DNA of 64,000 nt from Gracilinanus agilis (taxonomy: Eukaryota), in NCBI RefSeq assembly GCF_016433145.1, contig NC_058132.1, forward strand, positions 90,757,766 to 90,821,765. Reading direction: 5' to 3'. Positions within the stretch are counted from its first letter, which is position 1. Each line of letters starts with the position of its first letter. Of this stretch, positions 1 through 64,000 are shown one piece after another. Below the pieces are notes generated by a model. That model saw only the letters and a program-made list of their open reading frames with translations. It was not told where the DNA came from and ran no database searches. A program made the position numbers and the translations under genes.

Positions 1-1415
1 CTCATTTTTCCAAAGTCTGTTCTTCAGTGCTAAACTGAAGTCTATTTCCTCTTTCAGATAATAGAAATAATATAGAGAAAGTATTCTTTTTCTCCAGGTT
101 AAATCTCCCCAGTTCCTTCACTCTCGTATGTCATGATTTCTCTCACCACCTTAGCGAGTCCCCTCACTACACTGGTTGCCTTCTCTGTACAAATGTAGTT
201 CTGATCACCTTTTATGAATGACTGACAAAATTAGGCAAAATGTTCCAAGTATCAAGGTGTGGTACAACAAAACTATGATGTCCATTGGTCAAGTTCAAGT
301 GTCACATACTATCCAAGGACTATTCTGATTCCCAGAGTTGTTAGTGGTATCTCCCCTCACTCAGTTACTTCTCTGTATATGTATCTCCAGTTAAAATGTA
401 AGTTCTTATAGGATACTTCTGTTTTTGTTTTGTTTTTATTTTTTTTTATCTTTTCTTGGAAATATCTAGCACTTTATTCTAGTGGCTGCTATATAATAAT
501 AAGGGCTTAATATATTAGGGTAAACATGATATAGATCCATAATTTTTTGGAGGGTGGGAGGTGGGTAGGGAACTCCTGGTATGGAAAACTTTATCCCCTA
601 ATATAGACCATCAAATCATCTATAAATTATAAAGTCCCTTTCAAAATAGAAAAATTTTTAAGTGATAGCATTCTGGATGTTATACCTATGTCAAACTATC
701 GAGTAACACTGATTTTACAGTCCATCCAAATGCCCAGGTCTTCTCCATGTTAACTACTTACCATTTCTCCCTCATATTTTACTTGAGCAGATGGTTGGGT
801 TTTTTTTAACTTTGTGTCCCTCCTCTAGATGTGTTCTGACTTAGATTCTTCTTTAAACATGGTGCCTAGAAGTGAACACAATACTCAGCCAAATCACTGA
901 CAGAGCAGGCTCCTACATTCACAACCCTGCATTAGAGAAAGAGGAGTACAGATCAAAACTCTTGCAGCTAGTATCAGTGCTAAAGAGTGACCAGAAAATA
1001 GGACTTAGAAAGCTAAAGATCTAGGGAAGGGTTTAGGCTCTGACTCTACCACTTACTAGCTAATTTTTTAATTTAAATTTATAAAAGAAAATTGATTCTA
1101 TGTTTCTCCCTCTATGAAATAATGGTATTAATATTTCTATTAACCTACCCCCCAAAGGGCTGCAGTGAGAAAAAATATGTGGACTCTAGAATCATATACA
1201 TATATATAACATTGCATATGTTATATATAATTATATGATCTAGTATGTTATATTATTATTTAGTTGTATGTTGTATAATTATGTGGAATTGCATATTATA
1301 AATATATTGCAGACACAGACACAGACATACTTTTTTTGGGATCTATAATTTTATTAGTGTAGGGAGCTCCAAGTAAGGAACTTTTTCTATCAGTACAAAT
1401 CAGAGGCATACTTAG

Positions 1416-1670
1416 GCAACTAGGTGGCACAGTGGTTAGAGCTGTGGAGTTGGAGGCAGATAGACTTGAGTTCAAATTCTGCCTCAGATACTTACTAGCC
1501 ATGTAACCATGAACAAGCCATTTAATGTTTGCCTGCCTCAGTTTCCTTATCTGTAAAGCAAGCATAATAATAGTGCCTATCTCCCAGATTTTCATGATGA
1601 TCAGATGAAATTATATTTGTAAATCCCTTAGTATAGTGTCTGGCACATAGTAAGTACTTAATGAATGCTT
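1416..1670 (+). mobile_element. MIR-like SINE (one of about 20 MIR/Ther-type fragments in the window)
   Basis: Full MIR-type head, core cctcagtttccttatctgtaaa and tail ggcacatagtaagtacttaat. Confidence 0.75.
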
Positions 1671-3800
1671 ATTAATTTAAAGATTATTTTTTTCAACTTA
1701 GTGCCTCAGGCAACTCTCTCATATAAAGAAGATAAAGTGGCTTGTCCTGGGTCATAGAGTTACTATATGGAAGAAGCAAATGTTGAATCCAGGTCATCTT
1801 GACTAAGACTTTGCTATATCCCTTCACCTCTCTGGAAGTCAGTTTCTTCACTCTTCAGAAGAGTGTTAGACAATGGTTCATCTCAAAGGTCTCTTTTCTG
1901 TCTGTGATTTTTACACTGATCCTGATTTCTTGAGCTATGTTCTATTCTCATGAAATAAGGGGATAATTAGGGAGAGGAAACTAAAATCAACCTGGTAACT
2001 CAGAAATCCCTGGAATATATTATTCTCTCAGCCAGATGGGAAAGATATCAGGGAAAACATGCCAGCACTCTGAATCCCTGGATTTTGTTCCTCTTTCCAA
2101 TTGTTTACTAAGAATTTAATATTTAGGTTTATTCCTTCTGTCTCTCAAATAATGATTCCTAGTACTATTTCCAGTATATGCTATATATTTATCCTTTTCT
2201 CCTAATTTTCCTGAATCATATTATGACTACAGTAGAGTGATTGCATATAGAGAGAACCATTTTAGAAGAGATCAGTGGATATCAGATGGGCTATTCTCCC
2301 AAGGAATCATGTTCTGAGAAACCATCATTTCCCAGATTACCTAGCTGGCCACAGGAACAGAGGCCACTATGATTGCCCAACAGATAAATTTAGAAATAAC
2401 TTGGCATTATGAACTGACTTAGAGGAAGTAGAATGTTTCTGGAGTTATAACTAGGATAAGACAGTCAGGGGTTTTCCCCAAACTCTGCTATCTAAGAGAA
2501 GGAGTAGAGGAAAGGAAGAGCAATCATTACCCTCTCTGCTATATTCCTGGAGAGCTTTGTAGAGGGATAAAATAGACCTAGGGAGAGGGCATAGAAAAGT
2601 GGTTACAGGCTAGGAAATTATGATGAAGTAAAGGACAAGCCACCCCACCTCCTAGTGAAACTGGACTTGAGACATAAGTATTTGATACTCTAGGATGGAT
2701 ATCTAACCCAGAAAGTACCTGGTCAGTAGAAACCAAAACTGTCCCCCTTCCCTAGACCAGGTAGTACCTCATTTCTTATACTTTGCTAAAGGTTAAGCTA
2801 AAATTCTCTATCTCCTCACAAAATAATCTTGTCCCTTCCCTTGAGAACCTTGGCCCCTATCACTGGAGCCTTTTGGGGCCCTTTATGGTCCTCTGAGATC
2901 CACAAAAGCAAACCTGCTCATTAAGGAACCACTTTCTTCTAACCAACACCATCTCATCTTCTACTATCCCAGCTATTTTCTTCAATGCTTATGGTAGAAG
3001 CTTCAATCGTTTTGGTTCCAAGTAGGGGAAGAAAAATTTAGTGAGAAAGTGCTGGTAATATGTTCCTATCTTTTGTGACATACCCTCATTTATCATAACA
3101 TTAGTGTCATTCTTTGTGATTTAACCCTTTAATTCTTGTAGACAATGTGCCTAAATTACAGCAAAATATTTTTAAATGAATGGATTACCTTTAAAAGAAG
3201 TGAGCTCTTCACCAAGAATCATTTTGAAGGTCATCTAGATAAGCTTCCTATCTACTTAGTAAATATTTATTAAGTGCCAGTCCCTGAAGATATGCATACA
3301 AGAAAAGAATGTAAGCTCCTTGAAAGTAGGGATGGCTTGAAACAGAGAAGAAAAGTACTTAAATATGTGCATATAGTACAAGCAACAATCAACCTACAAT
3401 TTCTTTCTCTCTGGCCTGAGGCTGAGGTGTTCACGGGTACCTGGATCCATACTAGTTGCCCAGAAAATGAAAGGAGACATGGTATAGTGGACCAAGAACT
3501 GGCATTGAAGTAAGGAAGATGCAGGTTCACATCTTGCCCATGACACTTGCTAAAAGCATTAATATGATCAAGTCACAAAACTTTTTAGTCTCAGTTTTCT
3601 TGTTTGTAAAATGAAATTAGAATAGATCAGAGGTATCAAAACACATGATCCACAGCCTGCATGTGGTCCAGAATATTCTCAAGTGCATACCAAATCAGAT
3701 TAAATTGGAAATATTAAAAATAAATAAAAATATAATAAAGCAGGTGACATTAATATGTGACTTCAAAGTTAGTATGTGACCTGCAGGGATACTTATATAT

Positions 3801-3993
3801 CAATGACTCCCAGAGTGGGCACCACCACCCCCTGGTGGGTGCTGCAGTGATCCAAGGGAACAGCGATGGCCACAGGTGCATTTATTTTTCCTATTAACTG
3901 TTATTAAATTTTTTTAAAAATTAATTTCCAGGAGGATAAATAATATTTTTTCTGGAAAGGTGGCAGTAGGCCAAAAAAGTTTGGGGAACACTG
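3801..3993 (+). mobile_element. ~192-bp Charlie-group hAT MITE, nested in an older MITE-like element (~3630-4040)
   Basis: TIR-like caatgactccca...tggggaacactg and perfect 8-bp TSD ttatatat (3793-3800; 3994-4001). Confidence 0.85.
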
Positions 3994-4485
3994 TTATATA
4001 TGATTTAATGGCCCCCATTTCTATCTGAGTCGACAGCATGGAACAGATGGCTTCATCTTCCTTGTCATCCAATTTAAGAACTATGCTCCAAAGGACTTAA
4101 CTTTTCATCACCCCCCCCAGTGGTCTGAGTGGTTGCCTCAGTTACCCACTACATTTAAATATGGCTCCAGCCATGCTTTACTCCACATCTTAGCTTCTGA
4201 CCTTGCTATCAGTTATACCTTTCTTTCCCTATCCTTTCCCAGTTTTGTGGCATAATTAAAAAAGCTATCATTGGTGCTGGAAATAGGCATCAATCTACTC
4301 TCCTAGATAGATATAGGGGATATGACTACACTCATCTCAGTAACAAAATATCCAAAATATTCACTCTTTTACTTTACAGCTATAGCTATTGTCTCCTACT
4401 ATTAACTCCTGACCTAAAAGCATTTACACTCTCTTTTCACCTTTGTATTTGTACCCCCAGCACTAAACATGGTACTTGGCACATG

Positions 4486-4760
4486 TTGCTATTTTTTTTG
4501 TGCCATTTAGTAGTGTCTGACTCTACATGACCCCGTGGACTTTGTCCATGGGGTTTTTTTCCCTTGGAGAAGATACTGGAGTTATTTACCACTTCCTTCT
4601 CCACTATGTTCCTATTTTACAGATGAGGAACAGAGAGACTAACAAAGTTAAGTGATTTGCCCAGGGTCACATAGCTATTAAGTTTATGAGGCTAGATTTG
4701 AACTCAGATATTCTTGACTATAGGCCCAGTGCTGTATCCGCTATGCCTCCTAACTGCCCC
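4486..4760 (-). mobile_element. MAR1-type SINE with RTE-derived tail
   Basis: gtgtctgactctacatgacccc...agatactggagt...cattttacagatgagg...ctaactgcccc. Confidence 0.75.
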
Positions 4761-5165
4761 TACTTGGCACATATTACATTATTAATAAATGCTTTTCAGT
4801 TTATTCATTTTAAAGCTATGACCCTATAAGTGAGCATCACTTTGACTCATAAAGTAGAACATGAGTCCTAAAGGGACCATTGAAGCAAACCTGTATAGTT
4901 CTTTTATGGTGATCCAAAGTTGGTACAGAAAGAAAATAGAACCTCATCATGATCTAGAGATAGCTCCGAATTCTTAACAGCAATGTTAGTCAGATGCCAA
5001 GCCCTGGAAAGGATTACCAAGTTAGTATGGGTTCAGTGGCAAGACAGCTAGTCTACAACACTGAATCATCACTGAGAGATTGACATGCAAGAAATAGCTT
5101 TTTCAGCTACCCATGAAGTCTGTCTATCAGTAAGTAGAAGTGATACAATCAGAATTAGTAAAGAA

Positions 5166-5345
5166 GGGTCCACTAGGTGGCTCAATGGATAGAGAGTCAG
5201 GCCTGAAGTCGAGAGGACCTGGGTTCAAATCTGGCCTCAGATACTTCCTAGCTATACTCTGGGCAAGTCATTCAACCCCCTTTGCTTAGCCAATGCCCTT
5301 CTGTCTTACAGTTGTTACTAAGAGGGAAGATAAGGATTTGGAAAA
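5166..5345 (+). mobile_element. SINE (MAR1/SINE1-type)
   Basis: ctaggtggctcaatggatagagag...gggttcaaatctggcctcagatacttcc. Confidence 0.8.
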
Positions 5346-5852
5346 GGAAATTAGTGGAGAACTGAAAAGACACTTGAAATACTAAATAAGTACCACCTCT
5401 GAATCTGGACTATGGGAAGAGGAAGACAGCACAGTAGAGCAAGAGGATCACTGGATTTGGAGGCAAAAACTGTGAGTTTTTGTCCTGGCTCTGCAACTTA
5501 TTAATTGTACGTGACCATGAAATCTCCTTCCTCTTATGGAAAAGGGAACTCTCAGAAAGATTAATATTGTACCATATACCACATAAAGTTGTGAAGAAAG
5601 TACTAGACAAATTTGAGCCATGATTAGAGTTATCATGACTCCCTAGTACTATTCAATGTTAGTGTTCCTATCTCCTATAATTGTCATGTTCAAAGAGGTC
5701 TAAAGAAGGAAGTGAAGGACCTTAAAATGAAGTGACCCTCCTATGACTTTCCCACAGTACTTTCAATATTTCCTTCATTAATTATATTTTTAAAAAATAT
5801 ATAGCCCAACAGACTTGGGGGGCTAGAAGAACCAGGAAGACTTTCTTTGTGA

Positions 5853-5881
5853 TTTTTTTTTTTTTTTTGCTGCTTTCACAG
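5853..5881 (+). promoter_or_regulatory. Splice acceptor upstream of the OR52I coding exon
   Basis: Long T tract followed by gctgctttcacAG (AG at 5880-5881), 16 nt before the ATG; typical OR layout with a non-coding upstream exon. Confidence 0.65.
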
Positions 5882-5897
5882 GAAAAGTTCCCAAGAG

Positions 5898-6860
5898 ATG
5901 TTAGAATTGACATCCAACTATACATCACCTTCCACTACATTTTTCCTCATGGGCATCCCAGGCCTAGAAGTGACTCACCTCTGGTTGTTGGCTCCACTAA
6001 GCACCATGTATGTTATGGCATTGGTGGGGAACAGCCTCATTCTAACAGTGATCTGGGTTGACCCTGCCTTACATGAACCCATGTATTACTTCCTGTGTAT
6101 CCTGGCTCTAGTGGACATTGTTATGGCAACTTCTGTGGTTCCCAAGATGCTGAACATCTTCTGGTCAGGCAATGGCATTATTGGCTTTGCTGCTTGCTTC
6201 ACTCAGATGTATGTTGTCCATGCAGCCACAGCTGTGGAGACGGGGCTTTTATTGGCCATGGCCTTTGACCGGTATGTGGCCATCTGCAAACCCCTGCACT
6301 ATCAGACCATCCTCACACAACAAACAATGCTAGGGATAAGCATGGCCATTGTCCTTAGGGCTACCACATTCATGACACCTCTGAGCTGGATGGTGAGTCA
6401 CCTGCCCTTTTGCGGCTCTCTGATGGTTCCTCATTCATACTGTGAACACATGGCTGTGGCCAAGCTGGGATGTGCTGACCATATGCCAAGCAACCTCTAC
6501 AGCCTAATTGGCTCCTCAATCATTGTTGGCATTGACGTGGTCTTCATTGCTACCTCCTATAGCCGGATCCTTCAGGCTGTATTCCGTCTCTCCTGCCGGG
6601 ATGCCCAGCTCAAGGCACTAAGCACATGTGGCTCCCATGTTGGAGTTATGGCCCTCTATTACCTACCAGGGATGGTTTCGATCTATGTAGCCTGGTTTGG
6701 ACAGGACCTGGTCCCCCTTCCTGTCCAGGTCCTACTGGCTGACTTCTATCTGGTTATTCCACCCACTCTGAACCCTCTCATCTACGGCTTAAGGACAAAG
6801 CAGATCCGTGATCGGGGATGGAGCATTCTGAAGAGCCGCCTCCCTGGCCAAGCCAACTAA
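5898..6860 (+). CDS. OR52I1-like: Class I olfactory receptor, OR52I subfamily, intact (320 aa)
   Basis: Single-exon ORF from ATG 5898 with OR motifs LHEPMY, MAFDRYVAIC, SYCEHMAV, KALSTCGSH, PPTLNPLIY and N-terminal NYT sequon. OR52I-diagnostic segments TPLSWMVSHLPFCGS, SSLYSLIGSS-like and GVMALYYLPGM..IY.AW.GQD are present. Confidence 0.93.
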   Translation: MLELTSNYTSPSTTFFLMGIPGLEVTHLWLLAPLSTMYVMALVGNSLILTVIWVDPALHEPMYYFLCILALVDIVMATSVVPKMLNIFWSGNGIIGFAACFTQMYVVHAATAVETGLLLAMAFDRYVAICKPLHYQTILTQQTMLGISMAIVLRATTFMTPLSWMVSHLPFCGSLMVPHSYCEHMAVAKLGCADHMPSNLYSLIGSSIIVGIDVVFIATSYSRILQAVFRLSCRDAQLKALSTCGSHVGVMALYYLPGMVSIYVAWFGQDLVPLPVQVLLADFYLVIPPTLNPLIYGLRTKQIRDRGWSILKSRLPGQAN

Positions 6861-7473
6861 AATTCCTATACAAAATGGAATTCACAGAGATCTTAAGCAA
6901 AGATACCTCATTTGAAACAAGAACAAGGTTGATGTATGAATAAGTTCAAACCAACTAGAACCTCAGTGATAGGAGAAAGATATTATGTGATTTCACCTTC
7001 TGACTTCACTTATCAGGACTTTAATTATTACTTCTATCTGAATGACTTTTTTCTCACTTTGAAGTCTTGACCTTTCTTCATTGCTAGATACATGCTGGAC
7101 ACTTCTACCTAGATGTTCTGTTGGGACCTCAAAAATTAACTAAATATGAACTCCCTCAGAAGAAGTAAGCTCCCCAGCTTCATTCCCCACCTCTTTCTAT
7201 TGATGGTATCACCATTAACCACTGTTTCCCTTAATTAAGCTAGAAATATTTCAGAGTACAAATGTCTGATCAATTTTCACTAAGACTTTGCATTGATAAC
7301 ACAATGAAATGCCTAATTCTAGAATTCAAGGCCATCTACTTTCTGGCTACAACTTACCTTTCAAAGTAAATTTCATAGTACTTCCCTTTTTTCACCCTGC
7401 TCTCTAAGTTTTTACTCTGCTTCAAAATCTCTCCTGAGTCCATGCCTTTCTTTATTTATGGCATCATCTATAA

Positions 7474-7562
7474 TTGTGTGTGTGTATGTGTGTATGTGTG
7501 TGTGTCTGTCTGTCTCTCTCTGTCTCTCTCTATCTCTCTGTCTCTCTCTGTCTCTCTGTCTC
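7474..7562. repeat. Compound (TG)n/(TC)n microsatellite
   Basis: Directly visible. Confidence 0.95.
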
Positions 7563-8466
7563 TTTCCTCTTTCAATCTTTCCTAGGTTCAAGGTCTTCTT
7601 TAGGGGATACCTATTCCACGATTCTGTTACAGTTGCAGAGTGATGACTGATGGGGCTGTCACAAGAATGAAGACACAGACTACATCCATGGCAGGAAGCA
7701 TAGCTTTATTGGGTGCAATAGTTAAGTCCAGTCGAAGCAGTGGCATGGTCCAGGGCAATGGGAAAATCCCAGGCAATGGGAAAAATGTCTCTACAGGGAT
7801 TCACGTTTCTAGATTTACTGAGGGTCTGGGGGATTGCCTCCTCCCATCCTTGGAAACTCTCCACCTTTCATCAGAATGTTTCTTCCCTGGATGTTCCGGG
7901 TGCATTCCAGGCTACAAAATGGGCACTGAGAATGTGGGTACTTTTTCAGGTGGAGGTGTTTTAAGCATCTACACATCATAAGGTGAACTTTAGGGCACCA
8001 AAAAGAAAAGGATCGTGCACAAGGTTTAATTTCCTCTAATAATGAAGATTTTTTCACTTATTTGCAAAGATCCCTAGTGCACATGTGTAATATTCCCTCC
8101 CATGTTCTACTTAATATCTCTTGTCAGTCATCAAGATATCTCTGGTACCTCCTCTATAGGCTTAGAATGTTAGGCAAGCTCTTATAAGCTGGGAGAAGGC
8201 ACAGAGAAAACACAGGATGGCATATATATTTTTTACATTCTAATTTGCAAAAATTGCCACTAGTAAAAGCCTATGATGTTAAAGCACCAGGTCCTTCTTC
8301 ATCACTGCTCAACCCCTCCCACCATTGCTCACCCCCCCCATCAATTACTTCTTTGAATTCTTTTCCTACCTCTTGAATTGACAAGATCAAGAGATCAGAT
8401 AGAATGACCTACATCATTTTCTTACTTGCTCTATAGTTTCTTTAATACAATTCTCCATTCTCCACC

Positions 8467-8645
8467 TTTTTTTAAACCCTTACCTTCCGTCTCAGAATAA
8501 AGGTAAATGAGTGGTAAGGGCTAGGCAATGAGGGTGATTGACTCAGGGTCACATAGCTAGGAAGTATCTGATACCAGATTTGAACCCAGGACACTCACAT
8601 TTCTAGTTCTGGTTTTCAATCCACTGACCTACCTAAGTTCACCCT
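8467..8645 (-). mobile_element. Older SINE1/MAR1-type SINE
   Basis: Reverse copy, more diverged. Confidence 0.75.
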
Positions 8646-10634
8646 CTCGATACTCTTTTGAAGATGATTTAGAGTTAAATGCTTGTCAATGCCTCAAAAG
8701 TTTAATATTAGGAGAGAAAAAGGCATGTCCATCAAAAAATTTGAGGACCCCCCAAAAAAAAAAGACTAGCTCTCCAGAAGCTCTATGTGGTACATATATT
8801 TCTGAATGGATCCATGATATTAAAGCCTATTTTATACTAAATTCAGAGTTGTGTTTTACCCTGATGACATGAGTTTTCCTCACTAATCCTCACAATTCTC
8901 TGCATTTCCCTACTCTCCCTCACAGATATTGAGAGTATTGGTGGGAGAATGAACTCTGGGTTTATATGTAGGATGTGATATTGAGCACCTGGGATGTTAT
9001 TATTAGAATGTTTTTCCCTCATTGTTAAAGAGATGATTATGTTTGAGACCTAATGAGGTCATCATCATCAACAGCTAATAACTGATTTTGGTGGAATTAT
9101 GGAATTATGCCAGTGGAGGCTTAAGATCAAATACTGGTGAGTACTACATTGTTACAACCACGGACTCTGAAAAATTCGAGTTAAGGTGAATGATGGTAAA
9201 TCATTCCTGAGAATATAGACTTAATAGTGGTGGGTGAGCCAGATCAGTGAGAGAGCCCATACCCCATGCATTGGGTTACATTGGAGAGATCCATGTAAGA
9301 AAGCATACCATGCTCTCATACATTTGTAAAGGGGGAGGGAGTAGTATTGCAATAATTTTGGAGTCAGGTGAGACCTGTGGCTGACTCTTTCCTCCAAGGT
9401 TTACCAAGTGTGTGACCAATGACAAGTCACTTAACCACTTCAGCCTGAGTTTCTCTATCTATAAAGTTGTGCAATAATATCATCCACATCAGAGTGTGTT
9501 ATGGTGAGGATCAACTGATATAATATGAGAAAAGAACAATGCAAACTTGAAAGCCTAATATAAGAGTCAGCCAATATTACAATGACCTCTGACATCTCTT
9601 CAGGCTTCAGATTTTATACTTAAGGGATCATAGTCCTCAACTGGTTATCTGGATGTGGGGATAGAAGGAGTAGGGGGAAAAGAATGAATCATCTGGAGAA
9701 AATCGAGAATATGAATCCTCAAATTCTACCTTCTCAAATGGCTATTTCCTAGGGGGATTCGGGGAATCTTTTTCCTTCTGGGACTTTTCTTAGTGGTTAG
9801 GGAGGGAAGAAAGGAACCAAAGGATACTTAATCTGATAGCCTGACTTCCTGAGAATCACTCTGTCAAGCCCTATCCTGAAGAAGGTGACTGACCTTGCCT
9901 ATGCAAGGTTTCAACCAGTATTACACATTGATAACTAGAATAACATAATTCAAAGAGCTTCATACTTAATGTCAGGAATGGCTTGGGTTCTAATCTTGTC
10001 AATGTGGGATCATGGCAAGTCACTTAAACTCTGGAATGCCCAAATTCCTTATCTCTAAAATGTGTATAACAATACCTATCATGCCTACCTCACAGAGTTG
10101 TCATGTGGATCCAAGGAGATGATGCACATGATTTTTCAAAATCTTGAATTTCTCCTCAGCCTGATGAAAGGCCAGATCCAAACAGGGTGCTAATACATGG
10201 GACTCTATGCAAAGAGTAATTATAGAATCATAGCTTTAGAACCCTAGACTCCTTAAATCTTGCAGTGGTACACTTTACAACAAGATGTATTTCAAGGTTC
10301 TTCTAATGAGCAAACTCCCTTAGAGTTGAGTTAGGTTGACAAAAGGATACTTAATTCCCTATCCCCTTCCTAAGAGAAGTAGCCTGTTCCTAGCAATGAA
10401 CAATACATTATGGATGACTGATTCATATCATTGATTCTCCTTCGTAAGTGGAGAAACTGAAACCAGGTCCAAAAGGTGGTCTAGGATATCATGTATAGAG
10501 TAGCTTAGCTTAAATTCTTCTTCTTGTAATTCTTTGGAGAAGGGTCCATTGAGATACCTGAACTTATTTTGTTATTAGAGTTAGAGGAAGGAGCAAAAGG
10601 AAACCTTATTCTGTAGAAACTCCAAACTTTCCTG

Positions 10635-10745
10635 TTTTAATCAATTTCCCTTTATCCACCTTACTCATAAACATATAACCTATTTTAATTCAGAGAAACT
10701 ATTTTAATCAACTTCCCTTTATCAGCCTTACTCATAAACATATAA
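10635..10745 (+). repeat. ~45-bp direct repeat
   Basis: ttttaatcaa.ttccc(t)ttatc..ccttactcataaacatataa occurs twice, about 67 bp apart. Confidence 0.85.
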
Positions 10746-10786
10746 ACTCAGGTTGTTAGGGTTGGAAATGCCTTAGAGCAGGGATG

Positions 10787-11180
10787 TCAAACTTGGCATC
10801 TGCTGGCCAATTCCTCAGAAGACCAGCAAAATTTTTGCCCAAACCAGATTAAAATATAATTTGGAATTGTTTAAACAAAATAAATTAAAATACATCATAA
10901 ATAATGTTACTTTGTGGTTTTCACAGTTGAGACTTGTTTTTATTTTTAAATGACATCTTTATCTTATATAATACAAACCTCTCTCAAACTCAGGGCCTGG
11001 TGGCCTATTCCTTACAAGACCAGCAAAAATTTTGCCCAAACCAGATTAAAATATAATTGGGAATTGTGTAAACAAAATAAATTTAAATACATCATAAATA
11101 ATGTCTTTGTGGTTTTTACAGTCAAGAGACTTATTTTTATTTTTAAATGACATCTTTATCTTATATAATCCAAACCTCTC
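10787..11180 (+). repeat. Tandem duplication, ~197-bp period, two copies
   Basis: Both units carry gaccagcaaaa..tttgcccaaaccagattaaaatataat...tttttaaatgacatctttatcttatataat.caaacctctc; unit 1 begins inside a cagggatgtcaaac MITE end. Confidence 0.9.
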
Positions 11181-11561
11181 CCCTCTTTTTACAGCTGATT
11201 TCTCTTCCATTCCACTTTCCTTTGGCACAAACGAACCTGTATATATGATCTTCATGTTCACCCATTTCTATTTCTCTCCATTTTTGTCAGGCCCTGAGAA
11301 TGTGTGGCTCTCAGATCCTAAAATGGGAGCTCCTCTGATATGGGATATCAGTGTCCCATTCAAATGAGTATTCCTCAAGGTCAGAGTCATAAGAACACGT
11401 TCTTCCCCTGAGCTGCCAGAGGATGTTTCCTGAGGATGGGCCTCTCTTGGTTTTTTTCCCCATTAGCACAGGCCATGTCTCCCCTTTAGACACAGAGTCT
11501 TATGTCTCTAGTTACTCTTATAGGAGGCAAATGAGAGCAGAGATGTGAACAAATTTTAGCC

Positions 11562-12503
11562 CTAAACTGGACCCCTCTGGAGCAGTCGCAGTGCTCCATC
11601 CCGGATCTGTTTGGTCTTCATGCCATAAATAATGGGGTTCAGCATAGGGGGCACCACAAGGTACAGATCCGCCAAGAGTATATGCACATGGTGCGGCACA
11701 TGCTGCCCAAACCTCTGTGTATAAAAAGAAAAAAGACCCGGAGTATAAAAAAGCAAGATGACACCAAGGTGCGAACCACACGTTCCGAAGGTCTTGGCCC
11801 GAGCCTCCTTGGAGGAAAGCGCTAGCACTGCCCGCAGGATGAGGGCGTAGGAGATGGCGATGCAGACGGAATCCGTGCCCACAACCAGCGTTGCTGCGGT
11901 GATGCCGTAGACGTTGTTCACACGGGTGTCGCCGCAGGCTAGCTTCACCACCGCCATGTGTTCGCAGTAAGAGTGAGCGATGACCCAGCCGCAGTAACGC
12001 AGCCGCCCCAGGAGGCAGGTGAGCGGAGTCATGAGCCCCAGACCCCGCAACACAGCCGCCATGCCCATGCGGCCCACAGTCCCCAGAGGCAACAGGGTGC
12101 CGTAGTGCAACGGACGGCAGATGGCCACGTAGCGATCGATGGCCATGGCCAACAAGATGCCCGACTCCACGGCTGAAAAGCCATGAATGAAGAACATCTG
12201 CGCAGCACACGCCCCGAAGGTGATGTCAGAGACTCCTGCCCAAAAGAGAGCAAGCATCCTGGGCACTGTGGAGGTGCAGAGGACCAGGTCGAGGGCGGAG
12301 AGCATGCAGAGAAAGAGGTACATGGGCTGGTGCAGCCCTGGCTCTATCCAGACCACCAACAGCACAAACACGTTTCCCAGGACAGCCAGGATGTACATGG
12401 AGCAGAATGGGAACGCGATCCAGAAGTGGGAGGCCTCCAGGCCTGGGACACCCATTAGGATGAAGGAAGTAGGATGGAGATGACTGCAGTTATTTGGTGT
12501 CAT
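11562..12503 (-). CDS. Class I olfactory receptor, OR52 family, subfamily unassigned, intact (313 aa from ATG 12503)
   Basis: ORF with LHQPMY, MAIDRYVAIC, SYCEHMAVVKLACGD, KTFGTCGSH, PPMLNPIIY and NCS sequon. The ORF track start at 12575 is a GTG; the first in-frame ATG is 12503 (gccATG). Confidence 0.92.
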   Translation of the reverse strand: MTPNNCSHLHPTSFILMGVPGLEASHFWIAFPFCSMYILAVLGNVFVLLVVWIEPGLHQPMYLFLCMLSALDLVLCTSTVPRMLALFWAGVSDITFGACAAQMFFIHGFSAVESGILLAMAIDRYVAICRPLHYGTLLPLGTVGRMGMAAVLRGLGLMTPLTCLLGRLRYCGWVIAHSYCEHMAVVKLACGDTRVNNVYGITAATLVVGTDSVCIAISYALILRAVLALSSKEARAKTFGTCGSHLGVILLFYTPGLFSFYTQRFGQHVPHHVHILLADLYLVVPPMLNPIIYGMKTKQIRDGALRLLQRGPV

Positions 12504-12634
12504 GGCTAGGCTGAGGAAGGAGGAAGAAAGGATTGGTTTTCTCCAGTAAAACGGGTGTTGGTCAAGGAGTGTCACTGGCCTTCTCTGAGTTCCAGATAGT
12601 GTTCCATAGAGGATCCATCTCTATAGAGATAAGG

Positions 12635-12660
12635 CTGAAAAGGCAGTATAAGAGATTCAG
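12635..12660 (-). promoter_or_regulatory. Probable splice acceptor for the minus-strand OR52 gene
   Basis: Minus strand reads ctcttatactgccttttcAG with AG at 12636-12635, about 130 nt upstream of the ATG. Confidence 0.45.
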
Positions 12661-15600
12661 ATTAAGCCATAAAAATAACTTCTAGATAGACAAGGGGTTG
12701 TTAGGTATTCGGATGTAATGGAAAGGAGAAAATGCAATCTCCTTCTCTGAGGAACAAGAGTCTTCCCTACCTTCCATTAATCCAACTGGAGACAGAGAGA
12801 TGGACGAGACAATCTCTGACCTGGTTCTATAGTAGTGTAAAGAATTAAAATGAATATACTATACTTCTGAGTATTATATTTAATAAATTTATTAATAATA
12901 ACTAAAGTAAAAAGCTAAAGTAGAAAGGATGCTAACCCAGTCACACACTTGGGAAAAGAGAGAGAGGGCACAGCTTACAGCAAACATAAACAAGTGAAGA
13001 CACAAATGTGAGGATGCAGAGAAAGGGATGCTGGGAGATGAAGTCCAAGGATACAAGATTTTCTAACTATATAGTAGCAACAGTTGGAAAGGTATCTACT
13101 TCATCCTCCTTGTCTCCTACTGTTTCCCTATCTACTCTCTCCTTTGGTTCTCTGTCCATCTGTCTTTCCATCTGCCTGAGATTACTCACATGTTCAAAGG
13201 GCCAGATGGGCTACAGTACAGATTCTATAAAGGTGATTTGAAAGATGAAAACTGATCGGCAGCCAATCCTATCAATTATTTTCCCAGAATATTTTATGTA
13301 TCTGTATCTTCCTGACTTCCACATTTACCATTCTAACACAGACCCAAGTCCAGTGGGAGTTTTTATTTTGCCAGACAGAATCACAGAGTTCGAAAAGCCC
13401 TCTAAATGATTAGTCCTCTGTTCAAAATCCTTCAAAGATTCCTTATTAACTTAAGATAACACAAAATTCTCTGGCACTTAAGGTACTCCAAAATTTGGCT
13501 AAAAGCTACATTTCTACCTTTATTTTATATTATTTCCCTCCCTACAATTTATGCTCCAGCCAAACACATTATTCTCTAACCCACTGAAGTATTCCATTGG
13601 TCCTCAAATCTCTACCTTTGAGTATAATGCTCCTTTTGCTTCAAATGTTCTCTCTCCTTATTTGCTCACCTTTTACGTTCTTCCCAATAGCTATGGAATT
13701 CTAATCCATTTTTAAAACTCGTTCAAATGACAATTCCCTAATAAAGACTTGACTGAACTCCACAATTGATTAGAAAAATAATTTACTCAGCCTTGAAAAC
13801 CACAAAGTACTTTGCCTGCATGTCATTAAAGCCCTCAGATGTTGTTTTTACAATTACCAGTATATACGTCATATATCCCTACTAATTAGCAAGTTCTATG
13901 AGAATAGATTATATCTTACATAAAGAGAATATGACTCCAAGTGCTGAGCCATAGAGCTATCATGAGATTAGGTAATGAACTGGAATCTTGGCATAACAAA
14001 TAATGTTGGACCTGGAATAAGGGGATCTTGGTTTGAGGACTTCATCAGACATTTGACTAATAATATAAGGCTAGGCAACCTCCTTCAGCCTCAGTTTCCC
14101 CATCTGTGAAATGGGGATAATAGCAGCTACATCCAGGAGTGAAGTCTTGTGAAGTTAAATTAAATAGCATATATGAAGTACTTTACAAACCTCAAAGTTA
14201 CATAAATATACTAGCTCTTATCATTATTACTATTTGTTCAATATACATCAAATGGTATTGAGAACAAATTGCTATATCAATGTGAGATATTATTGTAGTT
14301 TTCTTCTTAAATCTTGTCTAGATGGGATTTCCTCTAGTCCTACACCAAAGCCACTTGCTACCTCTAGAGCTACCTTGGAGGACTCATTGTATCTGAGCTC
14401 AATATTCCTTTGACCTATAGGAATTTAGCAGCTGAAAAAATTGAGAATTTCTAATTACAATCATCCAACAATAAAACAGGTGCCTTGAGAGGTAGTGCAT
14501 TCCCTATTATGTACATATTCAATCAGGAGCTGTAAACACACTTGTAAGGGACACTTTGGAGAGCATTTGGACACGGCTAGAGAGAGCACTGAAAGAACAC
14601 TGAGCTGGAAGTGAGAAGACAGATTCTGGTCTAATCTCTGCAGGTGGATCTTGGAAAGATACTTTCCCTCTCTATGCCTCAGTTTCGTCACAGGGAAAAT
14701 GAAGGGATAAGTTTGAGATCAAGCCCTTTCCTATTCTAAAATCAGAGAATCTGAGTCAGAAGAAGCAGTGGAAGTATACGTTAAAGGGGAACAGATTTCT
14801 CCTCCAAAATGAGATAATTTAGAACTGTCTCCTCAAAATGTAACCTGTGGAGTCAAGGAAAACATTCTCTAGGTCTTGGTTTCTGATGGTACTAGTTAAT
14901 AGAAGATTGTAAAATTCAAGGAGATATCATATTTTGCCCCTGAGAAGCTACCCAGAGATCTGGTGCCACTTTCAAACTGCATCATCCTGGGCTAACAATT
15001 GTATCTCTCTGGATGTGCCTCCTCTTCTGTTAAATGGGGATGATGATGCTTACATCGGATGATTGAATGAAAGGCTATAAAAGATTCAACTTGTCACATC
15101 ATCACTGTTCCCTCCCAGTATCTCTCACAGAGCTATACCTACCAGGCATGTTGTGTGCAAAATGACTGACTTCTTCCCCCAACATAGATTTACCAAGACC
15201 TGGGAAACAGAATAATTGTCATGTGGTTCCTCTTCTGACAGGGCTTAAGATATAGCGGTCCAGCTGGCCCAAGGTATTTATCCCTTGCTCTAATGACAGT
15301 TCCATTGGGAAAAGAAATTCTCCAAGGTAGGATGGGGAGCTAAAATAGACTTCTGCATAAGCCTTGTGTCTGGGAAAAGCAGCACAAATATCATTCAGGA
15401 ACTTTACCCTCAAAGCAGAGGCAAAAGTATATGAGCAGAAACATAATTGAAGGGGAGGAGGGAGAAAGAACAAAGCAGGAAAGCTAGTTGTGAAACCTGG
15501 TTCTACTAGACTCCTATGTGACACTGGACAAGTTACTCCCTTCTCTAGGTCTCAACTTCTTCATCCACAAAATACAGTGAACTCTTCTTGCCATGCCTTT

Positions 15601-16368
15601 GAAGAGCTAAAATAATGGAAGGGCAAATGATTTCTAAACCATACTTTGGGGTTCAGTTAGGCGGCTGCTGTATGAGCTGAAGAGCATAGCACCTGATGGT
15701 TGTTTCCCCAAATAGGAAAAAAAGGTTATTAGGCTTTAACCATTTACACTGAGGTTGGAGGCCCTTGTCTGTGAACTTCAGGAAACCATAAGAGATTTAG
15801 AACTAGAAGGAACCCTAGAGATTATTTTATATGTGCCCCTTTCATTTATATAAGTATAATCAAGGAAAAGTGGGTTGGATCCTGTCCATAGTCATAAATC
15901 CAGGACATTTGGCTGTGATAAAAACACCTCCTGACTACAATGCCATGTACCCAATTCTTTTATCTAGAGCCAAGCTGCACTTGATCTCTATTGACCTCCT
16001 CTTATCTGAAAACATCTTTTTCCCTCTTCCTTCTGCTGCTTCTTTTCCCTACCTTCACTCACAGTCATCTACTATGTCTCTTCAAATGAAATAATATTTG
16101 TAAAGCATTTTCACAAAAGCCTGGAACATAGTAGGTGCTTAATAAATATTTGTCTCTCCTCCTTCCTTTCAGGCAATGAAGCCCCAGTCCCTGAAACTAC
16201 TCATCATGCCAGCCATGATCCACATGGAAAACTTCACCCAAGACTTTCATACATTGCACAGTCTCTCCCCACTCCTTACCCCATCATTAAGATGGATGGG
16301 AAGCAGTTCCCCATTTCTGTCCACTTTATAAATAGGGCACCACTTCCTGACTAAAGTGGTGAGTTCAT

Positions 16369-16593
16369 GGGGGCAGCTGGGTAGCTCAGTGGATTGAGAG
16401 CCAGACCTAGAGGGGGAAGGTCCTAGGTTCAAATCTGGCCTCAGACACTTCCCAGCTGTGTGACCCTGAACAAGTCACTTGATCCCCCATTGCCTAGCCC
16501 TTACCACTCTTCTGCCTTGGAGCCAATACACAATATTGACTCCAAGACGGAAGATAAGGGTTTTTTTAATAAAAATTTTAAAAATAATAATAA
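16369..16593 (+). mobile_element. Young opossum-type CORE-SINE (SINE1_Mdo-like)
   Basis: ggggcagctgggtagctcagtgg head, A-rich tail, 15-bp TSD taaagtggtgagttc (16352-16366; 16594-16608). Confidence 0.92.
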
Positions 16594-18819
16594 TAAAGTG
16601 GTGAGTTCTACAGGTAGATGAAAGGTCTACTAAATGTTACCTTTTAGGGGCATTTTGGAATTTCTAATGGGACAGCTGCAGATATACCAACTCAATCAAA
16701 AAATTCTAAAAAGCTTTTTCATGCCACAAAGGTAGTGCCAAAGAATTCAGGGGAATGGGGGGGGGGGGGAGAGATGCTGTAGAAGTGAAAGGTCAAGAAG
16801 TCCAAAGCCAAAACAGCTTTTGTCATGTTGCCCAGAGTTGGACTAGATAATTATTGAATGATGCCAGTGGATGGAGGAGAGGAAGACAAGAAACCAGGAA
16901 TGGGAAAGGAGGATGCTATAGTGTATCTTATTGATCTAGATTTAGGAGATGAAGAAACTGAAGATAATTGGCACAGGAAGTGTTTCCCCTCTGAAATAAC
17001 AAACAATAACACTTTTCTCCCCCTGAAAATGTGCTTTGTTTGAAGTGAGCCCATTTTAATTTGCCATCCTTTTCTATAGTATGGCATAGTAGACAGCTCT
17101 AGATTCAGAACCAAATAGACCTGGGATTAAATCCAGTTTCAGACAATTAATGGCTAGTAACCCTAGACAAATAATACTGTCTGCATGCCAATTTTCTGTA
17201 AAATGGAGGTAATGGTACCTTCTCCTCCAGAGTTATTGTGAGGATTTTATAAGATCTATAATGTGCTTTTCAAACCATGAAGTAATATATGTTAGTTATT
17301 ATTATGGCATAGTTGATAAAGCAACTGACTTGCCTTAGAAAGTTGCCTGAGTTCTAATCCTACCTAAGATATTTACTTACTTTGATGTCCCTGACAAGTC
17401 ACTTTAGTCACTTAACCTCAGCTTTAGTTCTTATCTGTAAAATGAATATAATAATAGGATCTACCTTATAGGCTTATGAAGATCAAACATGAAAATAATT
17501 TGCAAGCCCATATAAATTTTCATCCATTATTATTGTATACATTCATACTGTATATATGCATTACACCTTAATCCCTGAACACTACCTTTAGGTGACTGTC
17601 TAAAACTCAGTTACCATGAATACATAATAACATCATCACTGAACATGAGAAGTAACTAATTTCACAAGGCTCTGAATTAGATATTCAACAAAGGAAATTT
17701 TAGGACAAAAATCCCTGCCCTCTAGAAGTTTATAGTCTAGGAAAGCCTCTCTGACATAAATGGACCTGAATAGGACAAGACTGAAATTTGAGCCAATATA
17801 TGATTGGGAGTGATTGAATGATTGTTGACTGATTGATGTTGGTCCTCAGCTGAAATCCTTCCATGATTCACTGTTGTGGAAGTGACAATGAATTTTTGAA
17901 GGCTATGCTAATGTTTTATGAGCTCTAGTAGATGCTACCCATTGGGAAAGGTTATGTCTATGGATCCAATCCATTAGATTGTGAGTTCTTCCATTAGAAT
18001 GTGAATTCCTTAAAAGAAGGAACTGGGTTTTGCCTCTTTTTTTGTATTCTCAGTTCCTAGCACAATGCCTGGGAACTTTCTTCCTCTTCTTCTCGGTCTC
18101 CTGACTTCCCTGGCTTCTTTTAAATCTCAGTCAGTATCCTACCTTTTACAAGAAGTCTTTCCCAGTCTTCCTTAATATTGGTGCCCTCCCCTTTATATTA
18201 TCTCCATTTGTCCTGTAATATATCTTGCTTATACATAGTGTTTGCATCTTATATCATAAACTCCTTAAAAGCAGAGTCTGTTGTTGTTTGCCTTGCTTTA
18301 TATCTCCAGTGCTTAGCACAGTGCCTGACACATAGAAGACGTTTAATAAATGCTTGTTTTCCAACTTGTTATTGACTAACTGGTGCAGTTGACATATAGA
18401 ATGTCAGGGTCCTGGTACAAGACTATAATGACTCTGTAATATACAAGTGGTGCATAAAGTGGTTAAGAAGCAAAAGGCAAAAGGGAAACACAGCCTAATA
18501 TTCACTGACTATAATATCATTTCTCTTTCCAAATCTAAATAAATTTAGAGAAATAAATATGGATGAAATTTGAGGAATGATTTAGCCTAAACTTTTTGAA
18601 TCGATGGGAAAATTAAAAATTGGAGAAAAAGTTAACTTATCCAAAGGTAAAAGGATTAAATACTTTGAATATGAGTTATTATTTCTTCATTTGTTTCCCC
18701 TTCTTCACAAAAGGGATTTTCAATCTTACAAGAGGTTAAATCATACTGTCATGCAGTCAATAACAATGATTTCTTATTCCCTGTTTGTTGATTAAGTTGT
18801 AAAGAAGTAATTACCATTC

Positions 18820-19310
18820 ATCTTTTTCTCAAGTAATATTTTGTTGCATTTTTCCCAATTACATGCAGAAACAATTTTTAACATTTGTTTTCTGACATTT
18901 TGCTATCCAAATTGTCCCTTCTCTCCTCACCCTGCTTCCTGAAATGGCAAGTAATCTGATATATGTTATACATGTGCATATACATGTGATACATATTTCT
19001 TTATTTGACATGTTAAAAAAGAGGATACATATTGAATATACAAGGGGGGAAAACCATGAAAGAAATAAATTGAAAGATGGGATGCTTTGATCTGCATTCA
19101 GACTCCATCAGTTCCTTTGATGACAGGGCATAGCATTTTTTCCATCATGATTTCTTCCGAATTGCCTTAAAATTTTGAATTGCTGATAATAGTTGTCACT
19201 CCCAGTTGATCATCATACAAGATTGTTGCTACTGTGTACAGAGTTCTTCTGGTTCTGCTCACTTCACATTATATCAGTTCATATAAATCTTTCCAGATTT
19301 TTCTGAAATG
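18820..19310 (-). mobile_element. L1 3' end fragment
   Basis: Marsupial L1 3'UTR-type reverse sequence (ttttcccaattacatg..., cattcagactccatcag..., gttgatcatcatacaa...) shared with the 33.1 kb copy. Confidence 0.75.
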
Positions 19311-19323
19311 AATATAGTAGAAT

Positions 19324-20116
19324 TGTAAATTAATATTATCCCTTTAAGCGAGAGAAAAGAAAACTTCTAGCAGCTTTTAACAATTAACAATTTAGTTTAA
19401 TTAAAATAGAAATAGTAACAGAATATAGTAAAATGAATATAGTAAAGAAAACAAATATAGGAAAGAGGTAGAGAAAGAAAAATTTCCTAATGTCTATACC
19501 AGTTATCCTATAACTACCTATAATTACTACCTAAAACTGCCTATATCTATCTATAACTTCCATTAATAGCAACCACCCCACAAAGTTCCAATCTAATCCA
19601 GCCCAATCAAAACCAAACCAATCAGTGTTTAATCCAACCCCAATTAGGTCTGTCAACAAAGACCAGCCACCTCCCTCCAAAAGTTCAAGAAAGGAAAAAA
19701 AAAACCTAAAAGCCCAAATCAAACACCAAAAAGCCCTCTAAAGGCTAAAGCCAAAAAGTCCTCTCAGTAAGCTCAGGCTTGCCTTTATATTCCAGCAACT
19801 AAATGCCAACCACCAACCCAACACACTCCCAGCAGCCAATTTCCCCACAACTGCCAGCCCTAACTGTTAGCAACTGACCCCCACTGTCAGCAACTGACAG
19901 ACCAACTATCAGCAACTGATTCCTTTTATAACCTATTTCTCTACCTCTCTTCCTGCCTCTATGGTTTCTCCTTCCTGTCTCTAAGCTTTCTACTTCCTAT
20001 CACTGTGGTTTCTACTTCCTGTCACAGTGGGCTGGTTAATCCCTACACATCTTTATAGTAAGAGGACCTGAGGTCCCTCATTAAATTAAAAAAGAAATAA
20101 AGAATTACTTATTACA
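19324..20116 (-). mobile_element. Probable solo LTR next to an L1 3' fragment
   Basis: TGTAA...TTACA termini, TATA-like gaatataaaggc on the minus strand at ~19790 and internal short repeats; no target duplication found. Confidence 0.5.
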
Positions 20117-20399
20117 ATCCAAACCTAGTAGTAGTAATCCTGAGTCAAAAGACAGGCAGAGTTTGATGGCCCTTTGGACACCTCTCATTTCTTATTAACT
20201 TAACAAATGAAATCACATCCAAATCTAGTCCCTAAGCTTATTTCTTTCATGTCCATATATATTTTTCCCAGTAGTATGTAAGGTCCTTGAAGGCATAAAT
20301 CATGCCTTTTTGTTGTTGTATCTCTGTCATCTAGACTAGTGTTTGAGAAACCTAAAGATCTCAGCTATTATTTCATTATTTGACAAAAAGTATTAGCAC

Positions 20400-22770
20400 A
20401 TCCTGGGAACAGAGCCCAATTTTAGCATAAAGCTAACAATTAAATTATGAGTAAGCAAAAGAAAAAGAACTTAATCATAGATAACTACTATGGGGATAGA
20501 GAAGACCAAGGTTTGAATTCAAAAGACAGCTCAAAGACCTACTTCTAAAATGTCAAAGAAAAATGTCAAATGTTCATTTGCCCAAAAAGAGTTTTTGGAA
20601 GAGCTTATTTATTTTAAAAGACTTTAAAAACAAACTGAGAGAAAGTGAGGGGGGAAATAGTAGCAATTCAAGAAAATCAAGAATATTATGAAAGATTAGC
20701 TTCTTTGAAAAAAGAGATCCAAAGACTCACCAAAGAAATAGCTCATTAAAAATAAGAATTGGGGAAGAGGAAGCTAATGATGCTTTAATACAATGAGAAA
20801 TACCAAAGAAAATCAAAAACAGAAAAAATAGAATAGAATATGAGACATCTGATTATACAACAAATTGACCTGGAAATCAATTAGATTAAGGAGAGACAAT
20901 GTAGGAATTGTCAGATTACTTGAAACTTATGATCACAAAATGAGTTTAGACAGTATGATTCAGGAAGTTATTAAGAAAAACTGGGGGCAGCTGGGTAGCT
21001 CAGTGGATTGAGAGCCAGGCCTAGAGACAGGAGGTCCTAGGTTCAAATCCAGCCTCAGACACTTCCCAGCTGTGTGACCCTGGGCAAGTCACTTGACCCC
21101 CATTGCCTACCCTTACCACTCTTCCACCTATAAGTCAATACACAGAAGTTAAGGGTTTAAATAATTTTAAAAAAAAAGGACAAAGGACACAGAACACAAT
21201 ATTTTGAAGAGCAGAGGAGCTGTGTTTGCAACCAGAAATATCATATCCATGAAAGCTGAGTATTATTAAATGAGGAAAAAATGGATATTTGATGAACTAA
21301 AGGATTCTCAACTTTTCTTGAGAAAAAGGCCAAAACTGGTTAGAAAATTTTATCTGTAAGAATTATAAGATGGTAAACATAAAAAACCAATTATAACAGA
21401 TTTAATAATAGAAAAAGGTTTATTTTATATATGGGGAAACATTTGTAACCTTTAAGAATGGCATCATTACTTGGGTAGTTTGAAAGAGCTTATATTGATA
21501 GAAGCCTTAAGGTTGAGTTGAATATAATGGAATGAGCAAAACAAAATAAAATAGGCAGGATGCCATAAAATGGAACATTTATCTCATATAAAGAAGCATG
21601 ATCAGAAGAATAGTTACAGTGAAGGGGAAGAAGGATAAGGTTGGGACAGTAATCCTAGAACCTTATTCTCATCAGATCTGGGTTGAAATAAGGAACAACA
21701 TATACAACTAGGAGGGTAAAGTCTTCTTTACTTATAGAGAAATAGGAGGGTGAGGTAATAGGATAAATGAGACACTCTCACAAGGGGCTGTAGATTAAGA
21801 GAAAGAGGGCAAGGGGAAAGAATAAGGGAGAGTCTCTAAGAAGCAGTGCTAATCAGGGAGATAGTGGTCAGAAAAAAATAGACTTTTATGGGGGGGTAGG
21901 GAAAAAAGAGAGGGAGAGAAGGGCAAACAGTGATGAAAGATAGAGGGAAATACACAACTAGTAATTATCATTGACCCGTAAAATGGAAATGGATAGCAGA
22001 ATGGATGAAAAACCAAAATCCAACTTGTAGTTTACAAGAAACACATTTGAAAATGAGAAACACAAAGAGAGCAAAAAGGCTGGAGCAGAATATAGTGTGC
22101 TTCAGCTGATATTTTAAAAAAGCAAGGATAACAATCATGATCTCAGACAAAGTTAAAGCTAAAAAAAAAAAAGCAAGGAAATTATATTATCTTAAAAAGT
22201 ACCATAGATAATGAAGCACTATCAATATTAAACTTATTTCCAACAAATTTTATAGCATCGAGATTTTTAAAGGAAAAGCTAAATGAGTTAGTGGTAGAAA
22301 CAGATGACAAAACAGTAATAGTAGGGGACTTCAACCTTTTCCTCTCAAAATTAGATAAATCTAACCAAAAGTTATATAAGAAAGAAGTTAAGGATATGAG
22401 TAGAATCTTAGATAAGCTAAATAAAATAGGTATTTAAAGAAAACTGAATATTAATTCAAAAGGAGTATAATTTTTTTTCTCAGTGGTATATGGTACCTCT
22501 ACAAAAAATGACTATATGAAGGCAAAAAACTCTAATAGCTAAACTATATAGAAAACATTATCAAATTTATAAGAATAATAATTGTTCTCTATTGATAAGT
22601 GGTCAAAAGGTATGAACAGTTTTTGGATGAAGAAATCAAAGCCATATATAATCATATAAACATGCTCTGAATCATTACTGATTAGATAAATGCAAATCAA
22701 AACAACTCTGAGAGATATCTCACAGGTATCAGATTGACTAAAATGATAAAAGGATGAAATCACAAATTAT
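20400..22770 (+). mobile_element. L1, 5' portion (ORF1, inter-ORF, endonuclease) fused to an ORF2 3' segment
   Basis: ATG 20447 gives MSKQKKKNLIIDNYYGDREDQG (marsupial ORF1 start). Endonuclease motifs (WIKNQNPTCSLQETHLK-like, VGDFN) lie at ~21970-22330, then the sequence jumps to ORF2 C-terminal sequence at ~22560. Confidence 0.85.
20983..21178 (+). mobile_element. Young SINE inserted in L1 ORF1
   Basis: Full head-core-tail sequence ending in an A run. Confidence 0.9.
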
Positions 22771-22944
22771 ATATTTATATAGATCCAGTTAAATTCTATA
22801 GAGGCTAGAATGTTGAACATGAAGTCAGGAAGAACTGAGGTCAAATCATGCCTTAGTCACTTTTTAACAGTATAACCCTAGGCAGATCATTGAATTTCTC
22901 TCAGTCTCAGTTCCCTAATCTGTAAAATGGGGATAGGGCAGGTA

Positions 22945-23390
22945 GATGGGGACATGGATAGAGCCCTGAACCTAGACTCAAGAAGATTTATCTGCCTGAG
23001 TTCAAATCTGGTCTTAAATATTTACTAGCTCTGTGACCCTAGGCCAGTGATTCCCAAAGTGGGCACCACCACCCCCCGTGGGTGCTGCAGTAATCCAGGG
23101 AGGCGGTGATGGCCACAGGTGCATTTATCTTTCCTATTAATTGCCATTAAAATTTTAAAAAATTAATTTCCAGGGTGCTAAGTAATATTTTTTTCTGGAA
23201 AGGGGGCGGTAGGCCAAAAAAGTTTGGGAACCACTGCCCTAGGCAATTCACTGTTGCCTCAGTTTTCTTATCTATAAAATGATGTGGGAAAGGAAAGGAC
23301 AAACCACTCCAGTATCTTTGCCAGGAAAACCCCAAATGGGATCACAAACCATCAGACATGACTGAACAACATCAACAACAACAAAAACTG
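22945..23390 (+). mobile_element. MAR1-type SINE split by the hAT MITE
   Basis: Head ggggcaggtag, core continuing after 23244, tail aaccactccagtatctttgcc...gacatgactgaacaac(aac)n. Confidence 0.8.
23045..23236 (+). mobile_element. 192-bp hAT MITE inserted in a MAR1-type SINE
   Basis: TIR cagtgattcccaaa...tttgggaaccactg and perfect TSD ccctaggc (23037-23044; 23237-23244). Confidence 0.9.
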
Positions 23391-23864
23391 ATATAATAAT
23401 AACTCTTACTTCCCAGGGTTATTATGAGGACCAAATGAGATAACATGTAAAGGACTTTGTACACTTTAAAACATTAAATAAATGCTAATCATAATAAAGA
23501 TACAGATACAAATATTAATAATAATAATAGATTATATGTTCTGGTTGCCAATTATGTGTCAGGCATTGTGCTACATGCTTTATAAACATATATAGATATT
23601 GATATTGATACATATATCTAATTGTTGCATATGGCATGTTACATACAGGTAGATATGTACATACATGTTATTTCCTTTAATATAATGTAAACTCTTTGAA
23701 TGCTTGGACTGTCTTACTGTCATTTTTCTGACCCCTTTGCCTGGAATAGTGTCTGGTGAAGACTAGGTGCTTAATGAATGCCTATTGAACGAATGAAAAC
23801 AAAGTTATTGATGAAGGTTCATGTGAGTCAACAGTACTTTGAACCCAAAGTTGTTTGGCTAGGG

Positions 23865-24057
23865 CAATGATTCCCAAAGTGGGTGCCACTGCCCCCTGGT
23901 GGGTGCTGCAGCAATCCAGTGGGGTGGTGATGGCCACAGGTGCATTTATCTTTCCTATTAATTTCTATTAAAATTTTTTAAAAATTAATTTCCAGGGCAC
24001 TAAGTAATATTTTTTCTGGAAAGGGGACAGTAGACCAAAAAGGTTTGGGAATCACTG
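23865..24057 (+). mobile_element. Third copy of the ~192-bp hAT MITE
   Basis: TIR caatgattcccaaa...tttgggaatcactg; TSD ggctaggg / gtctaggg (7 of 8). Confidence 0.88.
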
Positions 24058-25103
24058 GTCTAGGGGATCCCATAGCTTAATTGTGGAAGTGAGAAATGAT
24101 TCAAGTTGATAAATATAATAAGACGTCCTGATTCTTATATTCAAGGCTCTTTACCATCTGGTTCCAATCAACCTGCATACCCTCTTCTCACATTAGTCCC
24201 CTTATAATCTAACCATATTTATACCAAGTTCTAACCAAAATGGATGACTTGCTGTTGCCTAATTATATCCTACCATCTTCCTCCTCTGTGTTTTTGTATT
24301 TATAATTCTCTTACTGTTTTTATTAGGTTTTTCCAAAATCTCCACAAATTAAAGTTTCTTTTTTCCTTCAAGGTTCAGCTCTCATATCACTTCATCCATA
24401 AAATTTCTTCATCTCCCTGATTGAAAATAATTTCTTCCTCTTCAACTGTCTCAAAGCTCTTTATCTCTATCTTGTTTTCTTAGAAATCATGTTTATTTGT
24501 ATATTTGTGCTCCCTTCCAATTAGATTTTAAGCTCCAGGAAAGCAATTTCTGTGTTAAACCTATGCATTCACATTTCAAGCATGATACATTGTATCCTCT
24601 AATAAATAAGAAATGTGGAATTAGAATTGAAATTGGAATTGAGTAACTGGTCATCATGATGCCATGCACAGTTCTTAAAAAGTGGGGTTTTTTTAAGTTG
24701 AATTAAAGAATCATGCATTTCAGACTCTCAGAGCAAGCAGAGACCTGGGAGGATTTCTAATTAAGTACTAACTTCAGTAGAAATCATATATAACTAGCTT
24801 TCACTTGAAGTTTTCTAGTAAGAGGGAATTTATTACCTCTCAAAGCAACCCACTCAAGTTTTGAACAGCTCTAATTGGTAGGTGGGTTTTCCTTATATCA
24901 TACTTAAACTGTCTTTTCAACTTCAGTCTTTGCTACTAGTCCTGCCCTCTGGGGCAAGGTGAACAAGCCACATATTTATTCTATATGATCACTTTCTTAT
25001 AGCTATTGTCCCTACTCCCCTAAGTCATCTCTTCTCCAAGACAAACATCTCTACTTCCTTTCACTACCCTTGTATATTATGGTCTCTAGAATAGTATAAT
25101 TGA

Positions 25104-25737
25104 TGGCAAACAAATGCAAAAAAGCAAAATAATAAATGCAACCTTATCAGATCATAATGCAATAAAAATAGTTGTTAGTAAGAATACATGGAGAGGCAAA
25201 CCAAAAACTAATTGGAAATTAAATAATATGATTCTCCAAAATAATTTAGTGAAAGAAAAAAATCATAGAAACAATTAATTTCATTGAAGACAATGATAAT
25301 GATGAGACTTCTTACCAAAACCTATGGGATACAGCCAAAGCAGTTCTAAGGGGGAAATTTATATCACTGAGTGTATATATTAACAAATTAGGGAGGGCAG
25401 AGATTAATGAATTAGGCATGCAACTTAAAAACTAGAAAATGAACAAATTAAAAATCCCCAGATGAAAACTAAATTAGAAATACTAAAAATCAAAGGAGAA
25501 ATTAATAAAATCAAAAGTAAAAGAACTATTGAATTAATAAATAAGATTAGAAGCTGGTATTTTGAAAAAAACAGATAAAAGAGACAAAGTACTGGTAAAT
25601 CTAATTAAAAAAAGGAAAGAAGAAAACAAAATTAACAGTATCAAAGATGAAAAGGGAGACCTCACCTCTAATGAAGAGGAAATTAAGGCAATCATTAAAA
25701 ACTATTTTGCCCAATTATATGGCAATAAATATAGCAA
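25104..25737 (+). mobile_element. Internal L1 ORF2 fragment flanked by a 19-bp direct repeat
   Basis: Encodes [47 protein letters not shown]; flanks tctagaatagtata(a/g)ttga at 25085-25103 and 25738-25756. Confidence 0.85.
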
Positions 25738-28576
25738 TCTAGAATAGTATAGTTGAAAAAGCACAGGAGACTTGGTTTGGAGTCCTGCCCCTAATTCTTT
25801 CCCAATAGGTATGAAAAATAGGAAGTCCCTCACCCACTCCAGTATAATGGCTCCTAATGGCCTTAAAAACAGTAGTTTTACAGTTCTGCCATGGAGTCTC
25901 CCTCAAGACCTTCCTTGGGGACACAGACACCTTTCATTACTCACTTTCACTTCCTAGAAAAGCAGCCAGTGGTAGGGTAAAATATTGGCTTGGGACCTCC
26001 TCCTCACTCTTCTTGAGGTGGTGTTTGAGAAGCTCTGAAGAGAAGAATGAATTCCAAACTCCATGGATAGATACTAGATTGTGGATATAGACTAAGACAA
26101 GGTATTAGAGGTATGAAAAGTAGTCAGAGAAAGGGGAAACATAATCAGGGACTGGGGGTGCTCAAGGGATCAAGGGTGAAGGATCATCAGTTGAGGCTCA
26201 TTGCCTCTCCAGAAAGATAACATTGGGGTGGAAAACTGTGGCCTCTTCCAACAGCCATAGAGCTGATTTGGGAAATAGCTGAGCTTCTTTTAAAGAGACA
26301 AAGTAGAAAGAGGAATATATCTTGGTGAATAGAATATTCTGGAGTCATAAAACTTGTTGTACTATCCTTGCTGCTGATATGGTCCATAGCTTATTTCTGA
26401 TTTATCTAAACCACTCATCTTAGACTGCATTTAATCATCCTGTACTCTATGTCATCAGTCTCAACACCTTCCCCCTTGTCTCTTTTTGCTCTGTATTTCT
26501 TTCCCTTCAAGTAAGACCTTCCTTCCTATGACCACTATAATTATAACTGTTTATATTTATGTAGTACTGTTATGTGTATGTGTTTGTGTGTGTATGTGTT
26601 TGTGTGTGACTCTCTCATACACACACAAATACATATACTATGAGATAGGTGGTATAAGTATTATCATGGATTTGAAATCAATGAGAGTTCACATCTGGAC
26701 TCAAAGCCTTGCTAGTAGTGTGATTATGGGCAAGCAATTTAGCTCTAGTGTCTTCATCCGGAAAATGGGGATAATAATAATCTAGTCTTGTGATAAATAA
26801 TAAAATAATGTATTTAAAGGACATTGAAAATCTTAAAGTGAATCATAAATCCTAGCTATTATATCCATTATACAGATAAAAAACTGAGATTCAGAGAAAT
26901 CCTGTCCTTAATCTCTGTCCTTGCCCGTCAGTGACAATTGCCAGACTAGTCTTTGTACTTTCACACCTAATTGTCTTTTCGCAACACCTCTATGCCTTAC
27001 CCCACCTCCAAATCTCTATTCTTCCCACTTGGAATGCTCTTCTATTCACCAGCTTCTTACCCTTCTTCCCCAATCCACTCATCCTCCTCTTTCCACCTTA
27101 GTTTCCTAAACTGTAAAATAGAAATCATAATTGCACCTAACTCACCAGGTTATTGTGAATATGAAATAAGAGAGTAGCTATAAAGTACTTAGAACAATGT
27201 CTGGCATATAGTACATGTGTAATAAATATTTGTTCTCTTTCCTTTCGCTAATGCTCCAAAACAGATTCTCTTTTTTCTCACTTTGCACTAGCCCCTCCTG
27301 AGCACTGTAGTATTTAGATTTGGCTGGATATCAAAAATTATATCCTTCTCTGGTGCATGGAGTAAGGGGAAAAGATAAAAAAGGGAAGAAAAGAAAAATA
27401 AATATAGAAACATGTCAAGATGCTTTATAAACACTAGTTATTAGTTCTGTAGACCTGAAGACCAGATTGATAGCCTCTGTTTTTCCACTGACTTGTTAAA
27501 TTACTTTGAATAATTCTTCCATCTCTCTTGGTTTCAGTTCCCTCATTGCTTAAAATAAAAGTAGAGATTAAATTATCTCTGCCATTCTTCAGGGTTCTTT
27601 AACACTCAGAGAAAGAGAAGCGCCAGTAATTTATTAGTTAATAATGTTGATTTGCTATTTAATGTATACAGAACTGTATGTTAGGTACTGAAGAAATAAG
27701 GAGATATCTGTGAGATAAAAATCATTTGGTGAAACAACTAGTCAGAGAAGTGGAAAATAACAAAAAATATGTGGAAATGCAATTGATATCTTTGAGGTTC
27801 TGAGTTCAAAAGGACCTTAAGGTAAATGTATGATCAGAGTGGGATCACATCATTTGTTCATTCATTCATTCATTTGAAAAATCATTTATATTCATTATAA
27901 AAATATGTATTTCTTGGTCTTATGGGTGCCAACTTTCAGAAAGGATGCCAAGAAGATGAATTGTAGCAAAGGGGATAGAGAAGGAACTCTAAAGGAACTG
28001 AGATTGGATAGCTTAGGAAAAGAGCATTTGGGGAGATGTGGTCCATAAGTTCAAGTATTTAAAGAGCTATCATGTGAAATAGTGATTATATTTATTTGAT
28101 TTATTATTATTGCAATTATTATTAACAATAAAAGTAACTACTGCTTATATAGCATCTTTAGGTTTGCAAAGGATTTTTTAATTATTATCTCATTTTACCC
28201 ACACATGTCTACCTCCATTTTCACTACTGTAAATGAAGAAAATAATAGCAACTGTCTCATTGAGTTGGGATAAGGATGAAATAAGATATTTCTAAATCAC
28301 TTAACACAGTGCCTGGCACATGTAGATGCAAAATAAAATTTTATTGCCTCCCCTCATCCTCTCAGTTCCCATCCAGTTCTTTGAAACTGATGAATGATTC
28401 CTATTTCTATAATATTTTTATATTTGCTAAGCACTTTCCTCAAGGCAACCTGGTGACATGTACAGTGAAGTTATTATTCCCACTTTACAGGTGAGGAAAT
28501 TAAAGTTAAGAGATGTTAGGAAACTTGCTCCTGTGCACAAAACTAAAGTGTCACAATCAGAAGTCAAATACAGATC

Positions 28577-28778
28577 TTTTTTTTTAAACCCTTACCTTCC
28601 ATCTTGGAGTCAATACTATGTATTGGCTCCAAGGCAGAAGAGTGGTAAGGACTAGGCAATGAGAGTTAAGTGACTTGCCAAGGTTCACACAGCTAGGAAA
28701 TGTCTGAGGCCAGATTTAGACATAAGACCTCCCATCACTAGGCTTGACTCTCAATCCACCCAGCCAACCAGCTCTTCC
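28577..28778 (-). mobile_element. SINE1-type SINE
   Basis: aaacccttaccttccatcttggagtcaatac... reverse tail plus core. Confidence 0.85.
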
Positions 28779-29814
28779 TCCTCCCCCCCTCCCCGGTCTT
28801 CTAACATGTACACTTCCTCAGCTAGCTTATATCTCAACCAAACCTGCCTATGAGTCATTTCCCACACTCAATATTCCATCATCCACCTCTGTCCCTTTGG
28901 CATAGTTGCTTTCAATTCTTATAATGTATTTCTTCTTCCTCCCTTTCCCCTGGAATCCTGAGCTCCCTTCAAGATTCAACTAAGGCACCATCTCCTCTGC
29001 AGAACCTTTCTTAAACTCCCCATTGTTGTTAATGTTCTCCATCTTCTCAAATTATCTGATTTACTGCTCTATGTATATGCCCTATCTTCCAAGAATGAGT
29101 AAATATCTTGAAAGGATCTTTTGGTTTTGTTTCAGGACCTTAGCATAATGCCTGAAGTATAATAGTAGACATTTTTTAAATGCTTGCTGAAATTAATTCA
29201 AATGAATCCTGACTTTAAGTCCAGCATACTTTGCTATATGTGTGCCTTCACCTATCAGCAAGTTATAATTACATTAGTGAATTGAAAGGTTCTTTGGAAA
29301 GAATACACATAGAACCTTCAGGGTTAGTAGGGACAGATTTCTTGCATGGATATCCAGTTTTATTTAAGCAAACAGCAGATCTTTCAAAGATGGTGGCAGA
29401 AACTGTGGAGGTCCCTGATCCTTGCCCTTTGGAGTATGCTGAGCCCTACACATGATGGTTGAAGGAGAGATCATTAGTTGGATAGAGATCTCATAATGAA
29501 TGACTCATTCTTTGATATTGATGGATTTTTATGCCCCTTCAGAACTTAGGCAGAAAAATAATGGCAGTGACTTCATGAACTGTCTAGGGGTTCACAGGTG
29601 CCAGGCACCTCAGGGAGAGGTAAAGACTAGAAAAAACCTAAATCATATCCTTGGAATTTGGAAGAAACCAGAATGAATTGGAAATGCATGCCTCAGGAGT
29701 GTGTATATGAAGTCAATGTCACTTGCTGTATTCTACACTTCTGGAAAAGACATAGGTAGCTGAGGGAATTTACAAAAATGACCATTTTCTCAGTAAAGTT
29801 GGAAAAAGTGTGGT

Positions 29815-30060
29815 AGAGTCAGTTCAAATAGCTCACTAGAATCAGTTGTTAAATTTTTAATGTAAGGATTTACACATCAGAAATTGACAAATAAAAAAAA
29901 TTGACAAATGCTGCAAATCGGGGCTTGATTTGTTGTTTTCTTGATTGTCTAGACATACAAAAATGAGGGCAAAGATATATTAATAATGCAAATTTAACTC
30001 TAAATTATACCATCTGTACATTTTTGGAAATCCAGTTATTAAGCATTTACCAAAACAGTC
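29815..30060. mobile_element. Old hAT-Tip100-like MITE
   Basis: Right end ccagttattaagcatttaccaaaacag resembles Tip100-group termini. Confidence 0.4.
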
Positions 30061-30469
30061 CAGGCTAGAAACAAAGACTTTTAGAAGTACATTTGGAGAC
30101 TTATGGAGAAGGACCAGGGAAGGTTTCAGAGCAAAGGAGCAATACATTAGTAATTATTAATTCATTAGATACTTATAGACAATTCAGATTTTTTAAAACC
30201 AACTTTTAACATAGGGAGTGTAACATCCATGATCTTAAGTGGGGTCAAAGCTGTCTCACAGGAGCCAAATGGAGTTGTATGTTTTGGGGCAAAGAATTAA
30301 TATGATAGCAACATGTCCTCCTGGAAATCTTCCCTGACACCTCAGATACTCAATACTCACTTGTTCCTCTTAGCTTCTGTGGAATTTGTCATTGGTATAT
30401 CTCATTTTTCCATTTAGTACATACTGCCAGGTGGCATTTCTTGCCTTGTTATTTTTGATATCATAAATT

Positions 30470-30492
30470 GTTCTTCTTTGGTTTCCATTCAG
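30470..30492 (+). promoter_or_regulatory. Probable splice acceptor for OR52K (+)
   Basis: ttcttctttggtttccattcAG|gtcaatca with AG at 30491-30492; a homologous site lies upstream of the second K gene. Confidence 0.55.
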
Positions 30493-30648
30493 GTCAATCA
30501 CTTCCTAATTTCCATGAGGTTGTATCATGGGGCCCAAAGAAAGTACTCATAATTGCAACTCAGAGTCTGAGTTATCAAATCCTGTCTATCCTGGGTACTT
30601 TTAATGGAAAAAGAGCACTAAGAAGGCAGCCCTAGGTTAGCCCCGCTC

Positions 30649-31602
30649 ATGACAGCCATGTCAGCTTCCAATATTACTTCCCTACATCCAGCCTCTTTCC
30701 TGCTGATGGGAATCCCAGGCCTAGAGCACCTGCACATCTGGATCTCCATCCCCTTTTGTTCAGCCTACATCCTTGCCCTGCTAGGTAACTGTACTCTTCT
30801 CTTCATCATCTGGACAGATCCTGCCCTCCATGAACCCATGTACCTCTTTTTGGCCATGTTGTCAGCTATTGATCTTGTCCTCTCCTCTTCTACACTTCCC
30901 AAGATGCTGGCGATTTTCTGGTTTGGTGATCATGAGATCAACTTCCATGCCTGCCTGACCCAAATGTTCTTCCTCCATTCCTTCTCCATTATGGAGTCAG
31001 CCGTCCTCCTGGCCATGGCCTTTGATCGTTTCGTGGCCATCTGCGAACCACTGCGATACGCCACAATACTGACACGACCGCTCATTGCCAGGATTGGAAT
31101 GGCAGCCATAACTCGAGCAGTGACGCTCATGACCCCACTTCCCTTCCTGCTCCGACGCTTCCTCTACTGCAGGAGTCGCGTCATTGCCCACTGCTACTGT
31201 GAGCACATGGCAGTGGTCAAGTTAGCCTGCGGCAATACACGGTTCAACAATATCTATGGAATCGCAGTAGCGCTGATGATAGTGGGGCTGGACCTCCTCT
31301 TCGTGGTCCTTTCCTATGCTCTGATACTTAGGGCAGTGCTGAGACTGGCTTCTCAGGAAGCTCGTTACAAAGCCTTTGGAACATGCGCATCCCATGTGGG
31401 TGCCATTTTGGCTTTCTACACGCCTGTTGTAATTTCATCAGTTATGCACCGGGTGGCCCGTCACGCTGCTCCCCACGTCCACATCCTTGCAGCCAACTTC
31501 TATCTGCTTTTCCCACCCATGGTCAACCCCATTATCTATGGAGTCAAGACAAAACAGATCCGTGAACGAGTCCTAGGTTTTTTCCAAAGAAAGAAGATCT
31601 AG
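30649..31602 (+). CDS. OR52K1-like: Class I olfactory receptor, OR52K subfamily, intact (317 aa; Met4 at 30658 is an alternative start)
   Basis: All OR motifs present. Diagnostic OR52K segments GNCTLLFII, TLMTPLPFLLRRF, HCYCEHMAVV, TPVVISSVMHRVARHAAP and FPPMVNPIIYGVKTKQIRE. Confidence 0.95.
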   Translation: MTAMSASNITSLHPASFLLMGIPGLEHLHIWISIPFCSAYILALLGNCTLLFIIWTDPALHEPMYLFLAMLSAIDLVLSSSTLPKMLAIFWFGDHEINFHACLTQMFFLHSFSIMESAVLLAMAFDRFVAICEPLRYATILTRPLIARIGMAAITRAVTLMTPLPFLLRRFLYCRSRVIAHCYCEHMAVVKLACGNTRFNNIYGIAVALMIVGLDLLFVVLSYALILRAVLRLASQEARYKAFGTCASHVGAILAFYTPVVISSVMHRVARHAAPHVHILAANFYLLFPPMVNPIIYGVKTKQIRERVLGFFQRKKI

Positions 31603-33109
31603 ATGGGAGTCAGTGAGTTCATTATAGAGCTGTATGGGAGATGGCAAGGAAAGAGTTTCCCATTTCTCCCCTGACCCTAAGTGGGACAAGGAAGAAATGA
31701 GATACTTTTCCTTCCTCTGGACACTAATCTGAAAAAATATGTAGGGAAATACAGTCTCTACCCTTGATTCAGATACTTGCCCTTCAAGAAATACTGACCA
31801 ACTGTAGAAGGAGCAAAATCCCTCGGTGAGTCTTAAATCAATAGGAGAAGATTAGTTCACACTAAAGCAGAACCACAAAAAAAATTTCCCAAATGACAAA
31901 CCAAAGACCACAAATTAGTAAATTGATAGGAAAGAGCTGTATAAATATAGTTTTTCATTACCTAACACAGGTCCAGTTCCTCCCCTTTGTTGCTTTTCTG
32001 AACTCCCATAGGAAGGAATGGAATAATTTGAGAAAAGAAGTAAATGGGTATCTTGTCCATTCACCCAGGACATACTTTCCAACAAACCTTCCTTAGGCAC
32101 TGACTATTCACAGTGAACTGAGTGTGAGAGGAGAGGGAATAGCAGACTCTCTCTGCCAACCAAAAGATTAGGGTTTGCTCAGAAGTCTCTAATGCACATA
32201 TAAATCTGAAACAGAGGCAATTCCTCATGTTAAGGGCCCTGAAATCTTAACAAACTGTCAGAGAACTACATGGGAGACTAAAGCCTCATGTGAAGGCAAT
32301 GAAATGGAGATAGCTCTCCTTTCTAAGACTCATTGCCCGGTTTCTTCCCATTCCCAAGGCAGCCCAGTAAAGGGGACAAGGATCTCAGAGTTCTCAGTGA
32401 ACTCAGAATACAGTACTTGTAGACAGTTTGAACTGCTTGGAAGTTTTTCCTTTATTAAATTAAGATCTCCCTCTCTGCAACTTCCACATACTGTTCCTTT
32501 TTTCCAAACAATAAATCTGTCTTGCATATGAGAGGTCTTCAGACATTTAAAGACAATTATTATTTCTTCCCACAAGTATTCTTCTACGGAATGAAAAAAA
32601 ATATTTGGATTTGTGAAGTATTTTATATATTATCTCATGTTATCTCATTTGAATCTCACAGTAATAGTATTGCAGTTACTATTCATCCCAATCTTACAAA
32701 TGAGAAAACTGAGCCTCAGACAGCTTATATCTCAGCTTCAGTCACACAAGTGCCAGAGGTAGGAATTGAATGACAATTATTTATAACTCAAAAATCTAAC
32801 ACTTTACTTACTAAAACATGCTTCCTTATAGTGCTCAGCATCTCCAGTTCCTTCTGCCAAACTTGATATAATATAGTCACTAGTTCTCTCACCATACCAG
32901 TCATCCTCCTGTGAACACTCCACAAATATGGCTGTGGAATCTAGAAGTAAACCCAATCTCAAGATGTAGTCTTATCAGGAAAGAGTACATTACATGTTCA
33001 GCTCTCCATATTTTGTTTCCTTAAGTGTAAGATTATATTAATATTTTTGTCTACCATATCATGATCTAGTCTATTAAAATAAATAGTAAAGACTGATCCT
33101 TACTTAGGT

Positions 33110-36100
33110 AATATGTTTTTTTCCAATTACATGTAAAAACAATATTTAACATTCATTTTTTTATTTTGAGCTCCAAATTATTTCCTTTTTTTCCTCCCCT
33201 GACCACTCCTTAAAAAGGCAAGCAATTTGTTATATTATATGTGTGTAGTCATATAAAACATAATTCCATATGAGTCATGTTGTGAAAGGAATCACAGGCA
33301 AAAAAAATAAAAAAGTAGGAAATAGTATTCTGCAAGCTACATTCAGACTCCATCAGCTCCCTCTCTTGAGATAGAGAGCATCTTTCATCATAAGTCTTTC
33401 ATAATTTTCTTTGACCTTGGTATTGCTGAGAATAGTTATCATTCAGAGTTGATCATCATACAATGTTGATGTTAACTGCGTACAATTTTCTCCTGGTAGT
33501 GTTCCCTTTGCTTTGCATCACTTCATGTAAGTCTTTCCAGGTTTTTCTGAAAGCAACCTGTTCATCATTTCTTATAACACAATAGTATTACATCACAAAC
33601 TTATACCAAAACTTGTTCATTCATTCCCCCAATTGATGGTCATCCCCCTCAATCCAATTCTTTGCCATTGCAAAAAAAAGAGCTGCTAAAATATTATTGT
33701 ACAAAAAGATCCTTTTTTTGTTCTCCTTGGGAGACAGACTTTGTAGTGGTATTTCTGGGTCAAAGGGTATATACAATCTTATAGCCCTGTGGACATAAAT
33801 CCAAATTGATCTCCAGAAAGGTTAGATCAATTCGTAGTTCTACCAAAAGTGCATTCATGTCCCAATTTTCCCACATCGTCTCCAACATTTATCATTTTCC
33901 TTTTCCTTCATGTTAGTCAATCTAATGTGTGTATGATGTGGTAACTTGTTTTAATTTCCATTTCTCTAATCAATAGTATTTTGCAGCATTTTTTTTCATA
34001 CAACTATTCATAGCTTTGATTTCTCCATCTGAAAACTGCCTGTTCATATCCTTTCACTTTATCAACTGGAGAATGATTAATATTCTTAAATTTTTTTCTC
34101 AATTCTCTATATATTTGAGAAATGAGGCCTTTATCAGAGAGTCTTGCTATAAAATATTTCCCCAATTTTCTGCTTTCTTTCTAATCTTGATTGCATTGGT
34201 TTTGTTTGTGCAAAACCTTTTTAATTTAATATAATCAAAATATCCATTTTACATCTCATAATGCTCTCTCTTGTTTGGACATAAATTTTTCCCTTATCAT
34301 AAATCTGACAGCTAAGCTATTCCATGCTCCTGTAATTTGCTTAGGGTATCACCCTTTCTGTCTATACCATGTATCCATTTTGACTTTTTCTTAGTACATA
34401 GTGTGAAATGTTGGTCTGTAACTAGTTTCTGCCAAATTTCTTTACACTTTTCCCAGGAGTTTTTGTCAAACAGGGAGTTCTTGTTCCAAAACCTAAGATA
34501 TTGGCATTTATCAAATATCAGATCACTACTGGATGCATAATCTATTCCACTGTTCCATTACTCTATCTCTCTGTCAGTGCCAGATTATTTTGATGATTAC
34601 TACTTTATGATACATTTTGAGATATAGTACAACTGGGTCACCTTCCTTCTCATTTTTTTGCCATAAATTCTCACTTGGAATTCTTGAATTTTTGTTCTTC
34701 CTAATAAATTTTATTATTTTTTCTAGCTCTATAAAATGTTTTGATAGTTTTAATGGTATAGAACTGAATACGTAAACTAATTTGGGTAGAATCATCATTT
34801 TTATTGTATTGGCTTGGCCTATCCATGAACAATTCATATTTTTCCAGTTCTTTGGATCTGACTTTATTTGTGCAAAAAGTTCTTTATAATTGTTTATAAT
34901 AATTATAGTTCCTGGGTTGTCTTGACAGGTAGACTCTCAAGATTTGTCTACAGTTGTTTTTTTTTTTTAAACCCTTAACTTCTGTGTTTTGACTCATAGG
35001 TGGAAGAGTGGTAAGGGTGGGCAATGGGGGTTAAGTGACTTGCCCAGGGTCACACAGCTGGGAAGTGTCTGAGGTCAGATTTGAACCTAGGACCTCCCGT
35101 CTCTAGGCCTGACTCTCAATCCACTGGGCTACCCAGCTGCCCCCACTACAGTTGTTTTTAAAGGAATTTCTTTTTCTACCTCTCACTACTAGACTTTGCT
35201 GGTAATATATAGAAATTCTGATAGTTTGTGTTGGTTTTATCCTGAAACTTTGCTAAAGTTCATCATTATTTCAACTAGATTTTTATTTTAATTTTAGGAT
35301 TCCCTAAGTATATCATCATATCATCAGTAAAGAGTAATACTTTTGTTTCTTCATTGACTATTCTAATTTCTTTAATTCCTTTTTTTTCTCTTGCTTATCC
35401 AGATATTATAGATATTATAGATAATACTTACTGGTAGTTTTAGATAAATACTACTTTTTTAAAAAGCTTCATTTATTACTATAGTTTCTAGCATTTTTAA
35501 GAAAAATGTGTTGTATTTTGTCAAAAGCTTTTCCTGTATCTATTAAGGTAATTATATGATTTCTCTTGGCTTTGTTAATATAATTATGATTAATTATACT
35601 GATAGTTTTCCTAATATTGAACCAGCCCTGCATTTCTGGTATGTTCCACCCACAGTATATGATTTTGTGATATATTGCTATAATTATCTTGCTAGTATTT
35701 TGTTTAGAATTTTTGCATCAATATCCTTTAGAAAATTTGATCTATAATTTTCCATCCTTTTTTTTTCCTCTTTCTGGTTTAGATATCAGTACCATATTTG
35801 TGTCATAAAAGGAATTTGGTAGGGCTCCTTTTTTGCATATTTTCCAAATAGTTTATGTAATTTCAGAATTATTTACTCTCTAAATATTTGGTAGAATTAA
35901 TTTCTGAATTAATCTTGTGCTGGGGGTTTTTTTCTTAGGAATTCCACTGAGGGATTTTTCAATTTTATTTTCTATGATGGAGTTAAGTATTCTATTTCCT
36001 CTTCTGTTCATCTGTGCAATTTGTAGTTTTATAAATATTCATGAGTTATTAGATTCATTGGCATATAACTGGACAAAGTAACTTCAAATAATTGCTTTAA

Positions 36101-38575
36101 ATTCTTCTTAATTGGTGGTGAATTCACCCTTTTCATTTTGATACTGGTAATTGGTTGTCTTTTTTCTTTTTTAATCAAATTAACAAATGGTTTATTTATA
36201 TTATTGGAGGTTTTTTTTCATAAAACTAGGTCTTACTGTTATTTATTAGTTCAATGATTTTCTTACTTTGAATTTTATTAATCTCTCCTTTGGTTATAAA
36301 GATTTAAAATTTTATATTTAATTGGGGATTTTTAATTTATTCTTTTCCTAGGTTTTTAATTTGCATGACCAATTCACTGATTTTCTCTTTCACTATTTTA
36401 TTCAAGTCTACAGTTAGAAACATAAAATTTCCATTGGGTTCTGCTCTGGCTTCATTCCACAAATTTTGGTATGTTGTCTGGTTATTATCATTCTCTTTAA
36501 TGGACTTATTGTTTCTATGTTTTGTTCTTTGACCAACTCATTCTTATGGATTAGAATAGAATTTAGTTTCCAATTAATTTTAAGCTATCTTTTCATGGCT
36601 CTTTATTGAATTTAATTTTTATCGTATTATGATCTGAAAGGGATGCTCTTAAATATTTCTACTTTTCTGCATATGTGAGGTCCTTATGTCCTAATAAATA
36701 GTTTATTTCTGTGTAGGTGCCATGTACCACAAAGAAAAAGTTATATTCCTTTCTATTCCCATTCAGTTTTCTTCAGAGGTCTTTCATAATCTAACTTCTT
36801 AAAATTTCTTTTCATCTCCTAAACTTCTTTTGGTTTTCGGGTGAGGAAGGGGGATAGATTTTCTAGGTCTGAGAAAGAAAAGTTGAGTTAGTATAGTTAC
36901 TATCTATTTCTCAACTCATTTAACTTTTCCTTTAAAAATATGGATGATATACCATTAGGGACCTGTATATTCAGTATTTAAATTATTCTATTATTTCATT
37001 TTTATGGTACCTTTTTAATCAAGATGCAGTTTCCTTCCTCAACTCTTTTAATTAAACACATTTTTGCTTTTAATTTGTCCAAAATCATGATTGCTACATC
37101 TATTGGGTTTTTTTTACTTCAGCTGAAGGATAATAGATTTTGCTCTAGCTTCTTGCCTTTACTTTTTGTATGTCCCTCTTTTTCAAGTGCATTTTTTATA
37201 AACATTATATTGTAGGATTCTGATTTTTAATCCACTGGCTATCCATTTCTATTTTATAGGCAAGTTTACCCATTGCCATTCATTGTTATTATTATTATTT
37301 CCCTCCATACTATTTACTCTATTTTCTCTCTCCTTTCACTCTGACCCTCCTCTAAAGTGTTTTGCTTCTTACCACCACATCACCTTATACACCTTCCCTT
37401 CTATTGCCTCTCTATCTTCTTTGTCTTCCTTCTATCCTACTTCCCTACAGGGTAAGATAGATTTCTATATACACATGAATGTGTATGTCATTTTCTCTTT
37501 GAGTGAATTCTGATGAGAGTAAGGTTCAGGTGTTGTCTACCACTCACCCATCTTCCCCTCTATTGTAAAAGCTCATTCAAGTTTCTTTAATGTAAGATAA
37601 TTTATACCATTCTACCTCTTATTTCCTCCTTCTCCAAGTGCATCCCTCTTTCTCACCTCTTAATTTTGCTTATGGGATTTTTTCTTTTGGATATCATCCC
37701 CTCATAGTCAACTCACAGTCTATGTACTCTGTCTATGTACACTCCTATTAATTATCTTAATAATAATAAAATGTTTAAAGATTACAAATGTCATCTTCCA
37801 ATGTAGAAATATAAACAGTTTTAATCCTTTATGATTTCTCTTTCTGATTTGCCTTTTTATACTTCTCTTGAGTGTTGAATTTGAAAATCAGATTTTCTAT
37901 TCAGCCCTTGTCTTTTCATCAAGAATACTTAAAAGCCCTTTATTTTCCCTTAATGGAAAGGTGTAGGTGATTCTTGCTTCTAATACTAACTCATTTGCCC
38001 TCCAGAATATTATATTTCAAGTCCTCCTATCCATTAATGTAGAAGCTATTAATCCTGTATCATCCTGACTATGACCCCACAATATTTGAATTTTTTTCTT
38101 TCTGGCTGCCTACAATATTTTCTCTTTGATTTGGAAACTATGAAATTTGGCTAGAAGTTTTCATTTTGAGATGTCTTTTAGGAAGCGATCAGTATATTCT
38201 TACAATTTCTATTTTAACCTCTGATTCTAGGATATCAGGGCAGTTTTCCTTTAAAATGTCTTAAATTATTAAGTCTGTACTCTTTTAAATTTAAAAAAGT
38301 CCCCAGCAATCTTCTTCTGACCAGTTGCCTGCCCCACTCCCTGTTGTCTGTGGGCTGAGAGGTACAGAAGTCATCACTGCTTTTGCTGAACTGTGCTCCA
38401 CTTTTACCCCACTAAGATGGAACTTCTCTGCTAAGTCACAGTTTGAAAAATTGTTTCACCCTGCCCTTTTGTTGATTCTGTTACTTTAGAATTCATTTTG
38501 TGGCATTGTTTTAAAGTTGTATGGAGGGGAATGTGGGAGAGTTCAGATGAATCCCTACTTTACCACACCACCTTG
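33110..38575 (-). mobile_element. Long, internally deleted L1 (3'UTR, ORF2, ORF1 remnants, 5'UTR-like end)
   Basis: T-rich reverse-strand L1. ORF 34574-34837 (IGQANTIKMMILPKLVYVFSSIPLKL) is ORF2 RT/C-terminal sequence. Interrupted by a SINE at 34960. Confidence 0.85.
34960..35145 (-). mobile_element. Young SINE inserted in L1 ORF2
   Basis: Reverse copy with TSD ctacagttgttttt (34948; 35146). Confidence 0.9.
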
Positions 38576-39129
38576 ACCAACAATCCCTATTCAAGGAGTT
38601 TACATTCTTTTAGAGAGAATGTAAAATGAGCTGAAGAAAAAAATGGCAAGCCACTCCAGTATCTTTGCCAAGAAAATTCCAAATGGGGTCATGGGGAGTC
38701 AGACTTGACTGAAACAACTGAACAACAACAACAAATATGAATTGGGATTATTACCATATTATATTTATATGTCCCATCCCAGGTCTTTTGTGATTTGGGA
38801 TTGAATAAGCATATTTTAAGCAAATTCATTTATGTAATGTCAAGCATAGAGATAAAAGGCATTTTCCCTCAATCATTACTAGTGGCTATGTGTTCATCTA
38901 TAGGATTAGATATTTAATATATTTCACTCTACTAAAAGGAGGATTAGAAAGAGGGGAAATTTTGAGAAAGTAACATGAAAAGATGACTATAAGTGTCTAA
39001 TATAAATGATTCTACACACAGGCCTTAGGAATGTTCAAGTAATGAGTTCCAAAAAGGCCTTTCCATAATATGATAATAATTTCTAGAAATCAGGTTTAGA
39101 ATTTCACATATAAAATTGTATTGATAATC

Positions 39130-39336
39130 TTTTTTTAAAAACTCTTTCTTATCTCTTGTCTTAGAATTGACTTAAGTATTGGTTCTAAGATTAAAGAGCA
39201 CTAAGGGCTATACAATTGTGGTTAAGTGACTTGCTCAGGATCACACAAGGCAGGAAGTGTCTGAGGCCAGATTTGAATCCAAGTCCTTCAGACTCCATGC
39301 CTGTTTTTTAATACACTGAGCCATCTAGATGCCCCT
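39130..39336 (-). mobile_element. SINE (SINE1-type, diverged)
   Basis: Reverse core aagtgacttgctcaggatcacaca...ctgaggccagatttgaatcc. Confidence 0.75.
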
Positions 39337-40112
39337 TGCATTGATAATTTTAAAGAAGAGAGAGACAATAAGTAGTATATGACAACTAAAATTCTCTGAA
39401 ATGTCAAATGAACTGTGAGGTGCTAAATTGATATTCTTATAGCTGTTGCCGCCAGTAGAACCACACAATTTGAGCATGGGAGAATTCAGTTGAGTCCCTA
39501 CTTTACTCCACTGTTTTAGGCAACAATCCTTACTCAAGGAGTTTATATTCTCTTGGGGAGAAAAAATTTTTTGCCATATGACAGTTATTGGAAAAAAACA
39601 AATTGAAAAAATTTATGCAAAATTGTACTGAATGTGATTACTGTAAGATTTCACTAGAATTACTAGAATTACCTGGGACTTTGCAAGTGACTTGCAACCT
39701 AAGAATCAAATGCACTGGAAATAGATCACTCCCAGAGGTGTCCTGATTATATGAGCTATTTCAGAAGGTCCAGCAGACTGCCAGGTTATAAGGAGAATTG
39801 ATGTTGTTTGATATTGATGATCATCATTATATTACTTTGGTCTTTTGCTTCATGGTATTTACATTTACTGAATTTTCTTGGTGACTTTATTGATATGTAA
39901 ATCTCCCCTTTAATATTAGAACATAATATGCCCTCTAAATGGCTTCATATATATAACCTACCTTAGTTCATATAGAGAACCTACTTAATAAGGTTTGTCT
40001 TGCTTCCTATTTTAAATGTAGGTCCATTTGGCATAACCAGCAGAGATTAAGACAATGCAGCTGAAGATAAAGGAGTGATATAAGATCAGATATGGTGCTA
40101 AACCAATATATA

Positions 40113-40427
40113 CAGGTATCCCTTCCGCATCACAATTTCCCCCATAGCAGTTTCAGTATATTGGGGTTGGCATAAGAAATTAAGTGGAAATTTGGGGGAA
40201 TTTGGGGAAAGATACAGATGACACATGAAGGCCAGCATATGACTCAAAAAAGCTTAGAAACTCAGAAATGCATAAAATATTTGTACAGTATTGTATTTTA
40301 CAACAAGGTACTGCAAATACTCTATAAAAGAAAAAGAAAAAATTCAGAATTCTTCTCTGATATGAAGGGAGAGCCAAAAAAATTTAATGGATTTTCCAGA
40401 TCCCTCACAATGTAGCAGGGATAACTA
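40113..40427. mobile_element. Tigger/mariner-like MITE (~315 bp)
   Basis: Imperfect TIRs caggtatcccttccgcat...atgtagcagggataacta with TA on both sides. Confidence 0.65.
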
Positions 40428-40454
40428 TATACATATACATATGTGTGTGTGTAT

Positions 40455-40507
<53 letters not shown>

Positions 40508-40508
40508 T
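40428..40508. repeat. Compound (TA)n/(TG)n/(CA)n microsatellite
   Basis: Directly visible; starts at the TA flanking the Tigger-like MITE. Confidence 0.95.
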
Positions 40509-41479
40509 TGCTTTTGTTGTTCAGTTGTTTTGGTCAGTCCCAAATGGAGGGAATTATTGAAAGTTAGGCCAACTCAATAATCCATTGGTCCCAAATATGC
40601 TTCAATCAATTAATGTTGTAGAAGGTGTCACCCAGTCTGCAGCTTTTACATTGTTCACTATTCATAACATACCATGTATCTCCTACTTGTTTGTATCTGA
40701 AGAATTGGCACATACTTGCTCCCTTAGAGAGGAGCTGAAATACAAAAACCCATCTTATTTTATTGAGGTGGATATATTTGAATCGTCTTTATCTCATTGT
40801 CAAAAGTTATCACTAAAAACTAGCTGCATCTTGAAACCCTTGCTGATCTCCAGCAATCAACCTGTTAATGAGTTGCTACCTTAACATACTTTAATAAACT
40901 CTTTAAATTCTCTTTGTCTTGAGTTTTGCATATTTAATCATAGTAAAAACCTATCCAATTTTCTTTTAAACAGGTGGCTGATCAAAAACTTAATTGTCTC
41001 TACACCCTACCCCTTCAACTTAGCCTATTTCTAAGCCTTTTTTCATTATTGTTATAAACAATTTTTAAAGAACTAATTTTGCTCCTTATTAACCTCTGTG
41101 ATCAAGTCAAGCATTTGAATTTCCTTATGTTCTTTGGTTCTAGGTATGAGAACATAGGGGCAGCTCTGAGAGCCCCCATAAGCAATGCAACCTTTCCTAA
41201 TACAAAGGGATGCCAAACCCAAACTCAAACTTTCATTAACGTTTCTCTCTAACTGGAAGCATAATCATATCTGGCATATAGTAAGCACTGTATAAATTCT
41301 TGCTCACTTCCCTTACTTAAATTTTGAAAGATAACCTAAAAGTTGGGGGAATAGGAGGTTAGGATAAGCTGTTAGGACAAAGCACTATGGATATTACGTG
41401 TCATGTGACCATTATAAATTAATGAAAAAATATATGGTTCAATAGACACTGTCAGTCACTCATGTGGAGTGAAGAAAGT

Positions 41480-41960
41480 GATTTTTAAAATAATGACTCT
41501 AAAGAATAAAGAAGGCAATGTATTATAGCAATTGAGAATCAAGTTTGAAGATACATTCAAATGGATCTATAGAAAGGAAAGGAGTCCATAACCAAACTAG
41601 GGATAGAGAATACTATAGAAGATAAAATGGATAGTTTTGGCCATGTAAAATCTTTAAAAGTTTGTATAAATAGAGACAATGCAGTTAAAATTCAAATGAA
41701 AAGTGATCATTGAAGGGAAAATATGGTGAATTTCTTTGATAAGGGTCTCATTTTCAAGATCTAGAATTAATTCATTCAAATTTATAAAAATGAGAGTCAT
41801 TTCACAATTGATAAATGATCAACAAGTAATAAAGGAATATGAACATCAAAGGAAGAAATATGTTATCGACAGGCCTTTAAAAAGTATTCTAATTCACAAA
41901 TAATTTTCAGAATTCAGATTAAAGCAACTCTGAGATTCCAAACCCACCCCAAAGTAGATT
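41480..41960 (+). mobile_element. Degraded L1 ORF2 3' fragment
   Basis: gataagggtctcattttcaagat and attaaagcaactctgagattcca are ORF2 C-terminal-like. Confidence 0.55.
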
Positions 41961-42369
41961 GTCAATCTTATGTGACCCTGAATCAGTGCTGGGGAGAAAC
42001 CAGGGATCCATTTTCACTTAAATCCAACTTGGTCAGAAGACAAAGTCTAGATCTACAGGGGTCAAAGGAAGGTCAAACTGAGCATGGAAGGAATGGAAGA
42101 GGACCAAAATGTGAGGTAGAGACCAATGTGGGAAGAGGAAAATCACTGGGGGAGAGAGAACCGAGAGAACCAGGAGGACAGCATGGGGACAATAAAGAGA
42201 CCTCCAAGGCCCCACTTGTTCAGAGAAGGACTTGTAAGCCCAAGGCAGTTAAGTGGTGTGGTTATGGTTACATGAGAAGAACAGGAGAGACACCATGTAT
42301 GTCCAGTGTTTGGAGGTAGCCTGAACCTGAGCTTAGAAGGGCAGCTAAGGGGGCCACATTGGTCTAGAA

Positions 42370-42515
42370 TAGTGATGGCAAAACTTTTAGAGACCAAGTT
42401 CCCAAACTGTGACCCTCATGCTGCATGTGAGCATCCTGCCTTTCCCAGACAAGGGAAGGAGGAAGCACTCCCATTGGGCTGCTGGGAAGAGGGGCAGGTG
42501 AAGGAGAGGGGAGTG
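42370..42515. mobile_element. OC1-like hAT terminal fragment
   Basis: tagtgatggcaaaacttttagagacc... after gtctagaa; carries cccattgggctgctggg, the reverse of the motif in the 60096 copy. Confidence 0.65.
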
Positions 42516-42559
42516 GTTTTCATTAGTCAGCTTCTAAAGTTTTCGAATTAAACAATCCT

Positions 42560-43345
42560 CTGGTTGTACAAATGAGTCTCAGCTCTTGAATCATTGATTT
42601 TGTTTCAAACAACCTCTCTGCTTTCATTAGATCTCCCCTTGTGAGATTCATTCTCTGCAAACTGTCTCACTTAAAAATCTTTCCATTTCCTCTTCCTCTT
42701 AGCCCTTAGGGATAGCTCCATAAAGGGTAAGTCATCAGTCAGGAAGATGGTCTTGGATCCCTGATTCTCCTGCTTCTTCAGTATCATCAAGGGCTCTAAG
42801 TCAGTCATCAAAGAACAGACTCTGACTCCTTTTGTCTCCTGGCTTTGAGAGAGAAAAAAAAATCTGTTGTTTGGGTTGGAACTTTCCACTGATATCTGGC
42901 TCTGCAGTTATAAAAGAATAAGATAACATGCCCAACTTTATTCAGATTCTGGCTCCACTCTTCTGTTTCTAGGGGATTCTCTACCTTTCTTTTAAAATTC
43001 TTCACTTCAGAGCCACTGAGGGCAACATTACCATACCCAATCCCCTGTCCTAGTGGAGCTTCCTTCAGTGTGCATTGTTTCACCACTCCACCTAAGAGTA
43101 AGATTTTCTGATCCTCTATTAACTGTTCTAACTCCTGACTGAGAGGCCTGTAAGAATCAGGAGGAGGGCTTTTCTCTGCCGCAGCCTGCTTTAGGGCAGA
43201 ATCCTCCAATTTGCCCTTAACCTTGGGTTTGTGGTCCCCAGGGGGTAAAACTCCCTTCAGAGTCCAAGGCTAGCCCTGAGATGTTATGGTTTCAAACACT
43301 ATTGCTCATAAATCTCCACCAATGTGTCTTCCATTGGTTTCCCAT
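42560..43345 (-). mobile_element. Endogenous retrovirus gag relic (class I, HERV-I/ERV1-like)
   Basis: Minus strand starts ATG GGA AAC CAA (MGNQ, 43345), then a W.SEGSFTPW-like matrix motif and, in ORF 42808-43209, LKEAPLGQGIGYGNVALSGSEVKNFKRK, resembling the PL.EVP.G..GIG.VN.PL..SEV.NFK capsid-start motif. Internally deleted. Confidence 0.65.
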
Positions 43346-43691
43346 CAGTAGCTTCAATTAGTCTTTGGCAAAGTTGTCTGTCAACAAGCATTTTTTAAGT
43401 GTTAGGTCCTATACTAAGCATGAGTGCTGGGGAAGCAAAGAAAGGCAAAAACAGGTCCTTCCTTCAAGGAGCTCTCCTTATTTTGAGGATAGTATAAAAA
43501 GTGTACATACAATGTATAGAAAACTTAGGTGAATATAATCTGAAAAGGGGAAATATTAGCTGGGGGAAAGGAGACCAGGAAAGGGCTGCTACACAAAATA
43601 CAATTTGAGCTGAACTTGAGTAAGCTAGGGGAACCCAGATGTGGAGGTCTGGGGCCAGCGACTGGGGGTGAGTCAAAGTATTCCATGCATG

Positions 43692-44183
43692 TGTGACAAT
43701 TAAAAATGCCAAAAGGCAGAAATTCTGGGTATTAATTTATTCATTGGCTGATCAATACAAATCAATTTGGTCAAATAATTCTCTCATTAACCAAAAGACC
43801 CCAAGTTTCTAACATGAATCTCTAAATACAATTTGTGATTTTACCTCTTTGCCCCCCCCCCAGACACCTAAAATATCTCTGATTGGTGAATAGCTAATGG
43901 AGAGGTGATCCATCAAAACTCTTAACCCCTCCCCATGCCCTGGGTGATTGTGGACAGTCACATATTGTTCTCATAACCTTAACATCTAGGAGGAACAAAC
44001 CAAGTCTGCCCTGTCAAGAGTATCCTTCTTAATGGGATTGGGAAAGTAATCCTTTCTTAATGGGAAATTGACAGATTCCATTTTGTTAAATGTAGGAACA
44101 TCTAGAATAAGTTGGTTCTTATCTAATGAGTAAGGCAGATCTCACAATCTTGCCCATAATCATACTTTCCTCTTCATTATACA
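43692..44183. mobile_element. Possible LTR-like insert interrupting an L2
   Basis: TG...CA-bounded segment that splits an L2 fragment; no convincing target duplication. Confidence 0.3.
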
Positions 44184-45325
44184 ATGGGAAAAGTTTGTTG
44201 GGTGAGGCATTCCTTAAAGCACCTAAGAATAAAGGAATGAGGGCTAAGTTCCTGCCTCAGAACTCAGGAATAGAAATAATTTAACATACTAAAAATGAAT
44301 CCTTTCACACGGTAGACAATTAGTACAAGCCATGGAAACAGGAGATAGGGTAGTCGAGAAACCATAAGTCTGCCAGTGGAACTTCATAGCAGAGTATTTG
44401 AAAAGGCAATAAGGATTAAGAAGCATGGAAAGATAGAAAAGGACCAGTTTGTGAAGATCTCTAAATGCCAAAGAGAGGCCTTTATATAGGATCCAGGAGG
44501 TTATGCCACTGAAGCAGGGAGGTGGCATAATCAGCCTGTACTTTAGACAAATCACTTTGGTAGATGAAAGAAGATGTAATGAAGTAGAGAGAATTTGAGA
44601 CAGAAAGACTACTCTGGAGGCTATTTCCAGTAAGCCAAGCAAAGAGATGAGAGTGTATACAAAGGTAGTTGTAAGAATAAAGAAGTTGTGAAGGATAAAA
44701 ATGGCCAGAGTGGACATTGGATTGGATATGTAGACTTATCAGAATGGGAAGTCAAGTTATTAAGGTGATAAGCCTGGGAAACTGGAAATCTCCTTGACAG
44801 CAACAGGGGAAATTGGAAGTGAGAAGAGTTTCAGGGAAATAATGAGTTCTGCTTTAGAGATGCTGAATATAGATGCCTATGGGACATCCAGTTTGAAATA
44901 GCCAAGAAGCAGATGGAGAACTATATCTCAACATAAAGATTAGGGTTAGATAGGTCAGTGAATCATGCTTAAGATGTGTCTTCCATGATACACTGAATCA
45001 AATTGTATCCCACTGAACCTGTGGGATCTGATGAGGCCACCCAGTATAAGATAATATACCAGGGCACAAGACAGAGCCTTGAAGGCATCCACAGTGGGTC
45101 TAGAAAGGATGAAGAACTAGCAAAGGATACTAAGGAATTGTTAAACAAATAGAAGGAGATGTAATAGAAGGAGAAAACAATGACACAAAAAATTAAGAAA
45201 AGAAAAGCTATCCAAAAGGAGATAATTGACATTGATAAAAGCTACAGAGAAGATGAGGATTGAGAAAAGCCTAGTATATTTGTCACTGGTACCCTTGGAG
45301 AAGATACTTTCAGTTACATGGTAAA

Positions 45326-45399
45326 ATGATAAAGCAGATTACAGAGGGGTTAGGTGAATGAGATGATAAAGCAGATTACAGAGGGGTTAGGTGAATGAG
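45326..45399 (+). repeat. Perfect 37-bp tandem duplication
   Basis: atgataaagcagattacagaggggttaggtgaatgag twice (45326-45362; 45363-45399). Confidence 0.97.
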
Positions 45400-45961
45400 A
45401 AGTGGAATCATCTGGTATAGATGGCTTTCTCAAGGAGATTAACTACAAAGGTGAAAAGAAATATAGAATGAGAGTCAGTGGGGATGATTAAATCGTATGA
45501 GATTTTTTTAAGGATAGAGGAGACATGGGCATGTTTGTAAGGAAGTGGAAAGGATCCAATCAACACATAGAAATTAAAGATGGGAGAGTGAGGATGATAA
45601 TGGAGGCAAATTGCCTCTTTTCAGACTGAGAGTTTCCTAAGGGCAGTTATACTTCACCCAAGCAAATCAGAGACTTCCTGAGGGCAAAAGAACCTCTCAA
45701 ATCAGTCAAAATACCAACTATGTGCCAGGCACTGGGCTAAGCTCTGGAGTCACAAAAAGAGGCAAAAGATAGCCTCTGCCCTTTGGGAACTTACTGAGGC
45801 CTCCTCTGGAAAAAAAAAAGTATGCGTTCACTTACCAACATGAATTTACCAACAGTGAAACAGTCATAACTCATCTTCCTTTTCCACCATTTTGAAGCCT
45901 AGTTCAAGTCCCCAGTGAAATCTGTTTCTGCCCCTCTCCTGCCCATTCCTATGACTCCAAC

Positions 45962-46912
45962 TTATATATTCTTTCTATGGAACAGACCTAGAACTCGGTC
46001 ACGAATTTGCTTCGTCTTAATGCCATAGATTATAGGATTGACCATGGGTGGGAAAAGAAGGTAGAAATTGGCAGCAAGGATATGGACATGGGGAGCAGCA
46101 TGGCGGGCCATGCGGTGCAAGAAGGACGAGAGCACTGCAGGGGTGTAGAAGGCCAGGATGGCACCCACATGGGATGCACATGTCCCAAAGGCCTTAAAGC
46201 GGGCTTCTCGAGATGCTAGTCTCAGGACTGCCCTCAAAATGAGAGAATAGGAAAGGGCCACAAAGAAGAGATCCATCCCACCTATAACCAGTGTTACTGC
46301 GATGCCGTAGATGTTATTGAACCGTGTGTTACCGCAGGCCAGTTTTACCACTGCCATGTGTTCACAGTAGCAGTGTTTGATCACCCGGCCTCGACAGTAT
46401 GGGAATCGCCTGAGAAGGAAGGGCAGCGGAGTCATCAGTGCCACAGCCCGAACGACAGCTGCCATCCCAATCCTGGCAATGAGTTGGTGTGTTAGTACTG
46501 TGGCATAGTGAAGAGGGTCACAGATAGCCATGTATCGGTCAAAAGCCATGGCCACGAGAATGGCTGACTCCATTATGGAAACGGAGTGGAGGAAGAACAT
46601 CTGGGTTAAACAGGCATGGAAATTAATTTCCTGATCGCCAAACCAGAACAGGCTCAGCATCTTAGGCAATGTGGAGGAGGAGAGAACCAGATCAATGGCT
46701 GACAACATGGCCAGAAAGAGATACATAGGCTCATGGAGAGTGGCATCTGCCCTGATGATAAAGATGAGGGTACAATTGCCCAACAAGGCCAGTGTATAAG
46801 CTGAGCAGAAGGGAATGGAGATCCAGATGTGCAGATGTTCTAGACCTGGGATCCCCAAAAGCAGGAAGGACGATGGATGCAAGGAGGTGCTGTTCATGAC
46901 TGACATAGCCAC
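45962..46912 (-). CDS. OR52K-like: Class I olfactory receptor, second OR52K paralogue, intact (316 aa)
   Basis: Intact ORF, roughly 80-85% identical by eye to the 30649 protein, with many synonymous differences; NST sequon and all OR motifs present. Confidence 0.95.
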   Translation of the reverse strand: MAMSVMNSTSLHPSSFLLLGIPGLEHLHIWISIPFCSAYTLALLGNCTLIFIIRADATLHEPMYLFLAMLSAIDLVLSSSTLPKMLSLFWFGDQEINFHACLTQMFFLHSVSIMESAILVAMAFDRYMAICDPLHYATVLTHQLIARIGMAAVVRAVALMTPLPFLLRRFPYCRGRVIKHCYCEHMAVVKLACGNTRFNNIYGIAVTLVIGGMDLFFVALSYSLILRAVLRLASREARFKAFGTCASHVGAILAFYTPAVLSSFLHRMARHAAPHVHILAANFYLLFPPMVNPIIYGIKTKQIRDRVLGLFHRKNI

Positions 46913-47054
46913 TGTATGCTGGCCTCATCCACATCTGTGTTCTTAGACATCTGTCTCCTTCAGAATCAGACATATCAATCTCTGACCTCCCAATTGTGAA
47001 GATGACTCCTGGTCCTCATTCCAAAACCTAATGAAAAATCAGGGCATGAGTGAG

Positions 47055-47080
47055 CTGAATAAATGAAAAGAAGTATACTT
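47055..47080 (-). promoter_or_regulatory. Probable splice acceptor for OR52K (-)
   Basis: Minus strand reads tacttcttttcatttattcAG|ctcactca with AG at 47056-47055. Confidence 0.55.
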
Positions 47081-50000
47081 AAAAAAAAACTTGGAATGTC
47101 ACTAGAAATGCAATACAATATATACATACTCTCAAATTTAAATAATACAAACAATGCCAAGTAAGCCATACAAGTAATAAGTGCCATAGGATTTGGAAGA
47201 AGAAATTCATGCTATGGGCTAGCATGGTTAGGAGGGGTTACACCAAGATGGTAGGACATCTATTAGGCTAGTACTCATTTCTAAACCCTACAATGATTCC
47301 CTATTACAAGCAATAACAGGGAACGTTTTGGAGTGAATTCTCAAATTTAGCTGTCTATTTGGATCAGATTAACTGAATAATTGCCAAAACACCACTTTCA
47401 TGTTCTGTAGAGTTATTCTAGCCTTTCTTACAATCTACTAATTCTACAATAGACATTGATAAGGATATCATGGCCCCTTCCTTTACTGAAGATGAGAATG
47501 TTTAAATGAATTACATTGAGTTTTTGCTTAGGATCATAGAATTATAGCATCTCAGAACTTGAAGGGATATCATAGGACATATAGTCCAGCCTAAAGTTCA
47601 GAAGGAATCTCTTCTACAAGATCCCAGGCCTGATCAGCCAGCCTCTTTGAGTCCTCCAATGAGTGAGGTTCATAGGAGGCCACCTATTCTGAATTGAATA
47701 GTTTAGATGATTAGAAGAGCTGAGATCTGTATCTTTGAAATTTTCACCCAAGTGCTTTTTGTTCTGCATTCTGAGGTCAAAAGAACAAATCTAATCCCTC
47801 TTCCCTATATCAGTCCTACAAAGACTGGAGACAATTATATCTCCCTCCTTTTTATCCAGGTTTTTTCAAGCTAAAAATTCCCAGTATCTTAAATTAATGA
47901 TTGGATGACATGCTCTCATGGCCCCTCACTACCATGGCCACCACACCTGTGAATAATCTCCAATTTATTAAAACCTTCCTAGAACATGTCACTTAGAACT
48001 GAATGTTGCAGATAAGGGCAAAGGACAGCAAGATTACACTCTTGTTCTTGATACCATACTTCTGGAACTGCCTATGTCTGCATCCGTCTGTTCTTACTTT
48101 CCTGTCTCAAAGGAAAAGATGTCCCTCCTTCCAAAGCTAAACCAATTCTTCAATATTATCTCCACCAGGACCTTTGACAGCTTCCTTTCTATGTCAAACA
48201 GCATCAGTCTCACCTATATTGAAGGGGAGAAATGTCCCTTAACCTGCTATTAGTTTGAGTTAATAATCTGCTCTGATCCCTTCCTTTTACTATTAATCTT
48301 TTCAAATAAACACAGTTCCTTAAATATAGTGACCATTTAGAAAATATTTGTTGAAAGGATCCTACTCTGAAAAGGTGGTATAGTTCAGGAGAAAGAAACT
48401 TGGCTTTGGAGTCAGAAGTCTCTGTCACTTACTACTTGTGTGACCCTGGGCAGTTCTTTGAACCTCTCTGGGTTTGTTTCCTCATCTGTAAAATGACCAC
48501 ATTGCTCTAGATAATCTCTTGGGTTTTTTCTAACTAAATTCAGGAATCTATGACACTGTGGTCCTTCACTGTTTGAGACTTCAATTATTTGCACCACATT
48601 TTTTTCACAGTCCTACAGTTTTACCAACTTGTCTTCACACCAGAAAGTATAGGGTCTCTGTATCTCCTATTTTTTTTTCAGCTTCTCCCTCCCCAGTTCC
48701 TAATAGAGAGCTCTACTGCCAGTGGTTTCTCAATTAATTAATGCTGAGGGCTAATTGACTGACAGAGCTTTCATTCCAAAGCAAGGTTCTTAAACTCCAT
48801 TGTTGTCATCTACACCACTGACAATCTAGTGAAGTCAATGTATCCCTCCTCAAAATAATGTTTTATTACCTAAAATAATAATCCTAAGCCAAGAACTCCT
48901 ATTCCAGAGAATTATAAAACATCAAAATAGAGGGAAAGATATGGCAGTTGGAGAACCTATTTTCTAGTTCAAACCTTAGCCCTGAGTTGTTAAATTTCCT
49001 TGTTCAAATTTCTTAACCTCTCTTGGCATAAGTCCTTTCATCTGTCAGATGAAGTTTTGGACTAAATGCTTTCAGCCCTAGAATTTTACAATTCTAGACT
49101 GGAAGACTTTGGGAAATGGGTTAAAGTTTTGTTGGTTAAAATTTTGCTAGAGCCAGAGTGCCTGCCTTCTGGCCCCCTGTCAATGTGCAGCATTTGGGGA
49201 GTGTCCCTAAAATGCCATTTGTCTTTACTTATGTCCCATGTTTTCCAGTCTTGGTAAAGGGTCGAACTCTCTTATACAACACCTTTTGTCCTTTTTGTGT
49301 GGCCAATGGCATTCAGCCATTGCTCACAAAGGATATGTGTCAAATTGAAATCTGGTTGCCTCTGGCAATATAATGTAAATAATTCATCCTGAACTCTAGT
49401 TCTATTTCCCCATCCACTGGCCCATATATGCCTTTAGTTCAGGAGTTAGGAGTTTAAATCTGCCCTCAGACACATATTAATTGTGTAACACTAGACAATC
49501 TCTCAACCACTGTCTACCTCAGTTTCCTTTTCCTTGTCTTTAAAATGGAGATAACACATCTATCTCCCAGGGATAGTAATATTTGTAAGGCTAAGAGAGA
49601 TATTTAAGTACTAGCTACTACTGAGGGAAGAGACTATTTTTCCCATTCTTTATATCTTCACTATTTAGTACTGTGCCTGACATCTAGGAAGCCCTTAATA
49701 AATGCTTGTTGATTGACTTTCTTAATGACCCTATGTCTCTGGAACCCACTATATTTTAGAAGTGACATGGAAAAGCTTGACTGCATTCAGAGGAAAGCAG
49801 CCATGATTGGGAACTACCTCTTCAGAGGTTTAATTTAATGGTTTCTGTTGATGACTGCCTTCTACATCACTGTCTACTTCTGGGGCACATTCAATCTCAA
49901 ACTCTACTTTCCCAACTATACTCTGAAAAGTTCTATCGTTGTCTAGCAGTTTGTAAGAGTTCTATCCCTTCACTCAAATTTTCACATGAAATACATGCAG

Positions 50001-50196
50001 AAAGAAATGGAATTTAGAAGTCCTATGAAATTAGATGGGAAAATACAAAATTCAGTGTCACAGACACCACCTTGTAGCCATGGATGTATTTATTCCTTAG
50101 TGCAGTCAAAAGGTTTACCAGAAAATCATAGAATTCTTGCCACCCAAACTGGGAAATCTATTCTATCTCTGTGACCCAGCTAAGAAAGCTCATAAC

Positions 50197-50657
50197 TCAG
50201 GAGTTCTTAAGCTGTGGCCAATGAACTTTAAAATGTATTTTTGGATAATTGAACTTCAGTATAATTGATTTCCTTTGCAATCCCATAATTTTATATGTGA
50301 GGTAGTTTTGTGGCAAAGTGGATAGAATGCTGGACCTGAGGTCAAAATTAACAGAGTTCTAATCTGGCTTCAGACAGTAGCTGTATGACCCCAGACAAGT
50401 GTCTTAAGCTCTGTTTGCCCAATTTCCTCATTTGTCATATGAGGATGATAATAGTACTTACCTCCAATGGTGGTTGTGAGAATAGAATGGGCTAATATTT
50501 TCAAAGTGCTTTTCAAACCTTTTCAAACTATGAATTGCTATAAAAATTCAAGTTATTATTATTAATTTTATGCATTTGAAAACTATTTTAAGAAGGGATC
50601 CACAGACTTCATCAGACTGCAAAAGGGGATCAGGACACAAAAAAAGTTGACTCCTGT
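50197..50657 (+). mobile_element. Old hAT (Charlie/MER-type) MITE interrupted by a MIR-like SINE (~50300-50560)
   Basis: caggagttcttaagctgtgg... and ...ggacacaaaaaaagttgactcctg ends. Confidence 0.5.
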
Positions 50658-50822
50658 CATACTGCTTTATCAAGATCTCTACCACTTTTCCTCTAACTCT
50701 TTGAGTACAGAGAGCAAGAAAAGATTCTGACCAGAGCTTTCCACGCTTTGTCTCCTCTGCAACACCCAGCATAGTATTTTACATAAAGCAGATGACCAAC
50801 TAATATTTGTTGAGTTGACTAA

Positions 50823-51797
50823 TGTTATATTGAAACTCTGGGAGCTGAGAGGCTCACCGTTGATTGACAGGTGAAGACTGTTGGATATCAGAATGTTCCC
50901 AGAGGCCATGAGGACAGGGGAGAAAGCAGTTGGCCAGGGGGGGGTATAAATACCCTGGCAGCCCTGGCTTTTGGTTCCTTTCCTTTCATTTTCCTTGGAC
51001 CTGAGATCTGTGGACCTTGGTCTATTGGGATCTAAGACTTGCTTGGCTCAGCCTTGCAAGAACTCCTGTCTTGTACATCATTGACATTTGCCAACCTGTT
51101 TCCAGACCATGAATCCTCTTATTCTACTGTCCCCTAGATATTTAGGAATTCAAACCATCTTTAGATATCTAGGTATCCCGGGGCCCGGGAGGGATCCAGG
51201 AAGTGGGCAGGAGAAGAAGAGGGTGAAAAGGGGTGGTTCCTGAAGACTGTAAGAGCATAACATCTGGCAAGAAGAAGAAGCTGAAAAACATCAAACAACA
51301 GCTTGCTTGCTCTGGTTTGGCTGTGGCCAGGCTGAGCCAGAGGAGCTATTATTAACTAGCCAGAATCATTCACTTGCCTACAGCTCTGAAGGATTAGTTT
51401 ATTATCAAAGTTAGTTTAGGGTTTCCCTATTCCTCTTCCCATTTCCTAATACTCCTTCTTTGCTAAATATAGATAAAGCTATTCAAGTACCTTCCTGGAA
51501 TGGTTGTTTCATCACTTCTCTGGGAAGGGAGCAACGCAGTCAGATAAATGTGTCCAAGGCTAATAGAGCCCAATATCCATCATTAATCAACCCCGGGTGG
51601 GACCTGAAGGGATACCATCTACTGACCTGAAGGATCCTGCTTGGGCACTGTTATAAGGGAGGGAAGTGTCACAATATCTAGCTAGGTGGCAAGACTCAGG
51701 TGATCTTGCACTAGCCACATATCTGAACTACCACTGGTCACCCAATTAACAGTGGTAGTATCCAGTTTACCCTCTCTCTATCCCCATTTTTATAACA
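50823..51797 (+). mobile_element. Solo LTR, ERV1-like (975 bp)
   Basis: Inverted termini TGTTATA...TATAACA, 4-bp target duplication ctaa (50819-50822; 51798-51801) and TATA box gtataaata at ~50944. Confidence 0.75.
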
Positions 51798-54574
51798 CTA
51801 ACAGCCCACTTTGTCATATAAAGATAAATGGAAGAACCTGAGGACATTTAGCCTAGAAAAGAGAATTAAGTGAAACATAATCATAATCTTCAAATATTTG
51901 AAGAGTTGTCATGGGGGGAAAGGAGCAAGCTTGTTCCACTTTTTCCTAAAGGACTTAACCAGAGGAATGTTAATGCTCAATGTAAAGGAGATTTTCCTAA
52001 TAATTAGAGGAAGGTGAAGACTCAAGGACATAATCTCTGAAATATTCTTCCTCCTTATTATTAGAATGTGACTGTAAAAGTCCACCAAAAAGCCCACTCC
52101 ATGGAAAAGGAGGATCTGACTGGTAGAATCCTTGGTGAAATTAGCAGGGGACCTGAAAACTTGAAAACAGGAAGAATCCCTAATTCAATTTTTCCAGAAA
52201 GTGAGCCCTATCAGGAGGAGAGAAGGAAAAGACAGCAGGTAAAATTATCTCTATTTTTTCTGAATAACTAGACATAACTACCCTTAGCTATTCTGAATAA
52301 TCAGAGAAAACTATCCCTAATTATTTGGGGTGGGTGCAGGGAGGGGAGGCTGTACCCTGTGAGGAGACAGAAAGGGTATATGTGGTTGTGTATTATTTCT
52401 TGATTCTGAATCTGAATCCATTGCGCTAAGTTGTGGTGTAGTGGGATCCTAGATCAACCTGCCTAAGGATTTGAGTACCTGGACTGGTTCCTTAGTCAAT
52501 ATATCAGGAAACCTAAGGTCCTGAACAGAAAAAACTTATTTTGTCAAATCCTTTAAAGATATGTTTCTTATACTCCCCACTCCAATTTTCTAACCTCAAT
52601 ATCTACCTGCTCCAGAGAAACTTCCAGGTCTTCCCATCTCTGAGAGGGCAGCCAGGCATCTTTGCTGCCTCATTTTCAGATGATATAGATTTATAACCTG
52701 GGTACCTCCCTATTCTAGAAACCCTAGGGAAGTAGAGTAGATAATCTGAGACACAAGGAGCACCAGGAATCTCTAGGGAGAACCTCATCCACTCCTCATA
52801 AATCACCCAATGGAATAACTATACATCACAGTTCACTAGACCAAGTTTTCAGAAGAAGTGACATAACGTTGTGGAAAAGTATTTGGCTGTGTGGACCAAG
52901 GAACTGCTTTTTTTTTATTTTGTCTCCACCACTAGTATCCATGTGAACTTGGAAGTTCAATTTCTTTGGGCCCCAGTTTCCTCCTCTGTAAAATGTAAAT
53001 AATATACTACCTACTTCTAAAAGTCAATTAGTATCATTTTATATACATTTTGAGAGCATATTGCCAGTTGACTCTAATACTCACAGTTCTAGTGAAAATA
53101 GCATTGTTTATGGTTTCGATAATAGACTTCACTAAAACACAAAACTCAAAACATAGGCTCATCTGTTTGCCTCTCACTAGGAGAACTCCTAATAGGAGTT
53201 CTAATAGAAAAGAGATTCCTTAAATGTAGGTGATAATTCGGGGACAGTATGCTATAGCTGAAAACACATGAACATTGAGCAAATGTATGGTGGGCTAGCC
53301 ATGTAGCCAGTGTTAAAGGTAAAAGGACAGTCTAAAAGTTTGCTGCAGTGCTGAATGGGAAATGCCTAAAGACTAAGGGGAAGGCCTTCAGCACCTTGGA
53401 CAGCACAGGTATGAGCATATAAACTATTAAGAAAGTATGGGTAGATCACAGCCTTTACTAGTGAAGGAAGCACTCAATTTAGATGAGATCACAAATCTAT
53501 TGAAATATCCAAGTGCTAAAAATTATAATGATATTATATCAATATCTTCAGATTTCACATCCAAAGTCTACCAGAACGACACACAGATAGATGATGAGGC
53601 AACATAATGTAATTGAAAAAGCTGTGGGAACTTTGAGTCAGAACTGGATTCAAGACCTAGATCTGCCACTTACTTGCTGTGAAATGATAGAAGAATCACA
53701 ACTCTCTCAGGAAGGACTTTGTTTTACATATTTTAAATTTTTGGTTTATTTTTAAAACAAAAAGATATTCAGAAGGGGCCACAATCAGGGCAGTATTAGA
53801 ATTGGTATATGGAATTTGAAACATAATTCTTTCACACTAGCTTATTCCCCCCACACACAAAAAAAAACCTAAAGTGCATGGAGTTAGGAAAAAATAAAAT
53901 GGATGTAACATAAATTCATCTTCATATGCAAAAAAGTTATTTTTTCATTAACAAAAATCTCTCAAATTTTCTTTCTCTTACACCTCCTCCCCAATTGGAA
54001 AAAAGAAAAAGAAAAAGAAAACCCTTATAGCCGATATGCATAGTTAAACAAAACAAATTCCCAAACTAGTTATGCCCCAAAAACATGTCTCAGTGTATTT
54101 CCTGAGTCTATTATCTCTTTGACAGACGTAGGTAGCATATTTCATTATAAGTTTTCTGGGAAAACAGTTGGATGTTGTGTTGATCAGAGAGTCTTTTGAA
54201 GTTGTTTGAGAATCTCCTGACTTCATTCAAGATTCAACTCAAAGACCATCTTCTGCAAAAAGTGTTTTCTGAGAATTCAAGATCCTAACACCCTTCCCCT
54301 GAAAGATATCTTCCATCTAATATTTATGTACTTATATGCATGCTATGTGTTGCATTAAAATGTAAACCCCTTTCAGACAGGGATTGTTTTTTCTTTTTCT
54401 TTGAATCTCTGAGATTTAACATGGTACCTGACACATAGTAAACACTTAATAAGTGATTATTGATTGATTGATTAAAGGATTTAGATCAAATCCTAGAAGA
54501 ATTTTGAATAAATTCTGGGGTCAAAGGGATAATTTTTGAGAATTTAAAAAAGAAAAATAGAGGTCAACAGGAGC

Positions 54575-54715
54575 TACTATGGCTTCGTTAAAAATAAATT
54601 ATGCCAGACTAACTTCATTTCCTTATTTGATATGGTTTGCAAGATGATACATTAATAATGTTATAACTATAAGAGTAGTCTAGCTAGATTTGAGCAAATT
54701 TGATAGGCACTTTTG
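54575..54715 (+). mobile_element. CR1/L3 reverse-transcriptase fragment
   Basis: Decayed HGF.KNK.CQTNLISFFD....LD.SK.FD motif. Confidence 0.6.
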
Positions 54716-55916
54716 CTAGTATTGCAGACAAGACAGAGAAATAGGAGCTAGGGCGATAGTTTCCCAACGGTGTACCACAGATCCCTGTGAGGAGTTTTTT
54801 TTTTATTGAAGTCTCTGAATCCATAAAGATTTATTATTGAATTAAGTTAGGTATTATTAAAGATTTTCTTAAAGAAAAGAAACTAATAATACAGTTCTCT
54901 AAAAGGATAAATTACAGAGGATTTGTAGGTTCCTTGATCTGAAATCCTAGGTTCTAACACATGGGGAAATGCACTAATAAAAATATTATCGATGCGAGGT
55001 ATATTTTTAAAGCTACACACATATGAAGAGATAATTGTGTTATTATTAAGATTACTACTGTGCTATAGAAAAAGTGGGGGGAAAATAAAAGGTCACCAGG
55101 AATTATCTTGAGAGGCCCCTGGGAGGAGTAATGAGACCTTCTAAAGGTCTATCCATTAAACACAGAGTAAGAATCAGGGCAGAAGCTGATGGAGATATTC
55201 TCAGCATGAACTACAGACTAGATTGAGTCAACTGATCAGTTAACCTGAGAGGAAGCAGCAATAATTTTGAACTTCCTTTTTTCCTCTCCAGGGAGAAGTT
55301 AAATGTTCATTTGTACTAACATTACTCTCTCTATTACTTCCATTTGACTCTTCTAGGCTGTTATGGAAGCTTTTCTCTTTTTCCAAACCTTTACCTCCTT
55401 TTTTTAGTTGTTAAACTGTGATAAATTTGCTGGAAAACAAATAAGACAGACTTTAATATATAATGCACAGATAATGAATGATAAAGGGAATAGGAGTAAT
55501 TCCTTCTTTTAGAGACAAATAACATAGCAGCCCAAGGAGATTGGGCTGGGGAATGAAGCCTCAAGGGATAAGGGAGGAAGGGAATGTTATTGATCACAGG
55601 TATCACAAAAGTACCCAGTGCTCCTAGGCCAATTTTTATTTTCACTAAATTTTTTTTAAAAAGATAGAGCCAGAAGGATCATATGTTAGGCAAAAGTCAC
55701 TGCATATGTAACTTGAGGGGCCTGATTCAACAGACTTTTCTGATCTTTCTCTTTATTTTTTAATTTTGAAATTAGCCAACAGGAAATAAGATGAATATAT
55801 TACATGCAAACGATAGAAAAAGGAAATTATAAATGAAACCAAACTGTGAATCTTCATTATGCAAAGCTTGCTTTTCTTTTAAAGTACATAATAAATTCAA
55901 TATATTTGAAAAGTTA

Positions 55917-56102
55917 GGGGCAGCTGGGTAGCTCAGTGGAGTGAGAGTCAGGCCTAGAGACAGGAGGTCCTAGGTTCAAACCCAGCCTCAGCTACTTCCC
56001 AGCTGTGTGACCCTGGGCAAGTCACTTGACCCCCATTGCCCACCCTTACCAATCTTCCACCTATGAGACAATACACTGAAGTGCAGGGGATTAAAAAAAA
56101 AA
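55917..56102 (+). mobile_element. Young SINE
   Basis: Full copy with A tail and TSD aaaagttag. Confidence 0.9.
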
Positions 56103-57704
56103 GTTAGTTATCCTGCCTGTCTATTACAGACATATGCTCTTCTCTTCTATATAGATTTAAATGTGTAGTGACTCTTTTTTCTTACTTTTTCCCTTATTTT
56201 CATTTTCATAACACTATTTTCCCTTGCCTTCACCTCTCCTACTCAAAAAAATCAAAAGAAAGAAAGAGAAAATGCTTATATCAGATATATCTATTCAAAA
56301 ACTAAAATCCCTATGTTGTTCCTTTTCAGAAATGTATCATTCTGGGCCTTCAGATCATCATTTTTCTGCCTACTTGAACTTTCAAAAAGCACAGGTGAAA
56401 GAAGGAAGTGAGGATACCATGCAAGCTAGGTAGAGGGCATCAATCACCCTATTACCATAATGATGCTACTGTAACAAACTAACTATTTTCCCATTTCTGA
56501 ACTCACTGGTTCTGAATTTACCTCTAGTGATTAGAAAAGTATTTCCAAATATGAATTAGATCTCAAAGAGAATACAGAGAGTAGTTGTTGAGTTGGTTTC
56601 CCCATAATGAGGAAGGAGCATAATGAACCATCCACTCTGTCACAGGTAGGATTAAGAGATTCTCATAACTCTAGACAGATAAATTTGAATCCAATAACCT
56701 TAGCTTCATTAGGAGTGGTAAATACTGATTTTTCTAGATAAAGTTCAAATTCTGTATATTATTAAATTTATTTTACTTTCAAGGTCTAGAGTTCTCTAGC
56801 TCCATGATTCTTCCAAAGGGAAGAATTAGGAGACTGGGAAAGTTTGAACATGAAATGTTCAACATTTGAGAAAATTTCCTAGTGACTTACACTGTCTAAA
56901 AGTGGAATGCACTACCAAGCAAAGTAGAGAGGGGTTCTCATCAATGGAGCTCTTCAAAAATAGGATGACTGATGACTTATCAGAATTCAGGTATAGAGAA
57001 ATTTTTTGTACTTAGAATTAGTACTAAAGAACCACTGAGATTCCCTCCAACTCCTAAAATCAAAAAATCGGTACTAATTCTATGATACTAAAGGCAATCT
57101 TTTTCATCCTCTCATTGAAATATGAAACTCCTCTTCAATACCCATGAAAAGTGGTCACACTCTCTATTTCACTATCTCCAATGAAGAAATACAAAGTTGG
57201 TCAATTAAATTCACTCCTAAACAAAAAACATAATTCTCGATAATTTGTTCCATTAATCAGTATACAAATGACTTCCCAAAATGTTAAACTGTATTTTCCA
57301 AGAAGATGGATATCCCTACAAAAGAAGGATCATAGTTTCCTCTATGTCTAGAAGGCTTTTTCCTTAGTCTGATCATAATTGTGGTTGTATTTCCTAGTGG
57401 ATATGGAGCTGATATTGAAGTCAGGAAGTCTTCTTAAAGTTTCCTGACACATACCAGCTATGACAAGTTATGTAAACTCACTAATTTGGGAAACCCTCTA
57501 ATACTACAATTTGCAGAGGAGATACAAACCTGTATCAGTAAAGGAAGTTTCCTTATCTGAGAGGTCCTTAAACAAACAAAATTACAGTTCTATTCTCCAC
57601 CCCTATCCTGGTCTTATAGTACCTAGTAATTAAGCCCTCACACATGACTTCTATCATTTGAACCTTGACACAATGCACCAGCAATTCCCCGGCACACCTA
57701 ACAT

Positions 57705-58290
57705 TCACCACAGGATCTTCTTAATCCTCAGGCAACAAATGATGAGGTTCTATGTGGGTGGAATAAGCAAATAAAAATTAGCAAGTAACACTTCCAGCTC
57801 AGAGGAGGGAGTCATGATTAGAATAGCTCTAACCATGATAGCGATGCCTATTTCCAATATGATCTTGTGTATAAGTATGGTTTCGTAGTACAGGGGTTTG
57901 CAGATAGCCACATAGTCATCAAAGGCCATGGCTAGCATCACTCTTGTGTCAGTAGTAACAGTTCCATAGACAACATACATCTGGGCAAAGCAGGAAGTAA
58001 ATGTGATGACACCATCACCTTACCAGAAGATGCTCAATATCTTGGGAGCTACTAAGTAGGTAGCCATGATGATGTCACAGCTGCCAGAGTGCACAGGAAG
58101 AGGTATATGGACTCATGTAGAGTACGGTCCACCCAGATCACAGTCAGAATCAAAATGTTCCCTACAATAGCCACATCATACATGAAGCTCAGTGGAGCTG
58201 CCAGCATGGGATGTGCCCCCTTCATTCCTAAAATACCCAAAAGGATGAATGAATTATCTCATATCTGGTTGTAAGGTGATGCCAATCTGA
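57705..58290 (-). pseudogene. OR52I-like pseudogene
   Basis: Minus-strand translation gives LASPYNQI*..SFILLGI, GNILILTVIWVD..LHESIY, PKILSIFW*, QMYVV, MAFDDYVAICKPL and LLANFYLLIPPT*. Start codon lost, frameshift near 58080, TAA at 58020-58022, and a ~330 bp deletion (junction ~57793) removing most of TM4-TM6. Confidence 0.9.
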
Positions 58291-58357
58291 CAAAGGAGAG
58301 TTCTATCCAAAGATAGAACCACAAAGCTCACGAGAGGACAGAGAACTCAGCTTAGGG

Positions 58358-58565
58358 CCTTGATGGCAAACCTATGACACATATGTCAGCATTGACACAT
58401 GTAGCCATTTTCGATGACACAGGGCTGCATGTGGCAGCATACAGAGAAATATGAGGCCGCATGCAGACTTATGCTATTTTTTTCTCAAAGTGACACACCA
58501 CCCAAGGTATGCTCGGTTTTTTGGTGAATTTTGACACACCAAGCTCAAAAGGTTGCCCATCACTG
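58358..58565 (+). mobile_element. OposCharlie/OC1-like hAT MITE (208 bp)
   Basis: Ends (cct)tgatggcaaacct...aggttgcccatcactg, TSD gcttaggg / ccttaggg, and internal tgacac repeats like bat/opossum nhAT elements. Confidence 0.8.
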
Positions 58566-58810
58566 CCTTAGGGTATCTTTCCCCAATGCCATCTCCTACT
58601 TATAAGCTTAATTATTATTTGGCTCTTAATTTCTCTGCCAATTAGAAAATCCTTTGTCTTGAGAAGGTTAGAACAAAAAATGGCTAATTTTTAGTAGATA
58701 GGAAAGAAAAGTAAAAGATCAAGGGCAGTTGGATACTATTTGCTGATTTCAAGTCCCTAAGAGAGAACTAAACAACATCCTCAGGTACAGAAAAAATTGA
58801 TGGACATGCC

Positions 58811-59006
58811 TTTTTTTTTTAAACCCTTACCTTCCATCTTGGAGTCAATACTGTATATTGGCTCCAAGGCAGAAGAGTGGTAAGGGCTAGGCAATGGGGG
58901 CTTGCCCAGGGTCACACAGATAGGAAATGTCTGAGGCCAGATTTGAACCTAGGACCTCCTGTCTCTAGGTCTGGCTCTCAATCCACTGAGCCACCCCGCT
59001 GTCCCC
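58811..59006 (-). mobile_element. SINE1-type SINE
   Basis: Reverse copy with TSD tggacatg(c/a)ctttt. Confidence 0.88.
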
Positions 59007-59069
59007 TGGACATGACTTTTATGACACTATGAGTGATTTGGAAGGATTGAAGAGCACAGGATAAGTGTT

Positions 59070-59180
59070 GTAGGAGTGAAGAAGGGCCAATGTGGTCTTA
59101 AGTTTCAAGAAAGGAATGAGAATGAAATCTGAAAATTATCAACCTGTGAACTTGACTTCAATTTCTGGAAAAATTCTGGC
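59070..59180 (+). mobile_element. CR1/L3 fragment
   Basis: Decayed RANV...FKKG...NY.PVNLTSI.GKIL motif. Confidence 0.6.
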
Positions 59181-59292
59181 TTGCATTGGGTGAAGAACTC
59201 AGAGTGAAGGTCGGTGAATAGCTAGAATACAACCATTCTCAAAGAGTGATCTGTAGACCTTTAGACTTTCCTGAGACCCTAGAAAAAATACT

Positions 59293-59960
59293 CTAACCCA
59301 CTACTGATTAGAGAAATGCAGATGAAAACAATTTTGAGACATCGTCTCACACCCATCAGATCAGTTAAAATGACAAATATTGGAAAGGATATGGGAAAAT
59401 GGGGACACTAATACACTGTTGGTAGAACTGTGAACTAATCCAACCATTTTGGAAAGCAATATGGAATTATACCCAAAGAGTATAATACTTTATTCCCTCG
59501 GACCCAGGAGTACTGTTGCTGGGTCTGTTTCTAAAGAAGATCAGGAAAAAGGAAAGGAATCTTTATGTTCCAAAGTATTTATAGCAGCTTTCTTTGTGGT
59601 GGCAAAGAACTGGAAATCGAGGGGATTCTCATTTGTTAGGGAATAGCTAAACAAATTGTAGTATATGGCTTTGATGGAATAATACTGATGGAAAGAACTA
59701 CATAGGATAATGAATGGCAAAATGAGTAGAACGAAGGCATCATACATAGCCATAGTTGTAAAGTTTCAAGAATAAATAGTGAATTTTACCTCTAAAAAAT
59801 GAACTGAACAAAAGGAAACATGAAAGACATAATTTGTATTAGCATGTCTGTCACCCAGACGATATCTTCTATGCTGTGGGGAGAGAAGGAAGGAGTTGAG
59901 AAACTTGTAAATAAATTCTATAAAATCTATTAAAATAAAATAAATGTTTAAAAATTTTAA
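59293..59960 (+). mobile_element. L1 3' fragment
   Basis: ctactgattagagaaatgcagatgaaaacaattttgaga..., cactgttggtagaactgtgaactaatccaaccattttggaaagcaat and an A-rich end. Confidence 0.75.
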
Positions 59961-60095
59961 GAAGCTAACTTCTTATTCTCATTCAGACTTCTCATTTCCT
60001 CACTTTTGGCCCATAGAATGGGGAAAACAAAAAGTTAGTGGAAGGCACCCCCTAGTTACTCATTGGCTCAAAGTTCCAGGAGGCATGGCCTAGAT

Positions 60096-60470
60096 CAGTG
60101 ATTGCGAACCTATAGCATGAGTGCCAGAGGTGGCCCGAAGAGCACTTTCTTTGGGCATGCAGTCACCCCCCCCCCCCAGAGTTCATTACTAGAAAGGCAG
60201 AGGGCCTCAGCTGACCTACTCCCTTCCCCCTCTCTACCATACCTGATGACATGTTTTCAGATCCCCAGCTCTACACCTAGCAGCCCAATGGGAGCACACT
60301 GAGGATAAGGCAAGCACACAGAACTGAAGGAGAGCAGAGTGCCCAGGCCACTCTCCTCCCCCTCTCTACACAAGCTGAGGACAGTCGTCACTTCATTCAT
60401 CACTCTGCCCAGCAGCCCAATGGGAGCGTGGGGTAAAGGGGGCCAGGGCACACCCTGCATTCAGTAGGGG
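60096..60470 (+). mobile_element. OC1-like hAT left-end fragment, truncated
   Basis: cagtgattgcgaacctatagcatgagtgccagaggtgg..., repeated agcagcccaatgggagc, preceded by gcctagat. Confidence 0.7.
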
Positions 60471-60599
60471 GAGGGATCATCCTTTTGTATTCATTGAGTT
60501 ACCTGCCTTTGTTTCCAGTTTCAGGAAAACCCTTGTAATGTGAAAGGGCTACAGCAGTCATTTATTGGACATAGGACTGGCTCTCAGTGAAAATGACAA

Positions 60600-60708
60600 C
60601 TCTACTTAAATATTTGCCTATTTAATGCCATAGCAATCGAACTACCCAAAAATTATTTCATAGAACTAGAAAAAAGTAGCAAAGTTCATTTGGAAGAACA
60701 AAAGAATC
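60600..60708 (+). mobile_element. Short L1 ORF2 fragment abutting the CpG island
   Basis: ctatttaatgccatagcaatcgaactacccaaaaattatttcatagaactagaaaaa...ttcatttggaagaacaaaaga (LFNAI.I.LPKNYFIELEK..FIWKNK). Confidence 0.7.
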
Positions 60709-61450
60709 CTCGCCTCTCGCCCTAGGCAGGCACTGCTCCACCCCCACCACCCCACTCCACGGCCCGCGGTCTCCGTGAGAACTGAAAGGCCGGCAGGTTT
60801 CTCCGGGTCCTGGATCATTGGCTCCGAGTTTCAGAGGGCGTGGCCTGGACCCTTATACCTGGTGCTGCCGGCCCCTAGAGCTGGCCGCTTCACTTTCCCC
60901 TTCTCTTTCCTCTAGTATCACTTAGTCCCTGGCCTGGTCCCAATCTAAAAGAGAGTCGGAAAGAGCCTGGAGCTTGGGCTGGGGGAAGGGAGTACGGAAG
61001 GATAAGGCAGGTGGTGAAAAAAGGTGATTTTTGAAGACAAAGACACCGGGAGAACAGCTAGCCTCAAGGACTCTTCCTGTCACAGAAGAGGAAAATGAAG
61101 TCCGGGAGATTCTGGTGGCGTGGCTCAGGTTCCTTAGGAGGGAAATGTCAGAGCCCAGAGGAGAGCCGAACCAGAGCCTGGGGAAGAGCTTCTTCTCCGC
61201 AAGAGCGTCAGCTGCAGGCTTGTTCGACGCTGGAGGAACTGAAGAAATTTAAGATTTATCTGCAGAACCATACCCCTGGGCCGGGCATCCTCCGGGGCCG
61301 CTTGGATGGTGCTGATCTCACAGAAATGCGGAACTCCTGGTCCGTTTTCATGGAGGCCTGGGAGCTGCCTTTGAACATCTGTAAGACGAGTCTGAGGGAG
61401 CTAAACGAGCGAGCGGAGCTGAAGGATTGCAAGGTAAAGGCTCTCTCTTG
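60709..61450 (+). promoter_or_regulatory. CpG-island-like promoter/first-exon region
   Basis: Sharp rise in GC and CpG relative to the flanks. Reverse CCAAT (ATTGG 60817-60821), GC box GGGCGTGGC (60836-60844), ttata at ~60853 and IRF-like TTCACTTTC (60889-60897). Confidence 0.6.
61095..61433 (+). pseudogene. Decayed pyrin (PYD) domain exon, NLRP3/NLRP12-like; net reading frame still open from ATG 61095
   Basis: Translation across frames gives SVSCRLVR / LEEL..KKFKIYL...GILRGRLDGADLTEM / AELLVRFHG / AWELPLNICKTSLRELNERAE, the six-helix PYD pattern. It has several small deletions and a donor-like AAG|gtaaag at 61433/61434. Confidence 0.7.
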
Positions 61451-61790
61451 GTATTCCCTCTCCTACTTCCACGCTTCCAACGGCCTGACCCCTTCCCTAT
61501 CTTCTTCCTTTTCTCTCTTCCTCCCTTCATCATTTGACAATGATTTCTCCAGTGACGGGAGATGATGAAAACGCAATGAATATTATTTGGAGGAATTTGA
61601 AGCGTAAAGTGCTGGGGAATCACCCAGAAGAGTGGGAGGAGCATCGACCAAGAGAAGTGATTTCATGGTAAATGGGGAAGAAAGACCGGGGACCCGGACA
61701 GACTACGTGACTAAGAATGAGCGAAAATTTCAACCAAGGAGCAATACTATCCTCCCCAAACACCAAAATTGACATATTTAAGAGTGAGGG

Positions 61791-61980
61791 GCAAAAGAGT
61801 GCCTAAGTGCCTCAGAGGGTAGAGAGCCACACCTGGTGATGGGGAAGGTGCCGGTTCAAATGTAACCTTAGACACTTAAGCCCATTTACCTAGCCCTTAC
61901 CATACCACTCTTCTGCCTTGGAAAAGATACTTGATACGGATTCTAAAACAGAGGGTAAAACTTAAAAAAAAAAAAAAAAA
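61791..61980 (+). mobile_element. SINE with internal deletion and A tail
   Basis: TSD agagtgaggg on both sides and a long A run ending at 61980. Confidence 0.75.
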
Positions 61981-62816
61981 GAGTGAGGGACAATAGAAAT
62001 AAAAGGGATGGAATGAGGGGTAACAAGATTTACAGGACAATAATAGACATCAGAAGGAAGAAACATTTTTCCATCTACTCTTTTTTTCCTTATTCAAATA
62101 TATTTTATTTTCCCAATTATGGGTAATGACAATTTTCAACATACGTTTTTCCGAAATTATAAGATACAAATTGCCTCCCTCCTTCCCTTCCTCCATCCTC
62201 CTTCCCTTCCTCCATCCCCCTTCCCAGAGATGGTAAGCAATTTGTTTTGTGGTTTTTTTAAGAATATTTTTCCATGGTTACATGATTCATGTTCTTTCCC
62301 TCCCCTCAAACACCCCCCCCCCCAGCCAGAGCAATTCCACTGGGTTTTACATGTATCTTTGATCAAGATCTATTTCCATATTATTGATAGTTGCACTGGG
62401 GTGGTTGTTTAGAGTCTACATCCCAAATCATATCCCCATCAACCCATGTGTTCAAACAGTTGTTTTTCTTCTGTGTTTCTACTCCCACCGTTCTTACTCT
62501 GAATGTGGATAGCGCTCTTTCTCATAAGATCCTAAGAATTGTTCTGAATCATTGCATTGCTGCTAGTAGAAAAGTCCATTAAGTTGGATTGTAGATGGTA
62601 AGCAATTTAATCTGAGTTAAACATGTATTATCATGCAAACCATACTTCCATAGTGGTCATTGTTGTAAGAGAATACATTCATAAAACCAAAACCCCAAAA
62701 TAAAAACATAAACTATTGTGAAAAAATTCTTGCTTTGTTCTGCATCTTGACTCCAACAGTTCTTTCTCTGGAGGTGGAGAGCATTCTGACATAAATCCTT
62801 CAGAATTCTCCTAGAC

Positions 62817-63032
62817 CAGCTTTGGAGAACTATTGGCACACATGAGGAGAGGGGGAAATGCTCCAGTCCCCCTCTTCCCAGCTGAGAACATTTTTTGCAT
62901 GTCCCACCCCTCTGTCCAACCACCCAAAGTGAGCACTTCCTCCCCTCCCCTCTTTGGGGGTAATGGAAGGGGCTCACTGGCAATTTGAAATTGCAGTTTG
63001 GACAGGTGAACTCAAAAAGTTCCCCCCCACTT
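62817..63032 (+). mobile_element. Degraded OC1-like hAT MITE inside L1
   Basis: Decayed termini (cagctttggagaactattggcac...aaaagttcccccccact) after cctagac; internal similarity to the 60096 and 42370 copies. Confidence 0.5.
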
Positions 63033-63309
63033 TTATATTTCTGAGAGTAGCTAAGTCTTTCATAGTTGATTGACATACAGTATTGTTGTTACTCAGTACA
63101 ATATTCTTCCAATTCTGCTTATTTCACCTTGTATCAGTTCATATAGATCTTTTCAACTTTTTCTAAAATCATTCTGTATTCCATCACCAACTTAAACCAC
63201 AATTTATTCAGCCATTCCCTAACTGAAGGACATCACCTCAATTTCCAATTCTTTGCCACCACAAAAAGACCTACCATGAATATTTTTGTACAAGGAGGTC
63301 TCCTCCCCC

Positions 63310-63497
63310 TTTTTTTTTTTTAAACCCTTGTACTTCGGTGTATTGTCTCATAGGTGGAAGATTGGTAAGGGTGGGCAATGGGGGTCAAGTGACTTGCCCA
63401 GGGTCACACAGCTGGGAAGTGGCTGAGGCCGGGTTTGAACCTAGGACCTCCTGTCTCTAGGCCTGACTCTTACTCCACTGAGCTACCCAGCTGCCCC
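63310..63497 (-). mobile_element. Young SINE, same subfamily as the 55917 copy
   Basis: Shares the diagnostic ccttaccaatcttccacctatgagacaatacac tail; TSD tcctcccc-T run. Confidence 0.9.
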
Positions 63498-64000
63498 TCC
63501 TCCCCTTTTTTTATAATCTCTTTGGGTTACAGACCTAGTAGCCTTATTATAAGATCAAAGAGTATGCACAATTTTATTGCCATTTGGGCATAGTTGCAAT
63601 TGGCCTTCAGAATGGTTGAATTAGGTCACAATATGTATTAGTATCCCCATTTTGCCATGTCCATTCAAACATTTATCACTTTCCTTTACTATCATATTAG
63701 CCAGTCTGATAGGTATGAGAGGGTACTTCTCTGTTTTTCTAATTTGCATTTCTCTAATCCAGAATAATTTAGAACATTTTTTCATATAATTATTGATGGT
63801 TTTGATTTCTTCGTCTGAAAATTGTTCATATCCTTTGACCATTTGTCAATTGGGGAATAATTTACATTCTCATAAATTTGACTTAGGTCTCTATAAATTT
63901 GAAAAATTAGAGCTTTATCAGAGAAATTTGCTAGAAAAAACCCTTTCCCAGTTTGTTGTCTCCCTTCTAATCTCGTTTACATTGGTGTTGTTTGTACAAA

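What the first reader, a model, noticed from the sequence alone, without database searches (positions are those of the whole stretch)
61095..61565. Decayed but still in-frame pyrin-domain exon at the edge of a class I OR cluster
Seen: ORF 61095-61565 contains LEELKKFKIYL...GILRGRLDGADLTEM...AWELPLNI...LRELNERAE. The missing PYD pieces are in neighbouring frames (SVSCRLVR at 61204; AELLVRFHG at ~61328). A -1 deletion after LTEM appears to be compensated by a second deletion (about -8) before AWEL, and an in-frame deletion appears to join two EEL repeats. The frame therefore stays open from ATG 61095 to a donor-like AAG|gtaaag (113 codons, phase 0). Known: this is the NLRP3/NLRP12-type PYD signature; PYD-only proteins act as inflammasome decoys, and PYD fused to TRIM domains defines pyrin/MEFV. 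Inference: this is a dead NLRP fragment, a marsupial PYD-only-like decoy, or a PYD exon spliced onto a downstream gene. Several deletions without a stop, plus retained CpGs, is unexpected for a long-dead methylated pseudogene.
Basis: partly seen in the sequence, partly recalled or inferred. Interest (0 to 1): 0.8.

Follow-up and report, generated by a model that had tools for sequence, protein, structure and literature searches.

The report
Broken pyrin-domain exon of a marsupial NLRP gene
This is the decayed first exon of an inflammasome-type NLRP gene that is intact in Australian marsupials; its open reading frame is most likely a by-product of decay, so the finding is an ordinary pseudogene relic with an unusually well-kept promoter.

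Summary
ORF 61095-61565 exists and carries pyrin-domain (PYD) motifs.

- **Family.** The exon belongs to a marsupial NLRP3/12-like group that I call clade A. In the devil, olfactory receptor (OR) sequences flank the one clade-A gene whose flanks were examined.
- **Lesions unique to the window.** The ancestral ATG now reads CTC. There are deletions of 16, 1, 8, 3 and 1 nt. The intact relatives show only in-frame gaps.
- **What the ORF reads.** It reads 5'UTR-derived sequence, helix 1 out of frame, helices 2-3 in frame, helix 4 out of frame and helices 5-6 in frame.
- **Donor.** It ends at the family's own splice donor, but in phase 0 where the family uses phase 1.
- **Chance and fold.** An open frame this long arises by chance in about 12% of cases. 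The ORF product is not predicted to fold as a PYD.
- **CpG richness.** It is the family's ancestral promoter island, kept at about the level of one functional devil gene.

Best reading (0.75): a pseudogenised NLRP first exon whose promoter island may still be unmethylated. Transcription, independent read support and the downstream exons could not be tested. The only read-mapping call failed, and just 2.6 kb follow the exon.

The parts
60400..61800 (.). CpG-island-like stretch covering the promoter, the exon and the start of intron 1
   Evidence: GC 0.49-0.55 and CpG observed/expected 0.41-0.63, against 0.38 and 0.13 for the whole window. All three functional devil genes have the same kind of island from -800 to +400 around their PYD exon.
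60809..60933 (+). Promoter block homologous to the promoter of devil gene A1. The conserved core 60886-60928 holds a GAAA-repeat motif on the minus strand. I read it as IRF/ISRE-like from memory; this was not tested.
   Evidence: Blastn against L001 9733-9842, 64% identity, colinear with the exon. The block aligns with devil A1 and koala A.
61095..61565 (+).
   Evidence: Chance estimate.
61120..61137 (+). Counterpart of the upstream start used by the devil A1 gene model (MAQVPW). Here it reads GTG GCT CAG GTT CCT TAG, so there is no ATG and W has become a stop.
   Evidence: Alignment A1 and the frame-0 translation.
61195..61197 (+). Position of the family's start codon. It is ATG in devil A2, devil A3 and koala, TTG in devil A1, and CTC here.
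61198..61242 (+). Helix 1 remnant in the ancestral frame (RKSVSCRLVRR), now out of frame with the ORF and ending at TGA 61240-61242. The 16-nt deletion lies between 61225 and 61232.
   Evidence: CRLVR is identical to devil A2.
61233..61328 (+). Helices 2-3 (EELKKFKIYLQNHTPGPGILRGRLDGADLTEM), where the ancestral frame equals the ORF frame. The 1-nt deletion is at 61327-61329.
61329..61352 (+). Helix 4 remnant. (A)ELLVRFH is in another frame and the ORF reads RNSWSVFM instead. The 8-nt deletion follows 61351.
61353..61433 (+). Helices 5-6 (EAWELPLNICKTSLRELNERAELKDCK) in the ORF frame. A 3-nt deletion follows 61381 and a 1-nt deletion lies at 61421-61423.
61431..61439 (+). Splice donor AAG|GTAAAG, homologous to the family's PYD-exon donor (G|GTAAGG). 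It is phase 0 here and phase 1 in devil A1, devil A2 and koala.
   Evidence: Protein junctions.
61626..62050 (+). Start of intron 1, colinear with intron 1 of devil gene A1 only
   Evidence: Blastn: 61626-61798 against L001 10677-10849 (69%) and 61978-62050 against L001 10830-10908 (75%). Alignment.

Best explanation
This is the pseudogenised first exon (the PYD exon), with its promoter, of an NLRP3/12-like gene of a marsupial group I call clade A. The group includes devil genes A1 to A3 and koala, wombat, possum, glider, wallaby, bilby, dunnart and antechinus genes. In the devil, the one clade-A gene whose flanks I examined (A1) has olfactory receptor sequences on both sides.

Shown:
- The exon lost its start codon and took five deletions, of 16, 1, 8, 3 and 1 nt.
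- Together these break the ancestral frame three times inside the exon and once more before the donor.
- The ATG-to-donor ORF is a patchwork: 5'UTR-derived sequence, two out-of-frame helices and two in-frame blocks.

Inferred:
- The ORF is not maintained by selection and does not encode a working PYD.
- The exon was under coding constraint for much of its history and died later. That would explain why its residues still look PYD-like.
- The CpG island is the ancestral promoter island. It has stayed unmethylated in the germ line, or was unmethylated until recently.
- The locus may therefore still be transcribed as a non-coding or nonsense transcript.
For: Descent:
- The only significant hit among 1.84 billion representative proteins is a devil NLRP.
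- The relatives are PYD-FISNA-NACHT-LRR proteins of marsupials.
- In a PYD tree the frameshift-aware read falls inside clade A (support 86/84). Its terminal branch is 0.78, against a median of 0.1.
- Promoter, exon and early intron are colinear with devil gene A1: window 60809-62050 matches L001 9733-10908.

Lesions:
- Alignments show five deletions unique to the window.
- Devil A1, devil A2 and koala show only in-frame gaps of 12 and 15 nt.
- The ATG is now CTC. The alternative upstream ATG of the devil A1 model is GTG here and is followed by TAG.
- The donor is phase 0, against phase 1 in the family.

Relaxed constraint:
- The window has 37 singleton substitutions, against 11-14 in the three functional exons.
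- Window-specific changes are spread 17:10:16 over codon positions. Devil A1 shows 3:4:11.

Earlier constraint:
- Pairwise dN/dS in the ancestral frame is 0.34-0.40.
- Few conserved residues are lost.

The ORF is not special:
- The probability that its non-ancestral stretches stay open is about 0.12.
- An ATG-ORF of 113 codons or more appears in 12% of shuffles of the island.
- The frame also stays open for 43 codons into the intron.

Fold:
- The ORF product gives pLDDT 55 and pTM 0.41, with residues 1-44 disordered.
- An intact devil PYD folded the same way gives pLDDT 78, pTM 0.65 and six helices.

CpG island:
- It is present at all three functional devil genes.
Against: - No expression data could be obtained, because the single read-laying run was lost to a filter.
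- Only 2.57 kb follow the donor. In the devil the NACHT exon lies 4.6-14.4 kb downstream. An intact gene body, or another gene using this exon, cannot be excluded.
- CpG observed/expected of 0.4-0.6 argues that the promoter is not simply dead and methylated.
- Five deletions is a high count for a short neutral period, while dN/dS of about 0.35 suggests long constraint. The timing is therefore not well resolved.
- Independent read support for the deletions is lacking. The one run that holds the exact sequence may be the assembly's own sample.
Confidence: 0.75

Rival explanations
1. The exon is still used. The retained CpG-island promoter drives a transcript whose first exon is spliced from the conserved donor at 61433 onto downstream exons. 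Those could be what remains of the NLRP gene, giving a PYD-less or N-terminally remodelled NLRP. They could also belong to a neighbouring gene, with this exon serving as a 5'UTR or alternative first exon.
For: - The CpG island is kept at the level of functional devil gene A1.
- A promoter block is shared with devil A1 and koala A.
- The donor GT is conserved in position and has a reasonable consensus.
- The ORF is open from an ATG to that donor.
- The window ends before any downstream exon could be seen.
Against: - The donor is in phase 0, whereas the family's exon 2 expects phase 1. The ORF would therefore not read into a canonical NLRP body.
- The frame that is in phase 1 at the donor has a stop 17 codons upstream and no ATG after it.
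- The window-specific substitutions show no codon-position bias.
- No annotated protein contains this exon.
Confidence: 0.15
2. It encodes a small PYD-only-like decoy protein, the 113- or 156-residue ORF product, that interferes with inflammasome assembly.
For: - The ORF has an ATG and is open.
- Helices 2-3 and 5-6 keep family residues.
Against: - Helices 1 and 4 of the six-helix bundle are replaced by unrelated sequence, and six residues between helices 1 and 2 are deleted.
- Pfam PYRIN is below its threshold.
- The AlphaFold model is poor next to an intact control.
- No homologous short protein exists in 5.8 billion sequences.
- The openness is within chance.
Confidence: 0.04
3. The indels are assembly errors and this is an ordinary intact NLRP first exon.
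For: - The substitution pattern still looks largely constrained: dN/dS is 0.34-0.40 and few conserved residues are lost.
- Five deletions in 240 nt is a lot.
Against: - The deletions of 16, 8 and 3 nt are not in homopolymers.
- Substitutions also disable the exon: ATG to CTC, the upstream ATG to GTG, and TGG to TAG.
- A sequencing run holds all sampled 31-mers of the exon, although it may not be independent of the assembly.
Confidence: 0.04

Closest known systems
Marsupial NLRP3/12-like genes next to OR sequences (devil P0002 'NLRP3', P0011 and P0014 'NLRP12-like'; koala P0016). Preprint 10.64898/2026.04.26.720791 describes an OR-flanked opossum gene, 'NLRP-OR52I1'; whether that gene is related to this group is unknown.
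   Same: - The PYD exon is homologous at the DNA level, 69-70% identical.
- The donor sits at the same position.
- Both have a CpG-island promoter, and a promoter block is shared with devil A1 and koala A.
- Both lie among olfactory receptor genes or relics.
   Different: - Here there is no start codon in the ancestral frame.
- There are four frame-breaking deletions.
- The donor phase is shifted.
- No NACHT or LRR exons are visible in the 2.6 kb that remain in the window.
Unitary or duplicated NLRP pseudogenes. [quoted passage not shown]
   Same: A decayed family member sits in a region where relatives are intact in other lineages.
   Different: This one keeps a CpG-rich promoter and, by chance or not, an ATG-to-donor open frame.
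PYD-only proteins (POP1 to POP3) of primates
   Same: A single PYD-derived exon stands apart from any visible NACHT exon.
   Different: POPs keep an intact six-helix PYD. This ORF lacks helices 1 and 4 and is not predicted to fold.
Human and mouse NLRP10 PYD (PDB 2m5v, 2do9), the best hit among solved structures
   Same: Weak in-frame similarity over residues 28-81 (E 0.027).
   Different: The apparent match to NLRP10 helix 1 is chance. The DNA alignment shows that this part of the ORF is out of frame relative to its true relatives.

Membership tests
Pfam PYRIN domain (PF02758), as a present-day protein domain | The translated ORF reaches the family's gathering score | tested here: not met
   14.6 bits against a cut-off of 22.9, E 0.037; only residues 47-78 match profile positions 12-45.
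Pfam PYRIN domain (PF02758), as a present-day protein domain | Six-helix death-fold bundle | tested here: not met
   The ORF product gives pLDDT 55 and pTM 0.41, with no helix 1. The intact devil PYD control gives six helices and pLDDT 78. Both are single-sequence models, so this is moderate evidence.
PYD exon of the marsupial NLRP3/12-like clade A, by descent | Nucleotide homology over the whole exon, with a shared donor and shared flanks | tested here: met
   Alignments. Colinear promoter and intron matches to L001. The composite scores 71 bits against the PYD profile. Tree placement.
Functional NLRP gene (PYD-FISNA-NACHT-LRR) | Intact start codon and uninterrupted PYD reading frame, in phase with exon 2 | tested here: not met
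   The ATG is now CTC. Deletions of 16, 1, 8 and 1 nt break the frame. The donor is phase 0 where the family uses phase 1.
Functional NLRP gene (PYD-FISNA-NACHT-LRR) | NACHT and LRR exons downstream on the same strand | not testable with these tools
   There is none in 61434-64000. In the devil the NACHT exon lies 4.6-14.4 kb from the PYD exon, which is beyond the window.
PYD-only decoy protein | Intact PYD ORF conserved as such, and expressed | tested here: not met
   The domain is disrupted. No short homologue was found. Expression was not testable.
Pseudogene | Disabling lesions plus relaxed substitution pattern relative to intact relatives | tested here: met
   Five unique deletions and loss of the start codon. 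37 singleton changes against 11-14 in the functional exons. Codon-position spread 17:10:16. The caveat is a pairwise dN/dS of 0.34-0.40.

The most novel reading that the evidence does not exclude
The ancestral CpG-island promoter is still active. From it the locus makes a transcript whose first exon encodes a 113-residue 'half-PYD' (helices 2-3 and 5-6 only) spliced to downstream exons. This would be an exapted regulatory product or a remodelled N-terminus of an NLRP, born from compensating frameshifts.
Probability: 0.08. Interest if true: 0.55.

Novelty: new member of a known kind. Interest (0 to 1): 0.2.

Why it matters
NLRP genes turn over quickly in marsupials and monotremes, and this relic marks one such loss. 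It suggests that the group expanded in Australian marsupials once had a copy in this genome's lineage too, although no intact member from American marsupials appeared in my searches. The practical value is for annotation. The open frame and the weak pyrin hit should not be called a PYD-only gene. The one feature worth following is the retained promoter island. It would show whether a dead immune gene's promoter stays unmethylated and active long after the coding sequence has gone.

Tried and rejected
- **NLRP10 first exon.** The best solved-structure hit was the NLRP10 PYD, aligned in frame through helix 1. I rejected this. True relatives and the DNA alignment show that stretch is out of frame, and the nearest family is marsupial NLRP3/12-like.
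- **Synteny from the devil A1 downstream flank.** Window 58064-59090 matches L001 53672-54574. This turned out to be an OR pseudogene relic present in both species, so it says nothing about the NLRP gene.
- **Short homologues.** A search with the ORF found none.
- **Window olfactory receptor look-up.** One OR encoded in the window is not on record. I did not pursue the species further.
- **Read mapping.** There is therefore no read-level or RNA evidence.
- **Sequencing runs.** Only one run holds the stretch, of unknown kind and possibly the assembly's own sample.
- **Rfam and tandem repeats.** Neither found anything relevant in 56-64 kb.
- **Pfam on the frameshift-aware read.** I left this out because that sequence has no reference and I did not paste it. 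A local profile built from 36 PYDs of proteins that carry PF02758 was used instead.
- **Other loci.** DNA for the possum and glider loci was not available.

Full report
**What is there**

The + strand carries an ORF at 61095-61565 (156 aa), with 113 codons from the ATG to AAG|gtaaag at 61433|61434. SVSCRLVR and AELLVRFHG lie in the other two frames.

Upstream, the window holds four intact olfactory receptor ORFs with class I hallmarks. That class assignment rests on motifs I know and was not tested. There is also an OR pseudogene at 57714-58258 on the minus strand. No long frame and no NLRP match follows the exon up to 64000.

**Is it a pyrin domain?**

Taken in frame, the ORF is only a weak match:
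- Pfam PYRIN gives E 0.037 and 14.6 bits, below the 22.9 cut-off, and covers residues 47-78.
- Against solved structures the best hits are the NLRP10 PYD (E 0.027) and the NLRP3 PYD (E 0.2).
- Among 5.8 billion clustered proteins no short relative exists.
- An exhaustive HMMER search of 1.84 billion representatives found one protein, a Tasmanian devil NLRP, at E 4e-7 with 57% identity over residues 45-107.

Searches from that protein recovered a set of marsupial PYD-FISNA-NACHT-LRR proteins annotated NLRP3 or NLRP12-like. They come from devil, dunnart, antechinus, koala, wombat, possums, glider, tammar and bilby. I call this set clade A. In the 120 best hits, American marsupials and Dromiciops were represented only by more distant groups. 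Monodelphis P0053, for example, is 48% identical to devil P0011.

**Nucleotide evidence**

I fetched the devil loci of three clade-A genes (L001 = A1, L002 = A2, L004 = A3) and one koala locus (L006). Alignment of their PYD exons with the window gives the lesions below.

| Feature | Window position | State here | State in relatives |
|---|---|---|---|
| Family start codon | 61195-61197 | CTC | ATG in A2, A3 and koala; TTG in A1 |
| Upstream ATG of the devil A1 model | 61120-61137 | GTG, then TAG five codons later | ATG, open |
| Deletion 1 | between 61225 and 61232 | 16 nt lost | none |
| Deletion 2 | 61327-61329 | 1 nt lost | none |
| Deletion 3 | after 61351 | 8 nt lost | none |
| Deletion 4 | after 61381 | 3 nt lost | none |
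| Deletion 5 | 61421-61423 | 1 nt lost | none |
| Donor GT | 61433\|61434 | phase 0 | phase 1 in A1, A2 and koala |

The functional exons show only in-frame gaps of 12 and 15 nt. The donor GT is conserved in position, and it is the last 1-nt deletion that shifts its phase.

The 'in-frame' deletion is actually 16 nt and frame-breaking. Two further deletions were missed.

A read-through with X at each break scores 71.0 bits over positions 3-82 of a 91-position profile built from 36 PYDs. The in-frame ORF scores 39.4 bits. In a PYD tree the composite sits inside clade A (support 86/84) on a terminal branch of 0.78, against a median of 0.1.

Promoter, exon and early intron are colinear with devil gene A1 only: window 60809-62050 matches L001 9733-10908.

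**What the ORF really reads**

From ATG 61095 the frame passes through these stretches in turn:
- sequence homologous to the 5' leader of the devil gene;
- helix 1, out of frame (QERQLQACST where the ancestral frame gives KSVSCRLVR);
- helices 2-3, in the ancestral frame;
- helix 4, out of frame (RNSWSVFM where the ancestral frame gives AELLVRFH);
- helices 5-6, in the ancestral frame.

The ancestral frame itself has no ATG and stops at TGA 61240-61242. The frame that is in phase 1 at the donor has a stop 17 codons upstream and no ATG.

**Is the open frame meaningful?**

- In this GC-rich island the stop frequency is 0.039 per codon.
- The stretches of the exon ORF that are not read in the ancestral frame stay open with probability about 0.12.
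- 12% of shuffles of the island give an ATG-ORF of at least 113 codons.
- The same frame runs open for 43 more codons into the intron.

Openness is therefore not evidence of selection.

A single-sequence AlphaFold model of the ORF product is poor: pLDDT 55, pTM 0.41, residues 1-44 disordered. An intact devil PYD folded the same way gives the six-helix bundle at pLDDT 78 and pTM 0.65.

**Constraint and timing**

- The window exon is 69-70% identical to devil A1, devil A2 and koala A. Those three are 81-83% identical to one another.
- The window carries 37 singleton substitutions, against 11-14 in the others.
- Window-specific changes fall 17:10:16 on codon positions 1, 2 and 3, with no bias (p 0.39). 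Devil A1 shows 3:4:11.
- Against that, pairwise dN/dS in the ancestral frame is 0.34-0.40, similar to A1 against A2 at 0.39.
- The composite also keeps most conserved residues.

Together this fits a gene that was constrained for much of its history and then lost constraint. With about 75 codons I cannot date the loss.

**The CpG signal**

GC is 0.49-0.55 and CpG observed/expected is 0.41-0.63 over 60400-61800, against 0.13 for the whole window. All three functional devil genes have the same island from -800 to +400 of the PYD exon, with observed/expected 0.37-0.59 in A1 and 0.5-0.87 in A2 and A3.

A promoter block at 60886-60928 is shared with devil A1 and koala A. It holds a GAAA-repeat motif that I read as IRF/ISRE-like from memory; this was not tested.

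The island is therefore ancestral, not a peculiarity of this copy. Its survival suggests that the promoter is, or was until recently, unmethylated in the germ line. That is an inference.

**Context from papers and earlier notes**

- Preprint 10.64898/2026.04.26.720791 reports five NLRP-like genes in the opossum. One of them, 'NLRP-OR52I1', is flanked by olfactory receptor genes.
- PMC13076529 reports frequent lineage-specific NLRP gains and losses in marsupials and monotremes.
- Earlier notes of this scan mention an NLRP gene 3.37 Mb upstream in the same genome with a possible 1-bp deletion in its NACHT domain. I could not check this.

**What could not be done**

- One run holds every sampled 31-mer of the exon, but it may be the assembly's own sample.
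- The window ends 2.57 kb after the donor. In the devil the NACHT exon lies 4.6-14.4 kb away, so the fate of the gene body is unknown.

**Verdict**

This is a pseudogenised PYD exon of a marsupial NLRP3/12-like gene, with its ancestral promoter island (confidence 0.75). The rivals are:
- the exon is still used as a first exon (0.15);
- it encodes a PYD-only decoy (0.04);
- the indels are an assembly artefact (0.04).

The finding is an ordinary kind of feature and of low interest.

Noticed in passing
window 57714-58258 (- strand): A class I olfactory receptor pseudogene with a frameshift near 58076 and residues of about 163-276 missing. It lies 3 kb upstream of the PYD exon. The devil has a matching OR relic at L001 53673-53783, downstream of its A1 gene.
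   Followed up: yes
window 61560-61700; L001 10640-10760: A stretch of intron 1, roughly 80% identical by eye over about 70 nt, is shared with devil gene A1 only. This is better than the exon's 69-70% identity. It ends in a donor-like ATG|GTAAAT. The devil copy has indels and a stop, so it is not coding. It could be a regulatory element or an alternative leader exon.
   Followed up: partly
L001 10001-10093 (devil gene A1, protein P0002): The devil gene annotated NLRP3 has TTG where its paralogues have the start ATG. Its model therefore begins at an upstream ATG that adds 31 residues. The window also lacks the ATG at that codon (CTC), which may be a shared older loss.
   Followed up: partly
L001, L002, L004 (devil chromosome CM109176.1, 565.8-566.15 Mb): Three clade-A NLRP genes lie within 330 kb in the devil. 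A2 and A1 are tail to tail. All three have CpG-island promoters over the PYD exon, which I would not have expected for inflammasome-type NLRPs. Germ-line or oocyte expression is a guess.
   Followed up: partly
protein searches: No clade-A NLRP from American marsupials or from Dromiciops appeared among the best 120 relatives. Every Australian order sampled has one or more. Clustering and the 8000-candidate limit could hide some.
   Followed up: no
window 60000-60600: A GC-rich stretch (0.52-0.53) with CpG observed/expected of only 0.07-0.11 abuts the CpG-rich promoter. Its nature is unknown.
   Followed up: no
same genome, 3.37 Mb before the window (notes s1-173145, s1-173194): Earlier notes describe another OR-flanking NLRP gene with a probable 1-bp deletion in its NACHT domain. 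If real, more than one NLRP at this receptor cluster may be decaying in this species.
   Followed up: no
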